In this document: in pieces, positions 1 through 64,000 of the stretch
Layout of the letters: the number at the start of each line of letters is the position of its first letter
Numbering within the stretch: the first letter of the stretch is position 1
Assembly (NCBI GenBank): GCA_010909165.1
Contig: MU008198.1
Span: forward strand, 402,216 to 466,215
Source of the DNA: Anthoceros angustus
Lineage: Eukaryota > Plantae > Anthocerotophyta
DNA: 64,000 nt
Direction of reading: 5' to 3'
Notes under the pieces: model-generated
What the model was told of the DNA's origin: nothing
Databases searched by the model: none
The model's input: the letters and a program-made list of their open reading frames with translations, nothing else
Translations under genes and position numbers: made by a program

Positions 1-799
1 CCGGCTTTCTGGCTTTTGATGTCGATTCTGCTTTTATCTTTTGTGAACATAATTTTGAGAGCTAAGTCTCGGAGAACATTTTTGTCATACTGTTCCACAG
101 CTTCGCGTCTGTTGAACAGCTGTATGCTCAGGAAAGCCACCCTGAAGCAATGCGCTATGTAGCTGGCGGGTGCAGATTGGACCATTATTGTTTTGTGCTG
201 TGCATTGCTGACGTCGATCTGCTGCTGGACCTCGGATACCTGTGTTCTTGGTGGAGGCACGTCACGCTTTGTGACAGGGATTGTGAAACATTGATTCATA
301 GAATGACTGCGGTCGGCGGAAATCGAGAATCGCGATTCGCTTGACACTGGTGCTCAGAGCGTGCTGAGAGTGCTAGCCTGACTAATCACACTTCTGTCTT
401 CACCTGTATCGCAACTGAGTAACTTGCGATCAGAGTCGATCACGACTCCGCGTCCGTTCACACAGGGACATGCTTTGAAAATATCACCGCTCACATGCTA
501 AAATGCAAACTCGCTCTCTGCCATGTTCCGTACATACAGTTTTTGCTAGATGGGGGAAACGGAGCCTTACGGAAATCATTTGGCGTTCTAAACATGAAAA
601 CGTTCCATGCTATACGACTGGAGAAACGTTAAGATGGTGGCTATGGCTACCAGCAACGGTCCGATTTCGGATATTGAGTTCAAAGAAGCATTTCTGGCTG
701 CCGAGTTTCCGTTTCCAGATGGCCGGTAACTAAACGAGTATGTAAACTCGTTTACTTACCGAATTCATCACTAGCTTGATGTCTATTTGCGCTTCCTAA

Positions 800-1075
800 G
801 GAGAACTGCCCTGTAAACAATATTCATGGGAATGCTCTTTCTGGTGGGGGCTCAGAGGCTGTGCCAGGACTCATGGATCTTCTGAACGAGCTCTTGGAGA
901 CGGGCAAACATGTACGGGAATGGTGGCAGGAGCAGCCTGTCCACAATATTCATGGGAATGCTCTTTCTGGTGGGTGCTCACAGATTGTGCCAAGACTTGC
1001 AAATCATCTGACCGAGCTCTTCGAGAGGTGAATACAAGTACGGGAAATATGGTGGCAGGAGCAGCCTGCTGCAGT
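800..1075 (+). repeat. Local ~125-bp direct duplication upstream of the unknown ORF
   Basis: aatattcatgggaatgctctttctggtggg and ctctgaacgagctctt...atggtggcaggagcagcctg each occur twice about 125 bp apart. Confidence 0.75.
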
Positions 1076-1165
1076 TGTATGCACTGCGTGCCGAGCTGCG
1101 GCCTGAAGTCTTGAAGCAGGGGTATTGTACTATTGTGGGGCGAAGGTGAATTCGTAGTATCTATC

Positions 1166-2083
1166 ATGCATTCGTGGAACAAGCAGTTGCACCTCACGTG
1201 GGAGGCTGCCCGTAAAGCTTTCCCTGCTCAGCAATCCGCTGACCGGTCAAAGACGTGTGACCGATTATCCTCTGCAAGCTCTACGAGCGGGGCTGCTTTG
1301 AAGCACAAGTTCGATGTCCTCTTGGAGGAATTCTATCAGAAAGCGCAGAGTGAATCAACAAATGGCCCAGACGTGTTAACAGAGCTGCAGGCGTCGGACA
1401 CTGTACAATCTACCGGATGCATTTATACTGCTACATCAGTCCAGTTACCTGCGACAGGATTGAGCATGGTCCCCTCAGAAAAGGCACTAGGGCATGATCC
1501 TAGCCCTAGGCCTGGAAATTATGGTCATGCTAAAGTGCTGGTGCTAGCGTTTTCAGATCAGCCATTGCCTATGCAACGCGCGGACCATAGGGGTCATGGC
1601 CAACTGGCACCGGTTGTAATTGGGCCATTGCCTGGAATGCCCTCTCTGGACAACCTTACACTGGCAGTGGCCTGGAACAAATGGCAGATGTGGGAGCTCG
1701 AGGCCACAGACCTCGACCAGACGCAGCTACCTTTTGTTACTACATGGACTCCGTTTGAAGATGCATATGATGACGTGGATCCGGAGCAGCAACTTGGTTT
1801 TCCAGGTCATTCTACAGATGATGAGCCGATCAGGGTTTCAACGCCGGGATCCAGTAGCCGTGGTGGTTCGTGGTCTGTTATTCATAGCGCGTTTAGTGAT
1901 TCATTGTCTGGTATTGCAAATGGCGAGTGTAGTGATTCATGGTCTCTAGTTGATAACGAGTTTTGTGATTCAAGGGCTTCAGTTGATAGCGAGTTTTCCG
2001 ATTCCTGGTCTCTAGTTGATAGCGAGTTTTGTGATTCATGGTCTGCGAATGATGGCGAGTTTTGTGATTCATGGTCTATTTGA
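1166..2083 (+). CDS. Intronless ORF of unknown function (member of a local repeated family) with C-terminal DSWSLVDSEFC repeats
   Basis: ORF track 1133..2083; first ATG at 1166. Degenerate paralogous copies lie at ~3345 and ~4880. No recognisable domain; it may itself be a pseudogene or TE cargo. Confidence 0.35.
   Translation: MHSWNKQLHLTWEAARKAFPAQQSADRSKTCDRLSSASSTSGAALKHKFDVLLEEFYQKAQSESTNGPDVLTELQASDTVQSTGCIYTATSVQLPATGLSMVPSEKALGHDPSPRPGNYGHAKVLVLAFSDQPLPMQRADHRGHGQLAPVVIGPLPGMPSLDNLTLAVAWNKWQMWELEATDLDQTQLPFVTTWTPFEDAYDDVDPEQQLGFPGHSTDDEPIRVSTPGSSSRGGSWSVIHSAFSDSLSGIANGECSDSWSLVDNEFCDSRASVDSEFSDSWSLVDSEFCDSWSANDGEFCDSWSI
1905..2080 (+). repeat. 33-bp coding tandem repeat (~5 copies, 11-aa DSWSLVDSEFC unit)
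   Basis: Visible in the translation ECSDSWSLVDNEFCDSRASVDSEFSDSWSLVDSEFCDSWSANDGEFCDSWSI. Confidence 0.85.
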
Positions 2084-2519
2084 TATTGGATCGTGACCAC
2101 CTTTGGATTGTTGGTAAGACTAGTGATGGGCCGGGTGGGGACACATCTTAGATTCTTTTATAACATACAAGACCAATAGTCCAGCGGTTTGTTTGTACTA
2201 CTTTGTAGTGAACCCTTTGGTTAGTAGTGGTCAATCCATTTTTCAAGCGAACTCTTATTTCTGTAGTGGACCTTTTTTATGTAGTGAACTCATGGCCCAT
2301 GAACTTTGCAATTCTAGATCTGAAAGATCTCATATACTCACAATTCTTCCTATATAACTATAAATATATGCAAGCAATGAAGTATCATGAAAAACCTCAT
2401 CAAAGACTCTAAAAAATAGTTACAATTACTAATAAAAATCTAAATATATTATTGGCCCGAATGCAAAAGTCGTGTGTTTGTTGCCCTCAATCGCCGACTT
2501 CAATGTATGCAGAAATGAC

Positions 2520-2850
2520 AATGATCTTGACATCCTTAAAGAACTTTGTAATAGATTCTAATGAGAGAACATAGCAAATCATTTCATATGTGAACTTTTC
2601 CTTCCATAAGATTGATTTTCTTTAAAATTCTTCTTGAACTTGACATCTTGAAGAACTTTGCAATATTTTTTCAAGAGAGAACGTAGCAGACTATTCCATA
2701 TGTATATCTTTTCTTTCATAAGCAACTAAATCTTCTTTAAAATTCTTCTTGATCTTGACATCCTTGAAGAAATCTTTGCAATAGTTTCTCATGAGAGAAC
2801 AAAGCAAATCATTTCATGTGTATATCTTTTAGCTTCCTTCACCTATATCT
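2520..2850. repeat. Degenerate AT-rich tandem repeat, ~114-bp unit x3
   Basis: cttgacatc(c)tt(a/g)aagaa...gagagaac..agca(a)a..att(t/c)cat(a/g)tg at ~2525, ~2639 and ~2753. Confidence 0.8.
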
Positions 2851-3344
2851 TCTTCAAAAGTCTTCTTTCGTGTTATTAGGTTCAGATCAATTGCCAAGCT
2901 ATTCACATCATGTGCTTAATTTTCGATCGCTATTCTAGAAATCTATTCGATTCGTATTGGTCATCAACGCGAGATGTTATCAATAAAATTAAAACTTGAA
3001 TGTTCCTTGCATTCTAGGCTAACCAAGCTACCACGTTCCTTAGTAAAGGTCATGTTCTTCGCATTCGAGGCTAACCAAGCTTCCACATCCCTAAGGACGT
3101 GTTATTAGGTAAAGGCACGATATCAAAAGCCCATTAAGCTGAATTTGGTGACAAGATGCTTGGTCTTGAAGTTCAGAGAATTGATAAAGCAAAGTGAATG
3201 GTTGTCTTGAAATTAAACTTCCTTTGACTTTGAACCACATATTAAATAATTTATTTAAATCCTTTGGCTTTGAATTATTTACTCCACCTAATAACTTCAT
3301 CTCTTCAGTATTATGTATCATCCCACCCTACCTACTACCTACTC

Positions 3345-4260
3345 TGAACGAGCTCTTCAAGAGATGAATACAAGGGCAGGAATGGTGGCAGAAGCGCTAG
3401 CTTGCAGTTGTATGCAGTTCGTGCCGATTTGCGGCCTGAAGTCTTAAAGCTGCGTATTGTGGCGCAAATGTGAATTGCGAAGTACTAACTATCATGGATT
3501 CGTGGAACAAGCAGCTACGCCTTACATGGGAGCCTATCCATGAAGCTTTCTCTACTTGGCAATCTGCTCATGACCAATCAAAATCATGTGACCTAGTATT
3601 ATCCTCTACAAGCTCTTCCAGCGGGGCTGCTTTGAAGCACAACTTCTATCAAAGAGCTCACAATGAATAAGCAAATGGCCCAGACATGTTGACAAAGCTA
3701 CATCCTTCGCACACACAATATTAATCTAGCAAATGCATTCACACTGCTAGATCAGTGTTGTTACCTACGACAAGAATATTGAGCATGATCCCCTCAGCAA
3801 GGGCACTGTGACATGGTCTAGCTAGCCTTATGATTGGAAATTATGGTCATGCTAAAGTGGTCGTGCTTGCATAAATTTGCAGATCGGCCATTGCTTATGG
3901 ACCACCAGGATCACGACCAAATGGCATTGGCTGTAATTGGACCATTACCTAGCCTAGAGTACCCTCTTTGGACAATTTTACACTAGTAGTAGCCTGGAAC
4001 ATATGGCAGATGTACTTGGGAGCTCCAAGCTGCAGACCTTGACCAAACACAACTACCTTTTGTTACTACATGCACTCCGTGTGACGATGATGACGTGGAT
4101 CCGGAGCAGTAACATTAACATGGTTTTCTAGGCTAGGATATACAGATTGATGAGCTCTGATTAATCAGTTGCAGAGTCTCAACGCTAAGATCAAGTAGCC
4201 ATGGTGGTTCATGGTCTGTTATTCATGACGCATTTAGTGATTCATCATCTATTATTGATG
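3345..4260 (+). pseudogene. Degenerate paralog of the 1166..2083 ORF
   Basis: Colinear similarity (DSWNKQLRLTWE vs HSWNKQLHLTWE; ttatggtcatgctaaagtg; ctaccttttgttactacatg) with stops and frameshifts. Confidence 0.7.
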
Positions 4261-4879
4261 GGAACAATTCAAGGATGATTCATGAAACCCTATTATAGGG
4301 TTTCATGAATTAGAGACCATATTAGATCATTCATAATTATGTAAACCCAATTCCTTCTATCGGCTAAATCACCTTTAAAAGTCTTCTTTCGTGTTATTTA
4401 GCTGGTTTAGATCAATTGCCACGCTATTCACATCAAGTGTTTTATTTTCCATCATTCTCATTAGGTGTTTTATTTTGATCGCTATTCTAGAAATCTATTC
4501 GATTCGTATTGGTCATCAACGAGATGTTATCAATAAAATTAAAACTTGAATGTTCCTTGCATTCTAGGCTAACCAAGCTACCACGTTCCTTAGTAAAGGT
4601 CATGTTCTTCGCATTCGAGGCTAACCAAGCTTCCACATCCCTAAGGACGTGTTATTAGGTAAAGGCACGATATCAAAAGCCCATTAAGCTGAATTTGGTG
4701 ACAAGATGCTTGGTCTTGAAGTTCGAGAATTGATAAAGCAAAGTGAATGGTTGTCTTGAAATTAAACTTCCTTTGACTTTGAACCACATATTAAATAATT
4801 TATTTAAATCCTTTGGCTTTGAATTATTTACTCCACCTAATAACTTCATCTCTTGATTATGTATCATCCCACCTACTAC

Positions 4880-5780
4880 CTACTCGAGCAGGCTCTTCAA
4901 GAGATGAATACAAGGCGGGAATGGTGGCGAGCGCTAGCTTGCGGTTGTATCTCGATTCGTGCGATTTGCGGCCTGAAGTCTTAAAGCTGCGTATTGTGGC
5001 GCAAATGTGAATTGCGAAGTACTAACTATCATGGATTCGTGGAACAAGCAGCTACGCCTTACATGGGAGCCTATCCATGAAGCTTTCTCTACTTGGCAAT
5101 CTGCTCATGACCAATCAAAATCATGTGACCTAGTATTATCCTCTACAAGCTCTTCCTAGCGCTTTGAAGCACAACTTCTATCAAAGAGCTCACAATGAAT
5201 AAGCAAATGGCCCGGACATGTTGACAAAGCTACATCCTTCGACACACAATATTAATCTAGCAAATGCATTCCCACTGCTAGATCAGTGTTGTTACCTACG
5301 ACAAGAATATTGAGCATGATCCCTCGACGAAGACTGACATGGTCTAGCTAGCCTTATGATTGGAAATTATGGTCATGCTAAAGTGGTCGTGCTTGCATAA
5401 ATTTGCAGATCGGCCATTGCTTATGGACCACCAGGATCACGACCAAATGGCATTGGCTGTAATTGGACCATTACCTAGCCTAGAGTACCCTCTTTGGACA
5501 ATTTTACACTAGTAGTAGCCTGGAACATATGGCAGATGTACTTGGGAGCTCCAAGCTGCAGACCTTGACCAAACACAACTACCTTTTGTTACTACATGCA
5601 CTCGTGTGATGATGGCGTGGATCCGGGCGATAACATTAACATGGTTTTCTAGGCTAGGATATACAGATTGATGAGCTCTGATTAATCAGTTGCAGAGTCT
5701 CAACGCTAAGATCAAGTAGCCATGGTGGTTCATGTACATTATTCATGACGCATTTAGTGATTCATCATCTATTATTGATG
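4880..5780 (+). pseudogene. Second degenerate paralog (duplicate of 3345..4260)
   Basis: Same sequence as 3345..4260 within the tandem duplication, with additional small deletions. Confidence 0.65.
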
Positions 5781-5944
5781 GGAACAATTCAAGGATGATT
5801 CATGAAACCCTATTATAGGGTTTCATGAATTAGAGACCATATTAGATCATTCATAATTATGTAAACCCAATTCCTTCTATCGGCTAAATCACCTTTAAAA
5901 GTCTTCTTTCGTGTTATTTAGCTGGTTTAGATCAATTGCCACGC

Positions 5945-6135
5945 TATTCACATCAAGTGTTTTATTTTCCATCGCTGTTCTCATTAGGTGTTTTATTTTC
6001 GATCGCTATTCACATTAGGTGTTTTATTTTCGATCGCTGTTCATTTTAGGTTGTTTGTTTTTTATTGATGTTCACGTTAGATGTTTTATTTTCGATCACT
6101 GTTCACATTAGGTGTTTTGTTTTCGATCGCTATTC
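5945..6135. repeat. ~31-bp tandem repeat, ~6 degenerate copies
   Basis: The unit attaggtgttttattttcgatcgct(a/g)ttcac recurs. Confidence 0.8.
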
Positions 6136-6258
6136 TGAAGATCTATTCTACATGTAGTGGTCATATGCCTAGTATTCTAGGCTAACCACGTTTCTATGAC
6201 CAAGAGGCCCAAAGAGCATTCCGCCGTACCCTAAGGCTCTTAAGACCATTGCATTGCC

Positions 6259-6470
6259 TACATGCCATATCAAATCAAGACCAAGAGTCAAAAGAATTAC
6301 TAGCCACATTATAAAGAAATCTATACGCATAGATGCCATATCAAATCAACATCAAGAGTCAGAAGAATTACTAGCCACATTGCAAAGAATCTATACGCAT
6401 ACATGCCATATCAAATCAAGATACGAGTCACAAGAACTACTAGCTGCATTACAAAGAAATCTACACGCAC
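6259..6470. repeat. ~70-bp tandem repeat x3
   Basis: atgccatatcaaatcaa..caagagtca.aagaa.tactagc at ~6261, ~6332 and ~6401. Confidence 0.85.
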
Positions 6471-6911
6471 TGTCTAAACATGCTGCGCAACCAGGATTGA
6501 ATAAGACTAGCATGAAAGTTGAAAAAAGATTTAGTCTAAGTGCTCAAATGTTTAGATAACTTTAGGGGCACCTTTAATACTAGTGGTGTTAGTTTAGCCT
6601 AGACACTCCATGGAGCTATACACGTCGTTGCTTACGAAAAAGTGTACAATGGCATGTTTGTCGTTGATTAGTGGGCAGCACCAGGATCATGATCTGGTGC
6701 GTCTAAAGACTCTAAGACGCAAGACGTTCTCAGTTTGAATGACCACATAGCCATTACTGCTCAGAAACTGTGGACAAGAGGATGGGGTTCAAACAACTCA
6801 TGGAATCCGACCCATCTGAGAAATTGTGTGCAAAGGATGATGTACAAAGAGAGCACTGTACAAGGAGATGTGCAGCAGAAGAGAAACAGGTTTGCTTCTT
6901 TGCTAAAACCG

Positions 6912-8171
6912 CTACTCTTCTTTGGGGTACACAGGCAAGTCGTCCTCAAACCACGTGCGGAGACCGTTGTCAAGATGAAGGACGTTGGTGTATCCGTCCA
7001 GCGTCAGCAGATAAGCAGCTATCAATGACCTACACACAGAAAGGTACAGTGTGTCCCATATGTAAGCAGTGCAGAAACAGTGACCCATCCTAAGACGCGC
7101 CCTCTAGCTTGCCTTACCTGGACTGGACTCCATCTGTTAGATTTGGACTCGGCTTCAATGTACCGCCAGATGCACAAACAACAATGATCTTGGCATCCTT
7201 GCCCAACTTGGCGTTCACTTCTGCCAATCAAAACCACACCAGGGAATGAGAAGGAATCGGAAATACCTTGATTCCTTGCCCTCTGCCAGAGCTGGAGTGG
7301 CTTTTGTGGTTCCACCCATGTCGCAGGCTACAATGAGCGGCGACTCCTTGGAGAACTTTGAATTAGTTTCTGATGAGAGAACATGGCAGATCATTTCATA
7401 TGCCTTTCCTTCCATCAGCCCCGCCCGGCCCTTGGGCATATATGTTATGTATGGCAACCTTGGGATGGCTAGAGATGGCATACCTTTGACGAAGTCTGGA
7501 TTTTCCTCTGTCCCTTCAAAGATTCCGAAGAAGGCAAACGCAGCACGGCGGGCGATGTCCCAAGCAGTCCACTCCTTGATCAGCCGGTACACTTGCACAT
7601 TCACTGCACCCTCGGGATGGGACTGAGCAAATGCCCCTTCCGGCCTCACATCAAGGATGGTGTACCCTTGCTCCTGCGTCAGTCTGAATGCTTCCTTGGC
7701 TCGCACAGACCGCACCTGGGCAGGATCCGGAGACGTAAAAACCGCTGCTCTCCAACGCAGAGGCGCAAAATTTGTAACCACAATGCAGCCACAAACAAAC
7801 CTTGTTCTTCAGCAGAGCTTCCCGCTTCGTTCGCCACTCTGTCTCGGCTGCAGAAAATGCACACCAAACCATGTCAGGAAAACAACAAGCTCGCTGAAAT
7901 TCGGTGCCACCCACAAATATCGTCCTTGCCGGAGCTCACCAGGGGACTTGGCAGGGCCTGCCGCAATGGCAGCCACATGGAGAGGTCGCCAAGGGGCCCG
8001 CACTCTGCTGTCCCTCCTGCTGGAGAGCTGCCTTGAGGAAAAGCCCCTGGACGCGGGGGGCAACAGAGAGGAGGAAGCTGCAGCGGCAGGGGAAGCAGTC
8101 AGAGCTGACTGGGAGCTGGGCACAGCTGCGGCGGCCTGGAGGGCAGAAGAATGCACAAGCGAGAATGCCAT
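6912..8171 (-). CDS. STR14: Chloroplast rhodanese-like domain protein, STR14 type. Exons 8171-7940, 7847-7801, 7715-7484, [7369-7267 OR 7220-7118], 7029-6912
   Basis: Transit peptide MAFSLVHSSALQ..., then EWRTKREALLKNKVRSV..ILDVRPE..HPEGAVNV..YRLIKEWTAWDIARRAAFAFFGIFEGTEENPDF and RSLIAAYLLTLDGYTNVLHLDNGL, matching plant STR14 as recalled. All introns are GT-AG with consistent phases. Confidence 0.92.
7118..7220 (-). other. STR14 alternative exon B (103 nt; EVNAKLGKDAKIIVVCASGGTLKPSPNLTDGVQSR)
   Basis: cag acceptor at 7223-7221 and gtaagg donor at 7117; same phases and length as exon A. Confidence 0.85.
7267..7369 (-). other. STR14 alternative exon A (103 nt; ETNSKFSKESPLIVACDMGGTTKATPALAEGKESR)
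   Basis: cag acceptor at 7372-7370 and gtattt donor at 7266; enters phase 1, exits phase 2. Confidence 0.8.
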
Positions 8172-8621
8172 CTCCTCGTCCCTTCAAGCTGGGACTTGGA
8201 CTGGAGAAAGAGAGGCAGGACCAGGCTGTTTAGGTGCTCTTCCCTTGATGCCGGGACTTGGACTGGAGAACCAGAGAGAGACCCAGCTCTATTTGTGCTG
8301 TACAATGTGGATGAGCAGGAGATCTTTAGTGCTCCATCTGCCTCTAAGATTGAGGCCGTGAAATTTCGTGATTGGCTCCCACCAACTGTCCACATACATT
8401 CGCTCGGAGCCAGGTGAAAGAATCTTGCAGGCTTTCACACCGAGAGTAAGAGAGTAACAACAGATTCTCCAAGACTCAGACTCACCTGGACGCAAGTGGT
8501 GGATAATAACTCAGATTCATGGCTTGTCTAATATACATGTCAGGATTATACAGGACGCCTGCTTGATGTCTTCCGTTGGAACGGAAGTCGAGAAACAGGG
8601 TCAATAAGTCAGGTGGTTAGA

Positions 8622-11600
8622 CTAGTCAGAGTTCGACATATCAGGGCCCTCTCCATCGTTGTCCCGGAGATGCATCATCGCTTCACTTTCACCTGCATCG
8701 CTGTCGTCGTCTTCGTCGTCGTCTGGTTTGGAGGTTGCTTTGTCCTGCGGGTCCTCACCAAGTTCTGTGTCTTCCTGTATGCGAGTTGATGAAGGTAAGG
8801 GGGCTCCCACACGATTGCTTACCATGGGGGTCGTGGCCACTGGAGTTACAATGGGGATGCAGTCTGGGGCCGGCAGTGTCACAAAAGCTTCTGGGTTGCT
8901 GATGAGGGTTGCGTCTTCCAGAATCTCCTCCTTCATGGAATTTCCATTGATACGAGAGCTGTCCAACAGGGCGAGCTTCGCAGCAACATGTCGCTTTTCC
9001 CGCTCTAGGCCTTCTCGGATTGCAACAAGGTCCTGGCGGTTGTGTTGTCGGAGTTGTTTCACCATCGCTCCAACCAGTGCCTGGACCCGGAAACACCACT
9101 GGTCTGAGAAAAGGAGCTACAGGACGTTAGGAGCTCAACGAAAATGCAAGTGAAACCCACCTCGGCATCCTTTGGGCCGTTGGACAGCACGACCTCTGCA
9201 GTTGCAAGCGTGGCTGCAGCTGTAAAAGCCACCGGAGACATGCCATCTGCAGTCAACATGGGAAAATGCTTCTGGAACTCCGGATCTACGTGGAAGGACT
9301 CCATTGCGGTGCCAGAATTGGGCCTGGGCTTGGACTGGAGCCACTTGTAAACATCCTCATAGAGCCTTCCCCAAAGAGGGATTAGCAGCTCGAAATCACC
9401 TGCCTGTCTTGTGGCAGCCAACCGCAGGCCCCACTCTTCATCTGACATTCCACCCGCGGAAGTTAGCAGGAGGCAGCGCCGATATTCTTCAACTCTACTA
9501 CTTAACTCCTGCACCCAACATGTGATCGTCGTCAACACGACGGCAATATGCCAGCTCCTCTTATAAGATAAGGGCACCCTCATCGATAAAGGGAAGTGCA
9601 AGGATAGAGCACTCACCAGGACTGTGGAACTCTGTTTCACACCCTTTTGCCAGTCAGGCCGTATCGACCTCCAAGATCGCTCCAGGCAGCTCCATGGTGT
9701 CATTCTTTCTAGTTTCAGCAGATCCTTCCTCATCATTCGGAGGATATCCTCAGACCCTTTGCCTTTAGAAGCATCCTGCAAGCTTTTGATCTCTCCTGCA
9801 TGTCCATTAGTCACACCCTCGGTTTCTTGGTTCTGTTGTACTGGCTGGTCCCCATCTGAAACCCTTGTAGGAGGTTTGCTATCAGGTAACGCTGGTGCTT
9901 GCTCTGACATAAGAGCACTTGACGTATCACCCATGAATGCACGTCTGCGAGAACCAGAAGTATAAACCTGGAAAGCAGGACAAAAACACTGAACGGCTCA
10001 GGAAATATCTTTCCTTATTCTCGTCATGAAATTCTCCAACAAGTTACACATTTACAGATTCGGAACGGATTGCTTTACCTTTCTGTAAGGATCTGGATCT
10101 GCAAGCAATGTTGATGTGTTGAAAGTAGTCCCTCTTGAATGCACAACACTTCTTTTTGATCTTGTGGTGAAGCTATCACCCCCTGAATCCTGCTCCCTGC
10201 CTCCATCTGGCGGCTCACCTCCTGTTACATCATAGCCAGGCTTTCATGCTGATAAATGCTCTAACTGTTGAGCAAATTACTCACAGGTCACAAGTGTTTA
10301 TCTTCAAAGAGATACTTGCCTGGTTGTGCTAATTTTTGGTCTCTGACCGCATCTCGTGCCTCATCTGCAATGTCGACTAGGAGTTTTGAATGCTCTGCTA
10401 AACTTTTTGAGCCTGTCACCTGCACACACGACTTTGACTAGCTTATTGTAATGCTACTAGCGTTCGCTGGAAATGAAATTCGAGCAAGCAATTCACTCAA
10501 GAGAGACGCACACAAAGGACATGCCTGATCTGCCGACACCTCCCGTGAGGAATTACTAGACATTCCACTTGGTGAACTGGTGGCTGCAGTTGTCTCCACA
10601 GTTCGAGAGACTGATTTGCGGGTACCCCTGTTCAGTTTCTTTTGGTAGTCTGTCCTCAAACCTTTAGAGGGCACAAGAGGAGCAGAAGAACCAGCCCGAG
10701 TCTCCCGAACTGTAACAGGGCTACTTTCTGGAGATTCCTTAAAGAAGGATCTGGGTGCAGGTGAAAATGCTCCAGGTGGAGACAGACCTCCTGTTTCTGA
10801 GTCGGGAGAAACATGAGTATCTGCAGGACGAAAGCCAACAATATCAGGACACAATCATAACTACATGCTCTACTCATCAATACGTAGGCCACTCCCCCCC
10901 ACAAGCCCATGGGACATCTGAGCCTACCTCCCAACTTTTGTAAAGATCGATATTGTAATCGAACACTTTCGCCACTATCCACTGTTTGAACCATATACCT
11001 GCCAGAGGTGCAAACCATCAGCCCTGGCAGGAGTTTCTTATGAAGCTCGTGGATATAAAGCTCCTCACCAGCCATTTAAACATTGTGTTGTGATTACGGC
11101 CTCCCGCCCAACAAATCGCTCCGGCGTTCTTTTGTTCCCCTAAATACCAGAAGCGAAAAGTACAATTGAAATATGCCCAAGATTTTCAAACAAGCTGCCA
11201 ACAACCAAGGGTGATGAAAGCAGAGGCCAAACCAATCAACAGTACCTTGATAAGAACTCGGTCACTGACGACGAAGGGGAACTGAACTCCCCTTGGCCTT
11301 GAACCATCAAGAGAATAACTGTCCACAGGAGTAGACGGCTGTTCCTGAAGATATAGACGTTAATTGCAGGCAACTATGTCAGAAGGAAAGATAAATTCTG
11401 ACAGATTTGCTGCCTCAACAACAAATGAACAACCACAAGAGCAAGTAGTAGAACATGTGCTTGACAAAACGTAACAACTTTGCTTAACAAGCCCCTGGAT
11501 GTATGGTAACAAACAATAATCAGTGGCTGATACCTGAGAACGATTATGCCTCTTAGACTCAGGTCCCTCTAAAGGCTCTAGTTGCTCACGCCTCCTCTTT

Positions 11601-13431
11601 GACCCTTTGGGTGTATTTGGGTGTGCCAACTGGTCCTCTCGCCTAAATGCGAGAACCGCTGCACGAAGTGCTGTAGATGAAACAACCATACTCTAACATC
11701 AGAGATGCTCATAAACTGCAATAGGTGGTAGTGAAAGCATTTCATGCTTGCTGACAGAGAAACCAAAAAGGAAACGCTGAGCAGCCTACCAAGATTGGGA
11801 ACAAGTGACCCTGATGGAACACTTGCTCCACAGCTTGTGCAAATGCTCTGCACGTACATTAGGAGCACCTTGAATCAATGCCAGAGACAAGAATTTCTCA
11901 ACTGCAGATTGTACCTAACAACGATGATACAGCACAAGGGTAGGGTTCCAAAATTGAAACAGCTTCTAGATGTGTTAACACTCCTGAAGCCAGTCGTGAA
12001 CTACATGGCAAGAGGCTAGAAGCCTATACTGTCACCACTTCTTCAGATAGTGAATTATGTTCCCCTAGCCCTTTGCTCAACTGGACTTGTAGTGCCCAAA
12101 ACCCAAGTCATACCGTCTCAATGACTCGTTGTAGACTAGCATGCCCAAATGAGTGACCACATTGAGCCACCATGGCATCATCCATTAAAGATCCACTGGA
12201 AGCAACAACTTACCCAAGTTAGATCTAGATTCAGAAGAAGACAGTCAAAGAGCCAGCCATAACACAAATCAGGTTCAGCAATGCATAGGGAAATGAAATA
12301 GGCTCATTTCTCCCAACCTATATTCAAGAAGAAAGCCTTGGATGAAACAAATGTTTCATGTGCAAGGAGCACTGAGGAAAGAGAAGAGCTAAACCATCAA
12401 ACATCACCAGTGTCCTAGAATGCAGTCAACAAACCACAAACCAAAAGATTTTTGGGTTCAACTTACGATATGGGATCTGATAAAACATGCCGAAGCGATA
12501 ACTCTACAACATGCACTTTGTCCTTCTGACCAGACACAGCCGCTGAAAGAGCCTTCCTCGGTGTATAGAACTGGAACCTCCCAGTTTTTACAGACTTGAC
12601 AGCAGGCACAGGTGATGCCGTCTGTAGCAGTTCATGCTGAATGCTTGAGTCCTCTGTCTCAGGAACGCCTGCTGCAGAGGCGTCCATCAAGTCTGTCGGA
12701 CCTGAATTGGGTAAACAATCACCGAGACATTCCTCTTCCATGAAAGGTGTATCCTTCTGGAGCTTCTCAAGAGGCGGGAGATCATCATAAGCAGAGGAAT
12801 CACCCTCCAGTGCCAGTTTAGACGTTTCTCCAGACTCTTTTGCCCCCTCTTTACATTCATCTCCAGTTTTCCACGCAGCTACTCCCGAGGATGAGAAAGA
12901 ATTCATGAACGGAATGGTAGAAGTAGGAGAGGCAGGGACCTCTCCAGTGTTCGGGCACTCAATTTCCACCTTTGGTTCAGCTTCCTGTGACTTCGCCGCT
13001 TGATCACTGCCAGCGGTTTCACAATTCTCATGCCCCTGTGACAGGGCTTGGCCACCTCCCACAACCTCCTCTTTCGTGGCCAGTTCACCTGCTACCTGTT
13101 GTTGCTCCTCCTGGTCGATAACCATGGCAACATGTTCGTCAATCTGTGTCTCCACTTCAATGCCTTCCGCAGTCCCCTTTCCTGCGTCATCTTCCTCCTT
13201 CACTTCTTGATTTCTCTGAACCGTTTCTTTCAACACACCTTCAATCTGGTCACCCCCTCCGTCCTTGCTCGGCCGATCTTTCCCCGAGACTTCCTCCTTC
13301 ACAAGAGGGACAGCTTCCGCAGCTCCAGCCTTCACGGGGCTGTCCACCGGGGAAGGAGGCTCATCGAACCCTGACCCAGGGACAACCACAATCCCAGGCT
13401 TGTCTGCCGGCTTGGCCCCTTCCTGCCCCAT
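8622..13431 (-). CDS. U-box domain protein of the PUB62/PUB63 type with an acidic N-terminus and a long C-terminal extension (multi-exon)
   Basis: Spliced U-box LSDPIS|GSLMDDAMVAQCGHSFG..|SICTSCGASV..PNL|ALRAAVLAFRRE, plus the family C-terminal block GVQFPFVVSDRVLIK|GNKRTPERFVGREAVITTQCLNGW|YMVQTVDSGESVRLQYRSLQK. Further in-phase exons run down to 8622; internal exon boundaries below ~10.8 kb are approximate. Confidence 0.82.
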
Positions 13432-16387
13432 CTCCCGCAGGAGGCAATCCCACCACAATTCACTCTGCTCAACGCCCTTTCCCTAACTCATGCCTCCTGT
13501 GCGAGCTCTGCGGAAAGAAGGCCGGCCCCGACGGAACAAGAACAACCAGCTATCCTCCCTTTCTTGCATAGCTCCTCCAACGTTCAACCAGCCAGCAGCA
13601 GCAGGGGAGCCTGTTTGAAAACTCTAACTCTTCGTTAGATTCTTGTTCTGTTAGACTACCTACCTACCACCTAATGCTGTCCGCTCCTCCCCAAACTCCA
13701 ACCAAGGCTGCTCGACCTCGCTTCACCAGATTCCAGCCTTGAAGCTGCACCACCTCGTACCTCTTCCAGCCACTCATCAGGGCTGCAAAACGCCCGCATA
13801 CTCGCTCATTCCACCTAATTCACTCCCGCCGGCGGCCGTACTAATCCACAACCTCTGCAGCTTCCCAGCCCACAATTTGCCTTCAAGAAAACGCAACTCT
13901 GCCCTCTTACAGCTCCAATTGCTCGTGCCCACCACCGCCCCATCCTTGCCCACGGCACATCAAACCCACGCCTTGGAAACCAGCAATTTCCGCTTCCAAT
14001 TGAAGCCCCGGGCTCAAATTGCGGCCCGTGCGCGGGCCTGGAGCCCGCGGAGGCTACACACGGTCGCTGTCCCAGATCTAGGCCTTCCGAAGCTGCCCAA
14101 GACCCGATTCTGACAGCCCAAACCTGCTCACCGGGAGAAACGCCACGGTCAGCAATCCAGCGCTCAAAGAGCAAGACAGGCTGCTAAGCCCGGGCAAAGC
14201 CAGCAAGCCAGCAAGCTCAGGGCGGAGACGGAGGCGGGGACAGAGACAGAGACAGGATCTCCTATCTCTACCTTACAAGAGAAGCAAGGAAGCAGGGAAA
14301 AATGCAGACAACGTCTCAACGGGAGCTGAATGTGCAACAGCAATCCAAGGACGAATACTTCGACGGATGCTAACTTCTCAGTCATGACCCACCATTCAGC
14401 CAAGCTACAGCAAGTGAAGGGTGCGAGTTCAGTGTCAGACTACAAGCTTCTCAACCAATTCGATCAGCTTGAGCACTAAGTGCGTGTCCCAAAACGTGTC
14501 TGGAGTGCCCCCTCACAACGCCTTGGGTGGTTATTAGTACCACGTATGGAACTCTACGGAGAAGGAGTTTACCCTCTTCGTTTAGGTGCATATTCCCCTT
14601 ATTATATTGGGTTAAAAGGATGGGAGTTGTTTAGCTACCTACCTCTTTCTCTGTTGAATGAATGGCAAAACAATGACGCTCTGGGCATGCAGTCTGGAAG
14701 TTAGCATGGCATGTTACGTTGGGCAAGAAGGATCAGCTTGAGTGATCAGGGAATAATGCAGCAACATGTTCGTCAATCTGTGTCTCCACTTCAATGCCTT
14801 CCGCAGTCCCTTTCCTGCGTCATCTTCCTCCTTCACTTCTTGATTTCTCTGAACCGTTTCTTTCACACCTTCAATCTGGTCACCCCTCCGTCCTTGCTCG
14901 GCCGATCTTTCCCCGAGACTTCCTCCTTCACAAGAGGGACAGCTTCCGCAGCTCCAGCCTTCACGGGGCTGTCCACCGGGGAAGGAGGCTCATCGAACCC
15001 TGACCCAGGGACAACCACAATCCCAGGCTTGTCTGCCGGCTTGGCCCCTTCCTGCCCCATCTCCCGCAGGAGGCAATCCCACCACAATTCACTCTGCTCA
15101 ACGCCCTTTCCCTAACTCATGCCTCCTGTGCGAGCTCTGCGGAAAGAAGGCCGGCCCCGACGGAACAAGAACAACCAGCTATCCTCCCTTTCTTGCATAG
15201 CTCCTCCAACGTTCAACCAGCCAGCAGCAGCAGGGGAGCCTGTTTGAAAACTCTAACTCTTCGTTAGATTCTTGTTCTGTTAGACTACCTACCTACCACC
15301 TAATGCTGTCCGCTCCTCCCCAAACTCCAACCAAGGCTGCTCGACCTCGCTTCACCAGATTCCAGCCTTGAAGCTGCACCACCTCACCTCTTCCAGCCAC
15401 TCATCAGGGCTGCAAAACGCCCACATACTCGCTCATTCCACCTAATTCACTCCCGCCGGCATGTGCTAATCCACAACCTCTGCAGCTTCCCAGCCCACAA
15501 TTTGCCTTCAAGAAAACGCAACTCTGCCCTCTTACAGCTCCAATTGCTCGTGCCCACCACCGCCCCATCCTTGCCCGGCACATCAAACCCACGCCTTGAA
15601 ACCAGCAATTTCCGCTTCCAATTGAAGCCCCGGGCTCAAATTGCGGCCCGTGCGCGGGCCTGGAGCCCGCGGAGGCTACACACGGTCGCTGTCCCAGATC
15701 TAGGCCTTCCGAAGCTGCCCAAGACCCGATTCTGACAGCCCAAACCTGCTCACCGGGAGAAACGCCACGGTCAGCAATCCAGCGCTCAAAGAGCAAGACA
15801 GGCTGCTAAGCCCGGGCAAAGCCAGCAAGCCAGCAAGCTCAGGGCGGAGACGGAGGCGGGGACAGAGACAGAGACAGGATCTCCTATCTCTACCTTACAA
15901 GAGAAGCAAGGAAGCAGGGAAAAATGCAGACAACGTCTCAACGGGAGCTGAATGTGCAACAGCAATCCAAGGACGAATACTTCGACGGATGCTAACTTCT
16001 CAGTCATGACCCACCATTCAGCCAAGCTACAGCAAGTGAAGGGTGCGAGTTCAGTGTCAGACTACAAGCTTCTCAACCAATTCGATCAGCTTGAGCACTA
16101 AGTGCGTGTCCCAAAACGTGTCTGGAGTGCCCCTCACAACGCCTTGGGTGGTTATTAGTACCACGTATGGAACTCTACGGAGAAGGAGTTTACCCTCTTC
16201 GTTTAGGTGCATATTCCCCTTATTATATTGGGTTAAAAAGGATGGGAGTTGTTTAGCTACCTACCTCTTTCTCTGTTGAATGAATGGCAAGAGCAATGAC
16301 GCTCTGGGCATGCAGTCTGGAAGTTAGCATGGCATGTTACGTTGGGCAAGAAGGATCAGCTTGAGTGATCAGGGAATAATGCAGCAA
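13131..16387. repeat. Near-identical 1.63-kb tandem duplication (13131-14764 and 14765-16387) covering the 5' end and promoter of the U-box gene
   Basis: Base-level identity between copies; 4-bp gcaa microhomology at the junction. Differences are mostly small indels. Confidence 0.92.
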
Positions 16388-16751
16388 GAGTAGCTAGCAG
16401 ATGGCTTGATGTATGTTGGCCAAACACAGTTCACAGCGTCAGTTATTCAGCATAGAATTCTTCAAATAGAAGTCAAGTTCAACAGGATGCAAAGATAAGA
16501 TGAGGGTCCTAGACGGGTAAGTCAGGCAGTCAGGAATTCAGGCAATCAGGCAATCAGGATGTACCCTGCATTCACAGACACCAAGACAGCTGAGTAGAAC
16601 AGTAGAACAGGAGACCAGAACCAGCTTGCTGGAATAGACAACCTCGATCTTCCCTGCATTCACAGACACACATGGGAACCAAGACAAGTAGATGTTATGC
16701 TAAACAATGAAATCTCTACTTCATGCAAGTTTGACAGCACCTCGCATCTCA

Positions 16752-17170
16752 AGATGCCCCCATCCTCCGACGAATCCACAACGTCCTGTTGTTTGAGACT
16801 CTCGCACCTCTGAAACTATGAAACACATTTCCTAGTTGATGAAACGATTCTCGTTTCATAGTTAGTGGGACTCGTTTCATAGTTAGGAGAACTCGTTCCC
16901 TAACCTTTATCCTCAAAACGCCAATGCCCATCCCCCCCTCTACAGCAACAAGAGCGCAGTCTCTCACGATGATCTCTCGTTTCTCAAGGAGTGACATGAT
17001 CGTCGTGCTGCTGTGGCAGTTGTTGCACATGCGCAGATTCTTGGTCACAAGCAATGTTGTGCCATTTGGCGTGTGGAGCAGGCCATCTGCCCAACACAAG
17101 GCTCCTCCATCGCTTGCTCAGACACCGCGTCAGCACACGTCTTCCTTGATACCTGGAGGCTCATTTTCAG
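16752..17170 (-). pseudogene. Degenerate DYW-domain remnant (partial duplicate of the upstream PPR-DYW 3' end)
   Basis: [42 protein letters not shown] aligns with [42 protein letters not shown]. The HAE motif region is frameshifted or lost and the C-terminus is interrupted. Confidence 0.8.
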
Positions 17171-17311
17171 GCCCGTGAAATCGCTTGGGAGGAGGGCCAG
17201 TCGCAGCCCCGATTCCACCGGATCTGAGCCAAATTTCAGCCCTGCACCCTAACGCAAAATTCACTATTCTCTGGAGGACACACTTGGGCACTGGCTAGTT
17301 CTTCATTTTCC

Positions 17312-20300
17312 TCATGGTCGACCCTTACAACTGCAACAACCAGCTGCGAATCGATGCACTCGGTACCCATCCCTTACAACAATGTCTCTCTGTTCAAGCC
17401 TTGACATGATCTCCGTGGAACTGTGGCAGTCACTGCACATGCGTAGATTCTTCGTTACCACCAAAGGTGTCCCACTCGGAGTGTTCAAGAGGCCAAAAGC
17501 CAGAGCTAGCTTCTCAGCATGCCCACAAAGCGCATCTTCCTTTTCCTTCTCAGACAGTGGCTTCAACACCAATTTTGTGTGAGGTTCGTGGCCTCCTTCC
17601 TCCTTCAGACGTGCATTCGTGCTCTCTACCTTGAGCGCAATATCTTCTCTCCTTTCTCCCACCAGGAACCTATGTACCTGCTTATTCACCTCAACGGTCG
17701 CCACTGCATGTTTCTTGTTAGCTCCTGCTACCATTCTCCGTGTTTCAATCCTGTCTACGTCTGTCCACCGACCTGCATCTGCATAGGCATTGGCCATTAG
17801 CACATAGGCGGGAGACTCCTGGGGGTCCAGCCTCACAATGTTTTCAAAACACCAGATCGCCCTCTTTATATCCCCGTGACTTTTGCAGGCACTCAACAAA
17901 GACGTCAGTCCCACAACATTCCTTTGGTCCGCGCATGATAATAGCACCTTCTCTGCCTCATCTAAATGGCCTGCACGCCCAAGAAGATCAATCATGCAAT
18001 TGTAATGCTCAAGAGTAGGTCTGATGCCATGTTGTTCAGCCATGGAATCAAAGTGCTTGCGACCCTCGTGGACAAGTCCCCAGTGACTGCATGCTACGAA
18101 AAGGCAAGTAAAAGTAGCAGCATTGGGCTGAATACCGGCAACTAACATCTCCTCAAAACAAGCTAGTGCCTTGTGACCTTCATCACAAGTACCATACCCA
18201 GATATCAGGGCATTCCATGTCACCACATCCTTTGTGTTCATGCTGTCAAAAACCTGGCGTGCATCTTCCAGTTCACCACATTTTGCATACATGTCCACCA
18301 GGCAGGTGCCCAACACTACATCATCCACCAGTCCTCTTTCGACAATCTGTGAGTGCAGATGCCTGCCCTTCTGTAAGGCACCAGTGCTTCCACAGGCCTT
18401 CAGAAGGCAAGCAAAAGTGACATTATCAGCCAAAATGAGGCCCGCATCCTCCATTCGTCCATACAGAACAAGCCCCTCTTGGCTGAGTCCTTGGTGTGCA
18501 TATCCAGCAATCAGGGCGGTCCATGTTACCACATTCTTTGTGGCCAAGCTGTCAAAAACCTGGCGTGCATCTTCCAGTTCACCACATTTTGCATACATGT
18601 CCACCAGGCAGGTGCCCAACACATCATCCAGCAGTCCTCTTTCGACAATCTGTGAGTGCAGCTGCCTGCCCTTCTGTAAGGCACCAGTGCTTCCACAGGC
18701 CTTCAGAAGGCAAAAGTAACATTATCAGCCAAAATGAGGCCCTCCTCCATTTGTCCATACACAAGCGCCTCTTGGCTGAGTCCTTGCTGTGCATACCCAG
18801 CAATCAGGGCTCCATGTCACCACATTCTTTGTGGCCAAGCTGTCAAAAACCTGGCGTGCATCTTCCAGTTCACCACATTTTGCATACATGTCCACCAGGC
18901 AGGTGCCAACACGTCATCCAGCAGTCCTCTTTGACAATCTGTGAGTGCAGCTGCCTGCCCTTCTGTAAGGCACCAGTGCTTGCACAGGCCTTCAGAAGGC
19001 AAGCAAAAGTAACATGGTCAGCCAAAATGAGGCCCTCCTCCATTTGTCCATACACAAGCGCCTCTTGGCCAAGTCCTTGCTGCATACCCAGCTATCAGGG
19101 CATTCCATGTCACCACATCCTTTGTGGCCATGCTGTCAAAAACCTGGCGTGCATCTTCCAGTTCACCACATTTTGCATACATGTCCACCAGGCAGGTGCC
19201 CAACACTACGTCATCCAGCAGTCCTCTTTCGACAATCTGTGAGTGCAGCTGCCTGCCCTTCTGTAAGGCACCAGTGCTTGCACAGGCCTTCAGAAGGCAA
19301 GCAAAAGTAACATGGTTAGCCAAAAGCAGGCCCTCCTGCTCCATTTGTCCATACACAACAAGTGCCTCATGTCCAAGCCCTTGCTGGGAATACCCAGATA
19401 TCAGGGCATTCCATGTCACCACATCCTTTGTGGCCATGCTGTCAAAAACCTGGCTTGCATCTTTCAGTTCACCACATTTTGCATACATGTCCACAAGACA
19501 GGTGCCAACAAACAAGTCAGGAAGAATGCCACTGTGCAACACATCACAATGCACTTCTCTGCCAGAGTCCAAGTCCGCTGCAAATGCACAAGCTTGAAGG
19601 ACAGCTACAAAGACGTGAGCATCGGCCTTCACTCCTGACCTACGCATCTCACGGTACAGTTGTATGGCCACCTTAGGTTTCCCATGCTTAGCATATGCAG
19701 AGATGATGGCAGACCACATGAAGGAATTTGGTTTGCGCACCCTGGTGAACACATCCATGGCCTCCTCTAGCCTACCTCCACATGCATACATGCGCAAGAA
19801 ATGGTTCCCCAAGTATGCATTCGACTCGTACCCAAGTTTGATACTGAGATCATGAACTCGTCGCCCCACGACCAAATCCTTCTTAGCTGTACACAGTTTC
19901 AGCACAGTGTAAAACAGAGACTGAGAAATGCCATAGTCTGTCCGTGCCAGAGCTTCGAGGGCTTCAACGGCCTCAGAAAGCTTCCCCTGCTGACATAACA
20001 TGCTCACGGCTCCAGCCGTTACGACGCCCATTCGCGATCCTGCACGCCTGCCAGGCTCAGGCTTATCCGGAGAGCTGGACTCGGAAGGAGAGGCACCATG
20101 ACCCATCTGCAGATCCAAGGAAAAGAGCTGCTCATCGACCCAAGGGGGCTTCAACATGCTGTTTAACCACAGCACCTCGCCAGATCCCTTACGCCGGAAG
20201 TCAGGCGAACGGGAGCTCTTCTTATCGCGTCTGTTGTCCCACCACATGGTTGGGTCCAGAAAAAATTGTTGCCACAAGTGCTCCTGCTCCTGGCAACGAC

Positions 20301-20502
20301 CATCGCTGGAAAACCCGTCCCCACCGACACATTTTCTGGGAATTGGAGGTGCTGGGCTCCTTCCACTACTGCCCCAGGAGGCCTTGTTTGCCAGGGGTTC
20401 ACTCCCTAAGATGAGGTGAGCGGGAGCTCCTCGTACAATCTCTGTACACACACCAGTTTGTTGGGTCCACAACGGGTCCGGTTGCCATACCGTGGCCATC
20501 AT
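17312..20502 (-). CDS. PLS-class PPR protein with an N-terminal OSB-type PDF motif and a C-terminal E/E+ and DYW:KP (GRP-ending) domain; intronless, with apparent frameshifts at ~18.7-19.1 kb
   Basis: ATG at 20502; canonical P-L-S triplets; [10 protein letters not shown] box, [18 protein letters not shown] and terminal CSCKGRP*. Two ORFs (19018..20502 and 17312..18622) are bridged by near-identical triplets carrying 2-4-bp deletions. Confidence 0.88.
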
Positions 20503-22162
20503 TCAGAGACCGGTCTCGGAAGATGAGTCTGATGACAGACCATGAGTCTAACGACAGACTATGGCAATGGCAGGATGCCCAGGTACATGCTGTAGTTTTC
20601 TACGTCTCATCTAACGGCGTGAGACAACCGATTCTAACCGTTTTACGTTCTTTCACAGTTTTAGACTCGTCTGGCAAAATCCACAGAGCACATACATGTA
20701 GTTATGTACCTGAGGAGATATCTAACCTGCATATATGGATTGAGTGTGTTGAACCTCAGCAAATACAATAGGTGATTACTTTACTAGAGTGATTCTTCTA
20801 GTATTAAATAGTTTGAGCCAAAAAGATCTTCCTATGACAATCTTATATGTGAACATTTGCATCCAACTTTGATAAGTTGTAAGTAATAAAGATATGTTTC
20901 CAACACTGTGGCTCCTTCCGGTGCTATGTTCTAGGGAGAATGAGATCGATTGGAGACAAACTGTATGAGTCAGCCAAAGAATTAAAGGATGGAAAGGGAT
21001 GACTTGAACATGAGAAGAAATTTCCAATTCATAATCAAGAGAGTCAGGTTGATGAGATGGAGGTAGCTGGAAGTGCAGAGTTGGACTGTCCTTGTGGGTT
21101 CCAGCCTCAGCATATCACTAATATTGCTAGTCCAAGAGCGTTTGCTTCTATGAGGCTTGCAAATCAAAGGGCTTGGCCCAACTAGCTCGTTTCGTTGCTA
21201 GTACATTCCAGCCTTAGGAACTAGCACGATTCCTTTGTGCTTTCGCTACGCTATTTCACTCTGCTTATCCCTTGCTTGATGTTATGAACTTGAGCTTTGG
21301 AGGGTGTGTAGGTGGAAACTTTGCTCACTCTGATGTTTAAGGACTAGGTTTGTTTGACTTTTCATTTCATGGGCATATTGGACGAAATTTTTCATGTAGA
21401 TCATCAATCACATATATTAGCATAAGTTTAGAAATTTGAGGTTTGACATTTGGCTGTTGCTCCTTAGTATTTGCCAGTTTTGGTGAGGAATGAAAGCATG
21501 AAATAGGAATATTGTAATCGACCAGTAGAGAGATGGACAAAGAGGCTTCAAAGCGCTAGCCACATCGAACGGACTTTTATCTTATACACCTAAAATTATA
21601 TTAACTCTAAAATGGCCGGGCCTGTGCTAATGTATACTTAGTATTTTGTGGGAGAGATCTTGATATACCTAGTATTTTATGGGAAGGGTCTTGATTTTCC
21701 TTACTATTCTACTGGTCTCAATGCCTTTTTGATAAAATGTTCGAGGAGTAACTACCAAGCGTAATATGCATTCCAATGAGCCTGAGTTTATTCTTATTAG
21801 ATGCTTGTTCCAACGAGCAGCTAATGGACGGTTGGCTGTAGAGGGGCGTTTTTTGTAGAGTTGTTTTTTCGTCGCTACACTTTTTGTAATCGGTAGGCAA
21901 CCACATGGTATCAAACTATTTAAGAGGTAATAATTGACCAAATCTCACATTTTTTGGTCAGTCCCGAAATAAAAAACCAAAGTGTAAGACTGATACTCTT
22001 TGGTCATTTTAGGATTAAGTACATCATGTACTTCAACACTTCGTTAGCATCCACAAACCAATGGACTTACTACTACATATTGGAAGAGATAAGGATTGAA
22101 TACAAACTTTAGAAGCAACCTAAAAGAAAACCTTCTATATAGTCATTTAATATCTACCTTCC

Positions 22163-23543
22163 TTATTGTTGTATAACAAAAGTGAACCCATCCATTTCCG
22201 ACCAATGACAAAACACATTTTGTCCTGGCTTTCCTCCTAATATCGTAAAGATTTCACTATTAACATTCCATTCACTTGTGTCAGTATGACAAGTAACAAT
22301 ATTGGTTATATTATGATATTGTTTTGAGGTAGATTGTAGCGTGACGGAATATATTCTTGTTTTTGGTAAATAGTGACACCATTCAAGCCTATAAGGGAAC
22401 AATGGAGAATGACAAGATATGGATCGAGATTCAACATCACTTTCTAACTTCACATCCACTACTTTAAAACGACCCATTTTAATGAGTTTATCACTAGTTG
22501 GAAATGAACTGCTGCGTAATAATTTTATTGGAGGCATCACTTTATTATGTTCCATGAATATTTCCTTCAAAAAATCCGCCATATCTTCCATAGAAGCTAT
22601 AAGTGAAATAATTTCATGTGAAAGTGGTATTTGATTGATTTGTAAAATGTGGATAAGTGTTCGCATGACGTATGCCATTGTAGACGTTTCAGAAATGTGC
22701 AATTGCTCCAATATTATTGGTAAATCGGTCCATGTCAACCCTCCTAATGCTTGGCTAAGGGGCCTTGGAAGGAAAGATCTTTCAAATACATTTAATTCAT
22801 TAGAAAACCTGGTAGAAGGCCACTCAAGCGCTCTATGATCTCTTTTGGGAAAAAGATCCTCTTCTAGAAACCATATGTGTTGTGCTTGTGAAGATACTGA
22901 GTTTGGCAAGAAAATATTCGTTCTATATTCTACTGACCTTGATAGAAAATCACCTACAGACAATAAGTGCAACGAGTCTATGGATTCGTTGTTCGAGTTG
23001 TCAAGATTATCACATAACAACCCTGCCATATGACAAAATGACACCGCAAGGGATGGGCTTTGTGATAACTCCTTCGATTGGATTGACAAGAGAAACAAAA
23101 TCTGATCCAGAGGTGACAAAGGTGACATGATGTTTTGCATCAATTCAAGTAAATTTGTACTTCCCAAGGTTGCATTCCAATACGTGGATATAGTAGGATA
23201 TATTATCTTGGAATGCGGTTGTGAATTGTAGACTTTTTTGGTGGAATTAGTTTCACTATTATTTGTGGATGAAGAACAATCCACACAGTCATTGTTTACC
23301 TACAAAAAAAACAAAAAAACACATAGGGATTATCAATTGTGCAACACCTTTAAAGAAAGTAATACTCGAGCTCTAAAAGTTTATGCAGTACAAGGTACGC
23401 AATATAATCATGCGATTAACACAAGATCACATTAAAGTCATGTGCACACTTTACAAGCAATAACTCATGATATTCCTTGGGGTTACCAAAATGAACGTGA
23501 AGATAAATATGAGCAAAATATTGATAGTGGTAACCATATTCAT
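22163..23543 (-). CDS. AT-rich two-exon orphan gene encoding a ~397-aa protein with a predicted signal peptide; exons 23543-23487 and 23299-22163
   Basis: Exon 1 encodes MNMVTTINILLIFIFTFIL followed by a gtaacc donor. A 187-nt intron ends in a long T tract plus tag; a phase-0 join gives VNNDCVDCSSS and the 373-aa ORF of the track. Confidence 0.6.
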
Positions 23544-23669
23544 TTGTTTGGATTTTTAATATACTTTAGAGAAATATGTGAACAATATATAACACAACAT
23601 GACTGGCCACGTCAATTGAACAATTGAACTTTATTAAAGTTCACCAGGATGTCAATTGTATGATGCAAT

Positions 23670-23880
23670 TGAAGTAGCTTTAATAGAGGTTATGCAAGAG
23701 TCGCTTTAATAAAATTAATGAAAATTGCAGATCTAAGTCGCTATCATAGAATTTATGAAAATTGTGGATGTGGTTGACTTGCTTTACTATAGTTTATGCA
23801 AATCTTATTATCCAGTTGACTTGCTTTAGTAGAGTTTATGTAATTCTACTATGTCGTGGACTCGCTTTAATAGAGCTTAG
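23670..23880. repeat. Degenerate ~40-bp tandem repeats
   Basis: gct(t)taatagag(t/g)ttatg-like unit, ~5 copies. Confidence 0.6.
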
Positions 23881-24677
23881 GTAAAACGTTTAAGTTCTCT
23901 TTTGATGATGTCAGCATGTATTGTTATTCCATATATTTCTGAGAAATAAACTAACAAAAGATTCTCTATATTGAGAACCAACTTATATGTATGATAATTT
24001 ATTTTTATAATATTATTTTAGCACTCGTTTTAAAATTTTATACTCTAAAGGTTAACACCTTTCACTTTTTAATGGTTTTTAAAATTTAGAATATATCTTA
24101 TTTTCAAGGAAATGAAAAAAAATTAAACACGGATTTCTATGATATGACCAATTAGTCGAGTGAATACAATATAAGATTTTTTTATTAAAGGAGAAGAGAT
24201 GGAATGAGCCCATCTAGTGTTGAAAGGCCAACACCAGGACCCCAAGGGTTAGTGTAAGAGGGATCAACTAAGCTTTGAATCTAAAATTGCCTATCACTCT
24301 GACTGTGCGGGTTAAAAGGCTTCAAACAAGAGAGGTCAAATGCACGAGATGGAATTTGAGGGACCGAAACATGAGAGAAGTTGTAAAGGTGTTTGGATAG
24401 GTTTTGATTGCTCTTATAAGGATTTTAAATACATGTCATTTATAGGAACTCTGATGAACAGAAGTGGTGTTTTTTTTATTGTAATTGATGTTTCCTCAAC
24501 GATTATGACGAGAAGTCATTGTTCCTATTATACGTAGATGATGTTTCCTCACGTGTTATGAATGGATCTGAATGTTTTCTTTTCATGTGGATAATAATTC
24601 CTCAACTTTCTTTTTATGTGAATGATTATTCCTCAACTGATGGGCCTGTACTTTCCAAGTCGACGCAGAATGACTCT

Positions 24678-24800
24678 GCTGATGTGTTTGTCCCACTACA
24701 AATTCTTCTTTATCCTCATCCATTATCTTTGTATTACTGCTAATGTGTTTGTCCCATTACAAATTCTTCTTTATTCTCATCCATTATCTTTGTATTAAAG
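24678..24800. repeat. ~60-bp direct repeat x2
   Basis: gct(g/a)atgtgtttgtccca(c/t)tacaaattcttctttat(c/t)ctcatccattatctttgtatta occurs twice in tandem. Confidence 0.85.
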
Positions 24801-25705
24801 TGTCTCTAAATTAGATCCCTATCATCAAGATGGCCAAACCAAGCCCTTCTAATTATAGACGCTTAATGGGCTCCCACATAGGAGGCTGAGCATCCCTAAA
24901 TATTCCTACCTTGGATCCCTCTAAAGATGGGAGACTAAACCCTTCCAGTGATCCTTATTATTCAACCTCCACATACATGTGTGCTTTCAACGTCCTAACA
25001 AATCATACTTTTGGTTTAGACGTGGTCTTAAATACAAATCTTGAACGAACTTTAAGGGAAAAAAAAGTAGGATGTATAAAGTTTATTTATTCAAGTGTAT
25101 ATGATAATAAATAACTATAATAATCCAGACCGCTTTGTTTCGCTTTATTAGGAGAATTATCTCTTCGGGTAGTGTCATTACCTTTGATAAATTCGCGCAT
25201 CAAAGTTTGGCGCTTCTAAGTGTATAGGGGAATAATTCCCTCCAATGAGACGTTTAGCGATGTCCGGTACGTAAGGGTATTGGAGGTATACTTCCGAAAC
25301 CCCAGAGAATTTGCAGATGAAATGGACTTTAGAAAGGTCATCCGAAAACGGGGGTGACTGTGTGACGGGATTGGGTGCTGGCTCGGAGGACGAGCAGTAG
25401 AGGATTTCTGTTGTTTCCTGGCCCCCCCTCGCTGGCCATGGCGGGTGTGACGAGGGCCTCTTCCTTTAATTTGCTTGCCCTTGCATGTCGCATTTCCGGG
25501 CTTCTGGATTTCTGTTGTTGCGAGGCCCTCTCACATTCGTTGGTGGAATCCTGCGGAAGCTGGGGATGCTGAAATCTGGCTGACAACTATTTCCGAACAA
25601 TGTGGTTTGATTTGATTGTTTGATGAGTAGTTTCGGAGGCAAGGTCATTCTGTTCTTGCGCTTGGATGTTTTTGCTCCGTCTGGCACGCTTCTTCCTTTG
25701 TCGGA

Positions 25706-26455
25706 ATGGGCCATTTGGAATGTTTTCTCTCCTGCCACGCCCTGCTGCTTCTTGTGGTGCTGTCGGTGGCCACAGCCGAGGTTCCTTCACCTAAGCGGTG
25801 GCCAGAGCAGTTCCACGCTCATTTGTACCAAAACAAGAGTGGCCAGCTGTCCGTCATCGATCTGTGGTATGACTGGCCTAATGGGAGGAACTTCAACATC
25901 ATCCAGCACCAGCTCGGGACGCTACTCCACGACTTAGAGTGGACCAATGGCACGTCCTTCTACTACGACTTGGAGGCGAAAACTTGTAAGGTCTACCTGT
26001 TCCCTGTCGGAATACTGAGGCCTGACTGGCTGGTTGACAATAGCAACTACCTGGGTGTGAGGGAGCTGGATGGATTCAAGTGTAACGTGTGGGAGAAGGC
26101 CGACTTCATCACCTACTATGAAGACGTTGAAACCAAAAGGCCAGTCCACTGGCTCTTCTCTTCTGGTAAGCCGACTCGTGCGTCAGTGTCGGCACTCTTG
26201 GGAAGGGCTCTACCTTGCCTGCACTGTTGATTCAACGTTCTGTTTGGTGCAGGCATGGCAGTGCACGTGATCACCTTCGAGGAAGGCAAGACCCTGCCGG
26301 ACAGGAAATGGCAGGCCCCTGCATATTGCTTCGTCGGTACTGGTGGCAATCTGGGGAGCAAGGGGTCTGTGCTGGGGTACTCTGTAGTCGAGAAGCTTTG
26401 GACACAGTCGGACTTGCATCCCTGGAGGAGGGCTATTAGTGTCCAATCCAGCTGA
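25706..26455 (+). CDS. Secreted protein of the At4g14100-like uncharacterised family; exons 25706-26165 and 26253-26455
   Basis: Signal peptide, then [44 protein letters not shown]....[14 protein letters not shown]....[22 protein letters not shown] and WQAPAYCF. 87-nt GT-AG intron. Confidence 0.88.
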
Positions 26456-26784
26456 ATTTGAGAGAGCAGCAAGAAAAGTTTGGTAGGCCGATTAGGTCAC
26501 TTCTTGCCAAGTCTATCGGCAGCTCTGCAGTGACATAGAGTGCCCTCGCGTCCAAGGTTTTACCAGGTAGAACCCTGAACCCTCAATTCACCATGCCAGT
26601 CAGAGCTCCCACCGTTTCCATCTTTCGCCACATCATCTATTCTGGCAGGCACCGACTGCCCAGCCAACTACCTCCACCCTGTCGGCTTTCGATCACTTTC
26701 CAAAATGCACCCCGATGCTTCTGCATCTGAGGTATTGATCGTACCTTATTGCTTGAAATCAGGTTGGCGCGGGAAGGTCATCAG

Positions 26785-26890
26785 CCCTTAAGAGAGGGTG
26801 ATCCTGTCATCAACTCTTAGAGATAGTAATCCTGTCATCAACTCCTAGAGATAGGAATCCTGTCATCAACCCTTACAGATAGTCATTCTG
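26785..26890. repeat. 28-bp tandem repeat x3
   Basis: cctgtcatcaac at 26803, 26831 and 26859. Confidence 0.85.
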
Positions 26891-27798
26891 CTTCTGACCT
26901 TATTAGAACTACGTCTTCACAGTTCTCCAACTTAGCTGTATCTTATTATAACAACAGAGTTCCAACAGCTTGGACACATCTTTACACATCGATGTATCTA
27001 TCTGTACGGGTGGAGTGAGCGTTGAGCGAACACTGTTGTTCAATAATGGAGTAGCAATTTTTTTAATGAGAAGAGGAACTTTTCAATGATAGGCGAGGAG
27101 TCTGGTCGCTGTCTGTCCTGGATTCCTCATCTGCCCAGGAATGAAACTGGATTTCGCATTAGCCGAGAGATCTGCAGTAGCCTACCAAATGCCGAATGCA
27201 ATTAGTGAATAAATGCCCCGCTGTTGGTAAGCTATGCAGCTTGGTTGGTTGTCCTGTGCTGACGCAATGTGGCAGCTTAATTCACGGAGGCCCCTCTACT
27301 GGCAGAAATCGATCATGAGAGCCTCGTGGCTCGTGCTTGCTGGGCAGCGTCCCCTGGTCAGGACGGGTATATAAGTTGTTGCCCAGTTCCACTCTCAGTA
27401 GAGTGATCGGAACTGCCCCTACTACGTCCCTTCACATTGCCTGGTCTCGCACGGCTCTGTTTAGCATCAGCATCCCCGGACTCCAAAGGTCTGCTCTCTT
27501 GGACAGTGTCTCCCTTTCTTCTTCCTTTTTGTCCTCACCCAGTTTGTTGCAAGAACCACTCTCTCCCACGGACTCCTCGAGTCGGCCCCGAGGAGAACAC
27601 ATTCTGTTGCCTCCAGTGCGTCGATAGAAACGTTTTCCTTTCTGCAGGCTGCTGCTGCTGCCTAGATACATTGTTGTTTCTGCAAGCTGTGCTCTAGATC
27701 ATTACGGTGCTCGTTCCTCCAGAGCTGCGTAACACTCCTCGTTCTGCGTCTGCAGGCGGGAGATTACTGTTCAAGGGGAACTTCCACCTCGGTTCAGG

Positions 27799-28284
27799 AT
27801 GGAGATCAAACCTGCCGTCTGGTTCTTGGTTCTGGTAGCGTTGCTGCTGAGTGTGGTGGGCGCTGCAGCCAGCGATCCCCAAGCAGACACCGCCGAGAAT
27901 GCTCTCCCTATCCCTGGCACCCTGCACAGAGAAGAGTTTGAAAGTGCGGCTTCAGGAAGGTCTTTCCGCGGCTTCGGGGGAATTTTCGGCCACCGTCCCT
28001 TCGGCAAGGGAGGATACAGATTCCAGTCCTGTACCAGGAACCGGAACGTCTGCCTGCTCGAGAACTCTGGTGGGTCGACTTGCTGTGCCGGCGTCTGCTG
28101 TGACATTCTCACCAGCCTGTTCCACTGTGGCAAGTGTGGGCGCAGCTGCGGACATCGCAAATCTTGCTGCAACGGTGAGTGCACCGACACCCTGACCGAT
28201 CCCAACAACTGTGGTTCCTGCGGCCAGCAATGCCTCAGCTCCGAGTACTGCTTCCACGGCCTGTGCAACTACAACGGCGTGTAG
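27799..28284 (+). CDS. STIG1-family (STIG1/GRIM REAPER-like) secreted cysteine-rich protein
   Basis: Signal peptide and the STIG1 Cys pattern C..N..VC...TCC.G.C.D......HCG.CG..C.....CCNG.C.D...DPNNCG.CG..C...C..GLC.Y; intronless. Confidence 0.92.
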   Translation: MEIKPAVWFLVLVALLLSVVGAAASDPQADTAENALPIPGTLHREEFESAASGRSFRGFGGIFGHRPFGKGGYRFQSCTRNRNVCLLENSGGSTCCAGVCCDILTSLFHCGKCGRSCGHRKSCCNGECTDTLTDPNNCGSCGQQCLSSEYCFHGLCNYNGV

Positions 28285-29872
28285 CCCAGGATTCCTCGCA
28301 ACACGCACGAGGTGAAGCTTGCTGCTCCGAACTTCCATCGGAGGACCTCTTCAATAATCATGCATGCAATTCCCCTGTTGCTGCTGTTAACGTAAATCAG
28401 TCTGTGTGGCGCGTAGTGGGTAACTGATCCCTTCACGTATGAATGAAGACGGGTTGAGAACTGCAGATGAGGCTGTAGAAGCATGTCGCTCTAGGAAATT
28501 CTGCAGAATCTCCGTAAAAATAAGCATTCCTTCAATCTTGAGTGGGTCTCTGGAACTTGTGAGCCAGACTCCACGCTTTCACCGATTGATATAATGTACT
28601 ACGAAGGCTACCATTTTGTACAAACCGACATTGCTACGCTGTCAGAATGTTCATCTCTTGCGTACAAGCTCCTCGAATCTCCATCTCTTAAACTCGACAC
28701 CACGAATTTCTGAAACCCCACAGCAGATGTTTCCAATCTTTTGCGAGCTGAGGTAGTCGGTTTCGGAAACTTGTGTGCGCCTGAGTGATACACTGTTCTT
28801 CGGTTGCGGAGGAGTTCCATTGAAATTCCCTAACTCCACAGCAGCGATTTCCAATCTTAGGCGACCTGTTCTTCAAGCCATAAGATGTCGGTTAGGCCAG
28901 ATGACTCTGGGAACCTGACAGCCGCGGTTCGAATCGCTAGCACAGCGAACGTGCCGGGCCCTTCATCTGAGATGTAAGCCACAAATCTGACACCGGAACG
29001 GAGCGCAACGTGAAGGACATGCTTCGGCCAATTTCAGTCAAGATTTCGAAAATCGGGCGGTGTGTGACAGAAAGCAGCGAGCGGCGCGAACACGCGGCTG
29101 AGTTGGCTTGAGGCAGTGAAGTCAGCTGATGAGCGGCAACCGCGCTCCAAGGCGAAATCAGACAGCCTTTGGTCAGCGAAGAAGCAGAAAGCGCTCCGGG
29201 CGTTGAAATGCGCGTACGCAGGTGCGATGTCTGGAATTAACAACGCCATTGGAACTCTGTTGCCTGCTCCTGTACGCGTCCGGAAACCCTTAGTTTATTC
29301 ACGACTGCGCCAGCTTTCAGTGTGGTGGCATGCAAGACATTTCGCATTCGCTTGAATCATTGCAGCTCCTCGACCTCAAGCAGGGCCAGTGTGATGTCGA
29401 CTACCCACTGTGTTAGCGCAAGCCGGGCCTCGCTCGCTGATTGATAAGGGTGGGCGACCCTGCGGCGCAGAAGGTGGGCGGTGAGTGTGATTCGACCATC
29501 GAGAGCCACATTATTCCGCGGCATTCAATGGGGATGCTGCCAGAAATGTGCCACAGCGGGTGGCCGGGGCGGGAAGCGCTTCGACCGCACTGCGGGTGTG
29601 TGGGACACTCTGCTCCAGCGCCCACACCCGGTTTCAAACCTTTTTTAATGGATCAAATCATCTGCCACAAAAGAATGTGTCAAAGATTCACCTTCATGCT
29701 GGGAGCCTGAGATGCAGAACCGGCGCTGCTCGCCGACGTTCGAGGCTGCCACCTCGGAGTCGAGATGCCGCACTGCCCGGACACCTGCCCTTCTTGTTAT
29801 AAAATACTATGAGCATTATACGAGGATAATTTGCATGTATTATAATCAAAGAAGAAATGATTGCTCATTACA

Positions 29873-29930
29873 GTCGTTGTAGTATAGTGGTGAGTGCTCC
29901 CGTGTGTGACCCGGGTTCGGTCTTGGCAAC
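29873..29930 (+). pseudogene. tRNA-Asp-derived remnant lacking the anticodon loop
   Basis: gtcgttgtagtatagtggtgagt..tcccg...gtgacccgggttcg....ggcaac matches the 5' and 3' halves of plant cytosolic tRNA-Asp(GUC) as recalled, with the anticodon arm largely deleted. Confidence 0.75.
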
Positions 29931-30160
29931 ATATATGTGGATCATTCAGGAAACGCATAAAGAGTGAATTTTTTATTAATTCTATTGTTATTTTTCTTCT
30001 ATATATATGAACCTTCCTAAAGCTGATGTACGACATAGCTTTGACTTGGTTTTGTAAGCTTGTCGAAAGACTACCACAAGATTGGACTAGAAAGAAAAGA
30101 CTACCTATGAACACCACCTTTTCTTTTGCAACATACTATGATGCACAATAATTAATCTAA

Positions 30161-30230
30161 GTTGTTGTAGGATGGTGGTGAGTAATCGCCCTCGATGAGA
30201 CAAGTGACCTAGGTTTGATCCCAATGGCGA
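30161..30230 (+). pseudogene. Second, more degenerate tRNA-Asp-like remnant
   Basis: gttgttgtaggatggtggtgagtaat...gtgacctaggtttgatccc...ggcgac retains A-box and B-box-like segments colinear with the first copy. Confidence 0.5.
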
Positions 30231-30852
30231 CATTCGTGTTCTGTCACAATAGCGAGGGTTCAGTTTTGTCTGTGCTGCTTGACGACTCATGGATCTAACC
30301 GTACTTTCTATTAACTTTATAAAAACACTTATTTCTTCTTCTTCTGATTATATGAACGCTCCCAAAGCTCATCTACATAGTTTGTATTTGAGTTTTATGA
30401 AAACATGTTCTTTACTAATTCTATGAAAAAATATCTTCTCCTTCTTCAAATTATATGAAACCTCCCAGACGAACCCCTTGTCACAAATCTACTTGTATTT
30501 GAGTTTTATAAAATATATCATATATATAACTAAAGTCCAAAAAATTATTGAAAGTAGGTGAGAAAACAAAGTTCTCTTCTCAACTGCCACCTAGTGCATC
30601 CTGGCTCTCAAACCACAATCCTAGGCACTGCTGAGCCCTCTATGCTTCCCGGTTCATAACCCCCCAGCAACTTGCCCACTACACACAATTCCTTCTCCTG
30701 CCTCACAACCGCAGGGTTTCTCCTTGCTTCTCTTTCTCCAACTCCGAGGCCGTTCCTTCCTACCTTAGCCCCGAACCTCTGTGCCCTTGCGCTTGGCATA
30801 GTAAATCCGGCAAATACCTTAAAAATGTGATACAAGAAACCAAGAAACCTGA

Positions 30853-31030
30853 TGCAGAACGTCGTTGTTTTAAAGGAGTGCTCACTTACATAACAACTAA
30901 CCGAATCACCATTGAAAAAGCTCTATGGTAAATTATATCATAAACCATGAAACTTGCTGCAGAATGTCGCTGTTTTAAAGAAGTGCTCACTCATATAACA
31001 ACTAACCGAATCACCATTGAAAAAGCTCTA
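30853..31030. repeat. ~105-bp direct repeat x2
   Basis: gcagaa(c/t)gtcg(t/c)tgttttaaag(g/a)agtgctcact..ataacaactaaccgaatcaccattgaaaaagctcta occurs twice. Confidence 0.85.
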
Positions 31031-31069
31031 GATAATATAGGGATGTCCATCCTCCCTTCAAGGAGGACC

Positions 31070-31370
31070 ATCCATACATGAGGACATTGGAACTCGCCCG
31101 TGGAAGTGACATCCATATATAAGTTCATTGAAACTACGTAGTTCGGAGTGACATCCACACATGAGTTCATTGGAACTACCTAGTTGGGAGTGACATCCAT
31201 ACATGAGTTCATTGGAACTACCTAGTTGGGAGTGACATCCATACAGGAGTTCATTGGAACTACCTATTTGGGAGTGACATCCATACATGAGTTCATTGGA
31301 ACTACCTAGTTGGGAGTGACATCCATACATTAGTTCATTGAAACTCCCCGATCGGGAGTGACATCCATAC
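31070..31370. repeat. 42-bp minisatellite, 7 copies
   Basis: gtgacatcca at 31106, 31148, 31190, 31232, 31274, 31316 and 31358. Confidence 0.95.
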
Positions 31371-32119
31371 CCTACTAGAAACGCCTGCTTATGCTTATGT
31401 TACACTTTATGTTAATATTTGGACCCCTAGATGTAACATTCATGTTGCAATATTGGGGCTATGTAACACTTTTTGGGCCCCTTGTTACACTTTGGCTTGG
31501 AAACCATACCAGAGCTCTTATTGCAATCATGTTGCAAGGGTGTTGCAATTATGTTGAGATGAAGTGAGAGATGTTTTAGTCCTCTCTCAAGATTGCAATA
31601 TTTAAAGTGTTACAAGAAAAGTCTTGTAACACTTTTCTTTTCAAGTCGAAACTGTATTTTTCAGTGATATATATCCATATTATATTTTGTATATAATAAG
31701 TATCTACGTCACATGGTTTACTTACGTATGCTAGTCTGTGCATATTTATTATACGGTACTTAATATTTACAATTTGTGCAAATCTCGACGCATCTTTATA
31801 CCCCAAATGTTTAGCACACCGGCCTAATTTTCTTTATCCGGTGCCGCCGCGTGCACCTTCCAATGCAAGCGGAACGTGCCTCCCTCGTGCACCATGGCCA
31901 TCATTTTGCTGCCATGACAAGCACAAACCATCTAATCACCTATGACCTTTTTGTGGCGCAGCACTCTGCGCTTATGTCCCTACAAGATCATTCCAATTTG
32001 CATTCCTTTTTGCCCCTGCCCCGACCATGGCTGCTACTAGCTACTCCACTCCTGTCCTCCGATGGAAGTTCGGAGCAGCAAGCAGCAGGCCTCGTCACTC
32101 CCTGTTCACCCAAGATCCC

Positions 32120-32645
32120 GCCCTGCTAACATTGCCTTCTCTAACGTCACATCACAATCTGGTTACGTATCAACTAAAATTTTGAGATAAGAAATTACAG
32201 CATGGAAAGGTCTTTGGCCTCACCTTGCAGCCACTTGTAGCCGTACATGTACATGCTACCCCGCCATTCTACCATCGCCTTCTCTAACTTCACATCACAG
32301 CCTGGTTACGCATCAGCTGAAAATTTGAGATAGGAAATAATAGCATGGAATGGGTCTTGGCCTCACCTTGCAACTACTTGCAGCTGTACATGTACACGAG
32401 AACCTCGCCATGCTACCATCGCCTTCTCTAACATCACATCACACTAGCTACGCATCAGCTGCAAAGTTGCGAGGTAATCACAGCATTGCAATGGGTCTTG
32501 CCTTGACCTTGCAATGCTCTGTAAGTACAAGATCTACTTGCGGCTGTACACGTGATCCCACCCTGCTACCATCCCTGCACCAACGTCATGTCACATTGGT
32601 TACGCATTAGTTGAAAATTTGAGATAGGAATCACAACATGGAATG
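32120..32645. repeat. ~145-bp tandem repeat, 4 degenerate copies
   Basis: g(t/c)tacg(c/t)at(c/t)a.(c/t)t..aaa.tt.gag at ~32162, ~32305, ~32447 and ~32599. Confidence 0.85.
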
Positions 32646-33005
32646 AGCCTCCTCCTCTTCCTTTCCCTCTCCCCCTCCCCCTTCTTCCCATCTCCCCCTC
32701 CTCTCCCTTCCTCTCTCCCCCTGCTCTTATCCCTCTTCTTTTCCCTCCCCCGATCCTCCTCATTATAATCTCCGCCTCCTGTCCTTCCGCTTTTCCCCTC
32801 CTCCTCCTTCCCTCTCGCCCTCCTCATCTTTGGGACCTGAGATCGGCCATTCCTCTTTCTTTCCCATTCCCTCTCCCCCTTCTTCTTCTCCTCCTCTTCC
32901 TTTCTCTCTCACCCTCTACCTATTTTCCTCCTCCTCCTCCTCCTCTACCTCAGATCCCTCTCCCCCTTTTCCTCCTTGCCTCTTCCCCTCCTCCTCTCCC
33001 TCGTC
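32645..33005. repeat. Polypyrimidine (C/T-rich) low-complexity tract
   Basis: About 360 bp consisting almost exclusively of C and T on the + strand. Confidence 0.9.
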
Positions 33006-34294
33006 TCTATGCACGGTGCGATAGTCCCTCTAAATATGTGGCCACGGACAGGAAAAGGGTGAGGAAGCTTTTGGAAGGGGGGGAAAATCTATCCTCCGAA
33101 CGTAGAGTGAGCGCCGCACCCACGAACCTAGACATAGGCAAATAATAATATGTCGGTTTTTCTTACAAATAAATCCCAAGATTTTAATGCTCCAACTAAG
33201 ATAGAATATAGTGGATTGGTCAAGGCATATTTCTTAAAACTAGGAAGTTTAGGGTTTAATTTCGGTCTACACTAGTAGTAAGTATTGATGGGTACTAATA
33301 CACTAGTAGTAAGTATTGATGGGTACTAATCTAAATTTTAATGTTCGACATTGATGGCGTGATTGATAAGTAATTTATACCTTAATATAATATGTAATTA
33401 ATAATAAAATATTATATAGTATAACATAATATTATGGAATAAAATATGATATTATATAGTCTAACATAATATTATGGAATACATATAGGAGTACTTGGTT
33501 AGGGGCAAGAGATAGAAGTTACGTTGGAGTGCCTAGGTAAGACAAGGGCTAGAAGTTATGCTAGTGGCTAGAATGAATAAGTAATTTATATCTTAATATC
33601 AAATAAAATAATTAATATACTATATAATTATATCTAATAATAATATAATATATTTATCTACATATACATATCCCCTGTATTTATCTATATATAAGTATAT
33701 ATATATCCTATACTTTATCGTGGATATAAGTGCACAATAAAAGGGTGCACATTTATTATCATTGTAGGACTGGTTGAAACAAAAAAAAAATTAGTCTTCA
33801 ACCCATGAATAGCTATGGTCAAGTAAAAACATTGATAAAGCAATGGTGAAGTTATGAGGTAGGAGGAAAATGTGAGAGTTGCTGGTCCATGTTCCAGTGA
33901 TGTTTTGTTATGGGCAACATAAACAAATAGTTGTCCATAGAGGGTGTAATGAAGAGGGCAAGGTGAAACTTAGACAAATGGTTCTCTCCAATGGGAGTGT
34001 AATAAAGAGGAGAGGATGATAGGGGAGAGAGAGGGGCTCCTTGTTACGCTCATGTTGCAATTGCATGTGGGAAATCATAAACAATGCTTGTGAGAGAGGA
34101 GGTGTAATTATGAGGGTGAGGTGGTAGGAGAGAGAGCCAAGTAAGATAGTAGCACCACATGGGAAAGAAAGTGACCAACTTAATACCAAGCCTCCAAAGC
34201 ATGTTGCAATCCTTTGGACGGATCGGTGCTTGGATTCATGCGCCATCTTCATGGCCATATGGGGCTACTTGCTATTACCATCATGCCTTCTTCT

Positions 34295-34505
34295 CCGCAA
34301 CGATGTGGGGCCGCCAACTGTTAGAGCCCTACGCGGTCATTCCAAATCAAAATCCTACGCGGTTGCTAGGGCCGCCAGCTGTTAGTGCCCTACGTGGTCG
34401 TTCCAAATCAAAATCCTACGCGGTTGCTGGGGCCGCCAGCTGTTAGTACCCTACGTGGTCATTCCAAATCAAAATCCTACGCGGTTGCTCCAAATCAAAA
34501 TCTCA
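34295..34505. repeat. 61-bp tandem repeat, ~3.5 copies
   Basis: tccaaatcaaaatcc at 34341, 34402, 34463 and a partial copy at ~34489. Confidence 0.9.
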
Positions 34506-35199
34506 GCAGGGGAACTTCGGTGTATATTTTGATATATCTATAAAAGTCCCTGAATTCACTTAAAAAAATGGAGATGCCCTAGCTTAGTATACAATAAATA
34601 AATAATATAATTAAATTAATATTAAATCTATGACATGCAATGCGTAACAAATCTATTAATCAAATCAAATCTCAAAATAACATCCATAAAATAAAACTCC
34701 ATTGTAAGCCCCCTTTTTGTTCTCGGTTTCTCACTTGACTTTTAGTGTCTTTTAGAGGCTGTTGTTCCTTGCTTTGTCCGATTTCTATTCTCTAATATAT
34801 GTCACTCTATTCTCACTAAAAACAAACCAGGTAAAACAACACTATAATTGTAAAATGGCCCCTAACGATTCCTAACTCAAGTAAGGTTACCAAATGGTCC
34901 TGTAGTAAAATAAACACAACCTAACCTACCCCAAATGCTATCGTAAAAAAAGTTTAGGCCAAGAGCACAACTAACTTAGGTTTATAAAGGGTATGATTCT
35001 CTAGTAGTGGTCCATAATGGTCCTATTTAGGTACCTAGTTGTCATAGCCTCAAGATTTAAGCTCTTGATTTAGCCCCTCATAGAAGAAGTTATCATGGGA
35101 GAAGTTTTATGTATCTTTGATTTCATAAACCTCCACTCTTATAAACTCTTTATGCATTTCTTCTTTTGACCCCCCATTACAAGCTCTATAATAATTTTC

Positions 35200-35216
35200 T
35201 TCTTGGTATTATTGTT

Positions 35217-35250
<34 letters not shown>
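35200..35250. repeat. (ATT)n microsatellite
   Basis: attattattattattattattattattatt run. Confidence 0.95.
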
Positions 35251-35861
35251 CATCAAAATAACAATGACCAGCAACTTGGACTCTTACAACATCAAGACGT
35301 GATGCATCCTCTTTTACCTCATTAGTACATAGGCCTTTTATTCTTCCTGCATATGACATCGTTGACATAGTAGGCTAGTTATGGTAGATGACTTTAGGGA
35401 TGGAGCTTAATTGCTCCTTTTTACTGCAACCTTTGGGGTCTCCCTAAATGTCCTTGTTGGATGGACTCTCCCCCATCGTCTTCTTCCCTCAATAAAGAAT
35501 ATCACTTAGATAGAGAATATCACTTAGACTCTTCCAAATGACTACGTTACACTATATTTTTACTTTGATCGTTCACACACAAAACATCCGTCCACGGGGT
35601 GAAGCATCTTTAGCCAGGAATGAGGAGACTTTATTCAAAATGCGACGATGGGTAGACCTTTGTCCACGAAGACATTACGAAAATCAGACGCTCCTACAAT
35701 GTCAAAATTTGATAGTTAGCATCTTTAGCCGGTTCCAATCTTTTATGGGTTGTATGGCTGCATCGGATACATCGTGAGCAGAACTTTAATAGCAGCACAT
35801 ACTTACGCAATTTGCGCTTGTGAAAAAAGAGCACAAACAAAGGTAAGGTATGAGAGAAAAT

Positions 35862-38358
35862 TCAAATTTGTTCAAAATAACGATTCCGTTCCCAGTCCGT
35901 CACAGATTGCAAAAAGGCCAGGTGCTCGGTGTGGAAGAAATGAGCATAGTGATGGTGGACGTCCTCCCCTCCTAAGAGCTGTTTCGCGAACGAGCTCTCC
36001 TTAAATGCTTCTATAGCTTCTCCCTGTAGAAAAAATAGGAAACGAATGAAACCCAGAAAAACTACTCTACAGAGGGACCTTCCCGCAAGCATGTGAGGCT
36101 TACCAAAGACTGCGGAACTTTGAACAAGTCTTGAGCATTGACGTAGGCATCTCCCTTGTGTTGAGGCGGAGGCTCGATTTTGTTGCGAATGCCGTCCAGA
36201 CCTGACCCCAGGGCGGCAGCGAAGGCCAAGTACGGGTTGCAATCGGCCCCAGGTAATCGGCATTCCACCCTCAGGGACTTGCCTGATCCCAATACTCTGA
36301 ACGGCGTGGTCCGGTTGTCAAGACTCCTGCGTGATCCGTGTCAGGTAGCCTGTTCGCTTTGCCCTTGAGCCGAAATTAACCAATAACGCTAGCATGATCT
36401 CAGCTTACCATGCAATGTGCGTTGGAGCCCAGCTTCCAGCTATGAACCGCTTGTAGGAGTTGACAGTTGGTGCATAGAACACCATCATTTCCCTCGTGTG
36501 CTTCATCCATCCGCCTAGGAACCACCGGAACTCGTCACTGAGAGGCCACATGCAGAGTTCTGTTCAGTCAAGGCATTTTCCGAGCTGGAAACAGGATATG
36601 TGGAAACTTTCATCATCCTCAACCTGCATGATAAGGAGTCCAGTTTGCTGTCACCGTGGAAGATGTTGGTCCCATCTCTCCACAGACTTAGGTGGATGTG
36701 GGAGCTTGATCCGGGTTGGGATGAATCAGGTTTGGCCATGAATGTGACAGACACTCCCAAAGACTCTGCAAGCTCCTTCAGGCACTGGATCATGGAGAGC
36801 ACTTCGACGACATGAGATTGGCCAGTACCGTTATCTTTGTCATGCTTTGTAGAAAGGAGGATAACAACCCACCTGCTTGTACACTACATGACGATCTGCC
36901 ATCTCCAGCACTGTCCCGTATTTGACATTTAGCTCGTGCTGTCCGTGACCATATTCTCCTTTGCTGCAGTATGGGGCAGACACTGCATTAAGGGGGGCAG
37001 TTCATCAGATGATGTTAAAGCTGTGAGGCTTGCAGACTGTACCTGTTTTCCACAGGAACCCCGGATGCTTCCAGGTGCTTCCGTGCTGGCCCTGCAGAGG
37101 TGGATTAGAACATGAGGCTGCTGAGTTCAGGAAGATGTTTTACGAGTCGTCAATACCATTGAAGAACTCCTCCCGTGTTCCTTGCAGGATGTGATAGTCT
37201 TCGTTGTGCCATCCTGCAGGTCTCAACCTCGCGTAGCCTTTCTCCTATCCAATTCCGGACCACGCTCAGAAGACCGCACTTTACCATTGCTGTGCAGGAC
37301 AGGAGTCGCTGACAGGGGATTGTGTACGTCACGTTACCTTGGCTTCCTCATAGCTGTCTCGATAAATAAAATACTCCAGTTCTGATGCAGCCTTGGGAGT
37401 CAGATTTCCCAACTCCTTCGCAGCTGTAAGCTGATTCCTCAGGACAGATCTCGGAGCATGAGGTGCCCACGCATGGGTACTGTCATCGACTACATCACAC
37501 AACACCAGTGCTGTTTTATCCAGCCTGCATGAAAACAACAACCCAACACATCAGCCACCAACATTGCTTTCAGACTTCCATGTAGCGGCTGAATCGAGAC
37601 TCACCAGCTTGCCACTCTCAGAGTGCTCATGTCAGGCACAAGATGGATATCCCCATAGCCCAAGTCCCAGCTAGCAAACCTGTAACCCCGAACGGGCTGC
37701 ATATCCATATCCGTAGCAAGCAGATACGAACAAGCATGTGTCCCATCTTGAACTGCACTGCTCAGGAAGAATCCTGGTGTGTACCTGAAACCCCCAGACG
37801 AATTTCTGGTCAGATGGCCTTGATTTCAGCAGCTCCAATCCAAAGCATAGCAGAACATGTTAGCCTTGACTTCATGTAACTTGCCTCTTGCCTACTGTTC
37901 GGCCATAGCAATCTGTCATCCCCACAATCACAGTTTCTATCTCCCCCTCGTCTGCCAGCTTCCGAAATTGCTCGAGTGTCAACATCCCCCTGACCTTCGA
38001 TTCCGTTGCTGTCGCCGCTGCTGAGCTTACCGGCCTGCTGAAAACACTTCTCCTGTACAGCCTGCCTCGTCGAATTCACAGAACGAACAGGACTTGTCAT
38101 CTTTTGAAGCTGCTCGTGGCTGCCTTGCAGTGGCAGCAGTCGAAAGTGCACAGGCAATTCAGTCGTGATCGAAATTTTGCCAAGTGGCGGTTTCACTCAG
38201 GCATACCATGTAGAAGCGGAGGGAGTATTATCATCCAAAAACAGTCCTGATTGACTGTCTGAGGTGCGCACTTTCCATGAGCTGCTGGAAAACCGACGCA
38301 AAGCTTGAGCTGCAGAAGCCAGGTACTGGCGACAAGAGAATTTCACGGCAGCGGCCAT
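35862..38358 (-). CDS. Type I glutamine synthetase-family enzyme of the bacterial GlnA4/gamma-glutamylpolyamine synthetase type, with an N-terminal organellar transit peptide; multi-exon
   Basis: Spliced blocks: RGMLTLEQFRKLADEGEIETVIVGMTDCYGRTVGKR, ASWDLGYGD, PHAPRSVL, ASELEYF, ECGPGQHELN, SVTFMAKP..GSSSHIHLSLW, APTVNSYKRF..GSWAPT, DNRT..RV..RVECRLPGADCNPYLA, VTDWERNRYFEQI*. ATG at 38358 (alternative 38400). One GC-AG donor at 37884. Confidence 0.9.
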
Positions 38359-38629
38359 CAGGATTTTCGAGACTGCGAGGCTGCAGCTGTTGGCAAACAT
38401 GTAAAGCTCGTGGCGGCTCAAAATGCTATATGTAGAACAAAGATGCCGTCCCAGAGGAATCGTGGAATGATTCGTACGATTTAAGGATACATCGCCTGCC
38501 ACAGGAAAGATTACCTTCCTGGGAAGAAGGAAAAAGAAGAGCGGTAGTCAACACACCTCCTCCGATGGAAGACGTGTGAACGTCGGGAGATAGATGAAAC
38601 CCAACATTTTAGGCAAGATGAGAGAAACA

Positions 38630-41600
38630 TTAGAAATTGTGGAACAGCATGATGGAATCGTCCAGTCTGATTAAGGAAGATTCTAGAACAAGGGCAACGC
38701 GCTTGATTCTGGTGGCCCTTTTGCGCTGGTTGTCGCTAACGTGTATTTGTGTTGCGATCGCAGCTTGATTCGCCAGCTGCTGCTGCCTCCTGGCCAATTC
38801 GATCACCTGCCACACAAAGACGCGTGTTCAGTCCAGATTACGGAAAGCCAAGGCGGTTGGTTTCCCACGTGACAACCACTGGGCTCAGACACGCACAAAC
38901 CAGTACTCTCAGCACAAGACTAGAGACGTCTTGGGTTCTCAGTGTGGAAATGTTTTCGTCATCATTGCCCCATGATGTCTGCAGAGCTTCTTAGGCTTAC
39001 AAGTTTCAGAAAAAAGATGGCCAAATTTAAAGCAGAGCAAACACGAAGGGCGAAGCGGAGTGCTCTTGTGTACCTCCTTTTCCTGCTCCAGTTCGTACTG
39101 AAGACGCTGACAGAGGTTGAAAGCAGCGTGGGCCATGTCATCCCGTGCACGAGCGAAGGTCAGTGAGTAGTTAACGTGCCAAAGATACATGGTCTTGGAT
39201 GGAGCTCGGTCGGCGGTTTTCGGCACCTCCTGCACATGGCCAGTCAGAAGCGACCACAGCATTGCAACGGCACAAAGGAAATGGAAAGCGCTTGCACACA
39301 ACGCACCTGAAGTGATATGTACTCCTCTTTATAAAGATTGTACAGACGTTCTCGTGCATCCTTCACCGTCAAAAGAGTGTTGTCTGCAATCTAAACATCA
39401 AGGACTCAAAAACTTAGAAGTGCCTCCCATCCAGAACAAGCTCGATGCAACCACATGCATGTCATGTCATAATGCAAGCAATGGTAGATTTCCAGATCCG
39501 GAACATGAGCAGTCACAGGTTGAGTCTCAACCTGCTTCTGGTCTAGATGCCCTTTCATGGCCAGAAGCCTGTAAATGCGACAGCTTTCCCTTCCAAACCG
39601 CTGCAGAACTATACCCTCTACCTGCAGCAACAACATTAACCGTTCTGGTGAACAACTGCATGAATACAGGCGAACTTAAGGTACAGAAACCGAGTCCTAT
39701 TAGCATACTACCTCATTCTTCCGAGCTGCATCAAGAATCTTTTGGAAGTCTATGGAGGTACATGTCAAGAAAGTTATACAGAAATTTAATTCATCGGGCA
39801 CTAAGTTCCAAGGATCAGCACACCAAACGAAAGGCTTTCACAGCTAGCTCAAAAAATTCCTGTCCAAAAGGATACTGATAATGTATCGCATGTCTCCCAA
39901 TCGCGTTACATAACCTACAGTTTGAGCAGACATCATCTGCAATGCCCCCCTTACACGCTCCATGGAGAGATCTTGGCCCTCCTTAGACATTCTTGCAGCG
40001 GTCATTATATCATCAAAGGCTAATGCGGCTGCAGTAGCAAACATGCATTAGTGGTCAAAGAGGAAAATTCAGTGGCAACATTTCCGGTCAAAGGATGAAG
40101 AAGGGTCAGTCACCTGAGAATTTCTGACTGGCGGACGTATTTTCCTGTCTATTTAGTAGTTCTACCATTGCAGCAAACACTGTGCCTGCTCCAGCATCAA
40201 TTCTTGACCTAATTTGTGTTGTGCATGCCTGAAGCAAAGTGAACACGAAATATTAGGAGGTCCTTATTTGCTCCAAATTCAACCATTCCATCAGGGAGTC
40301 AGATTTGCTACTAAACATACTGTACCTCTAAACGGAATCTTCGCATAAACTCCTCAAAGTTAACACGCCAGAGAACTTCCTTCTCATCAACCAAGGCCAT
40401 GGTCTGTGCATCCATAGCTAGAGCGTCCCTCTTCCGCTGTCACAGAAAAACTAAAGAGGTAAACGATCAATGCCAAAATCTCCTCTTCAACTCGCAGTAG
40501 AAAAAGCCTGTATTGCAGGCATACCCGTGGTCAGATCAAGGGGAAGAGTGTTTGCTAAATTGTTACCTTCTGACCTACTTCAAAGGCATCATCGTCGCCT
40601 GGGGCATTTTCAATAACAGGAGGACCAGTTAATGATGCAGGCAAGCGGAATCTTTCAGCCTCCAGAGGAGCTGCTGCTGAACATATTCGCTGTTCCTCAG
40701 ACTCCAACTGGTTCGCTGCTGCTAACGCAGCTCGTCCACGCTGTAGCAGCCTAAAAATTCAGAACAAGCAGTATGTGGCTGCTTCGAGGGGGGCACCACA
40801 AAGAAGGAGAGAAGCCACTAACCGCAGCACCCCGAGCTGCCTTCTTGGGTGCTTCAGTGGCAGACTTGGGCAAAACTAGTGGCTCTGGAGCAGGACACCG
40901 CTCTACATAATGCGCACGTGCTATGGCACCAAACGTCTCCCTAACAGACACCGCCACCTCACTTTGAGCTGTGCATGAAAACACAAGAAAGGTTCAGCAG
41001 TGAGGACAAGCGGGCAACTCAAAAACTCACACAAACCGTCTCGTTAGCACTTTCACCTTTATTGGTCCTCCCTGCAGCTCTTTGTATAAGCTGCTCCAAG
41101 GTAAGCCGTCCATGTTCCAGGAAACCTACAAGTAGTTGCTCCGCCTGAGCATATGGACGAAAGACTCTGTCAATACTACCTCAGAGAGAGTGAGAGAGAA
41201 CTTAACAAACCCACTAAATAGGAAGACATACCTCTCCACCAAGATCCTTCTCCACAACATGCAGGAACTTTGGAAAGCGGAGCCGGTGTAGGATGTAGTC
41301 TACCAGGGCTATGTACTTAGTGGAAGTTTTCGAATTCTCCACACCAGCTGGTACACCAAATGCAATAAATCAGCTCTGCAAGTGGAGCCTAAGAGAAAGA
41401 ACATGACCACAAATCATCTCGACAGTAAGGCCAGGTACTGAAGGAATTGGAAGACCCACCCTGAACGACGACTTTAAATGCCTGAACACAGTTGTGCTGA
41501 ATGAGAATCAGAAGGCAGTTGCGAACTTGGGGGACACTCAATTCTGTGAAACGAACAATTTCTGGGAAACTGGCCTGTCCCTTTGATATGACACAAGAGC

Positions 41601-41764
41601 AGACTTTCTGCAACCAAGGCAGTCAGTCAGGACGTGTCATCCTTCCGAATTAGCGGAGGAAGGAGAAAGAGCAAACAACCTAACCCTATGCTCACCCGCG
41701 CAATCTCGCCGAAGTGCGATTGAATCAGGCTACAAGCAAGCTCCACTGCATGAGGTGTCACCAT
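38630..41764 (-). CDS. RPC3: RNA polymerase III subunit RPC3 (RPC62/RPC82 family), multi-exon
   Basis: MVTPHAVELACSLIQSHFGEIAR|VCSCVISKG..VRNCLLILIQHNCVQAF; AHYVERCPAPEP; VEGIVLQRFGRESCRIYRLL; C-terminal LESSLIRLDDSIMLFHNF*. Confidence 0.88.
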
Positions 41765-42171
41765 TGAGAATCAGCATGTGCAGACCTGCTTCCAGATACT
41801 CCGCGCCTCAGTCCGTTTTGCAAAAGCCACCAGCTCGCTCATCAGGCGTAATCACGACTATCACAGGTTTCCAAAACCAAATTTCTTGCGCCACCCCGCT
41901 TATATAGATGTGGGGTTTACCAGGATTTAAGGATTAGCGAGAATTCCGGCACCGAGTTGGCTTTCTCAAACAGGTTTCACAAGCCCAGGAAAGAAACAGT
42001 TGGTCCGGAGGAACAGGATCAGGACCCGAATCCGATCAAGCTGGAAGCCTAGCCAGGGAAAGGGGTTGCCTGGACTGGTCGGCTGGTTCGAGACGGTGGC
42101 CTGTGTCCGGCTGGGAGCTTCCTGGGCTGTTGCAGCTCCCAGCGTCGGTGATTATTCAGAAAAGTTTGAAA

Positions 42172-44782
42172 ATGCCGCCCAAAGGGAAAGATGCGAAGAA
42201 GGGGAAGAAAGACCCCATGGCCTTGTTGCTGGAGGAGAACAAGACCATTAAGGAATCCCTTCTTGCTAAAGACCTTGAAATCGCCTGCGGCGCGGCGAAG
42301 ATAAAGCAGCTAGAGGAAAGGTCGATGTACCTCTGTAATGTGAATGAGACACTCCGTCTGGAGGCCAAGACTGAGATTGATAAACTTCTGGACATCGTTG
42401 CGTTCCTGACGGGGTATGCGATGAGATGATCGTTGACATGGGAGCAGGAGGTGGATTGGAAGACTCCCGTTGCAATTTCTGTCCGCTTGTGTATATGGAG
42501 GTTGTGTCCTTCTCAAAATACTTCTGTTGGCAGTGAGAGTAACTCTTGGAAATCCAAGTCGAATGCATTCGAGGCCGCTTGGGAGCAGTTGAAGTTGGAC
42601 CATGCTGCCATGATTGACTCTTATAAGAAGCAGATTCATGACATGACAGATGCCCATGAGTTTGCTTTGGCAAATCTGCAACTGCAGCTGGATGATGCCA
42701 ATGTGAAATTGCGTGACATGCATGACTTCTCGCTAAGGAGGGCAGCTATTGAAGCAGAGATTGCTGGGTATCTTACTTTCTTGCAACACCATTGAAGACT
42801 GTTGGAGTTGGAGTCTTCTTGGTGAGGTTGCATCTGACCACCCATCATGATGAACAGGTTGAAGGAGACACTTGACACAGAACGGAAGCAGCATGCAGAA
42901 GCCATACGCGATGTTGAGTGCCACGCAGTGCAAGAGAAGGAGAGGCTGAAAAAGGAAATGAATCAAAAGATTGCCGAGACCAAGGAGGAGATGGAAAAAC
43001 TTAACGATGCACAGTTGCATGCGGTCAGCATTCCCCTTCATTGGTGCCTTGCACGCGTTTCCTTGCAGACAAACCAGGTTTCAATTTTCTGGGAGACTTA
43101 TCTGAATGGGTCTGGAACTTATCGGTCCTTCAGAAAACCAAGAAGGCGATTGCAGACAACGAACACATGACCAAAGAGCTAGCATATCAAACCAGGCAGA
43201 CCGAGCTACTTTTGCAAAAGAACGAGAAAATCGTCATGGAGAACATTGAGCTGCACCGTACTGTTGACTTGGCACGAGAGGTATCTGCAACCCTTCGTTG
43301 TGGCTCTTTGAGATCCCAAGGCTGTGTGACCGCTGTGCTGCAGAAACAAATGTTTTAGAACCAGGTCTACTCTCTCAAAAGCTGACTCAGATCGGTTACA
43401 TGAACTTGTTCCACAGATTGAGGATGACTTAGCAAGAAGAAATCACATGTATCAAAAGACAATGCGCATACTTGTCTTCAAGCTTCGAGGTAAGCACTCC
43501 CAGGAAAATGTATCTTGAACACAATCAGGTCCGAGATCTGGTCACACCTCTTTCTATGTTTCACACAACCCCATGTCTCCTAAGCGGCAAAATACTGAAA
43601 GCGTTGCATTCAACAGCGCTGCAGACTTCAGAAGAACAACTGAAAAGAATTCTATACGATAATGACATAATCAAAGCTGAAACAGGGAAAGAAGAACAAG
43701 AGGTTCTTAAGGCGGTTGAACATGCTCTTATAAGTGGTCAATCAAAGGTCTTGTTCTATGTCCGCATTCAGGTTGTGATACTTAAATGTTGTGTGATGGT
43801 TGCAGCTAATGGACTTAAAGCTCAAACACCTTCTGTCCGAAAATGCCAAGCATGCATCCAGTGTGGGGGAGGAAGCTATGAAGTTCTTGTATGCATGTCT
43901 GGAAGACATCGAACTGGAAAGGCTGGTTAAGAATTCTGCTGATGGCAACTACGCTGCTGATGACGGTCAACCGTAAGTCAGCCCTTCGGTTGTTCTCTCA
44001 TTCCGAGCGTTCATTGGACAGATACTGAGCTCTCCTTTCATTTGCCTCTGTATATGCAGGCCTGAATTGATTCGTGCGACACCAGATGCTGATATGGGCA
44101 GGCTTGATCAACTCACTTTAGAACAGCGCCAGGGCTTTTTACAGTAAGCAAATCTTACACCTCGGAACTGATACTTCTCACCGTTGACACCATGGGCCCT
44201 CTAATCGCATGGGACGCCTGCTTCAGGAATCTGCTCCGCACGGCCATATCAATACGAGCAGTGTCAGCAGATTTAGGGAAAATGGACACTTATCAGATTC
44301 TCTCCTCAGGTAAGCTGGATCACTTCAGAAAACCTTACAATATGAGGTACTCTCAAGGTTGCTTGGCAGTGAGAGCAAGAGTCTTCATGAAGGGGACCAT
44401 GGAGTGTCACTAACCGGCAGAAAATGCGCACGCAGCTGGGTCTGCCGGTGCCAAGATTTCGGACGTCTCGGTGTCCGACATTCTCGAACTTCCGTTTGAG
44501 AAGCTTAATCTGGATGAGCCCGTCAAGACTGGCAGCAAGAACCTGAACCCCGTTCAAGTTGGGGTGCAAGTGATGGAAAATGTATGTCGGTGTTCTTCCT
44601 GTTTGGTCTTCACTGGCGTCAGCTCTGCTGTTGTTGGTTGGTGGTAGTTACAAACCATTTGTCGTCTGCAGGAGCTTCCTTCGCTGGTACCCCAACTAGC
44701 CCCAGAACACCTCAAGTTTGAGCCAGTTATACCACTCGATACAGCTGCCCTCAAAGCCAAAGCTGGTGGGGGAAGAGAGTGA
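42172..44782 (+). CDS. CFAP157: Cilia- and flagella-associated protein 157-like coiled-coil protein, multi-exon (3' end approximate)
   Basis: MPPKGKDAKKGKK start; TKKAIADNEHMTKELAYQTRQTELLLQKNEKIVMEN..L.R..DLARE|IEDDLARRNHMYQKTMR; EEAMKFLYACLEDI; LDQLTLEQRQGFL. These match FAP157/CFAP157 as recalled. Confidence 0.75.
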
Positions 44783-45091
44783 TTGCCATCGGAGGCACTG
44801 GTACGAGGGGTATGTTAGACGTACCACTCTGTTTGATTGAGGGAATGCATCCCTGTGAATACGGGATCTCTCAGAGCTTTTCTTCCTCTTATTGCAAAAA
44901 AGAGTCAAGTCAGTTCATATAGTACAGTTTTGTATAAGTACAGTTCAGGCCTCAGCCCCCTGGCTGCAGGCATACGAAGGAATTGGGCTTGTACACTCAT
45001 CTGGTACGCTGCATGACCGGAACCTTCAACTGAATTCACGAATTATTGCATTCCAGCGGACTCCTCAAAATTGGCCGGCGAAGCATTAAAG

Positions 45092-48000
45092 TTAAATCCT
45101 AGTCAGCAGAACACAAAATTACGACTTGCAGGAGTGGTAAAAAGACCATGGCTGAGATACGTGTATGGCGTTTTATCCCGCAGGAGATTTACCTATGGTC
45201 AGGGGATGAAATCTTTGAGGTGCCTCCAGAGGCAAGAACATTCTGAAGCTGCGCCACCTGCAGCCATGAAAGGTTAAGAGACCAAACGAACATATTTCCT
45301 GCTATCACGTACAAGAAGGTGCACAGGCCGAACAAAAGATAACATACAAGCTGTTGCAACTCTTCCACTTTCCCGTCACTCTCCCGTTTCTGTTCCAGTG
45401 CACGGGCTATTGCTGCTTCCATCCACCTGTTCTCAGCTTCGACCTGTGATATCACAATCCCAGTATCAGCACTACAACAACAGAACGAGACTAAAAAGTT
45501 AGACAAGGGACTAACGTATGCATCCTGGAACCTGTTCTGTAGCAGCAGCCCGCTGCCTCTCCACCTCCAGCTGCTGCTTCAGACATGCTTGTTCCTGCAG
45601 AGAGAAACCCAGCGTCGACTGATGTGTCAAAACATGAGACAGGACAATTGACATTTGCAACAGTTAAGTGCGTAAGGGCAATCGCGGATTACTCAGACAG
45701 TAGTACCTTCCGTACACGCTCTAGCCATCCTGCATCAACAAGCCACTTTTGTTGCCGTCGACGAGGTGGACCCACAGCATTGAGAGAAAGAGGCATGCTT
45801 TCTTGCTCTGGAGTCCAGCCATCCTCTCCATTCCCATGTCTCGTCAGCCAGGTGTTGCTTGTGCTAGTAACGCTGAAAATACAACGAGACAGTCAGACAA
45901 CTACCCGTGCAAATTCGAGTACGCAGTCCTATAGCAGGAGTAAAAGAGTCTCGTTTTCGGAGAACGTTTGGACAGAATCTTCAGAACTCATACTCTCACT
46001 GACTGCAAATCCAATCAGGGCAGAGAAAGAAAACCTGCTGGCAGCATCCGTGTCCATGAACCTGCTGAGCTGCTCACTGGGACCTGCTAACCATCCAGAG
46101 TCATGCTGAGAGGAGGACAGGCCGTTGGTTGTAAGAAGCATCGACTTCTCTGAGGGCTTTGACACATAAATTCCCATGTTCAGGGAACCTCTCGCTCGTT
46201 TGCGGAAATTGTCAAAACCACCGTCCAGCCTTGAGGAGGTGGGAGATAAGAAGCTCCTATCCTGCAAGGGTAATTGAAACGGTGGATGGCCCCTGGCTTC
46301 GGGAGATATTCTTGTGATATCTTTCTCCATCTGCAGCAATGCAGCATCGACCTCTGCGTTCCGTGTCGCCTTCTCCATCTCTAGCACTCTCACTGCTGCT
46401 TGAGCAGCTTCACACTGCCTCTCGGACTCCGCAACTCTTAACTTCAGGGTTCGAATGAAGGTATCAACCTCTTCCAAATGAGAGGCATGAACCTTCACCA
46501 TCTCGCCGGTCCTCCCAATAGCTGACAGATCAGGTGGTCGGTCCTTGGTGTCATGATTTATGGACCACTCAAGCTCTCTCACTGCCCCTTGAAGTGCTGA
46601 TATGGCATTGCCTGACTCTTCCCTCTCTGCCACGAGCAGTCTCATGAGCTCGCTTTTCTCCTTGATAAGCTCTTGTTCTTTCCGCTGAAGCTCTATCGTC
46701 CTTTGTCTGTCTACTTCCCTGAGCTGCTCCTGTACGCTTGCAGCTTCTTGCTGCTCCTGAGCCCAAGCCTTCTCCCGTCTTTCCCACTCTGCTTCTCTTT
46801 CAAACCTGGCCTGGACCAGTGCAGTTTCCTTCATACTCAACTCCTCCCGAAGACATTCGATAGCATGCATTGCAGCAGATATCTGTCTATCGAAATCAGC
46901 AACTCTATCCACAGCCACTTGCCATTCTTTGTCCCGTCGGTCGACATGAGCTTTATTTTCACTGTAATCTAACCAGAGAGTCTCCAGATCCGGCTTCATA
47001 AGACCTGCCTCTGCATTACCAGTTGCATTCCTGACATCCTCCTCTTGGCTTCGAATGCTCTCTCGCAGTGTCGTGATCTCAGTTTTGAGCTCATCCACAG
47101 TCTGTTGGTGCTGTTTCGTCTCCCTCTCCCTATCATCAAAGAGGAGGGACTTCTCATGCATGAGGATAGAGATGGCTTTGGCCATTTTTAGCTCCTCTAC
47201 CTTGGCCGTCTCTATCCATCTTCTCTTCTCCTGTTCCAACTGTGCTTCTTTCCTAATTGCCTCCTCTTCAAACCGGACAAATTCTTGGCTCTTCTGCTCA
47301 AGCACTGCTTGAGTTGCCTCCAGTTGCTGCATTAAAGTCTCTGTCTGCTTCCCCCATATCAGCTCCTTCTCCTTCATCTCTTGCTTCATTCTGTTCTGAG
47401 AGGCGATGCTCATTTCCATCTCCTGCTCTTTCACTTTTCTCTCTCTCTCTACTTCCCTGTCTAACATCCGGACTTCCTCCCTAAATTTGTGTAAGCCAAG
47501 CTCCATCTCGTGCTCTCTAAAATCTAGCTGTGACTCAAGCTTCTTGACTTCTAAATCCTTCATGTTAAGGGCTTCTTCCATCCGCTTTCTTTCAAACTCC
47601 ATTTGCACCTCATATTCCTTCATTTCTACTTTCAGGCTCTCCACCTGCTGCTCCAACACCTGCTTCTCCTGCCTCAGCTGCTCAGCTCCTGACCTCATAT
47701 CCAATCTCTCTTTTTCAAACCTCTCCTCCTTAGAGCGAACTTCCCTGGTCGTTCTTCGAATTTCGGCCTCCATTTCAATGGCAAGCTTTTCCACATCTAT
47801 GAAATTTTCGGAGGAGGTCTCATCTTGCCTCCTAAGAGCTGCCACATCAATCGACGAACTCACTTCACTGCTGTTGCAAGATTCGTCATGGTCGTCCAAC
47901 CACTGACTTGCTCTTCGAGCTCGTTGCATGCCTTTCCTACTGGTTACCATCTGCTGCTTCATGTCCTCCATACGCTGCCTATTCGCTTCCAAAGTCTCCA

Positions 48001-49969
48001 AAAGCCTTTTGTGCTCAGATTTTAAGGAGGCCACCTCTGCGTCCCTTTCTTCTAAAGCAGACGACCACTTCTCGACCTGCTCTTCGACCCAACGTTCTCT
48101 TTCTCTGACCATTGCCTCCCATCCATGCTTTTCATTCACCCATTTCTGTTTCCAACTCTCCATTTCCTGCTCCCACTTCTCTGTTTCCTGAGAAATGACG
48201 GCCTCTCTCTTGCTGTACTTCAGCTCCCAATCCTCTGACTTGGCTTCCAGATTGCTCAGTTTTGCGGTCAGTGTCCTTTCTCTGTCATGCCACATTTCTT
48301 CGATCTCCCTTTCTCTGTCTCTTGCCTTTTGGACAAGCATGTTCAACTTGACCTCCAGATTATCTCTCTCCGCTTCAACTCGCACACGATCGGCCCTCAA
48401 CTGTGTGAGCTGGGCCACGACCGAATCGTGAAGCTCTGCATCTCCGCCAGCAGCAGGAATAACATCGACGACTCCATTTGCCACCCTCACATAAGGGTCT
48501 TGAAGTAGCTCCCGAACTCGTTGTGTGATGTTTTGGTTCCCATCCACAGATGAAACCCACTGTGCAACGTCCCCTAATGTCGTTGCTACTCTCGCCACAA
48601 AGCTTTCCAATTGTCTCAACTTTTCGCTTTGGCTCCTGCTCTCAGCTCTCCAAAGACCCAGGGTTCTATCCATGTCAAGACGAGATTCCTTCCGGCGTTC
48701 TCTCTCGGACGTGAGTGCAGCTTCACTGTCTCTAAGCAAAACAGAGATCCTACCAGCCTCTTTCTCAAGAGCAATCACGCGGTAGTCATTCTGCTTGTCC
48801 TTCTCTCGCCACTTCCTCCTTTCCTGCTGGAACCGTTCCTCCGATGCTTCCTTAGCACTGGTCACCTCCTCAAGAGACTTCCTCTGCCGCTCTGTTCTCT
48901 CGTCTGCTTCCTTCAGGAGGTCTTCAAAAGCTATGAACAGGTCTTTACTTGGGCTATCCAGTTGCTTCTGCAGCCCGTCATTTGGCGTGGACACTTGCCC
49001 TACGTCAATTGCACTGAAGCTCTTCTTCATTGCATCCTTGTGTCTTGTGAAGTCCTCTTCACCTTCTCGCAGCTCTACAAGCATTCCTCGGATGACCTCG
49101 TCCATCTCATCTTGCTTCTTCTGCAGTGCATACTCCTTCTCAGCATGTGCAATACTGAGTTCCTCCTCCAGCCTCCTCACTTTGCTTTTCAGCACCATTA
49201 TCTCCTCTTCAAACTGGACCTCCCTCCGTTCAATTTCCCACTCCCTCTCCTGTCTCTGCATTTCCATGACTTCCTCATCAGCTTTCATTCTGAGCAGTAA
49301 TTCCTCCATTGCAGCTTCCAGCTCAACTTCCTCTTCTACCTTCTCTACAATGTGCTCCATTCTTTCCATGCTGAGTCTCCTCTCAATTGCCTGCTCTCTT
49401 CCAGCAAGTATTTTCAATTGCTCGCACAGAAGTTTGGAGAGCTTCATTTCATGCTTCCCATCATCCCATGCCTGGCCAAGAAAGAGTCTGGACTTGGCAG
49501 AAGAGCTGGGATAATCTTGTGGCCAGTCATGGTCAGCGTCATCTTCAGCAAGTTCCCTGCCGTCCCCAAAGGCCTCTGCTAATTCTCCTTTCAACTTCTG
49601 GAAATGATGTGTCAGTGCCCTTGCTTTGATCAAGTTCACATCCTTCTTCACAGGCTTCCTGCAAACAATGGTACGACAGCCCTTGCTCTGAATGCCTGAA
49701 CTGTCTACCAGTGATTCATCATCGCTGAATGCATTCTCTACCCGGAGAACGTCCTCATCACCAATGTCCTTCTCAAGAGATCTGTATGCTTGCAGACCAT
49801 GAGGCTTCCGAGCTTCTAAAGAACCAACCTTTCCTTCAGCAAGCTGTATTGCACTTCCACAAGCGGCTTCGCTTAAGCAGTCAGGAGGTGCAGCGGTCCG
49901 AGGATCATGTTCATAAGAGTAACTACTCTCCACCACTCCTTTGGTACGCTCCAAAGCACAAATACTCAT
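45092..49969 (-). CDS. Very large E/K/R/Q-rich coiled-coil protein: one ~3.9-kb exon plus ~5 small 3' exons
   Basis: 1352-aa ORF at 45929..49987 (first ATG 49969). In-phase downstream exons VTSTSNTW..VRK|EQACLKQQLEVERQ..|VEAENRWMEAAIARALEQK..|VAQLQNV..|RI*. No family recognised. Confidence 0.8.
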
Positions 49970-51758
49970 CGCACTGCCGCTGTGCAACGAATCCTGCCTT
50001 TCGTCACAGTCTATGGAAGTCTGAACATCTGATCCAAGTTGAGCACTGTCTTGAAATTTGGCCCCACGATCCTGTCATGATGAATCCAAGAAATCAACTT
50101 GTGAGCTCCAGATTAGACTTGAAGGCAAGATTAGAGCTACCTTTGCAAAAGCTCGTAACAGGTGTGCTTTATTCAGGGGCGTGGGAATGATTGACAAACC
50201 TGGTGAGCAGTCGCAGATCCCGAGTCACAAACATGCTCGGCGATCGTATCATGGATGGGCACAGCCTGTGCCTCCTATGAGAGGCATTCACAGACACGGA
50301 GCTTTTCGGGGTCAGCCGATCACAACCCCACAACCCCAGGTACCAAAACTTGCATGAAGTCGAGATGTGAGTGTTGAGCTTACCTTCCGCTCAGCTGGTG
50401 TGTATGCTGGACTCCGGACCGAGGCAAACTGGTCATTGTCGGAGGCTCGCAACGGCACGCGGTGATCATTCCGCCTGCAGAAGGCATACAGAGTTCGAGA
50501 AGTGAGCCCGTGTGAAGCGACCACTAGATGTGGAACCGAAAAGAATCCGAAGACACCTCCTTCTCTAAAATGGCAAGAATATTTCCAGCATGCAGAATCA
50601 CAAGGGAAAGACGAGCAGAACCTTGAACGAGCTGGTTTGCCACGGGTCTCTGGTCCACTTAAAGTACAGCTCGATTGGAGCTCTATGCACAACAGCCATA
50701 GCGCATTCATCAAAATCATGCAGAAAAAATCCGCATCTCGTTCAAGATGCGAAGTCCACCAACTTCAAACCACGGGAAGCACCCGTCCTTCCTTCCTTCC
50801 CGAACAGCTGCTCGTCATACCTGAAGCCAGATTTTCGACATTGCTGGAGGACGACATATCAGAAACTCAGCTCCACAAGCTCGTCATACTCGTCTCTGGC
50901 GCCAAGACGGGCACACACTCGGCTCAAAACCCTTTCAAACCTCCATGGTCCCCTCTCCCCGCTGCGTGGAAGCCAGGCGACAAGAAGGCAGCTCACAAAC
51001 CAGGAATTTTGGCCGGAAGGTAGGCTTCCAGCCACATTCCAGCAGCTACTACAACATGCAGCCAGGGAAGCCAATGCGGACCGCGAAAAGACAGGATCAG
51101 GCCAGACCTGCACTTTCCCCCTCCCCGCGAGCCCGTGGGAACAGCCACAGCAGCAGAAGCAGGAGCTCGCGCGGAGCCGGAATTGCTTCCGCCGGCAGAT
51201 CTCGCAGCCAGCAGCAAGGCGCGAGCTCGGCGCCGGCAGAGAAGCGTGAAATTGCGCGGCAGATACGCGGCTCCCGCGGGACCGAGCAGCCCTGTCCGGT
51301 CCTCTCCCGTCCTTCCCCCGCCTGTCCTGGCCCGCGCAAATCAGCATGCATTCTCTCTACCGAAGCTTTTGGCGCCAGACGACTCGCAGCCTGTGTCCAA
51401 CATGTTCGCCGTTCGGTCGTTCGTTCGTTCCTTCCCCTGGCCGGGTCGCGCGCCACAGCCGCCAGCCCCTAGCGCTCCCCTGGCTGCACTCACGACCGAA
51501 GCCCGGCCTTGGGAACGGCTAAGCCCGGGCGCTTATTCCGGCCTTTCAAACTGGCGGATATATATCATGCGATTCCGACGATTTTGGTATCCCAGTGCTT
51601 TGGGTTCAGGCCTGTCGTATGCGAGGTGGGGACCAGCAGACAGGCAAGTTCGCAGGTGATGTCCTCGAGGAAGAATGTCGTTATATCTACATGAGTCGCT
51701 ACTTGCTGTGGCCGTGTGAGAAGTCTTTCTCGTTCGAGGAAGAGAGGAAGAGGAGCTT

Positions 51759-53432
51759 TCAATTCTGTCTCTGGCTTTCTCTTTGTGGCATAGAGTAAAC
51801 TTCAAGCAGGTCGAGAAAGACAGCTTCGTTGGGTTCCACTCTCTCCTGCCTCATTCTGTTCAGGAGTCTGTCCACTTGCTGCATCTGGCCTGCCCTGCCA
51901 TAGGCTTTCAGAATAGATCCGTAGAATTTGGGATCCGGATAGAGGCCGATCTTGGGGGAGTGCTGGAGCAGCATTTCAGCTCTCTGGAAGCAGCCATGGT
52001 GGCAGTAGCTCTCCATCATGGCTGTGAAGGTGGAGGGCACGAACTTCACCTTTGCCTGCACCATGTCCTGGAAGCATTCCTCCATTCTGCCCACGTCCCC
52101 AGCCCCGCCATGTGCCCGGATCCTGATCTCGTAGGACACGAAGGTTGGGGTGAGACCTCGTGCCGAGATGGTGCCGAATGCAGACTCCATCTTGTCGAGC
52201 AGGCCAGCCCTGCTATAGCTGCTCATCATGGAGTGGAAGGTGGCTAGGTCTGGAGAGATCTTCCTGGCAGCTGTCATGGTGTTGTAGACTCTATCCATCT
52301 TGTCCCAGGCTCCGGTTTTGCCGTAGACGTCGATGAGGATGTTGAAGGTGATGAGACCTGGCTTGCAGAAGTCGGCTTCCATGACGGCAATCATGTTCTC
52401 CATCTGCTCCAAGTGCCCTGCTTTGCCGTACGCGTCCAGGATGCCGTTGAAGGTGTAGAGGTCTGGGGCCAGGCCTTCCTTCCGGAGCTCCACAAAGAGT
52501 GCATTCACCATGTCGAACTCGCCTGCCATACCACATGCCCTGATCAAGGTATTGTAGGTCACGATATTGGGCTGGGCCTGGGATCTAGATTTCATGTCTT
52601 CCAAAAACCTGAGCCCCTTCTCCCACGCCCTGGGGTTCGTGGGATTCCTCACCTGCAAAGCAACAAGTGCAGCAAGAGCAGCAGCAGCATCAGCATGCTC
52701 TGGCAAACTGCACCTTCATCATATTCATCCACAAAGCATAAGTTTCCTTCTCCTCTACTCTGCTCTTCTCTGTTCTGCTCTGCTCTGCTCTGCTCTCACC
52801 AACCTGGGCCGAAATGACAGCGTTGTAGGCAGAAGTGTCAGGCTCCACACCATTTCGCCTCATCTCCACAAACAGCCAGGTTGCCAGCTTCACCTTCTTG
52901 GCTTTCCCCATGATGGAGATCAACTTGGAGTAGAACCCAAGATCATGCCTATACCATCCCTGCATCTGAATCCACCGAAACACCTGCCAGCAAAAACAAA
53001 AAACCACAAAACCACAAATACTCCCCTTACATCAGGCGTCTCATTCTCATGCAGTCCATGAACCATCCGACGCACGCACAGAAAACACACCTCAAGGGAA
53101 ACCTGCCATTCATGCCTGTCCCCCAAGGCCTCCAGCACCTGGAACCAGTGTGGATGCCTGAGATACCGGCCTCTGCTGTCCATGACCCTCTCCACCACAG
53201 CTCCTTCCGCAGTCAGGGCCCGGACCAGCCCCTCCTGGGCATGTGATGTCAAACTCTCCTTCTCCTCATTTCTCTTCCTCCTGCTCCTAACAACAACAGA
53301 CACGCCGCCTTCTGGAACCTTCATTCCGAACCCGCAAGAACGTGATTGCAATCGGCCAGGGGCAGCAGCACAAGATGACCATGATTCCAGGGCCCGCCAT
53401 CCTTTGTCAGGGATGATGCGACTCAGGCTCAT
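51759..53432 (-). CDS. PPR5: P-class chloroplast PPR protein, PPR5/EMB2453 (At4g39620)-like; 3 exons
   Basis: WFQVLEALG...WQVSLE|VFRWIQMQGWY..D.G.YSKLISIMGK....LATWLFVEMRRNGVEPDTSAYNAVISA, then QPNIVTYNTLIRA, PDLYTFNGILDAYGK and KPGLITFNILIDVYGK. Confidence 0.85.
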
Positions 53433-53526
53433 TGTCAGAACAACATCAACATCGTCTCCTCTCCGGTTTCCATTAACACTGAAAGTTTCACACTCTATCA
53501 ACACGCTGCTTCTTCAAGTTTCGACG

Positions 53527-54045
53527 ATGGCGACGATGCCAGGGCGTGCTTGCTTTGTGTGTGCAGCCCTCCCGCCTAACGGATCCGGAGCCGGAAACGA
53601 CTTCACGGACGAGAACCCGTTCGCCACGGTGGGGAGAGCGTGGAAGGCGACTGCGCGCCCTCGGTGGCCCGTGGACACAGAGGTGGCTGCTTCTCCGAAA
53701 CCGAGGCCTGCTTCCTTTCCTGATTCCAAGCAGCGGCTTTCTCACTCCCGGGCTGGCTGTGCGCAGAGCAATGTGAGGAGGGAGAAGCGGAAGCTTCCCA
53801 GCCCGTCCTGCGTGGTGTGCTTGGGGCGGGGGAAGGTGCAGTGCCAGCCTTGCCGGGGCAGGGGCCGCACCAACTGCACGGAGGTGGCCCTGCTGCCCAA
53901 GGGAGAGTGGCCCAAGTGGTGCTGGGAGTGCCATGGCTCTGGATTGAGCTACTGCAGCAGGTGCTTCGGGACAGGGGAGAAGAGGGGGATCATCGGGTTC
54001 CACATACCAGACCAAGACTCCATACATCAGTTCAGCAACAACTGA
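53527..54045 (+). CDS. DnaJ-type zinc-finger (CxxCxGxG repeat) protein without a J domain, likely plastid-targeted
   Basis: CVVCLGRG, CQPCRGRG, LLPKGEWPKWCWECHGSG and CSRCFGTG; intronless. Confidence 0.9.
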   Translation: MATMPGRACFVCAALPPNGSGAGNDFTDENPFATVGRAWKATARPRWPVDTEVAASPKPRPASFPDSKQRLSHSRAGCAQSNVRREKRKLPSPSCVVCLGRGKVQCQPCRGRGRTNCTEVALLPKGEWPKWCWECHGSGLSYCSRCFGTGEKRGIIGFHIPDQDSIHQFSNN

Positions 54046-54130
54046 GCCATCTCTAGTGTGCACGAGCTGGAATGCTACGGGTGTCAAGCATCTCTCTCTA
54101 AGTGTCAAAACTGTGAGGCTAGTAATGTAG

Positions 54131-56398
54131 CTAGGTGGATTTTGCAGGGGGTTGCTTGTTGAAGCTCACTCTCATGGTGGTCTGACCCAGTTGGGATCCG
54201 TCCAGTGCTGCTACTGCAGCTTTGGCGTTTTCCTGCATCATGTCCAGCATGACAAAGTATTGTTACAGGACGCCTGGAACGTATCTGGCACCTTCCTGGG
54301 CTTGGAGAGGAGAGGAGATTACCTCGTTTTCGTAAGTCACGAACCCGAAGCCCTTGGATCTGCCAGTAACGTAGTCGGTGATAACCTGTTCATCCAACCA
54401 GAAGCTGTCACACGGCTGGTTCCTCAGGGGACTGTAAGGACAGTTGAGACTGCGGAGGGAAGGATTGTGTACCCTTGTCTGTGTGATTGTGCCGTATGGC
54501 TTGAATGCGTTCTCCAGGTCCTCGTCACTCAATGTTTTGCACAGGTTGGCAACGAAAATTTGGGATTGCCGCCTTTTAGGTTGGGGAGTTTCGGCTTCCT
54601 TCATAGAGGCTGGTTTCAGCACCCCCTGCCGCACCTGCAAAGGCATGCAATTCAATGACCGTGAGTGAAACAGCAAGCAGCAGCAGCATGGTGAGAGGTT
54701 CCTGAGTGGCAGCTCTCCTACCGTGAGAGTCCTGCCCAGGTTGACCTGACCATTCAAGTTCTCAATTGCTGCCTGGGCTGATTCAGCGGAATCCATTATC
54801 ACGAACACGAATCCCCTATGCCTGCCCTTGACTACCTGTTGCGCAACACGGTAGCACGCTCAGTACAAAGACGGTTTGATGCCTCGACAGACGCCATAGC
54901 AGTGGCTCACAGTAAAGACTGACCTTTCCCTCGGAGAAGAAGGGAACGATCTGCAGCCCTTTCACTTCCCCGTACTTCCCAAACACTCTCTTCAGACCTG
55001 CAAGAAAGAAGACGACGTGGATTAACATTTGAACACCACCCAGGAGGGCCACAGAGGTTGCAATATCACGTACCAGATTTTAGTTGTTTGCCCTGAAGGG
55101 TGAATGGCAACCCTCCAACATACACTTTGGTCGGAACAATTTGGATCTGGTCAGCAGTGTCTTCGGTTGTATCTTCAGACTCTTGCTCAAGCTCAACTGG
55201 CTCTTCAGCTGCGGATGGCTCAGTAGCTTGTACTATCCCATCTGCAACCTCCACTGCTGCTGCTGATAGTTCCAGGCTATCTTCCGGCTCCTCACTCTTA
55301 AGCTCTTCCGCTGGTGATGGCTCAGCTGGCTCTTCTTGGCCTGATGGCTGAGCAGGTGCTATAATCCCCTGTGCAACATTCTCTGCGACTGCTGCTACTT
55401 CAAAAGCCCCTTCCTGTGTCTCAGGCTGACCCAGTGGTGCTGCCTCTTCTCCTGCTGATGGTTGAGTAGTTTCTATGGCCCCCTCTGCAACCTCTCCTGC
55501 TACTGCTGCAACAAGGGCCTCTTCCTCCTCCTCTGTCTGAAGCTCTTCCCCTGATGCTGGCTCTTCTCCTGCTGATGGCTCAGTAGGTTCAATGGCCCCC
55601 TCTGCAACTTTCCCTGCTACTGATTCCAGTTCAAGAGCATGCTCCTCCTCCTCCCGTGTCGCCAGCTCTTCTGCTTGTGCTTGCTCTTCTTTTGCTGGTG
55701 CTGGTTCTTCTTCTGCTTGTGCTTGCTCTTCTTTTGCTGGTGCTGGTTCTTCTTCTGCTGATGCTTGACTAGGTTCTACAGTCTCTTCTGCAATCTCTAC
55801 TGCTCCTGCTGGTACTTCACGCTCTTCTGCTGCTGATGCATCAACTGGCTGCTCTTCTGCTGCTGATGCCTCAACTGGCTGTTCTTGTGTCTCAAGCTCT
55901 TTTGCTGCTGATGCTTCAACTGGCTCTTCTGCTGCTGGCTCAGCAGGCTCTTGCACGCTTTGTGCGACCACCAGTGCTGCTGCTGCTAATTCAAGCGGCT
56001 CCTCTTCCTTCTCTTTCTCAACCCCCGCTTCTGCCTCAGCTGGCTCTGCTACTTCAAGATTACCTTCTTCCTGTGTCTCAAGCTCTGTTGCTGCTGAAGC
56101 CTCAACTGGCTCTTCTACTACTGGATCAGGTGGCTCTTCTACCGTCTCTGAAACGTCCAAAGCTACTGCTTGTACTTCAAGAGGACCTTCTTCCTCCTGC
56201 CTTTCAATCTCCTCTCCTGCCTCAGCTGACTCTTCTACCCTCTCTGCATCCTCCACTGCTCCTGCTGCTAACACAAGCGGCTCCTCCTCCCCCTGTTTCT
56301 CAATCTCCCCTTCTGCCTCAGCTGGCTCTTCTACCCTCTCTGAGACCTCCAGTGCTACTGCTGCTACTTCAAAAACACCTTTTTCCTGTGTCTCAAGC

Positions 56399-56443
<45 letters not shown>

Positions 56444-57612
56444 AATACAAGCCGCTCCTGTTCCTCCTGTTTGTCAACCTCCGCTTCTGCCTCAACTGGC
56501 TCCTGTACCACCTCTGCGACGTCCAGTGCTATTGCTGCTTCGTCAAGAGTACCCTCTACCTCTGTCTCAAGCTCTGTTGCTGCTGATTCCTCGACCGGCT
56601 CTTCTTCTGCTGCTGGCGCATCTAGCTCTTCAACCGTCTCTGCAACGTCCACTGCTACTGCAGCTACTTCAACAGGATCTTTATCCCTCTGCCTCTCCTC
56701 CTCAGCTCCCGCAACAGCCTCCTCCCCGGTTGCCAACACATCCGTGCTGGAGCCTTCTTCAGGCGAAATTGGCACCTCCTCTACGGCAGCCTCCTCAGTT
56801 GCAGCTCCCGGGCTGACGACAACTTCATCCTGCCCACCGTCGGCGGACAGTCCTCCGGCAACAGCAACGTCCCCTCTCGGCAATCCCCCAGCAGCAACAG
56901 CTTGCCCCTCCTTTTCCTCTGCGGCGCCATCGCTAGACACTGCAGAATCATCACCCAATGCTTCTGCGCCAGTTCCAGGCTCATCATCCGCTGCTCCTGC
57001 ATTTCCATTGCATGTGAAAGAAGAGGATTCTTCACCCAGCACCAGCTCAGCCGCAGAGCCAGCCTCACCTTCTTCCTTCGCATCCGGCTCAGGATCGGAT
57101 CTCTCCAACTCCAAAACAGAAGACTTTTCTCCAGAAATGGTGGGCACTGCATTTTCCTGAGCCCCAGAATCTTCCTCCGCTGCATCCTCCCCGACTCCAG
57201 ACAGCACCCTATCACTTCTTTCAGGAGCTTCGAATGGTTCTTGGGTTCCAGGCACAAGAACAGGCTGCTCCGCTGCCGAACTGCCCTTCAAGTCGCCGGG
57301 CCCGGGCTCAGTCTCAGCCAGAGAGACCTCCCCATGCTGCTCCTCGTACTTCTTCAAATCGAACCAGGACCGCCGACGGGCCTCCACAACAAGCCCGGTC
57401 CCATTGGCACCGGACCTGGGCACCGTCTTCCTGCCGGGCGCGGCCGCAAGAGCCAGGCCCTGTAGCTGCGCATTTCGCAGGCCTGCATTGCCGGCAGGCA
57501 GCAAGAGCATGCCCCTGCTCTTGCTGCTGCTGCTGCTGCTCGCGCCGCCGGCCCTCCAGCCGCAGGCCGGGCAGCAGGACACGGCCACGGAGGCTGTGCA
57601 GGCCATCTCCAT
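54131..57612 (-). CDS. Plastid-type two-RRM RNA-binding protein (cpRNP-like) with a ~700-aa Glu/Ala-rich repetitive region
   Basis: Transit-peptide-like N-terminus. RRM1: KVYVGGLPF..|RVFGKYGEV..|KGRHRGFVFV.MDSAESAQAAIENLNG. RRM2: QIFVANL..LSDEDLENAFKPYG..|VITDYVTGRSKGFGFVTYENE|ENAKAAVAALDG. Stop at 54131-54133. Confidence 0.88.
56400..56443. repeat. (GCT)n trinucleotide run encoding poly-Ala in the RRM protein
   Basis: About 14 gct units; the translation shows a poly-Ala run. Confidence 0.95.
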
Positions 57613-58194
57613 GCTTGCGCAAGTCAGCAGTGCACGCTATCCAGACTCAGCCTGGCCCAATGGCAGCGATCTGAAACGCGGAGACGCGACTTTGTTGTCG
57701 GCAGGCTTGCATCGCTCCCGCCCTCCTGCCAGGCTTCAATGATTCACACCTTCGTCTACATGGGCAAGCGGACGACCTTTGCTTATCCGATTCCACCTGC
57801 AACAGCGAGCCAGTCCTGCAACAGATAGTTTTAAGCAGATTCATGTGTGTACGAGTGCCGAGGATTGTCATTGCAAGATTAGGCACAGGAAGAAAGGATT
57901 CTTCCGTCACCTCATCTGTTAGAGGATGCAAGATAATATAGCTGTAACATACTTGGCGTTGCTGGTGACATGAGTCTGATATCTTACATCCTCTGTAGTG
58001 CGTGGTGAGGAAGGAAGGCAGGCCTGGGGCAAAACTGGAGAAAAGCTTTGATCTGAGGTGGTGGGAGATCTCGCACCATCCTTCCTACAGTACACCATGG
58101 TTCCACACTCAACACGAACATTGGTGTGAAGTGGTGGTGCATAAAATGGGAATTCACAGGCTTGACATCAAGGAGGGCCAGACTGAGTGCATCT

Positions 58195-59101
58195 TCATCG
58201 CTGAAAGGGGGGGCTCGGCGTTGGAGAAGTCGGAGGCTTCAGGTCCGGGAATCTGCACAAGACAGTAACCACGAAGCCACATCAACACCTCGCAAGCACA
58301 CATCCAGACAATGCTTGAAACAACGGGAGTCAGAGAGGAGATTAGTACACACCCTGTATAGGGAGATTGAGGTGTAGGAGGTATGTATAACCGTGCTGCC
58401 ACTTTTTTCTTCGCTACGACAGAAGCCGGTGCGGGACCCTTGGGTGGAGAGCTCGGTGTGGGAGAGCTAGGGGGCTTGAGGTCAGGATACCTGCAAGGTG
58501 ACAACCACGGCAGGTGAGCCAAAGTCACAACACCATATCGAGCTTTGGGATCCAATTCAAGCAAGATGTACCTCAAAGATGCCGCGAAGCTGCATAATGC
58601 AAGCATAAACAGAAGCACGGGGTGGAATCCGTAAGAAGCAGACCTTGCAAAGGGAGATTGTGGCCTGGCAAATGCAGCCTTAGGTTGGTCCGCCACGGCT
58701 GCTGGCTTCTCAAGAACAGGAACCGGCTGCACCTTCGGTGGTGGCGGCTTCCTTTCACGGAGAACTGAAGGATCGTATCTAGGCACAAACGATGTGAGGC
58801 AGACTGGCCCGTTGGTGGATTCATACTCCAGCAGGTCGAACCAGAACAACTCGTTCGGATCCGAGCTATGGTCCACGGCCGCATTCACAACAGCACCAGC
58901 AGCTGATTGCGTCGCCTCCGCATGCGGCACCAGGTTCAATCCAGGTTTGTCCAGCCCCCTGACCAGCGCCATCACGGGGAGCCTGGCAGCCGGCCATCTG
59001 CATCCTCCACCATTCACTCTGCTCCTGGCAACAACGCCGGACGCGCAGGGGCAGGCTGCGGAGTAGGAAACGGCGAGCGGGGCCGAGCAAGCCATCTCCA
59101 T
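58195..59101 (-). CDS. Small Pro/Ser-rich, probably plastid-targeted protein of unknown function; 3 exons; N-terminal paralog of the adjacent RRM gene
   Basis: MEMAC start shared with the neighbour and a WFDLLEYE motif. Splicing yields two copies of PQSP(F/Y)xx(Y/F)PDLKPP(S/T)SPTP, which supports the exon model; stop at 58195-58197. Confidence 0.65.
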
Positions 59102-59860
59102 TCCACGCTCGCCTGGAATTCACCTCACCGGAAGCAAACCCTGCGGAAAAGGAGACGCATCAGATCAGCAGGCCGTCCTGCTGGATTCCTCCAGGCACAA
59201 AGCACGCGTACAACGAATGCGCAAAGAATGCGAAGCATGAATGCGCAAACCAAGCGAGAACCACAGACCACATCATCCAAGAACTCCCATGCCCATGCGA
59301 ACATCATCAGTCTACAGGTCCACATCACCACCAACCTGGGGGAAGGCCAAGGCTCGGATATCACAAGCCTCTGCTCTCAGCTGCTCCCTCCATCACTGCA
59401 TCCAGTGCCGAACATCGCCAGCCGGCTCTCGAGAGATTCTGTGGCAAAAATTTCCTCCCATTTGCGTCCTCATCTCTCTCTTTCTTATCCCTGCCAATAG
59501 CTAACTAACCCGAGGTCAGCAACTGACCCCCGTCGCGGGTTAAATTCAGGTGCATTTTGACCAGCTCCAACAAAATATCCGGTTCACGGAAATCTCCTTC
59601 CGCCTTCTCCTCATAAATAGCTACCAAAGCACGATCTCCTGCAGCCCGAATTTCCAGCTTTTGTTGCTTCCGGTGAGTATTCCCGCTGTAGCGCAGATCG
59701 CATTTTGTCGCAGGATTTTTGTCGTTTCGATTTCCGGGTGCGGGATGAAGGTTTCGGACTCTGATTTTTGTGGGTCTGGGATTTGATGGCGTTTTGAGGA
59801 CAGGCGGCGGTGCATTCTCTGCACTTGGACTCGGAGGGTGCAAGAAAGCTGGTTGGAAAG

Positions 59861-61814
59861 ATGGCTGTTGCTTTGTCCAGGGCGGTGGCATTCGGCATGA
59901 CAGCTACCCACCACAGCAGCAGCCGGACTCCCCGCTGCTTGAGCTCGGATTTCCTGCCCATCTCTACATGCAGACTGTTGAATGATTCATTGATCCCCAC
60001 CCGCCGTGCTCGAATTGGCGACTCAGGCAGGTGGGTTGGAATGTAGTGGAATGGAGAGTAAGGGAATGGAATTGGATGGGATGGCTTGACAGGGAGCCTT
60101 GACAGTAATTTCGTGTGAGAAGCAGACAGTGTTGCAGACGTGAGCAGCGTTTGGCTGCTCCGCAGGTGGTGGGGGCAGACTATTGTTCGGTCAGCTTTGG
60201 TTAGTGATGTAGAAGAAGACAGGAGCACTGAACCGGAAGGTGAATCTGGAGCCACCAGGCAGGGACTGGAGAAATGGATTGTCAAGGGGGAGCAAGCTTT
60301 TAACGTCTTTGCCACTGTACGTTTAAAGCAAGTGGTTATCTTGGGCTCATTCAGAGTTGCAGTACAGTGAATGTGGGATGCTTGTTTTCTAAGGCGATTA
60401 CGTCACTGCACAGGAAGCAGTTATCAAAATTCTGGATGCCTTCTATCAAGACCGAGCGTTTGCAAGATTTTATGTTTTGGAGACAATTGCACGAGTGCCT
60501 TACTTCGGTATGTGTCTCAGACTGGTTGAATCAGTGCAAGAGGTTTCGTCAATTACACATCACAATGTGTGAACTGATAACTGTCCTCCCTGTTCAGCCT
60601 TTGTGTCTGTGCTACATATGTATGAGAGTTTTGGCTGGTGGAGACGGTCGGATTATCTCAAGGTCCACTTCGCTGAGAGTTGGAATGAGCTGCACCACCT
60701 TCTTGTGATGGAGGTTAATGCCTCGACTTCGTGCACAACCTGTGCTGTGATATTTCAAGCGTGCTCTGTTCTAGGGTCTTGCTTGAGCCGGTGAGGTCTG
60801 ACAGTGCACTTGTGTTGTCCAGGCATTGGGTGGAGATAAGAGGTGGGTGGACCGGTTCTTGGCACAGCACGTGGCTGTAGGATATTATTTCATGACAGTT
60901 GTGATGTACCTCTTGAGTCCTAGAATGGCATGTAAGACTTCCTCCCTGTGCCCTTACATCCCTTAGGCTGCCAGCAACTTTCGCAGTTGTGAAATGCACT
61001 TTCTGCCATGGGCCTGCTCTTTCTGACATGGGCCTTTCTTGTTTTAGATCATTTCTCAGAATGTGTTGAGAAGCATGCTTATCACACGTACGATGAATTC
61101 ATCAAGACTCATGGAGGTGATTGTTTTTATATGGATTCATGATGTGAGTCAGATCTTCCTGCTTCAGTGTTGTGGGAGAAGAGTTAAAGGAACTTCCTGC
61201 TCTTCATGTTACGGAGGTGATTGTTCAGTGCTGAAAGGGGTTCATGCCACCTGCAGAAGAGCTGAAGAAACTTCCTGCTCCTGAGGTTGCTGTGCAGTAC
61301 TACACGCAGGGTGACCTTTACATGTTTGGTGAGTTGGCTATCACAACAGCTCTGTGCCTTGCATCACTCAGTTCCCGTCTCAAACTTATGTCAGACACTG
61401 ATTCCAGAAACCTGCCTCTTCACAGATGAATTCCAAACGGATCGTGTCCCTGAGTCACGGCGGCCACGAGTTGGTAAGACACTTTCTCACCATATGATAT
61501 CTTCATGAAGCTCTGAACTTTGTTTACCTCCATCTGTGAGTTGTGTGCCTGATGTCGCAGATAATCTTTATGATGTATTTTACAACATCCGAGAAGATGA
61601 AGCCCAGCATTGCAAGACCATGAATGCTTGCCAAACCCGAGGCAATCTCAGGTCTCCACACAGTCACAGCAGACAGGAGAGTGCTGAAGGAGACAGGACG
61701 ATATCGACGGCTGCCGAGTGTGCTGGGATCTTCGAGTGTGCTGTCACTGCAAGCTCATTTGCGGAACGAGCAGAGAGGGAAGGTGTTCAAATTGGTGTTC
61801 CTATTTCCAAATGA
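59861..61814 (+). CDS. PTOX: Plastid terminal oxidase (PTOX/IMMUTANS), multi-exon
   Basis: DTVIKILD..RFYVLETIARVPYF|..LHMYESFGWWRRSDYLKVHFAESWNELHHLLVME|ALGG..W.DRFLAQH..|YHFSECVEKHAYHTYDEFI|EELKKLPAPEVAV.YY..GDLYMF|DEFQT..RRP|DNLYDVFYNIREDEAQHCKTM.ACQ. Confidence 0.96.
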
Positions 61815-62491
61815 AGCCGCACATATGAACTACTGACAGGGATTAGGTCTATTCCTCTTCATGGCACTGAGAGGGTGGAGAAGGTTTCGCTCATGTCTTA
61901 ATTTTTTCTGGATGGAGACTCTGGTATGAAACATGTAGCCCTTGACTTGAGCACTTGGTGGGTGGGAACTTCGGAAGCGGCCATGAACATGAGATGGTGG
62001 GTGGGAACTTCGGAAGGCGACCATGAATAGGGTCCTTATCTTATGCGTTTTCTTGTCTTTCTATTCTTCTTTAATTACCATAAAATTCATAGGGAAGAGC
62101 TGGATTTCAATTTCAGATTGATAATATTGTTAAATTAAAGATACTCTCTCCTAACTCAGAGGGGTTCAATTTGAGCTTTGGGGTTCTTAGGGGAAAGAGC
62201 TGTTTACATGGAAAGCCGTGCCAAAGCCTATTCATATGTAGACTGCTGGAAATGACCCAAGAATGTAGTTTGTCCCTTGTGCCGGAAAGACTAGGGAATT
62301 GAGCAGGGCGTAGTCTTTAGTAGTGATTTCAAAGTTAGAAACGAGGCCCTGCTATAAGAGGTGGCCTCCTTGTTTGTAAGAGGAAGCCCGGTTCCTCTAT
62401 GAAGCTATGGCCTTTGCTCCTACAAGCCATCTCTTTTGTTCGAAGTCTCATGTAGGTCTATCGGTGAGACAAGATGTCCGGCGTAGGAGTT

Positions 62492-62780
62492 GAGAGGTAT
62501 CAAGGCATTCTTGCAACGCTCCACTGAAGGACCCCTTCCGATAGCCACATCATCGGATGGTTCTGCTTTGAGAGGTATCAGGGCATTCTTGCAACACTCC
62601 ACTGAAGGACCCCTTCCGGTAGCCACATCATCGGATGGTTCTGCTTTGAGAGGTATCAAGGCATTCTTGCAACACTCCACTGAAGGACCCCTTCTGCTTT
62701 GAGAGGTATCAAGGCATTCTTGCAACACTCCACTGAAGCACCCCTTCCGTTAGCCACATCATCGGATGGTTTTGCTTTGA
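62492..62780. repeat. 78-bp tandem repeat, ~3.7 copies
   Basis: gagaggtatca at 62492, 62570, 62648 and 62701 (one unit truncated). Confidence 0.92.
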
Positions 62781-62804
62781 TACGCTCAGACTGGGGATGG
62801 CGAT

Positions 62805-62970
62805 AGCGCTAGTCTATACGATGCATGCGTACAACCCTCACAAGAAGTGGATTGCTAGTCTGTATGATGCATGCGTACAACCCTCAGGAAGTGGATTGCC
62901 ATTAGGAAGTGGATTGCTAGTCTGTACGATGCATGCGTACAACCCTCACAGGAAGTGGATTGCCATTAGG
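62805..62970. repeat. ~46-65-bp degenerate direct repeats x3
   Basis: gctagtct(a/g)ta(c/t)gatgcatgcgtacaaccctca occurs three times. Confidence 0.85.
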
Positions 62971-63249
62971 CCGTAGCCCAAAGCCAGATTGTTGGGAAGA
63001 AACGGCATTATATGAGCCCTCATGCCTGAGGCAAGCTAGCTGATGGAATCCCTTGGCGAGTGGTAGTACGAAGGAGCCTGTACATTTCCTGACTTGTGTG
63101 TGTGATCCCGTTCTAACATAAGAAGAAGAATTTTATTGAAGTCCACTAAGGACGAATTTCTGTCATGGACTTGGTACTTAACAACTTGTACCATGCTGTG
63201 CCTAAGCTACTTGCACCAAGGGCATCCACTCCCTTCAGGACCCCATCTA

Positions 63250-64000
63250 ACTACCGATCTAAGCGCAAAATGCTTAATCACGACGTTCTTATAAATATGT
63301 GTCCATTTGGCCTAAGCCATTTGGACATGCCTCATACATTATCATGTCATGAATGTGCATTGGTATATCTAACAGGGCCATGGGGTTTGGATTGAATCGT
63401 TTAAGCCATGTTTGGGCTTCTACATTTATTTTTAAATGGAATTTTTCCTTTGGATCTTTGAGCGAACATGCCAACAAAGGGTAGACTCTGCGATATGCAC
63501 AATTTTACAACATCATCTTCACTGCCTTTCAGGCCTCTCGAAATTCCTGCACGGATTACGTGAGCCCATAGTCGGGATGGTGCCTCCAGCCGAGATGGTC
63601 CCCCCGGCCTTATCTTGTGTCTGGTAGCCCGCTTCAGCACAGAAAGCCTATCAACACTTAGAATTTGGTGACCAGGTAGCACCCTCTAGCTACTTGGAGG
63701 AGCCAGATGTTGGTTTCAAAGTTTGAGGAGCATGTTATAGGGCTCTATTGAGGCCCATTTTTGTTGTACATGTGCGTGATGCTACCATGGTGAGGTGAGC
63801 ACTCAAAGAATTAGAGTTGTGTTCCTTCGTATCTTGCACAATGATCCCCAGCCCGCCCCTCTTGTCATGATGGCCTTGAAAATAATGGATGAAGCTTACC
63901 ATATCAGAAAGTTTTCCTAAAGTAATGTGTAAGTAGAGGACATCACAGTGGAATTACTAAAGTTGGGCACAAACGCATTCTATTTTTATTTACTTAGTTA
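63250..64000 (-). mobile_element. Degenerate non-LTR (L1-like) retrotransposon fragment, region downstream of RT
   Basis: Broken frames give KLF*YGKLH..TRGGGLGIIVQD...N, resembling the post-RT FxW...GGLGIxD..N motif of plant L1 ORF2. Multiple stops; no RT core is visible in the window. Confidence 0.4.

What the first reader, a model, noticed from the sequence alone, without database searches (positions are those of the whole stretch)
7118..7369. Tandem duplicated, same-phase exons in rhodanese STR14: candidate mutually exclusive splicing that swaps the predicted active-site loop
Seen in sequence: between the shared exons 7715-7484 and 7029-6912 lie two homologous exons of exactly 103 nt each. 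Both enter in phase 1 and exit in phase 2, have intact AG/GT sites and no stops, and encode ETNSKFSKESPLIVACDMGGTTKATPALAEGKESR and EVNAKLGKDAKIIVVCASGGTLKPSPNLTDGVQSR (16/35 identical). Including both or neither shifts the frame, and the spacer is only 46 nt, much shorter than the gene's other introns (85-114 nt), which could hinder joint inclusion. Established: in single-domain rhodaneses the Cys and the residues after it form the catalytic loop that sets substrate preference, and mutually exclusive exons are rare in plants. Inference: two STR14 isoforms with different active-site loops (CDMGGT vs CASGGT), both kept by selection given the deep divergence without decay. I do not know of this being described.
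Basis: partly seen in the sequence, partly recalled or inferred. Interest (0 to 1): 0.86.

Follow-up and report, generated by a model that had tools for sequence, protein, structure and literature searches.

The report
Ancient twin exon in bryophyte STR14
A chloroplast rhodanese gene (STR14) of a probable hornwort has two intact tandem copies of its active-site exon, and the same pair is kept in liverworts and a moss-like genome under protein-level selection, yet every transcript seen so far uses only the downstream copy on its own.

Summary
On the minus strand an STR14 (At4g27700-type) rhodanese gene has two 103-nt exons, 4a at 7369-7267 and 4b at 7220-7118. Both have AG/GT sites and no stops, and 46 nt separate them. 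Including both or neither shifts the frame.

New here: the same pair, upstream A-type and downstream B-type, both 103 nt with a 51-65 nt spacer, is present in Marchantia polymorpha, M. paleacea, Riccia fluitans and a moss-like metagenome contig. It is absent from Sphagnum, Amborella and the intronless Physcomitrium gene. A-type exons form one clade (support 92/85). They change mostly at synonymous sites (p about 0.001) and share residues at sites that never or rarely vary in 120 B-type orthologs. The upstream exon is therefore an old, selected coding exon and not debris.

The either-or splicing itself is not shown. Assembled RNA contigs from four runs, each labelled a different organism, all join exon 3 to 4b to exon 5. 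Exon 4a appears only in low-depth unspliced contigs. Marchantia annotations hold A-exon isoforms only as A+B or spacer-retained forms that end early.

Best reading (about 0.6): 4b is the default exon and 4a is a minor or conditional alternative active-site exon. The main rival is regulated unproductive splicing. I found no paper describing the pair. Two earlier scan notes report similar exon pairs in other genes of this genome.

The parts
7940..8171 (-). STR14 exon 1 (start codon at 8171; transit-peptide-like N-terminus)
   Evidence: RNA contigs of four runs cover it and join 7940 to 7847.
7801..7847 (-). STR14 exon 2 (47 nt)
   Evidence: Joints 7940->7847 and 7801->7715 appear in RNA contigs.
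7484..7715 (-). STR14 exon 3 (232 nt). It starts the rhodanese domain and ends in phase 1.
   Evidence: RNA contigs join 7484 directly to 7220 in all four runs.
7370..7483 (-). Intron between exon 3 and exon 4a (114 nt)
   Evidence: It is covered only by low-depth unspliced contigs in runs X2 and X8. Against organism B it has 7 substitutions and a 5-nt indel.
7267..7369 (-). Exon 4a (A-type, 103 nt, phase 1 to 2), ETNSKFSKESPLIVACDMGGTTKATPALAEGKESR. It is the conserved alternative copy of the active-site exon and is not seen spliced in the RNA contigs.
   Evidence: AG/GT, no stop. Orthologous A exons in Marchantia, Riccia and the moss-like L008. One clade with support 92/85. Synonymous exceeds nonsynonymous change, p about 0.001. 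No splice joint.
7221..7266 (-). Spacer intron between 4a and 4b (46 nt). Its 3' part is GU-rich, TGTGGTTTTGATTGGCAG.
   Evidence: The spacer stays at 46-65 nt in five genomes while flanking introns range from 88 to 1325 nt. Sequence likeness to the liverwort spacers is weak (p 0.01-0.02).
7118..7220 (-). Exon 4b (B-type, 103 nt), EVNAKLGKDAKIIVVCASGGTLKPSPNLTDGVQSR. It is the canonical exon and the one used in all assembled transcripts.
   Evidence: Joints 7484->7220 and 7118->7029 in runs X1, X2, X7 and X8. It is 22.2/35 identical on average to 120 orthologs, against 16.3/35 for 4a.
6912..7029 (-). STR14 exon 5 (last coding exon, stop at 6914-6912). It holds the helix and strand that complete the rhodanese domain.
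   Evidence: Joint 7118->7029. It aligns to the C-terminal part of solved rhodaneses 6MXV and 1TQ1 (via the Marchantia ortholog).

Best explanation
The two exons come from one tandem duplication of the STR14 active-site exon. That duplication happened no later than the common ancestor of hornworts, liverworts and mosses. The downstream copy (4b, B-type) is the default exon and gives the canonical plastid rhodanese. The upstream copy (4a, A-type) is a second, still-coding version of the same 35 residues. It keeps the catalytic Cys and the GGT of the loop. It carries its own conserved residues: Pro at position 11, Met in the loop (C-x-M-G-G-T), Ala at position 27 and Lys-Glu at positions 32-33.

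The most likely use of 4a is a minor, tissue- or condition-specific mRNA that joins exon 3 to 4a to exon 5. That mRNA would encode an STR14 with an altered active-site loop and an altered version of the segment that HMMER leaves unaligned against AtStr16 just after the loop.

Each exon is 103 nt, so a productive mRNA can hold only one of them. Double inclusion shifts the frame: the stop falls 6 codons into B in the liverworts and the moss-like contig, and in exon 5 in the hornwort. The spacer, kept at 46-65 nt, probably helps couple or bias the choice, but it does not block A-to-B splicing absolutely.

Shown: the anatomy, the age, coding-type selection on A, and B as the dominant path. Inferred: that an A-only mRNA and protein exist, and what the A-type loop does.
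For: Anatomy.

The gene is STR14. AtStr14 is plastidic and pairs with thioredoxin f1 in BiFC (PMC4618214).

The same architecture (A upstream, B downstream, both 103 nt, AG/GT, spacer 51, 52, 65 and 61 nt) is found in M. polymorpha L001, M. paleacea L007, R. fluitans L003 and the moss-like L008. Flanking introns there are 286-1325 nt.

A exons form one clade (92/85) with the branching hornwort,(moss,(Marchantia,Riccia)), which mirrors the species tree.

Coding-type selection on A: differences concentrate at codon position 3 (Mpol-Rflu 10/3/15, p=0.007). Synonymous against nonsynonymous Fisher tests give p=0.0006-0.003 for every A-A pair, and dN/dS is about 0.2, like B.

All four distinct A sequences share P11, M18, A27, K32 and E33, where 120 B-type orthologs have K/R, S/A/T (one F), N/S, mostly Q, and invariant Q. 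They keep K8, C16, G19, G20, T21, G31, S34 and R35.

The A isoform scores as a full rhodanese domain (42.3 bits against 44.3).

The A acceptor, and in the newer models the A donor too, figure in Marchantia gene models (P0121, P0122, P0123).

The exon 3 to 4b interval, alone among this gene's introns, is present unspliced at 12-17% of the main depth in two runs.

Weak hint: the X8 contig that carries 4a ends at 7265. That is exactly where the unspliced sequence (GTA) and a 4a-to-exon-5 joint (GTC) would part in an assembly graph.
Against: No A-only transcript or protein was seen anywhere. The dominant contig in all four RNA runs uses 4b, and runs X1 and X7 do not cover 4a at all.

In X2 the 4a-bearing contig is fully unspliced from exon 3 into 4b.

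The only A-exon isoforms on record (Marchantia) are A+B or A+spacer+B, and both end early. A stable productive A-only mRNA would be expected to be easier to assemble than these.

No A-type protein turned up with hornwort or Marchantia queries in the 5.8-billion-protein collection, apart from those truncated models. No KESR|SLIAAY junction was found in metagenome contigs.

These blanks are weak. Logan contigs drop rare variants, and the protein collection lacks even the hornwort B isoform.

The clade test cannot reject independent duplications (p-AU 0.30 and 0.07).
Confidence: 0.6

Rival explanations
1. Regulated unproductive splicing. The A exon is a 'poison' cassette. When it is included, always together with B or with the spacer retained, the frame shifts and the mRNA is degraded or gives a dead protein. 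This would tune STR14 output, and no A-only protein would exist.
For: All recorded A-exon isoforms are of this kind: P0121 and P0123 are e3-A-B ending ...ESRGERKAG*, and P0122 is e3-A-spacer-B. The stop falls 6 codons into B in the liverworts and the moss-like contig. The A-spacer-B block is nearly identical between M. polymorpha and M. paleacea, with 1 substitution in 257 nt where 22.8 are expected (P=3e-9). This includes silent sites and the spacer and is typical of splicing-regulatory blocks. In the hornwort, 4a is seen only in unspliced RNA.
Against: A poison exon needs no reading frame. Yet A exons show threefold more synonymous than nonsynonymous change, keep the catalytic Cys and GGT, keep exactly 103 nt and have no stop in five genomes. 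In the hornwort, A+B has no stop until the last exon, so the usual decay rule would not apply. This reading can coexist with the best explanation as a by-product.
Confidence: 0.2
2. Relic in this lineage. The A exon was functional in the bryophyte ancestor and may still be in liverworts, but in this hornwort it is no longer used and has simply not decayed yet.
For: No spliced use was seen in four runs. The only two differences from organisms B and D inside 4a are both nonsynonymous: 7366 changes T to S and 7361 changes S to A (my reading of the codons). The A exon has been lost in other lineages: Sphagnum, Amborella, the intronless Physcomitrium gene, and a frameshifted remnant in a Riccia sorocarpa fragment.
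Against: 4a is the least diverged segment of the gene against organism B: 2/103, compared with 7/114 plus an indel in the adjoining intron (Fisher p=0.18, so this is only a trend). Splice sites, length and frame are intact, and all A-type signature residues are present. The R. sorocarpa remnant shows how a disused A exon looks, namely frameshifted.
Confidence: 0.1
3. The functional A product is the truncated protein (exons 1-3 plus A plus a short shifted tail). It would act without the last part of the rhodanese domain.
For: It would explain coding-type selection on A together with the recorded Marchantia isoforms.
Against: The tail is not conserved: GERKAG, GEIAVQ and CNFQAG, and a tail of more than 34 residues in the hornwort. 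The missing exon 5 holds the helix and strand that align to solved rhodaneses, so a fold without it is unlikely (inference).
Confidence: 0.05
4. The A-type exons arose by separate duplications in hornworts, liverworts and mosses and became alike by convergence.
For: With 35 columns the AU test does not reject hornwort A with hornwort B (p 0.30) or moss A with moss B (p 0.07).
Against: The best tree joins all A exons (92/85) in species-tree order. Five shared derived residues sit at conserved sites. Position, length, phase and the tiny spacer are the same everywhere.
Confidence: 0.05

Closest known systems
Mutually exclusive exon pairs made by tandem exon duplication (animal examples from my own knowledge: tropomyosin exons 2/3, FGFR2 IIIb/IIIc; ATE1 7a/7b as in PMC7797038; general model in PMC6071210)
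   Same: Adjacent homologous exons of equal length and phase, each with its own splice sites. Frame incompatibility applies when both or neither is used. The intervening intron is very short. Both copies are conserved over long times, and the flanks are highly conserved.
   Different: The either-or use is not demonstrated here: only the B path is seen. I found no unusual RNA fold in the block (z 0.2 and -0.46).
Poison exons / regulated unproductive splicing coupled to nonsense-mediated decay
   Same: Including A together with B gives an early stop in the recorded Marchantia isoforms. The block is conserved at nucleotide level between two Marchantia species.
   Different: The A exon evolves like translated sequence and keeps catalytic residues. 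A pure poison exon has no need to do so.
STR14 / AtStr14 (At4g27700), the single-domain plastid rhodanese of land plants
   Same: 58-63% identity to named STR14 proteins of bryophytes and seed plants, a full Pfam rhodanese domain, and the loop C-x-x-G-G-T followed by KPSxNLxxGxQSR in the B isoform.
   Different: All 120 retrieved orthologous proteins are B-type, and none has the A signature. The second active-site exon is found only in bryophyte genomes so far.
Other tandem exon pairs noted in this same genome by the scan (AGPase large subunit, CASTOR/POLLUX)
   Same: The pattern described in the notes is the same: two intact tandem copies of one exon. For AGPase the notes also say that transcripts use only the downstream copy (AI notes that I did not check).
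   Different: They are different genes. I did not test them.

Membership tests
Mutually exclusive exon pair (tandem exon duplication type) | Two adjacent homologous exons of the same length and phase, each with acceptor and donor sites | tested here: met
   103 nt each, phase 1 to 2, AG/GT, 16/35 identical residues. The same holds in four other genomes.
Mutually exclusive exon pair (tandem exon duplication type) | Each exon is found joined on its own to both flanking constitutive exons in mature mRNA | tested here: not met
   One search shows only e3-4b-e5 joints in four runs and no 4a joint. Contigs drop rare variants, so absence is not proven. Marchantia models lack an A-only form.
Mutually exclusive exon pair (tandem exon duplication type) | Transcripts with both or neither exon are non-productive | tested here: met
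   (frameshift either way). (stop 6 codons into B in liverworts and the moss-like contig; stop in exon 5 in the hornwort). P0121 and P0122 are such forms.
Mutually exclusive exon pair (tandem exon duplication type) | Both copies are kept under purifying selection as coding sequence | tested here: met
   synonymous exceeds nonsynonymous change for A (p 0.0006-0.003) and for B. A-specific conserved residues.
Mutually exclusive exon pair (tandem exon duplication type) | A mechanism that enforces the choice (steric block by a short intron, competing RNA structures, or decay of wrong forms) | tested here: inconclusive
   The spacer is kept at 46-65 nt, but it is spliced in one Marchantia model. There is no excess RNA structure. 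Frame and early stop are present.
Rhodanese superfamily, STR14 orthogroup | Rhodanese domain match above the curated cut-off | tested here: met
   PF00581 at 44.3 bits (B) and 42.3 bits (A), with a cut-off of 22.2.
Rhodanese superfamily, STR14 orthogroup | Closest relatives are named STR14 proteins, and the protein falls among plant STR14 sequences in a tree | tested here: met
   (E 1e-85 to 1e-74 against 'rhodanese-like domain-containing protein 14, chloroplastic'). (it groups with bryophyte STR14).
Rhodanese superfamily, STR14 orthogroup | Catalytic Cys at the start of the six-residue loop | tested here: met
   Cys16 is invariant in 120 orthologs and in all A and B exons. It aligns to the Cys of CQSGGR in AtStr16, 1TQ1.
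Rhodanese superfamily, STR14 orthogroup | Sulfurtransferase activity and plastid location of either isoform | not testable with these tools
   Known only for Arabidopsis AtStr14 (PMC4618214).
Poison exon / unproductive splicing | Inclusion leads to a premature stop | tested here: met
   For A together with B.
Poison exon / unproductive splicing | Exon sequence is free of protein-level constraint | tested here: not met
   the pattern is clearly of coding type.

The most novel reading that the evidence does not exclude
STR14 of bryophytes carries a mutually exclusive exon switch that dates back at least to the common ancestor of the three bryophyte groups (my own estimate: several hundred million years). 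It would swap the active-site loop and the segment after it in a plastid rhodanese, held together by a spacer kept at 46-65 nt and a conserved GU-rich element, and the A isoform would be made only in particular tissues or conditions. That would be one of the oldest alternative-exon switches known in plants. It would also be a natural experiment on rhodanese substrate or partner choice, for example thioredoxin f.
Probability: 0.45. Interest if true: 0.8.

Novelty: new member of a known kind. Interest (0 to 1): 0.62.

Why it matters
To my knowledge, few exon pairs made by tandem duplication and used either-or are documented in plants, and conserved, testable cases are wanted. This pair is kept in all three bryophyte groups under coding-type selection. 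It sits on the catalytic loop of an enzyme whose cellular role is still unclear, and it occurs in Marchantia, where isoform-specific knock-outs and expression are routine. If the A isoform exists, it gives two natural active-site variants of one plastid sulfurtransferase to compare. If it does not, the case shows a translated-looking exon maintained for another reason, such as unproductive splicing, which would itself need explaining. The finding also corrects gene models: the Marchantia 'isoform 2' proteins are frameshift products of double inclusion.

Tried and rejected
1. Hornwort relatives in the protein collection: none were found, and even the window's own B isoform is not on record. Deeper hornwort comparison was therefore impossible.

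2. A-type proteins by a region-restricted search: the hornwort query gave nothing. The Marchantia query found only the truncated models.

3. Metagenome scans found nothing, either for the A peptide or for a degenerate KESR|SLIAAYLL junction pattern.

4. Competing or unusual RNA structure in the A-spacer-B block was not found: z 0.20 for Marchantia and -0.46 for the window.

5. DNA was not obtainable for the ferns: Ceratopteris is not on record and the Adiantum file is too large. Tracheophyte absence at genome level therefore rests on Amborella alone, plus 120 B-type proteins.

6. Riccia sorocarpa, meant as a second Riccia for a silent-site test, turned out to be a fragmentary locus.

7. I did not run structure prediction of the A isoform. 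A model guided by B-type relatives would not discriminate anyway.

8. Steric exclusion by the 46-nt spacer as the sole mechanism is rejected as a general rule, because a Marchantia model splices the 51-nt spacer.

9. The shifted e1/e2 joint in X2 and X8 (7842/7935) is an alignment effect of a two-base difference and not alternative splicing (my reading).

A procedural point: the spliced isoform proteins had to be typed into, because no reference exists for them.
Full report
**1. What is in the window**

On the minus strand lies a six-exon gene.
- e1 is 8171-7940, e2 is 7847-7801 and e3 is 7715-7484.
- e4a is 7369-7267, e4b is 7220-7118, and e5 is 7029-6912 with the stop.
- Every exon is bounded by AG and GT.
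- e4a and e4b are both 103 nt. Both enter in phase 1, leave in phase 2, and have no stop.
- With either exon alone the product is 243 aa. With both or neither the frame shifts.
- The spacer is 46 nt. The other introns are 92, 85, 114 and 88 nt.
- The two exons are 57/103 identical in DNA: 21/34 at codon position 1, 25/35 at position 2 and 11/34 at position 3. Silent sites are saturated while replacement sites are not.

**2. What the gene is**

- Both isoforms match Pfam Rhodanese end to end (A 42.3 bits, B 44.3 bits, cut-off 22.2).
- The B isoform finds 487 relatives. The best are 54-72% identical and many are named 'rhodanese-like domain-containing protein 14, chloroplastic' or 'like AT4G27700'.
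- In a tree the window's protein sits among bryophyte STR14 sequences with no close named relative.
- I could not confirm the organism by name.
- Arabidopsis AtStr14 is plastidic and pairs with thioredoxin f1 in BiFC (PMC4618214).

**3. Which exon is the normal one**

- Against 120 orthologs, e4b shares 22.2 of 35 residues on average and e4a shares 16.3. None of the 120 proteins carries the e4a signature.
- I laid Logan RNA contigs of four runs, labelled as four different organisms, on 6700-8300.
- In every run the dominant contig joins 7484 to 7220 and 7118 to 7029. That is exon 3 to 4b to exon 5, at word depths of 229, 141-161, 27 and 290.
- No joint involving 4a was listed.
- 4a is covered only by low-depth unspliced contigs.
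  - In X2 one contig runs without a break from 7513 to 7193, at depth 24.
  - In X8 one contig runs from 7466 to 7265, at depth 35.
  - The gene's other introns have no cover in any run, so this is not DNA contamination. It is retention specific to the exon 3 to 4b interval.
- The X8 contig ends at 7265. That is exactly where the unspliced sequence (GTA...) and a 4a-to-exon-5 joint (GTC...) would diverge in an assembly graph. Its other end falls at no meaningful place, so I treat this only as a hint.
- Contigs drop rare variants, so the A path is unseen but not excluded.

**4. The pair is old and shared**

- The Marchantia polymorpha STR14 locus (L001) has an upstream exon at 4328-4430, EVASQFPKDSPVLLTCQMGGTLRVSSAANEGKESR. 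A 51-nt spacer follows, then the canonical exon at 4482-4584. Both exons are 103 nt with AG/GT.
- The same arrangement is found in three more genomes.
  - M. paleacea (L007) has a 52-nt spacer.
  - Riccia fluitans (L003) has a 65-nt spacer.
  - An 8-kb ENA metagenome contig (L008) has a 61-nt spacer. I found it by searching a profile of the A peptides against 1.84 billion representatives (P0137). Its STR14 protein groups with mosses: 77% identity to Physcomitrium, support 81/74.
- Three lineages lack the A exon.
  - Sphagnum has only the B exon, with no remnant in its roughly 870-nt intron.
  - Amborella has only B across an 8-kb gene.
  - The Physcomitrium gene is intronless.
- In the tree of the 35-residue peptides the four distinct A exons form one clade (92/85). 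They branch as hornwort,(moss-like,(Marchantia,Riccia)), which is the accepted species order. All B exons fall on the other side.
- With so few columns the AU test does not reject independent origins (p 0.30 for the hornwort, 0.07 for the moss-like contig).

**5. The upstream exon evolves as coding sequence**

- Between A exons of different lineages, differences pile up at third codon positions. For M. polymorpha against Riccia the counts are 10, 3 and 15 at positions 1, 2 and 3 (p=0.007).
- Synonymous change exceeds nonsynonymous change about threefold in every pair (Fisher p 0.0006-0.003). dN/dS is about 0.2, the same order as for the B exons.
- No A exon has an indel or a stop.
- All A exons keep the residues that never or almost never vary in 120 orthologs: K8, C16, G19, G20, T21, G31, S34 and R35.
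- All share their own residues where B is fixed or nearly so.
  - Position 11: P instead of K/R.
  - Position 18: M instead of S/A/T.
  - Position 27: A instead of N/S.
  - Position 32: K instead of mostly Q.
  - Position 33: E instead of Q (Q in 120 of 120).
- This is the pattern of a diverged but functional protein segment and not of decay.
- For contrast, a fragmentary STR14-like locus of Riccia sorocarpa holds a frameshifted A remnant.
- HMMER aligns the Cys to the catalytic Cys of AtStr16 (1TQ1). It leaves 14 STR14 residues after the C-x-x-G-G-T loop unaligned. A and B differ most in that segment and at loop positions 2-3.

**6. Signs of splicing control**

- The spacer has stayed at 46-65 nt in five genomes, while the flanking introns range from 88 to 1325 nt.
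- Its 3' part keeps a GU-rich motif (TGTGG..TTGGATTG.CAG). The hornwort and liverwort spacers are weakly but measurably alike (p 0.01-0.02).
- Between M. polymorpha and M. paleacea the whole A-spacer-B block has one substitution and one indel in 257 nt. The other exons are 88-96% identical and the introns 76-83%. About 22.8 substitutions were expected (P=3e-9).
- No excess RNA structure was found.

**7. What the records say about A-exon transcripts**

- The protein collection holds Marchantia isoforms with the A exon, but none is A-only.
  - P0121 and P0123 (215 aa, Tak-2 and Tak-1 assemblies) join A to B and end ...ESRGERKAG*.
  - P0122 (232 aa, older models) reads from A through the retained spacer into B.
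- So the A acceptor, and in the newer models the A donor too, figure in annotated transcripts, and the 51-nt spacer can be removed. This argues against a purely steric block.
- Double inclusion stops 6 codons into B in the liverworts and the moss-like contig. In the hornwort the shifted frame runs into the last exon.

**8. Reading**

- The age, the fixed length, the coding-type substitution pattern and the A-specific conserved residues are hard to explain unless the A exon is translated in frame as part of a working protein. Because each exon is 103 nt, that requires mRNAs with A and without B.
- I therefore favour, at about 0.6, a default B isoform plus a minor or conditional A isoform. The A+B and retained forms would be by-products or a regulatory side-path.
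- The main rival, at about 0.2, is that A serves only unproductive splicing. It fits the recorded isoforms and the nucleotide-level conservation in Marchantia, but not the codon pattern.
- Other rivals rank lower: a relic in the hornwort alone (0.1), a functional truncated protein (0.05), and convergent independent duplications (0.05).

**9. Novelty**

- I found no paper on this pair.
- Either-or exon pairs from tandem duplication are a known kind, mostly from animals. This would be a new and unusually old plant member.
- Two earlier AI notes of this scan report similar pairs in AGPase and CASTOR genes of the same genome. I did not test them.

**10. Limits**

- Only one reads call was allowed, and it returned assembled contigs and not raw reads.
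- No hornwort beyond close congeners could be compared.
- Only one seed-plant locus was read as DNA.
- The moss origin of L008 rests on a tree with moderate support.

Noticed in passing
L001:4281-4605 and L007 (about 2290-2610): Between Marchantia polymorpha and M. paleacea the A exon, spacer and B exon are almost identical in DNA, with 1 substitution and 1 indel in 257 nt. This includes about 40 nt upstream and 20 nt downstream. The other STR14 exons are 88-96% identical and the introns 76-83%.
   Followed up: partly
L009:1001-1726: The Physcomitrium patens STR14 gene (P0151) is a single uninterrupted 726-nt reading frame of the B type. It looks like a retrocopy of the B mRNA. The moss-like contig L008 keeps introns and the A exon.
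   Followed up: no
L010:4399-4792: Riccia sorocarpa 'hypothetical protein R1sor_003649' (P0142) is built on a fragmentary STR14-like locus. It has a short exon-3 remnant, a frameshifted A-exon remnant (EFESVFPKDSPVTYRCQWG...) and an intact B exon. No exon 5 lies within 4 kb, and a second exon-3 piece lies on the other strand at 96-152.
   Followed up: partly
P0145, P0150 (Logan RNA contigs, organism unknown): These STR14-like transcripts sit on a long branch outside the land-plant set. They mix features of both exon types (...CSFGGTTKPSQNFTEGKESR|SLIAAY). They could show the state before the duplication if they come from an alga.
   Followed up: no
window:7193-7513: In RNA runs X2 and X8 the interval between exon 3 and exon 4b is present unspliced at about 12-17% of the main transcript depth. 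The gene's other introns have no cover at all.
   Followed up: partly
window:7221-7240; L001:4462-4481; L003:2620-2644; L008:4168-4189: The 3' end of the spacer, just before the B acceptor, is GU-rich and not a plain pyrimidine tract. It reads alike in the hornwort, the liverworts and the moss-like contig (TGTGG..TTGGATTG.CAG).
   Followed up: partly
P0002 residues 189-209 against PDB 1TQ1: When aligned by HMMER to the minimal rhodanese AtStr16, STR14 has 14 extra residues between the C-x-x-G-G loop and the following helix (TVKPSPNLADGSQS in Marchantia). This stretch is nearly invariant in B-type exons and is the part most changed in A-type exons.
   Followed up: no
window:17312-17720, 20125-20274, 35862-38400: Earlier first-reader notes on this window mention a DYW:KP-type editing-factor domain, an OSB-type motif fused to a PPR array, and a GlnA4-like enzyme with introns. 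I did not look at them.
   Followed up: no
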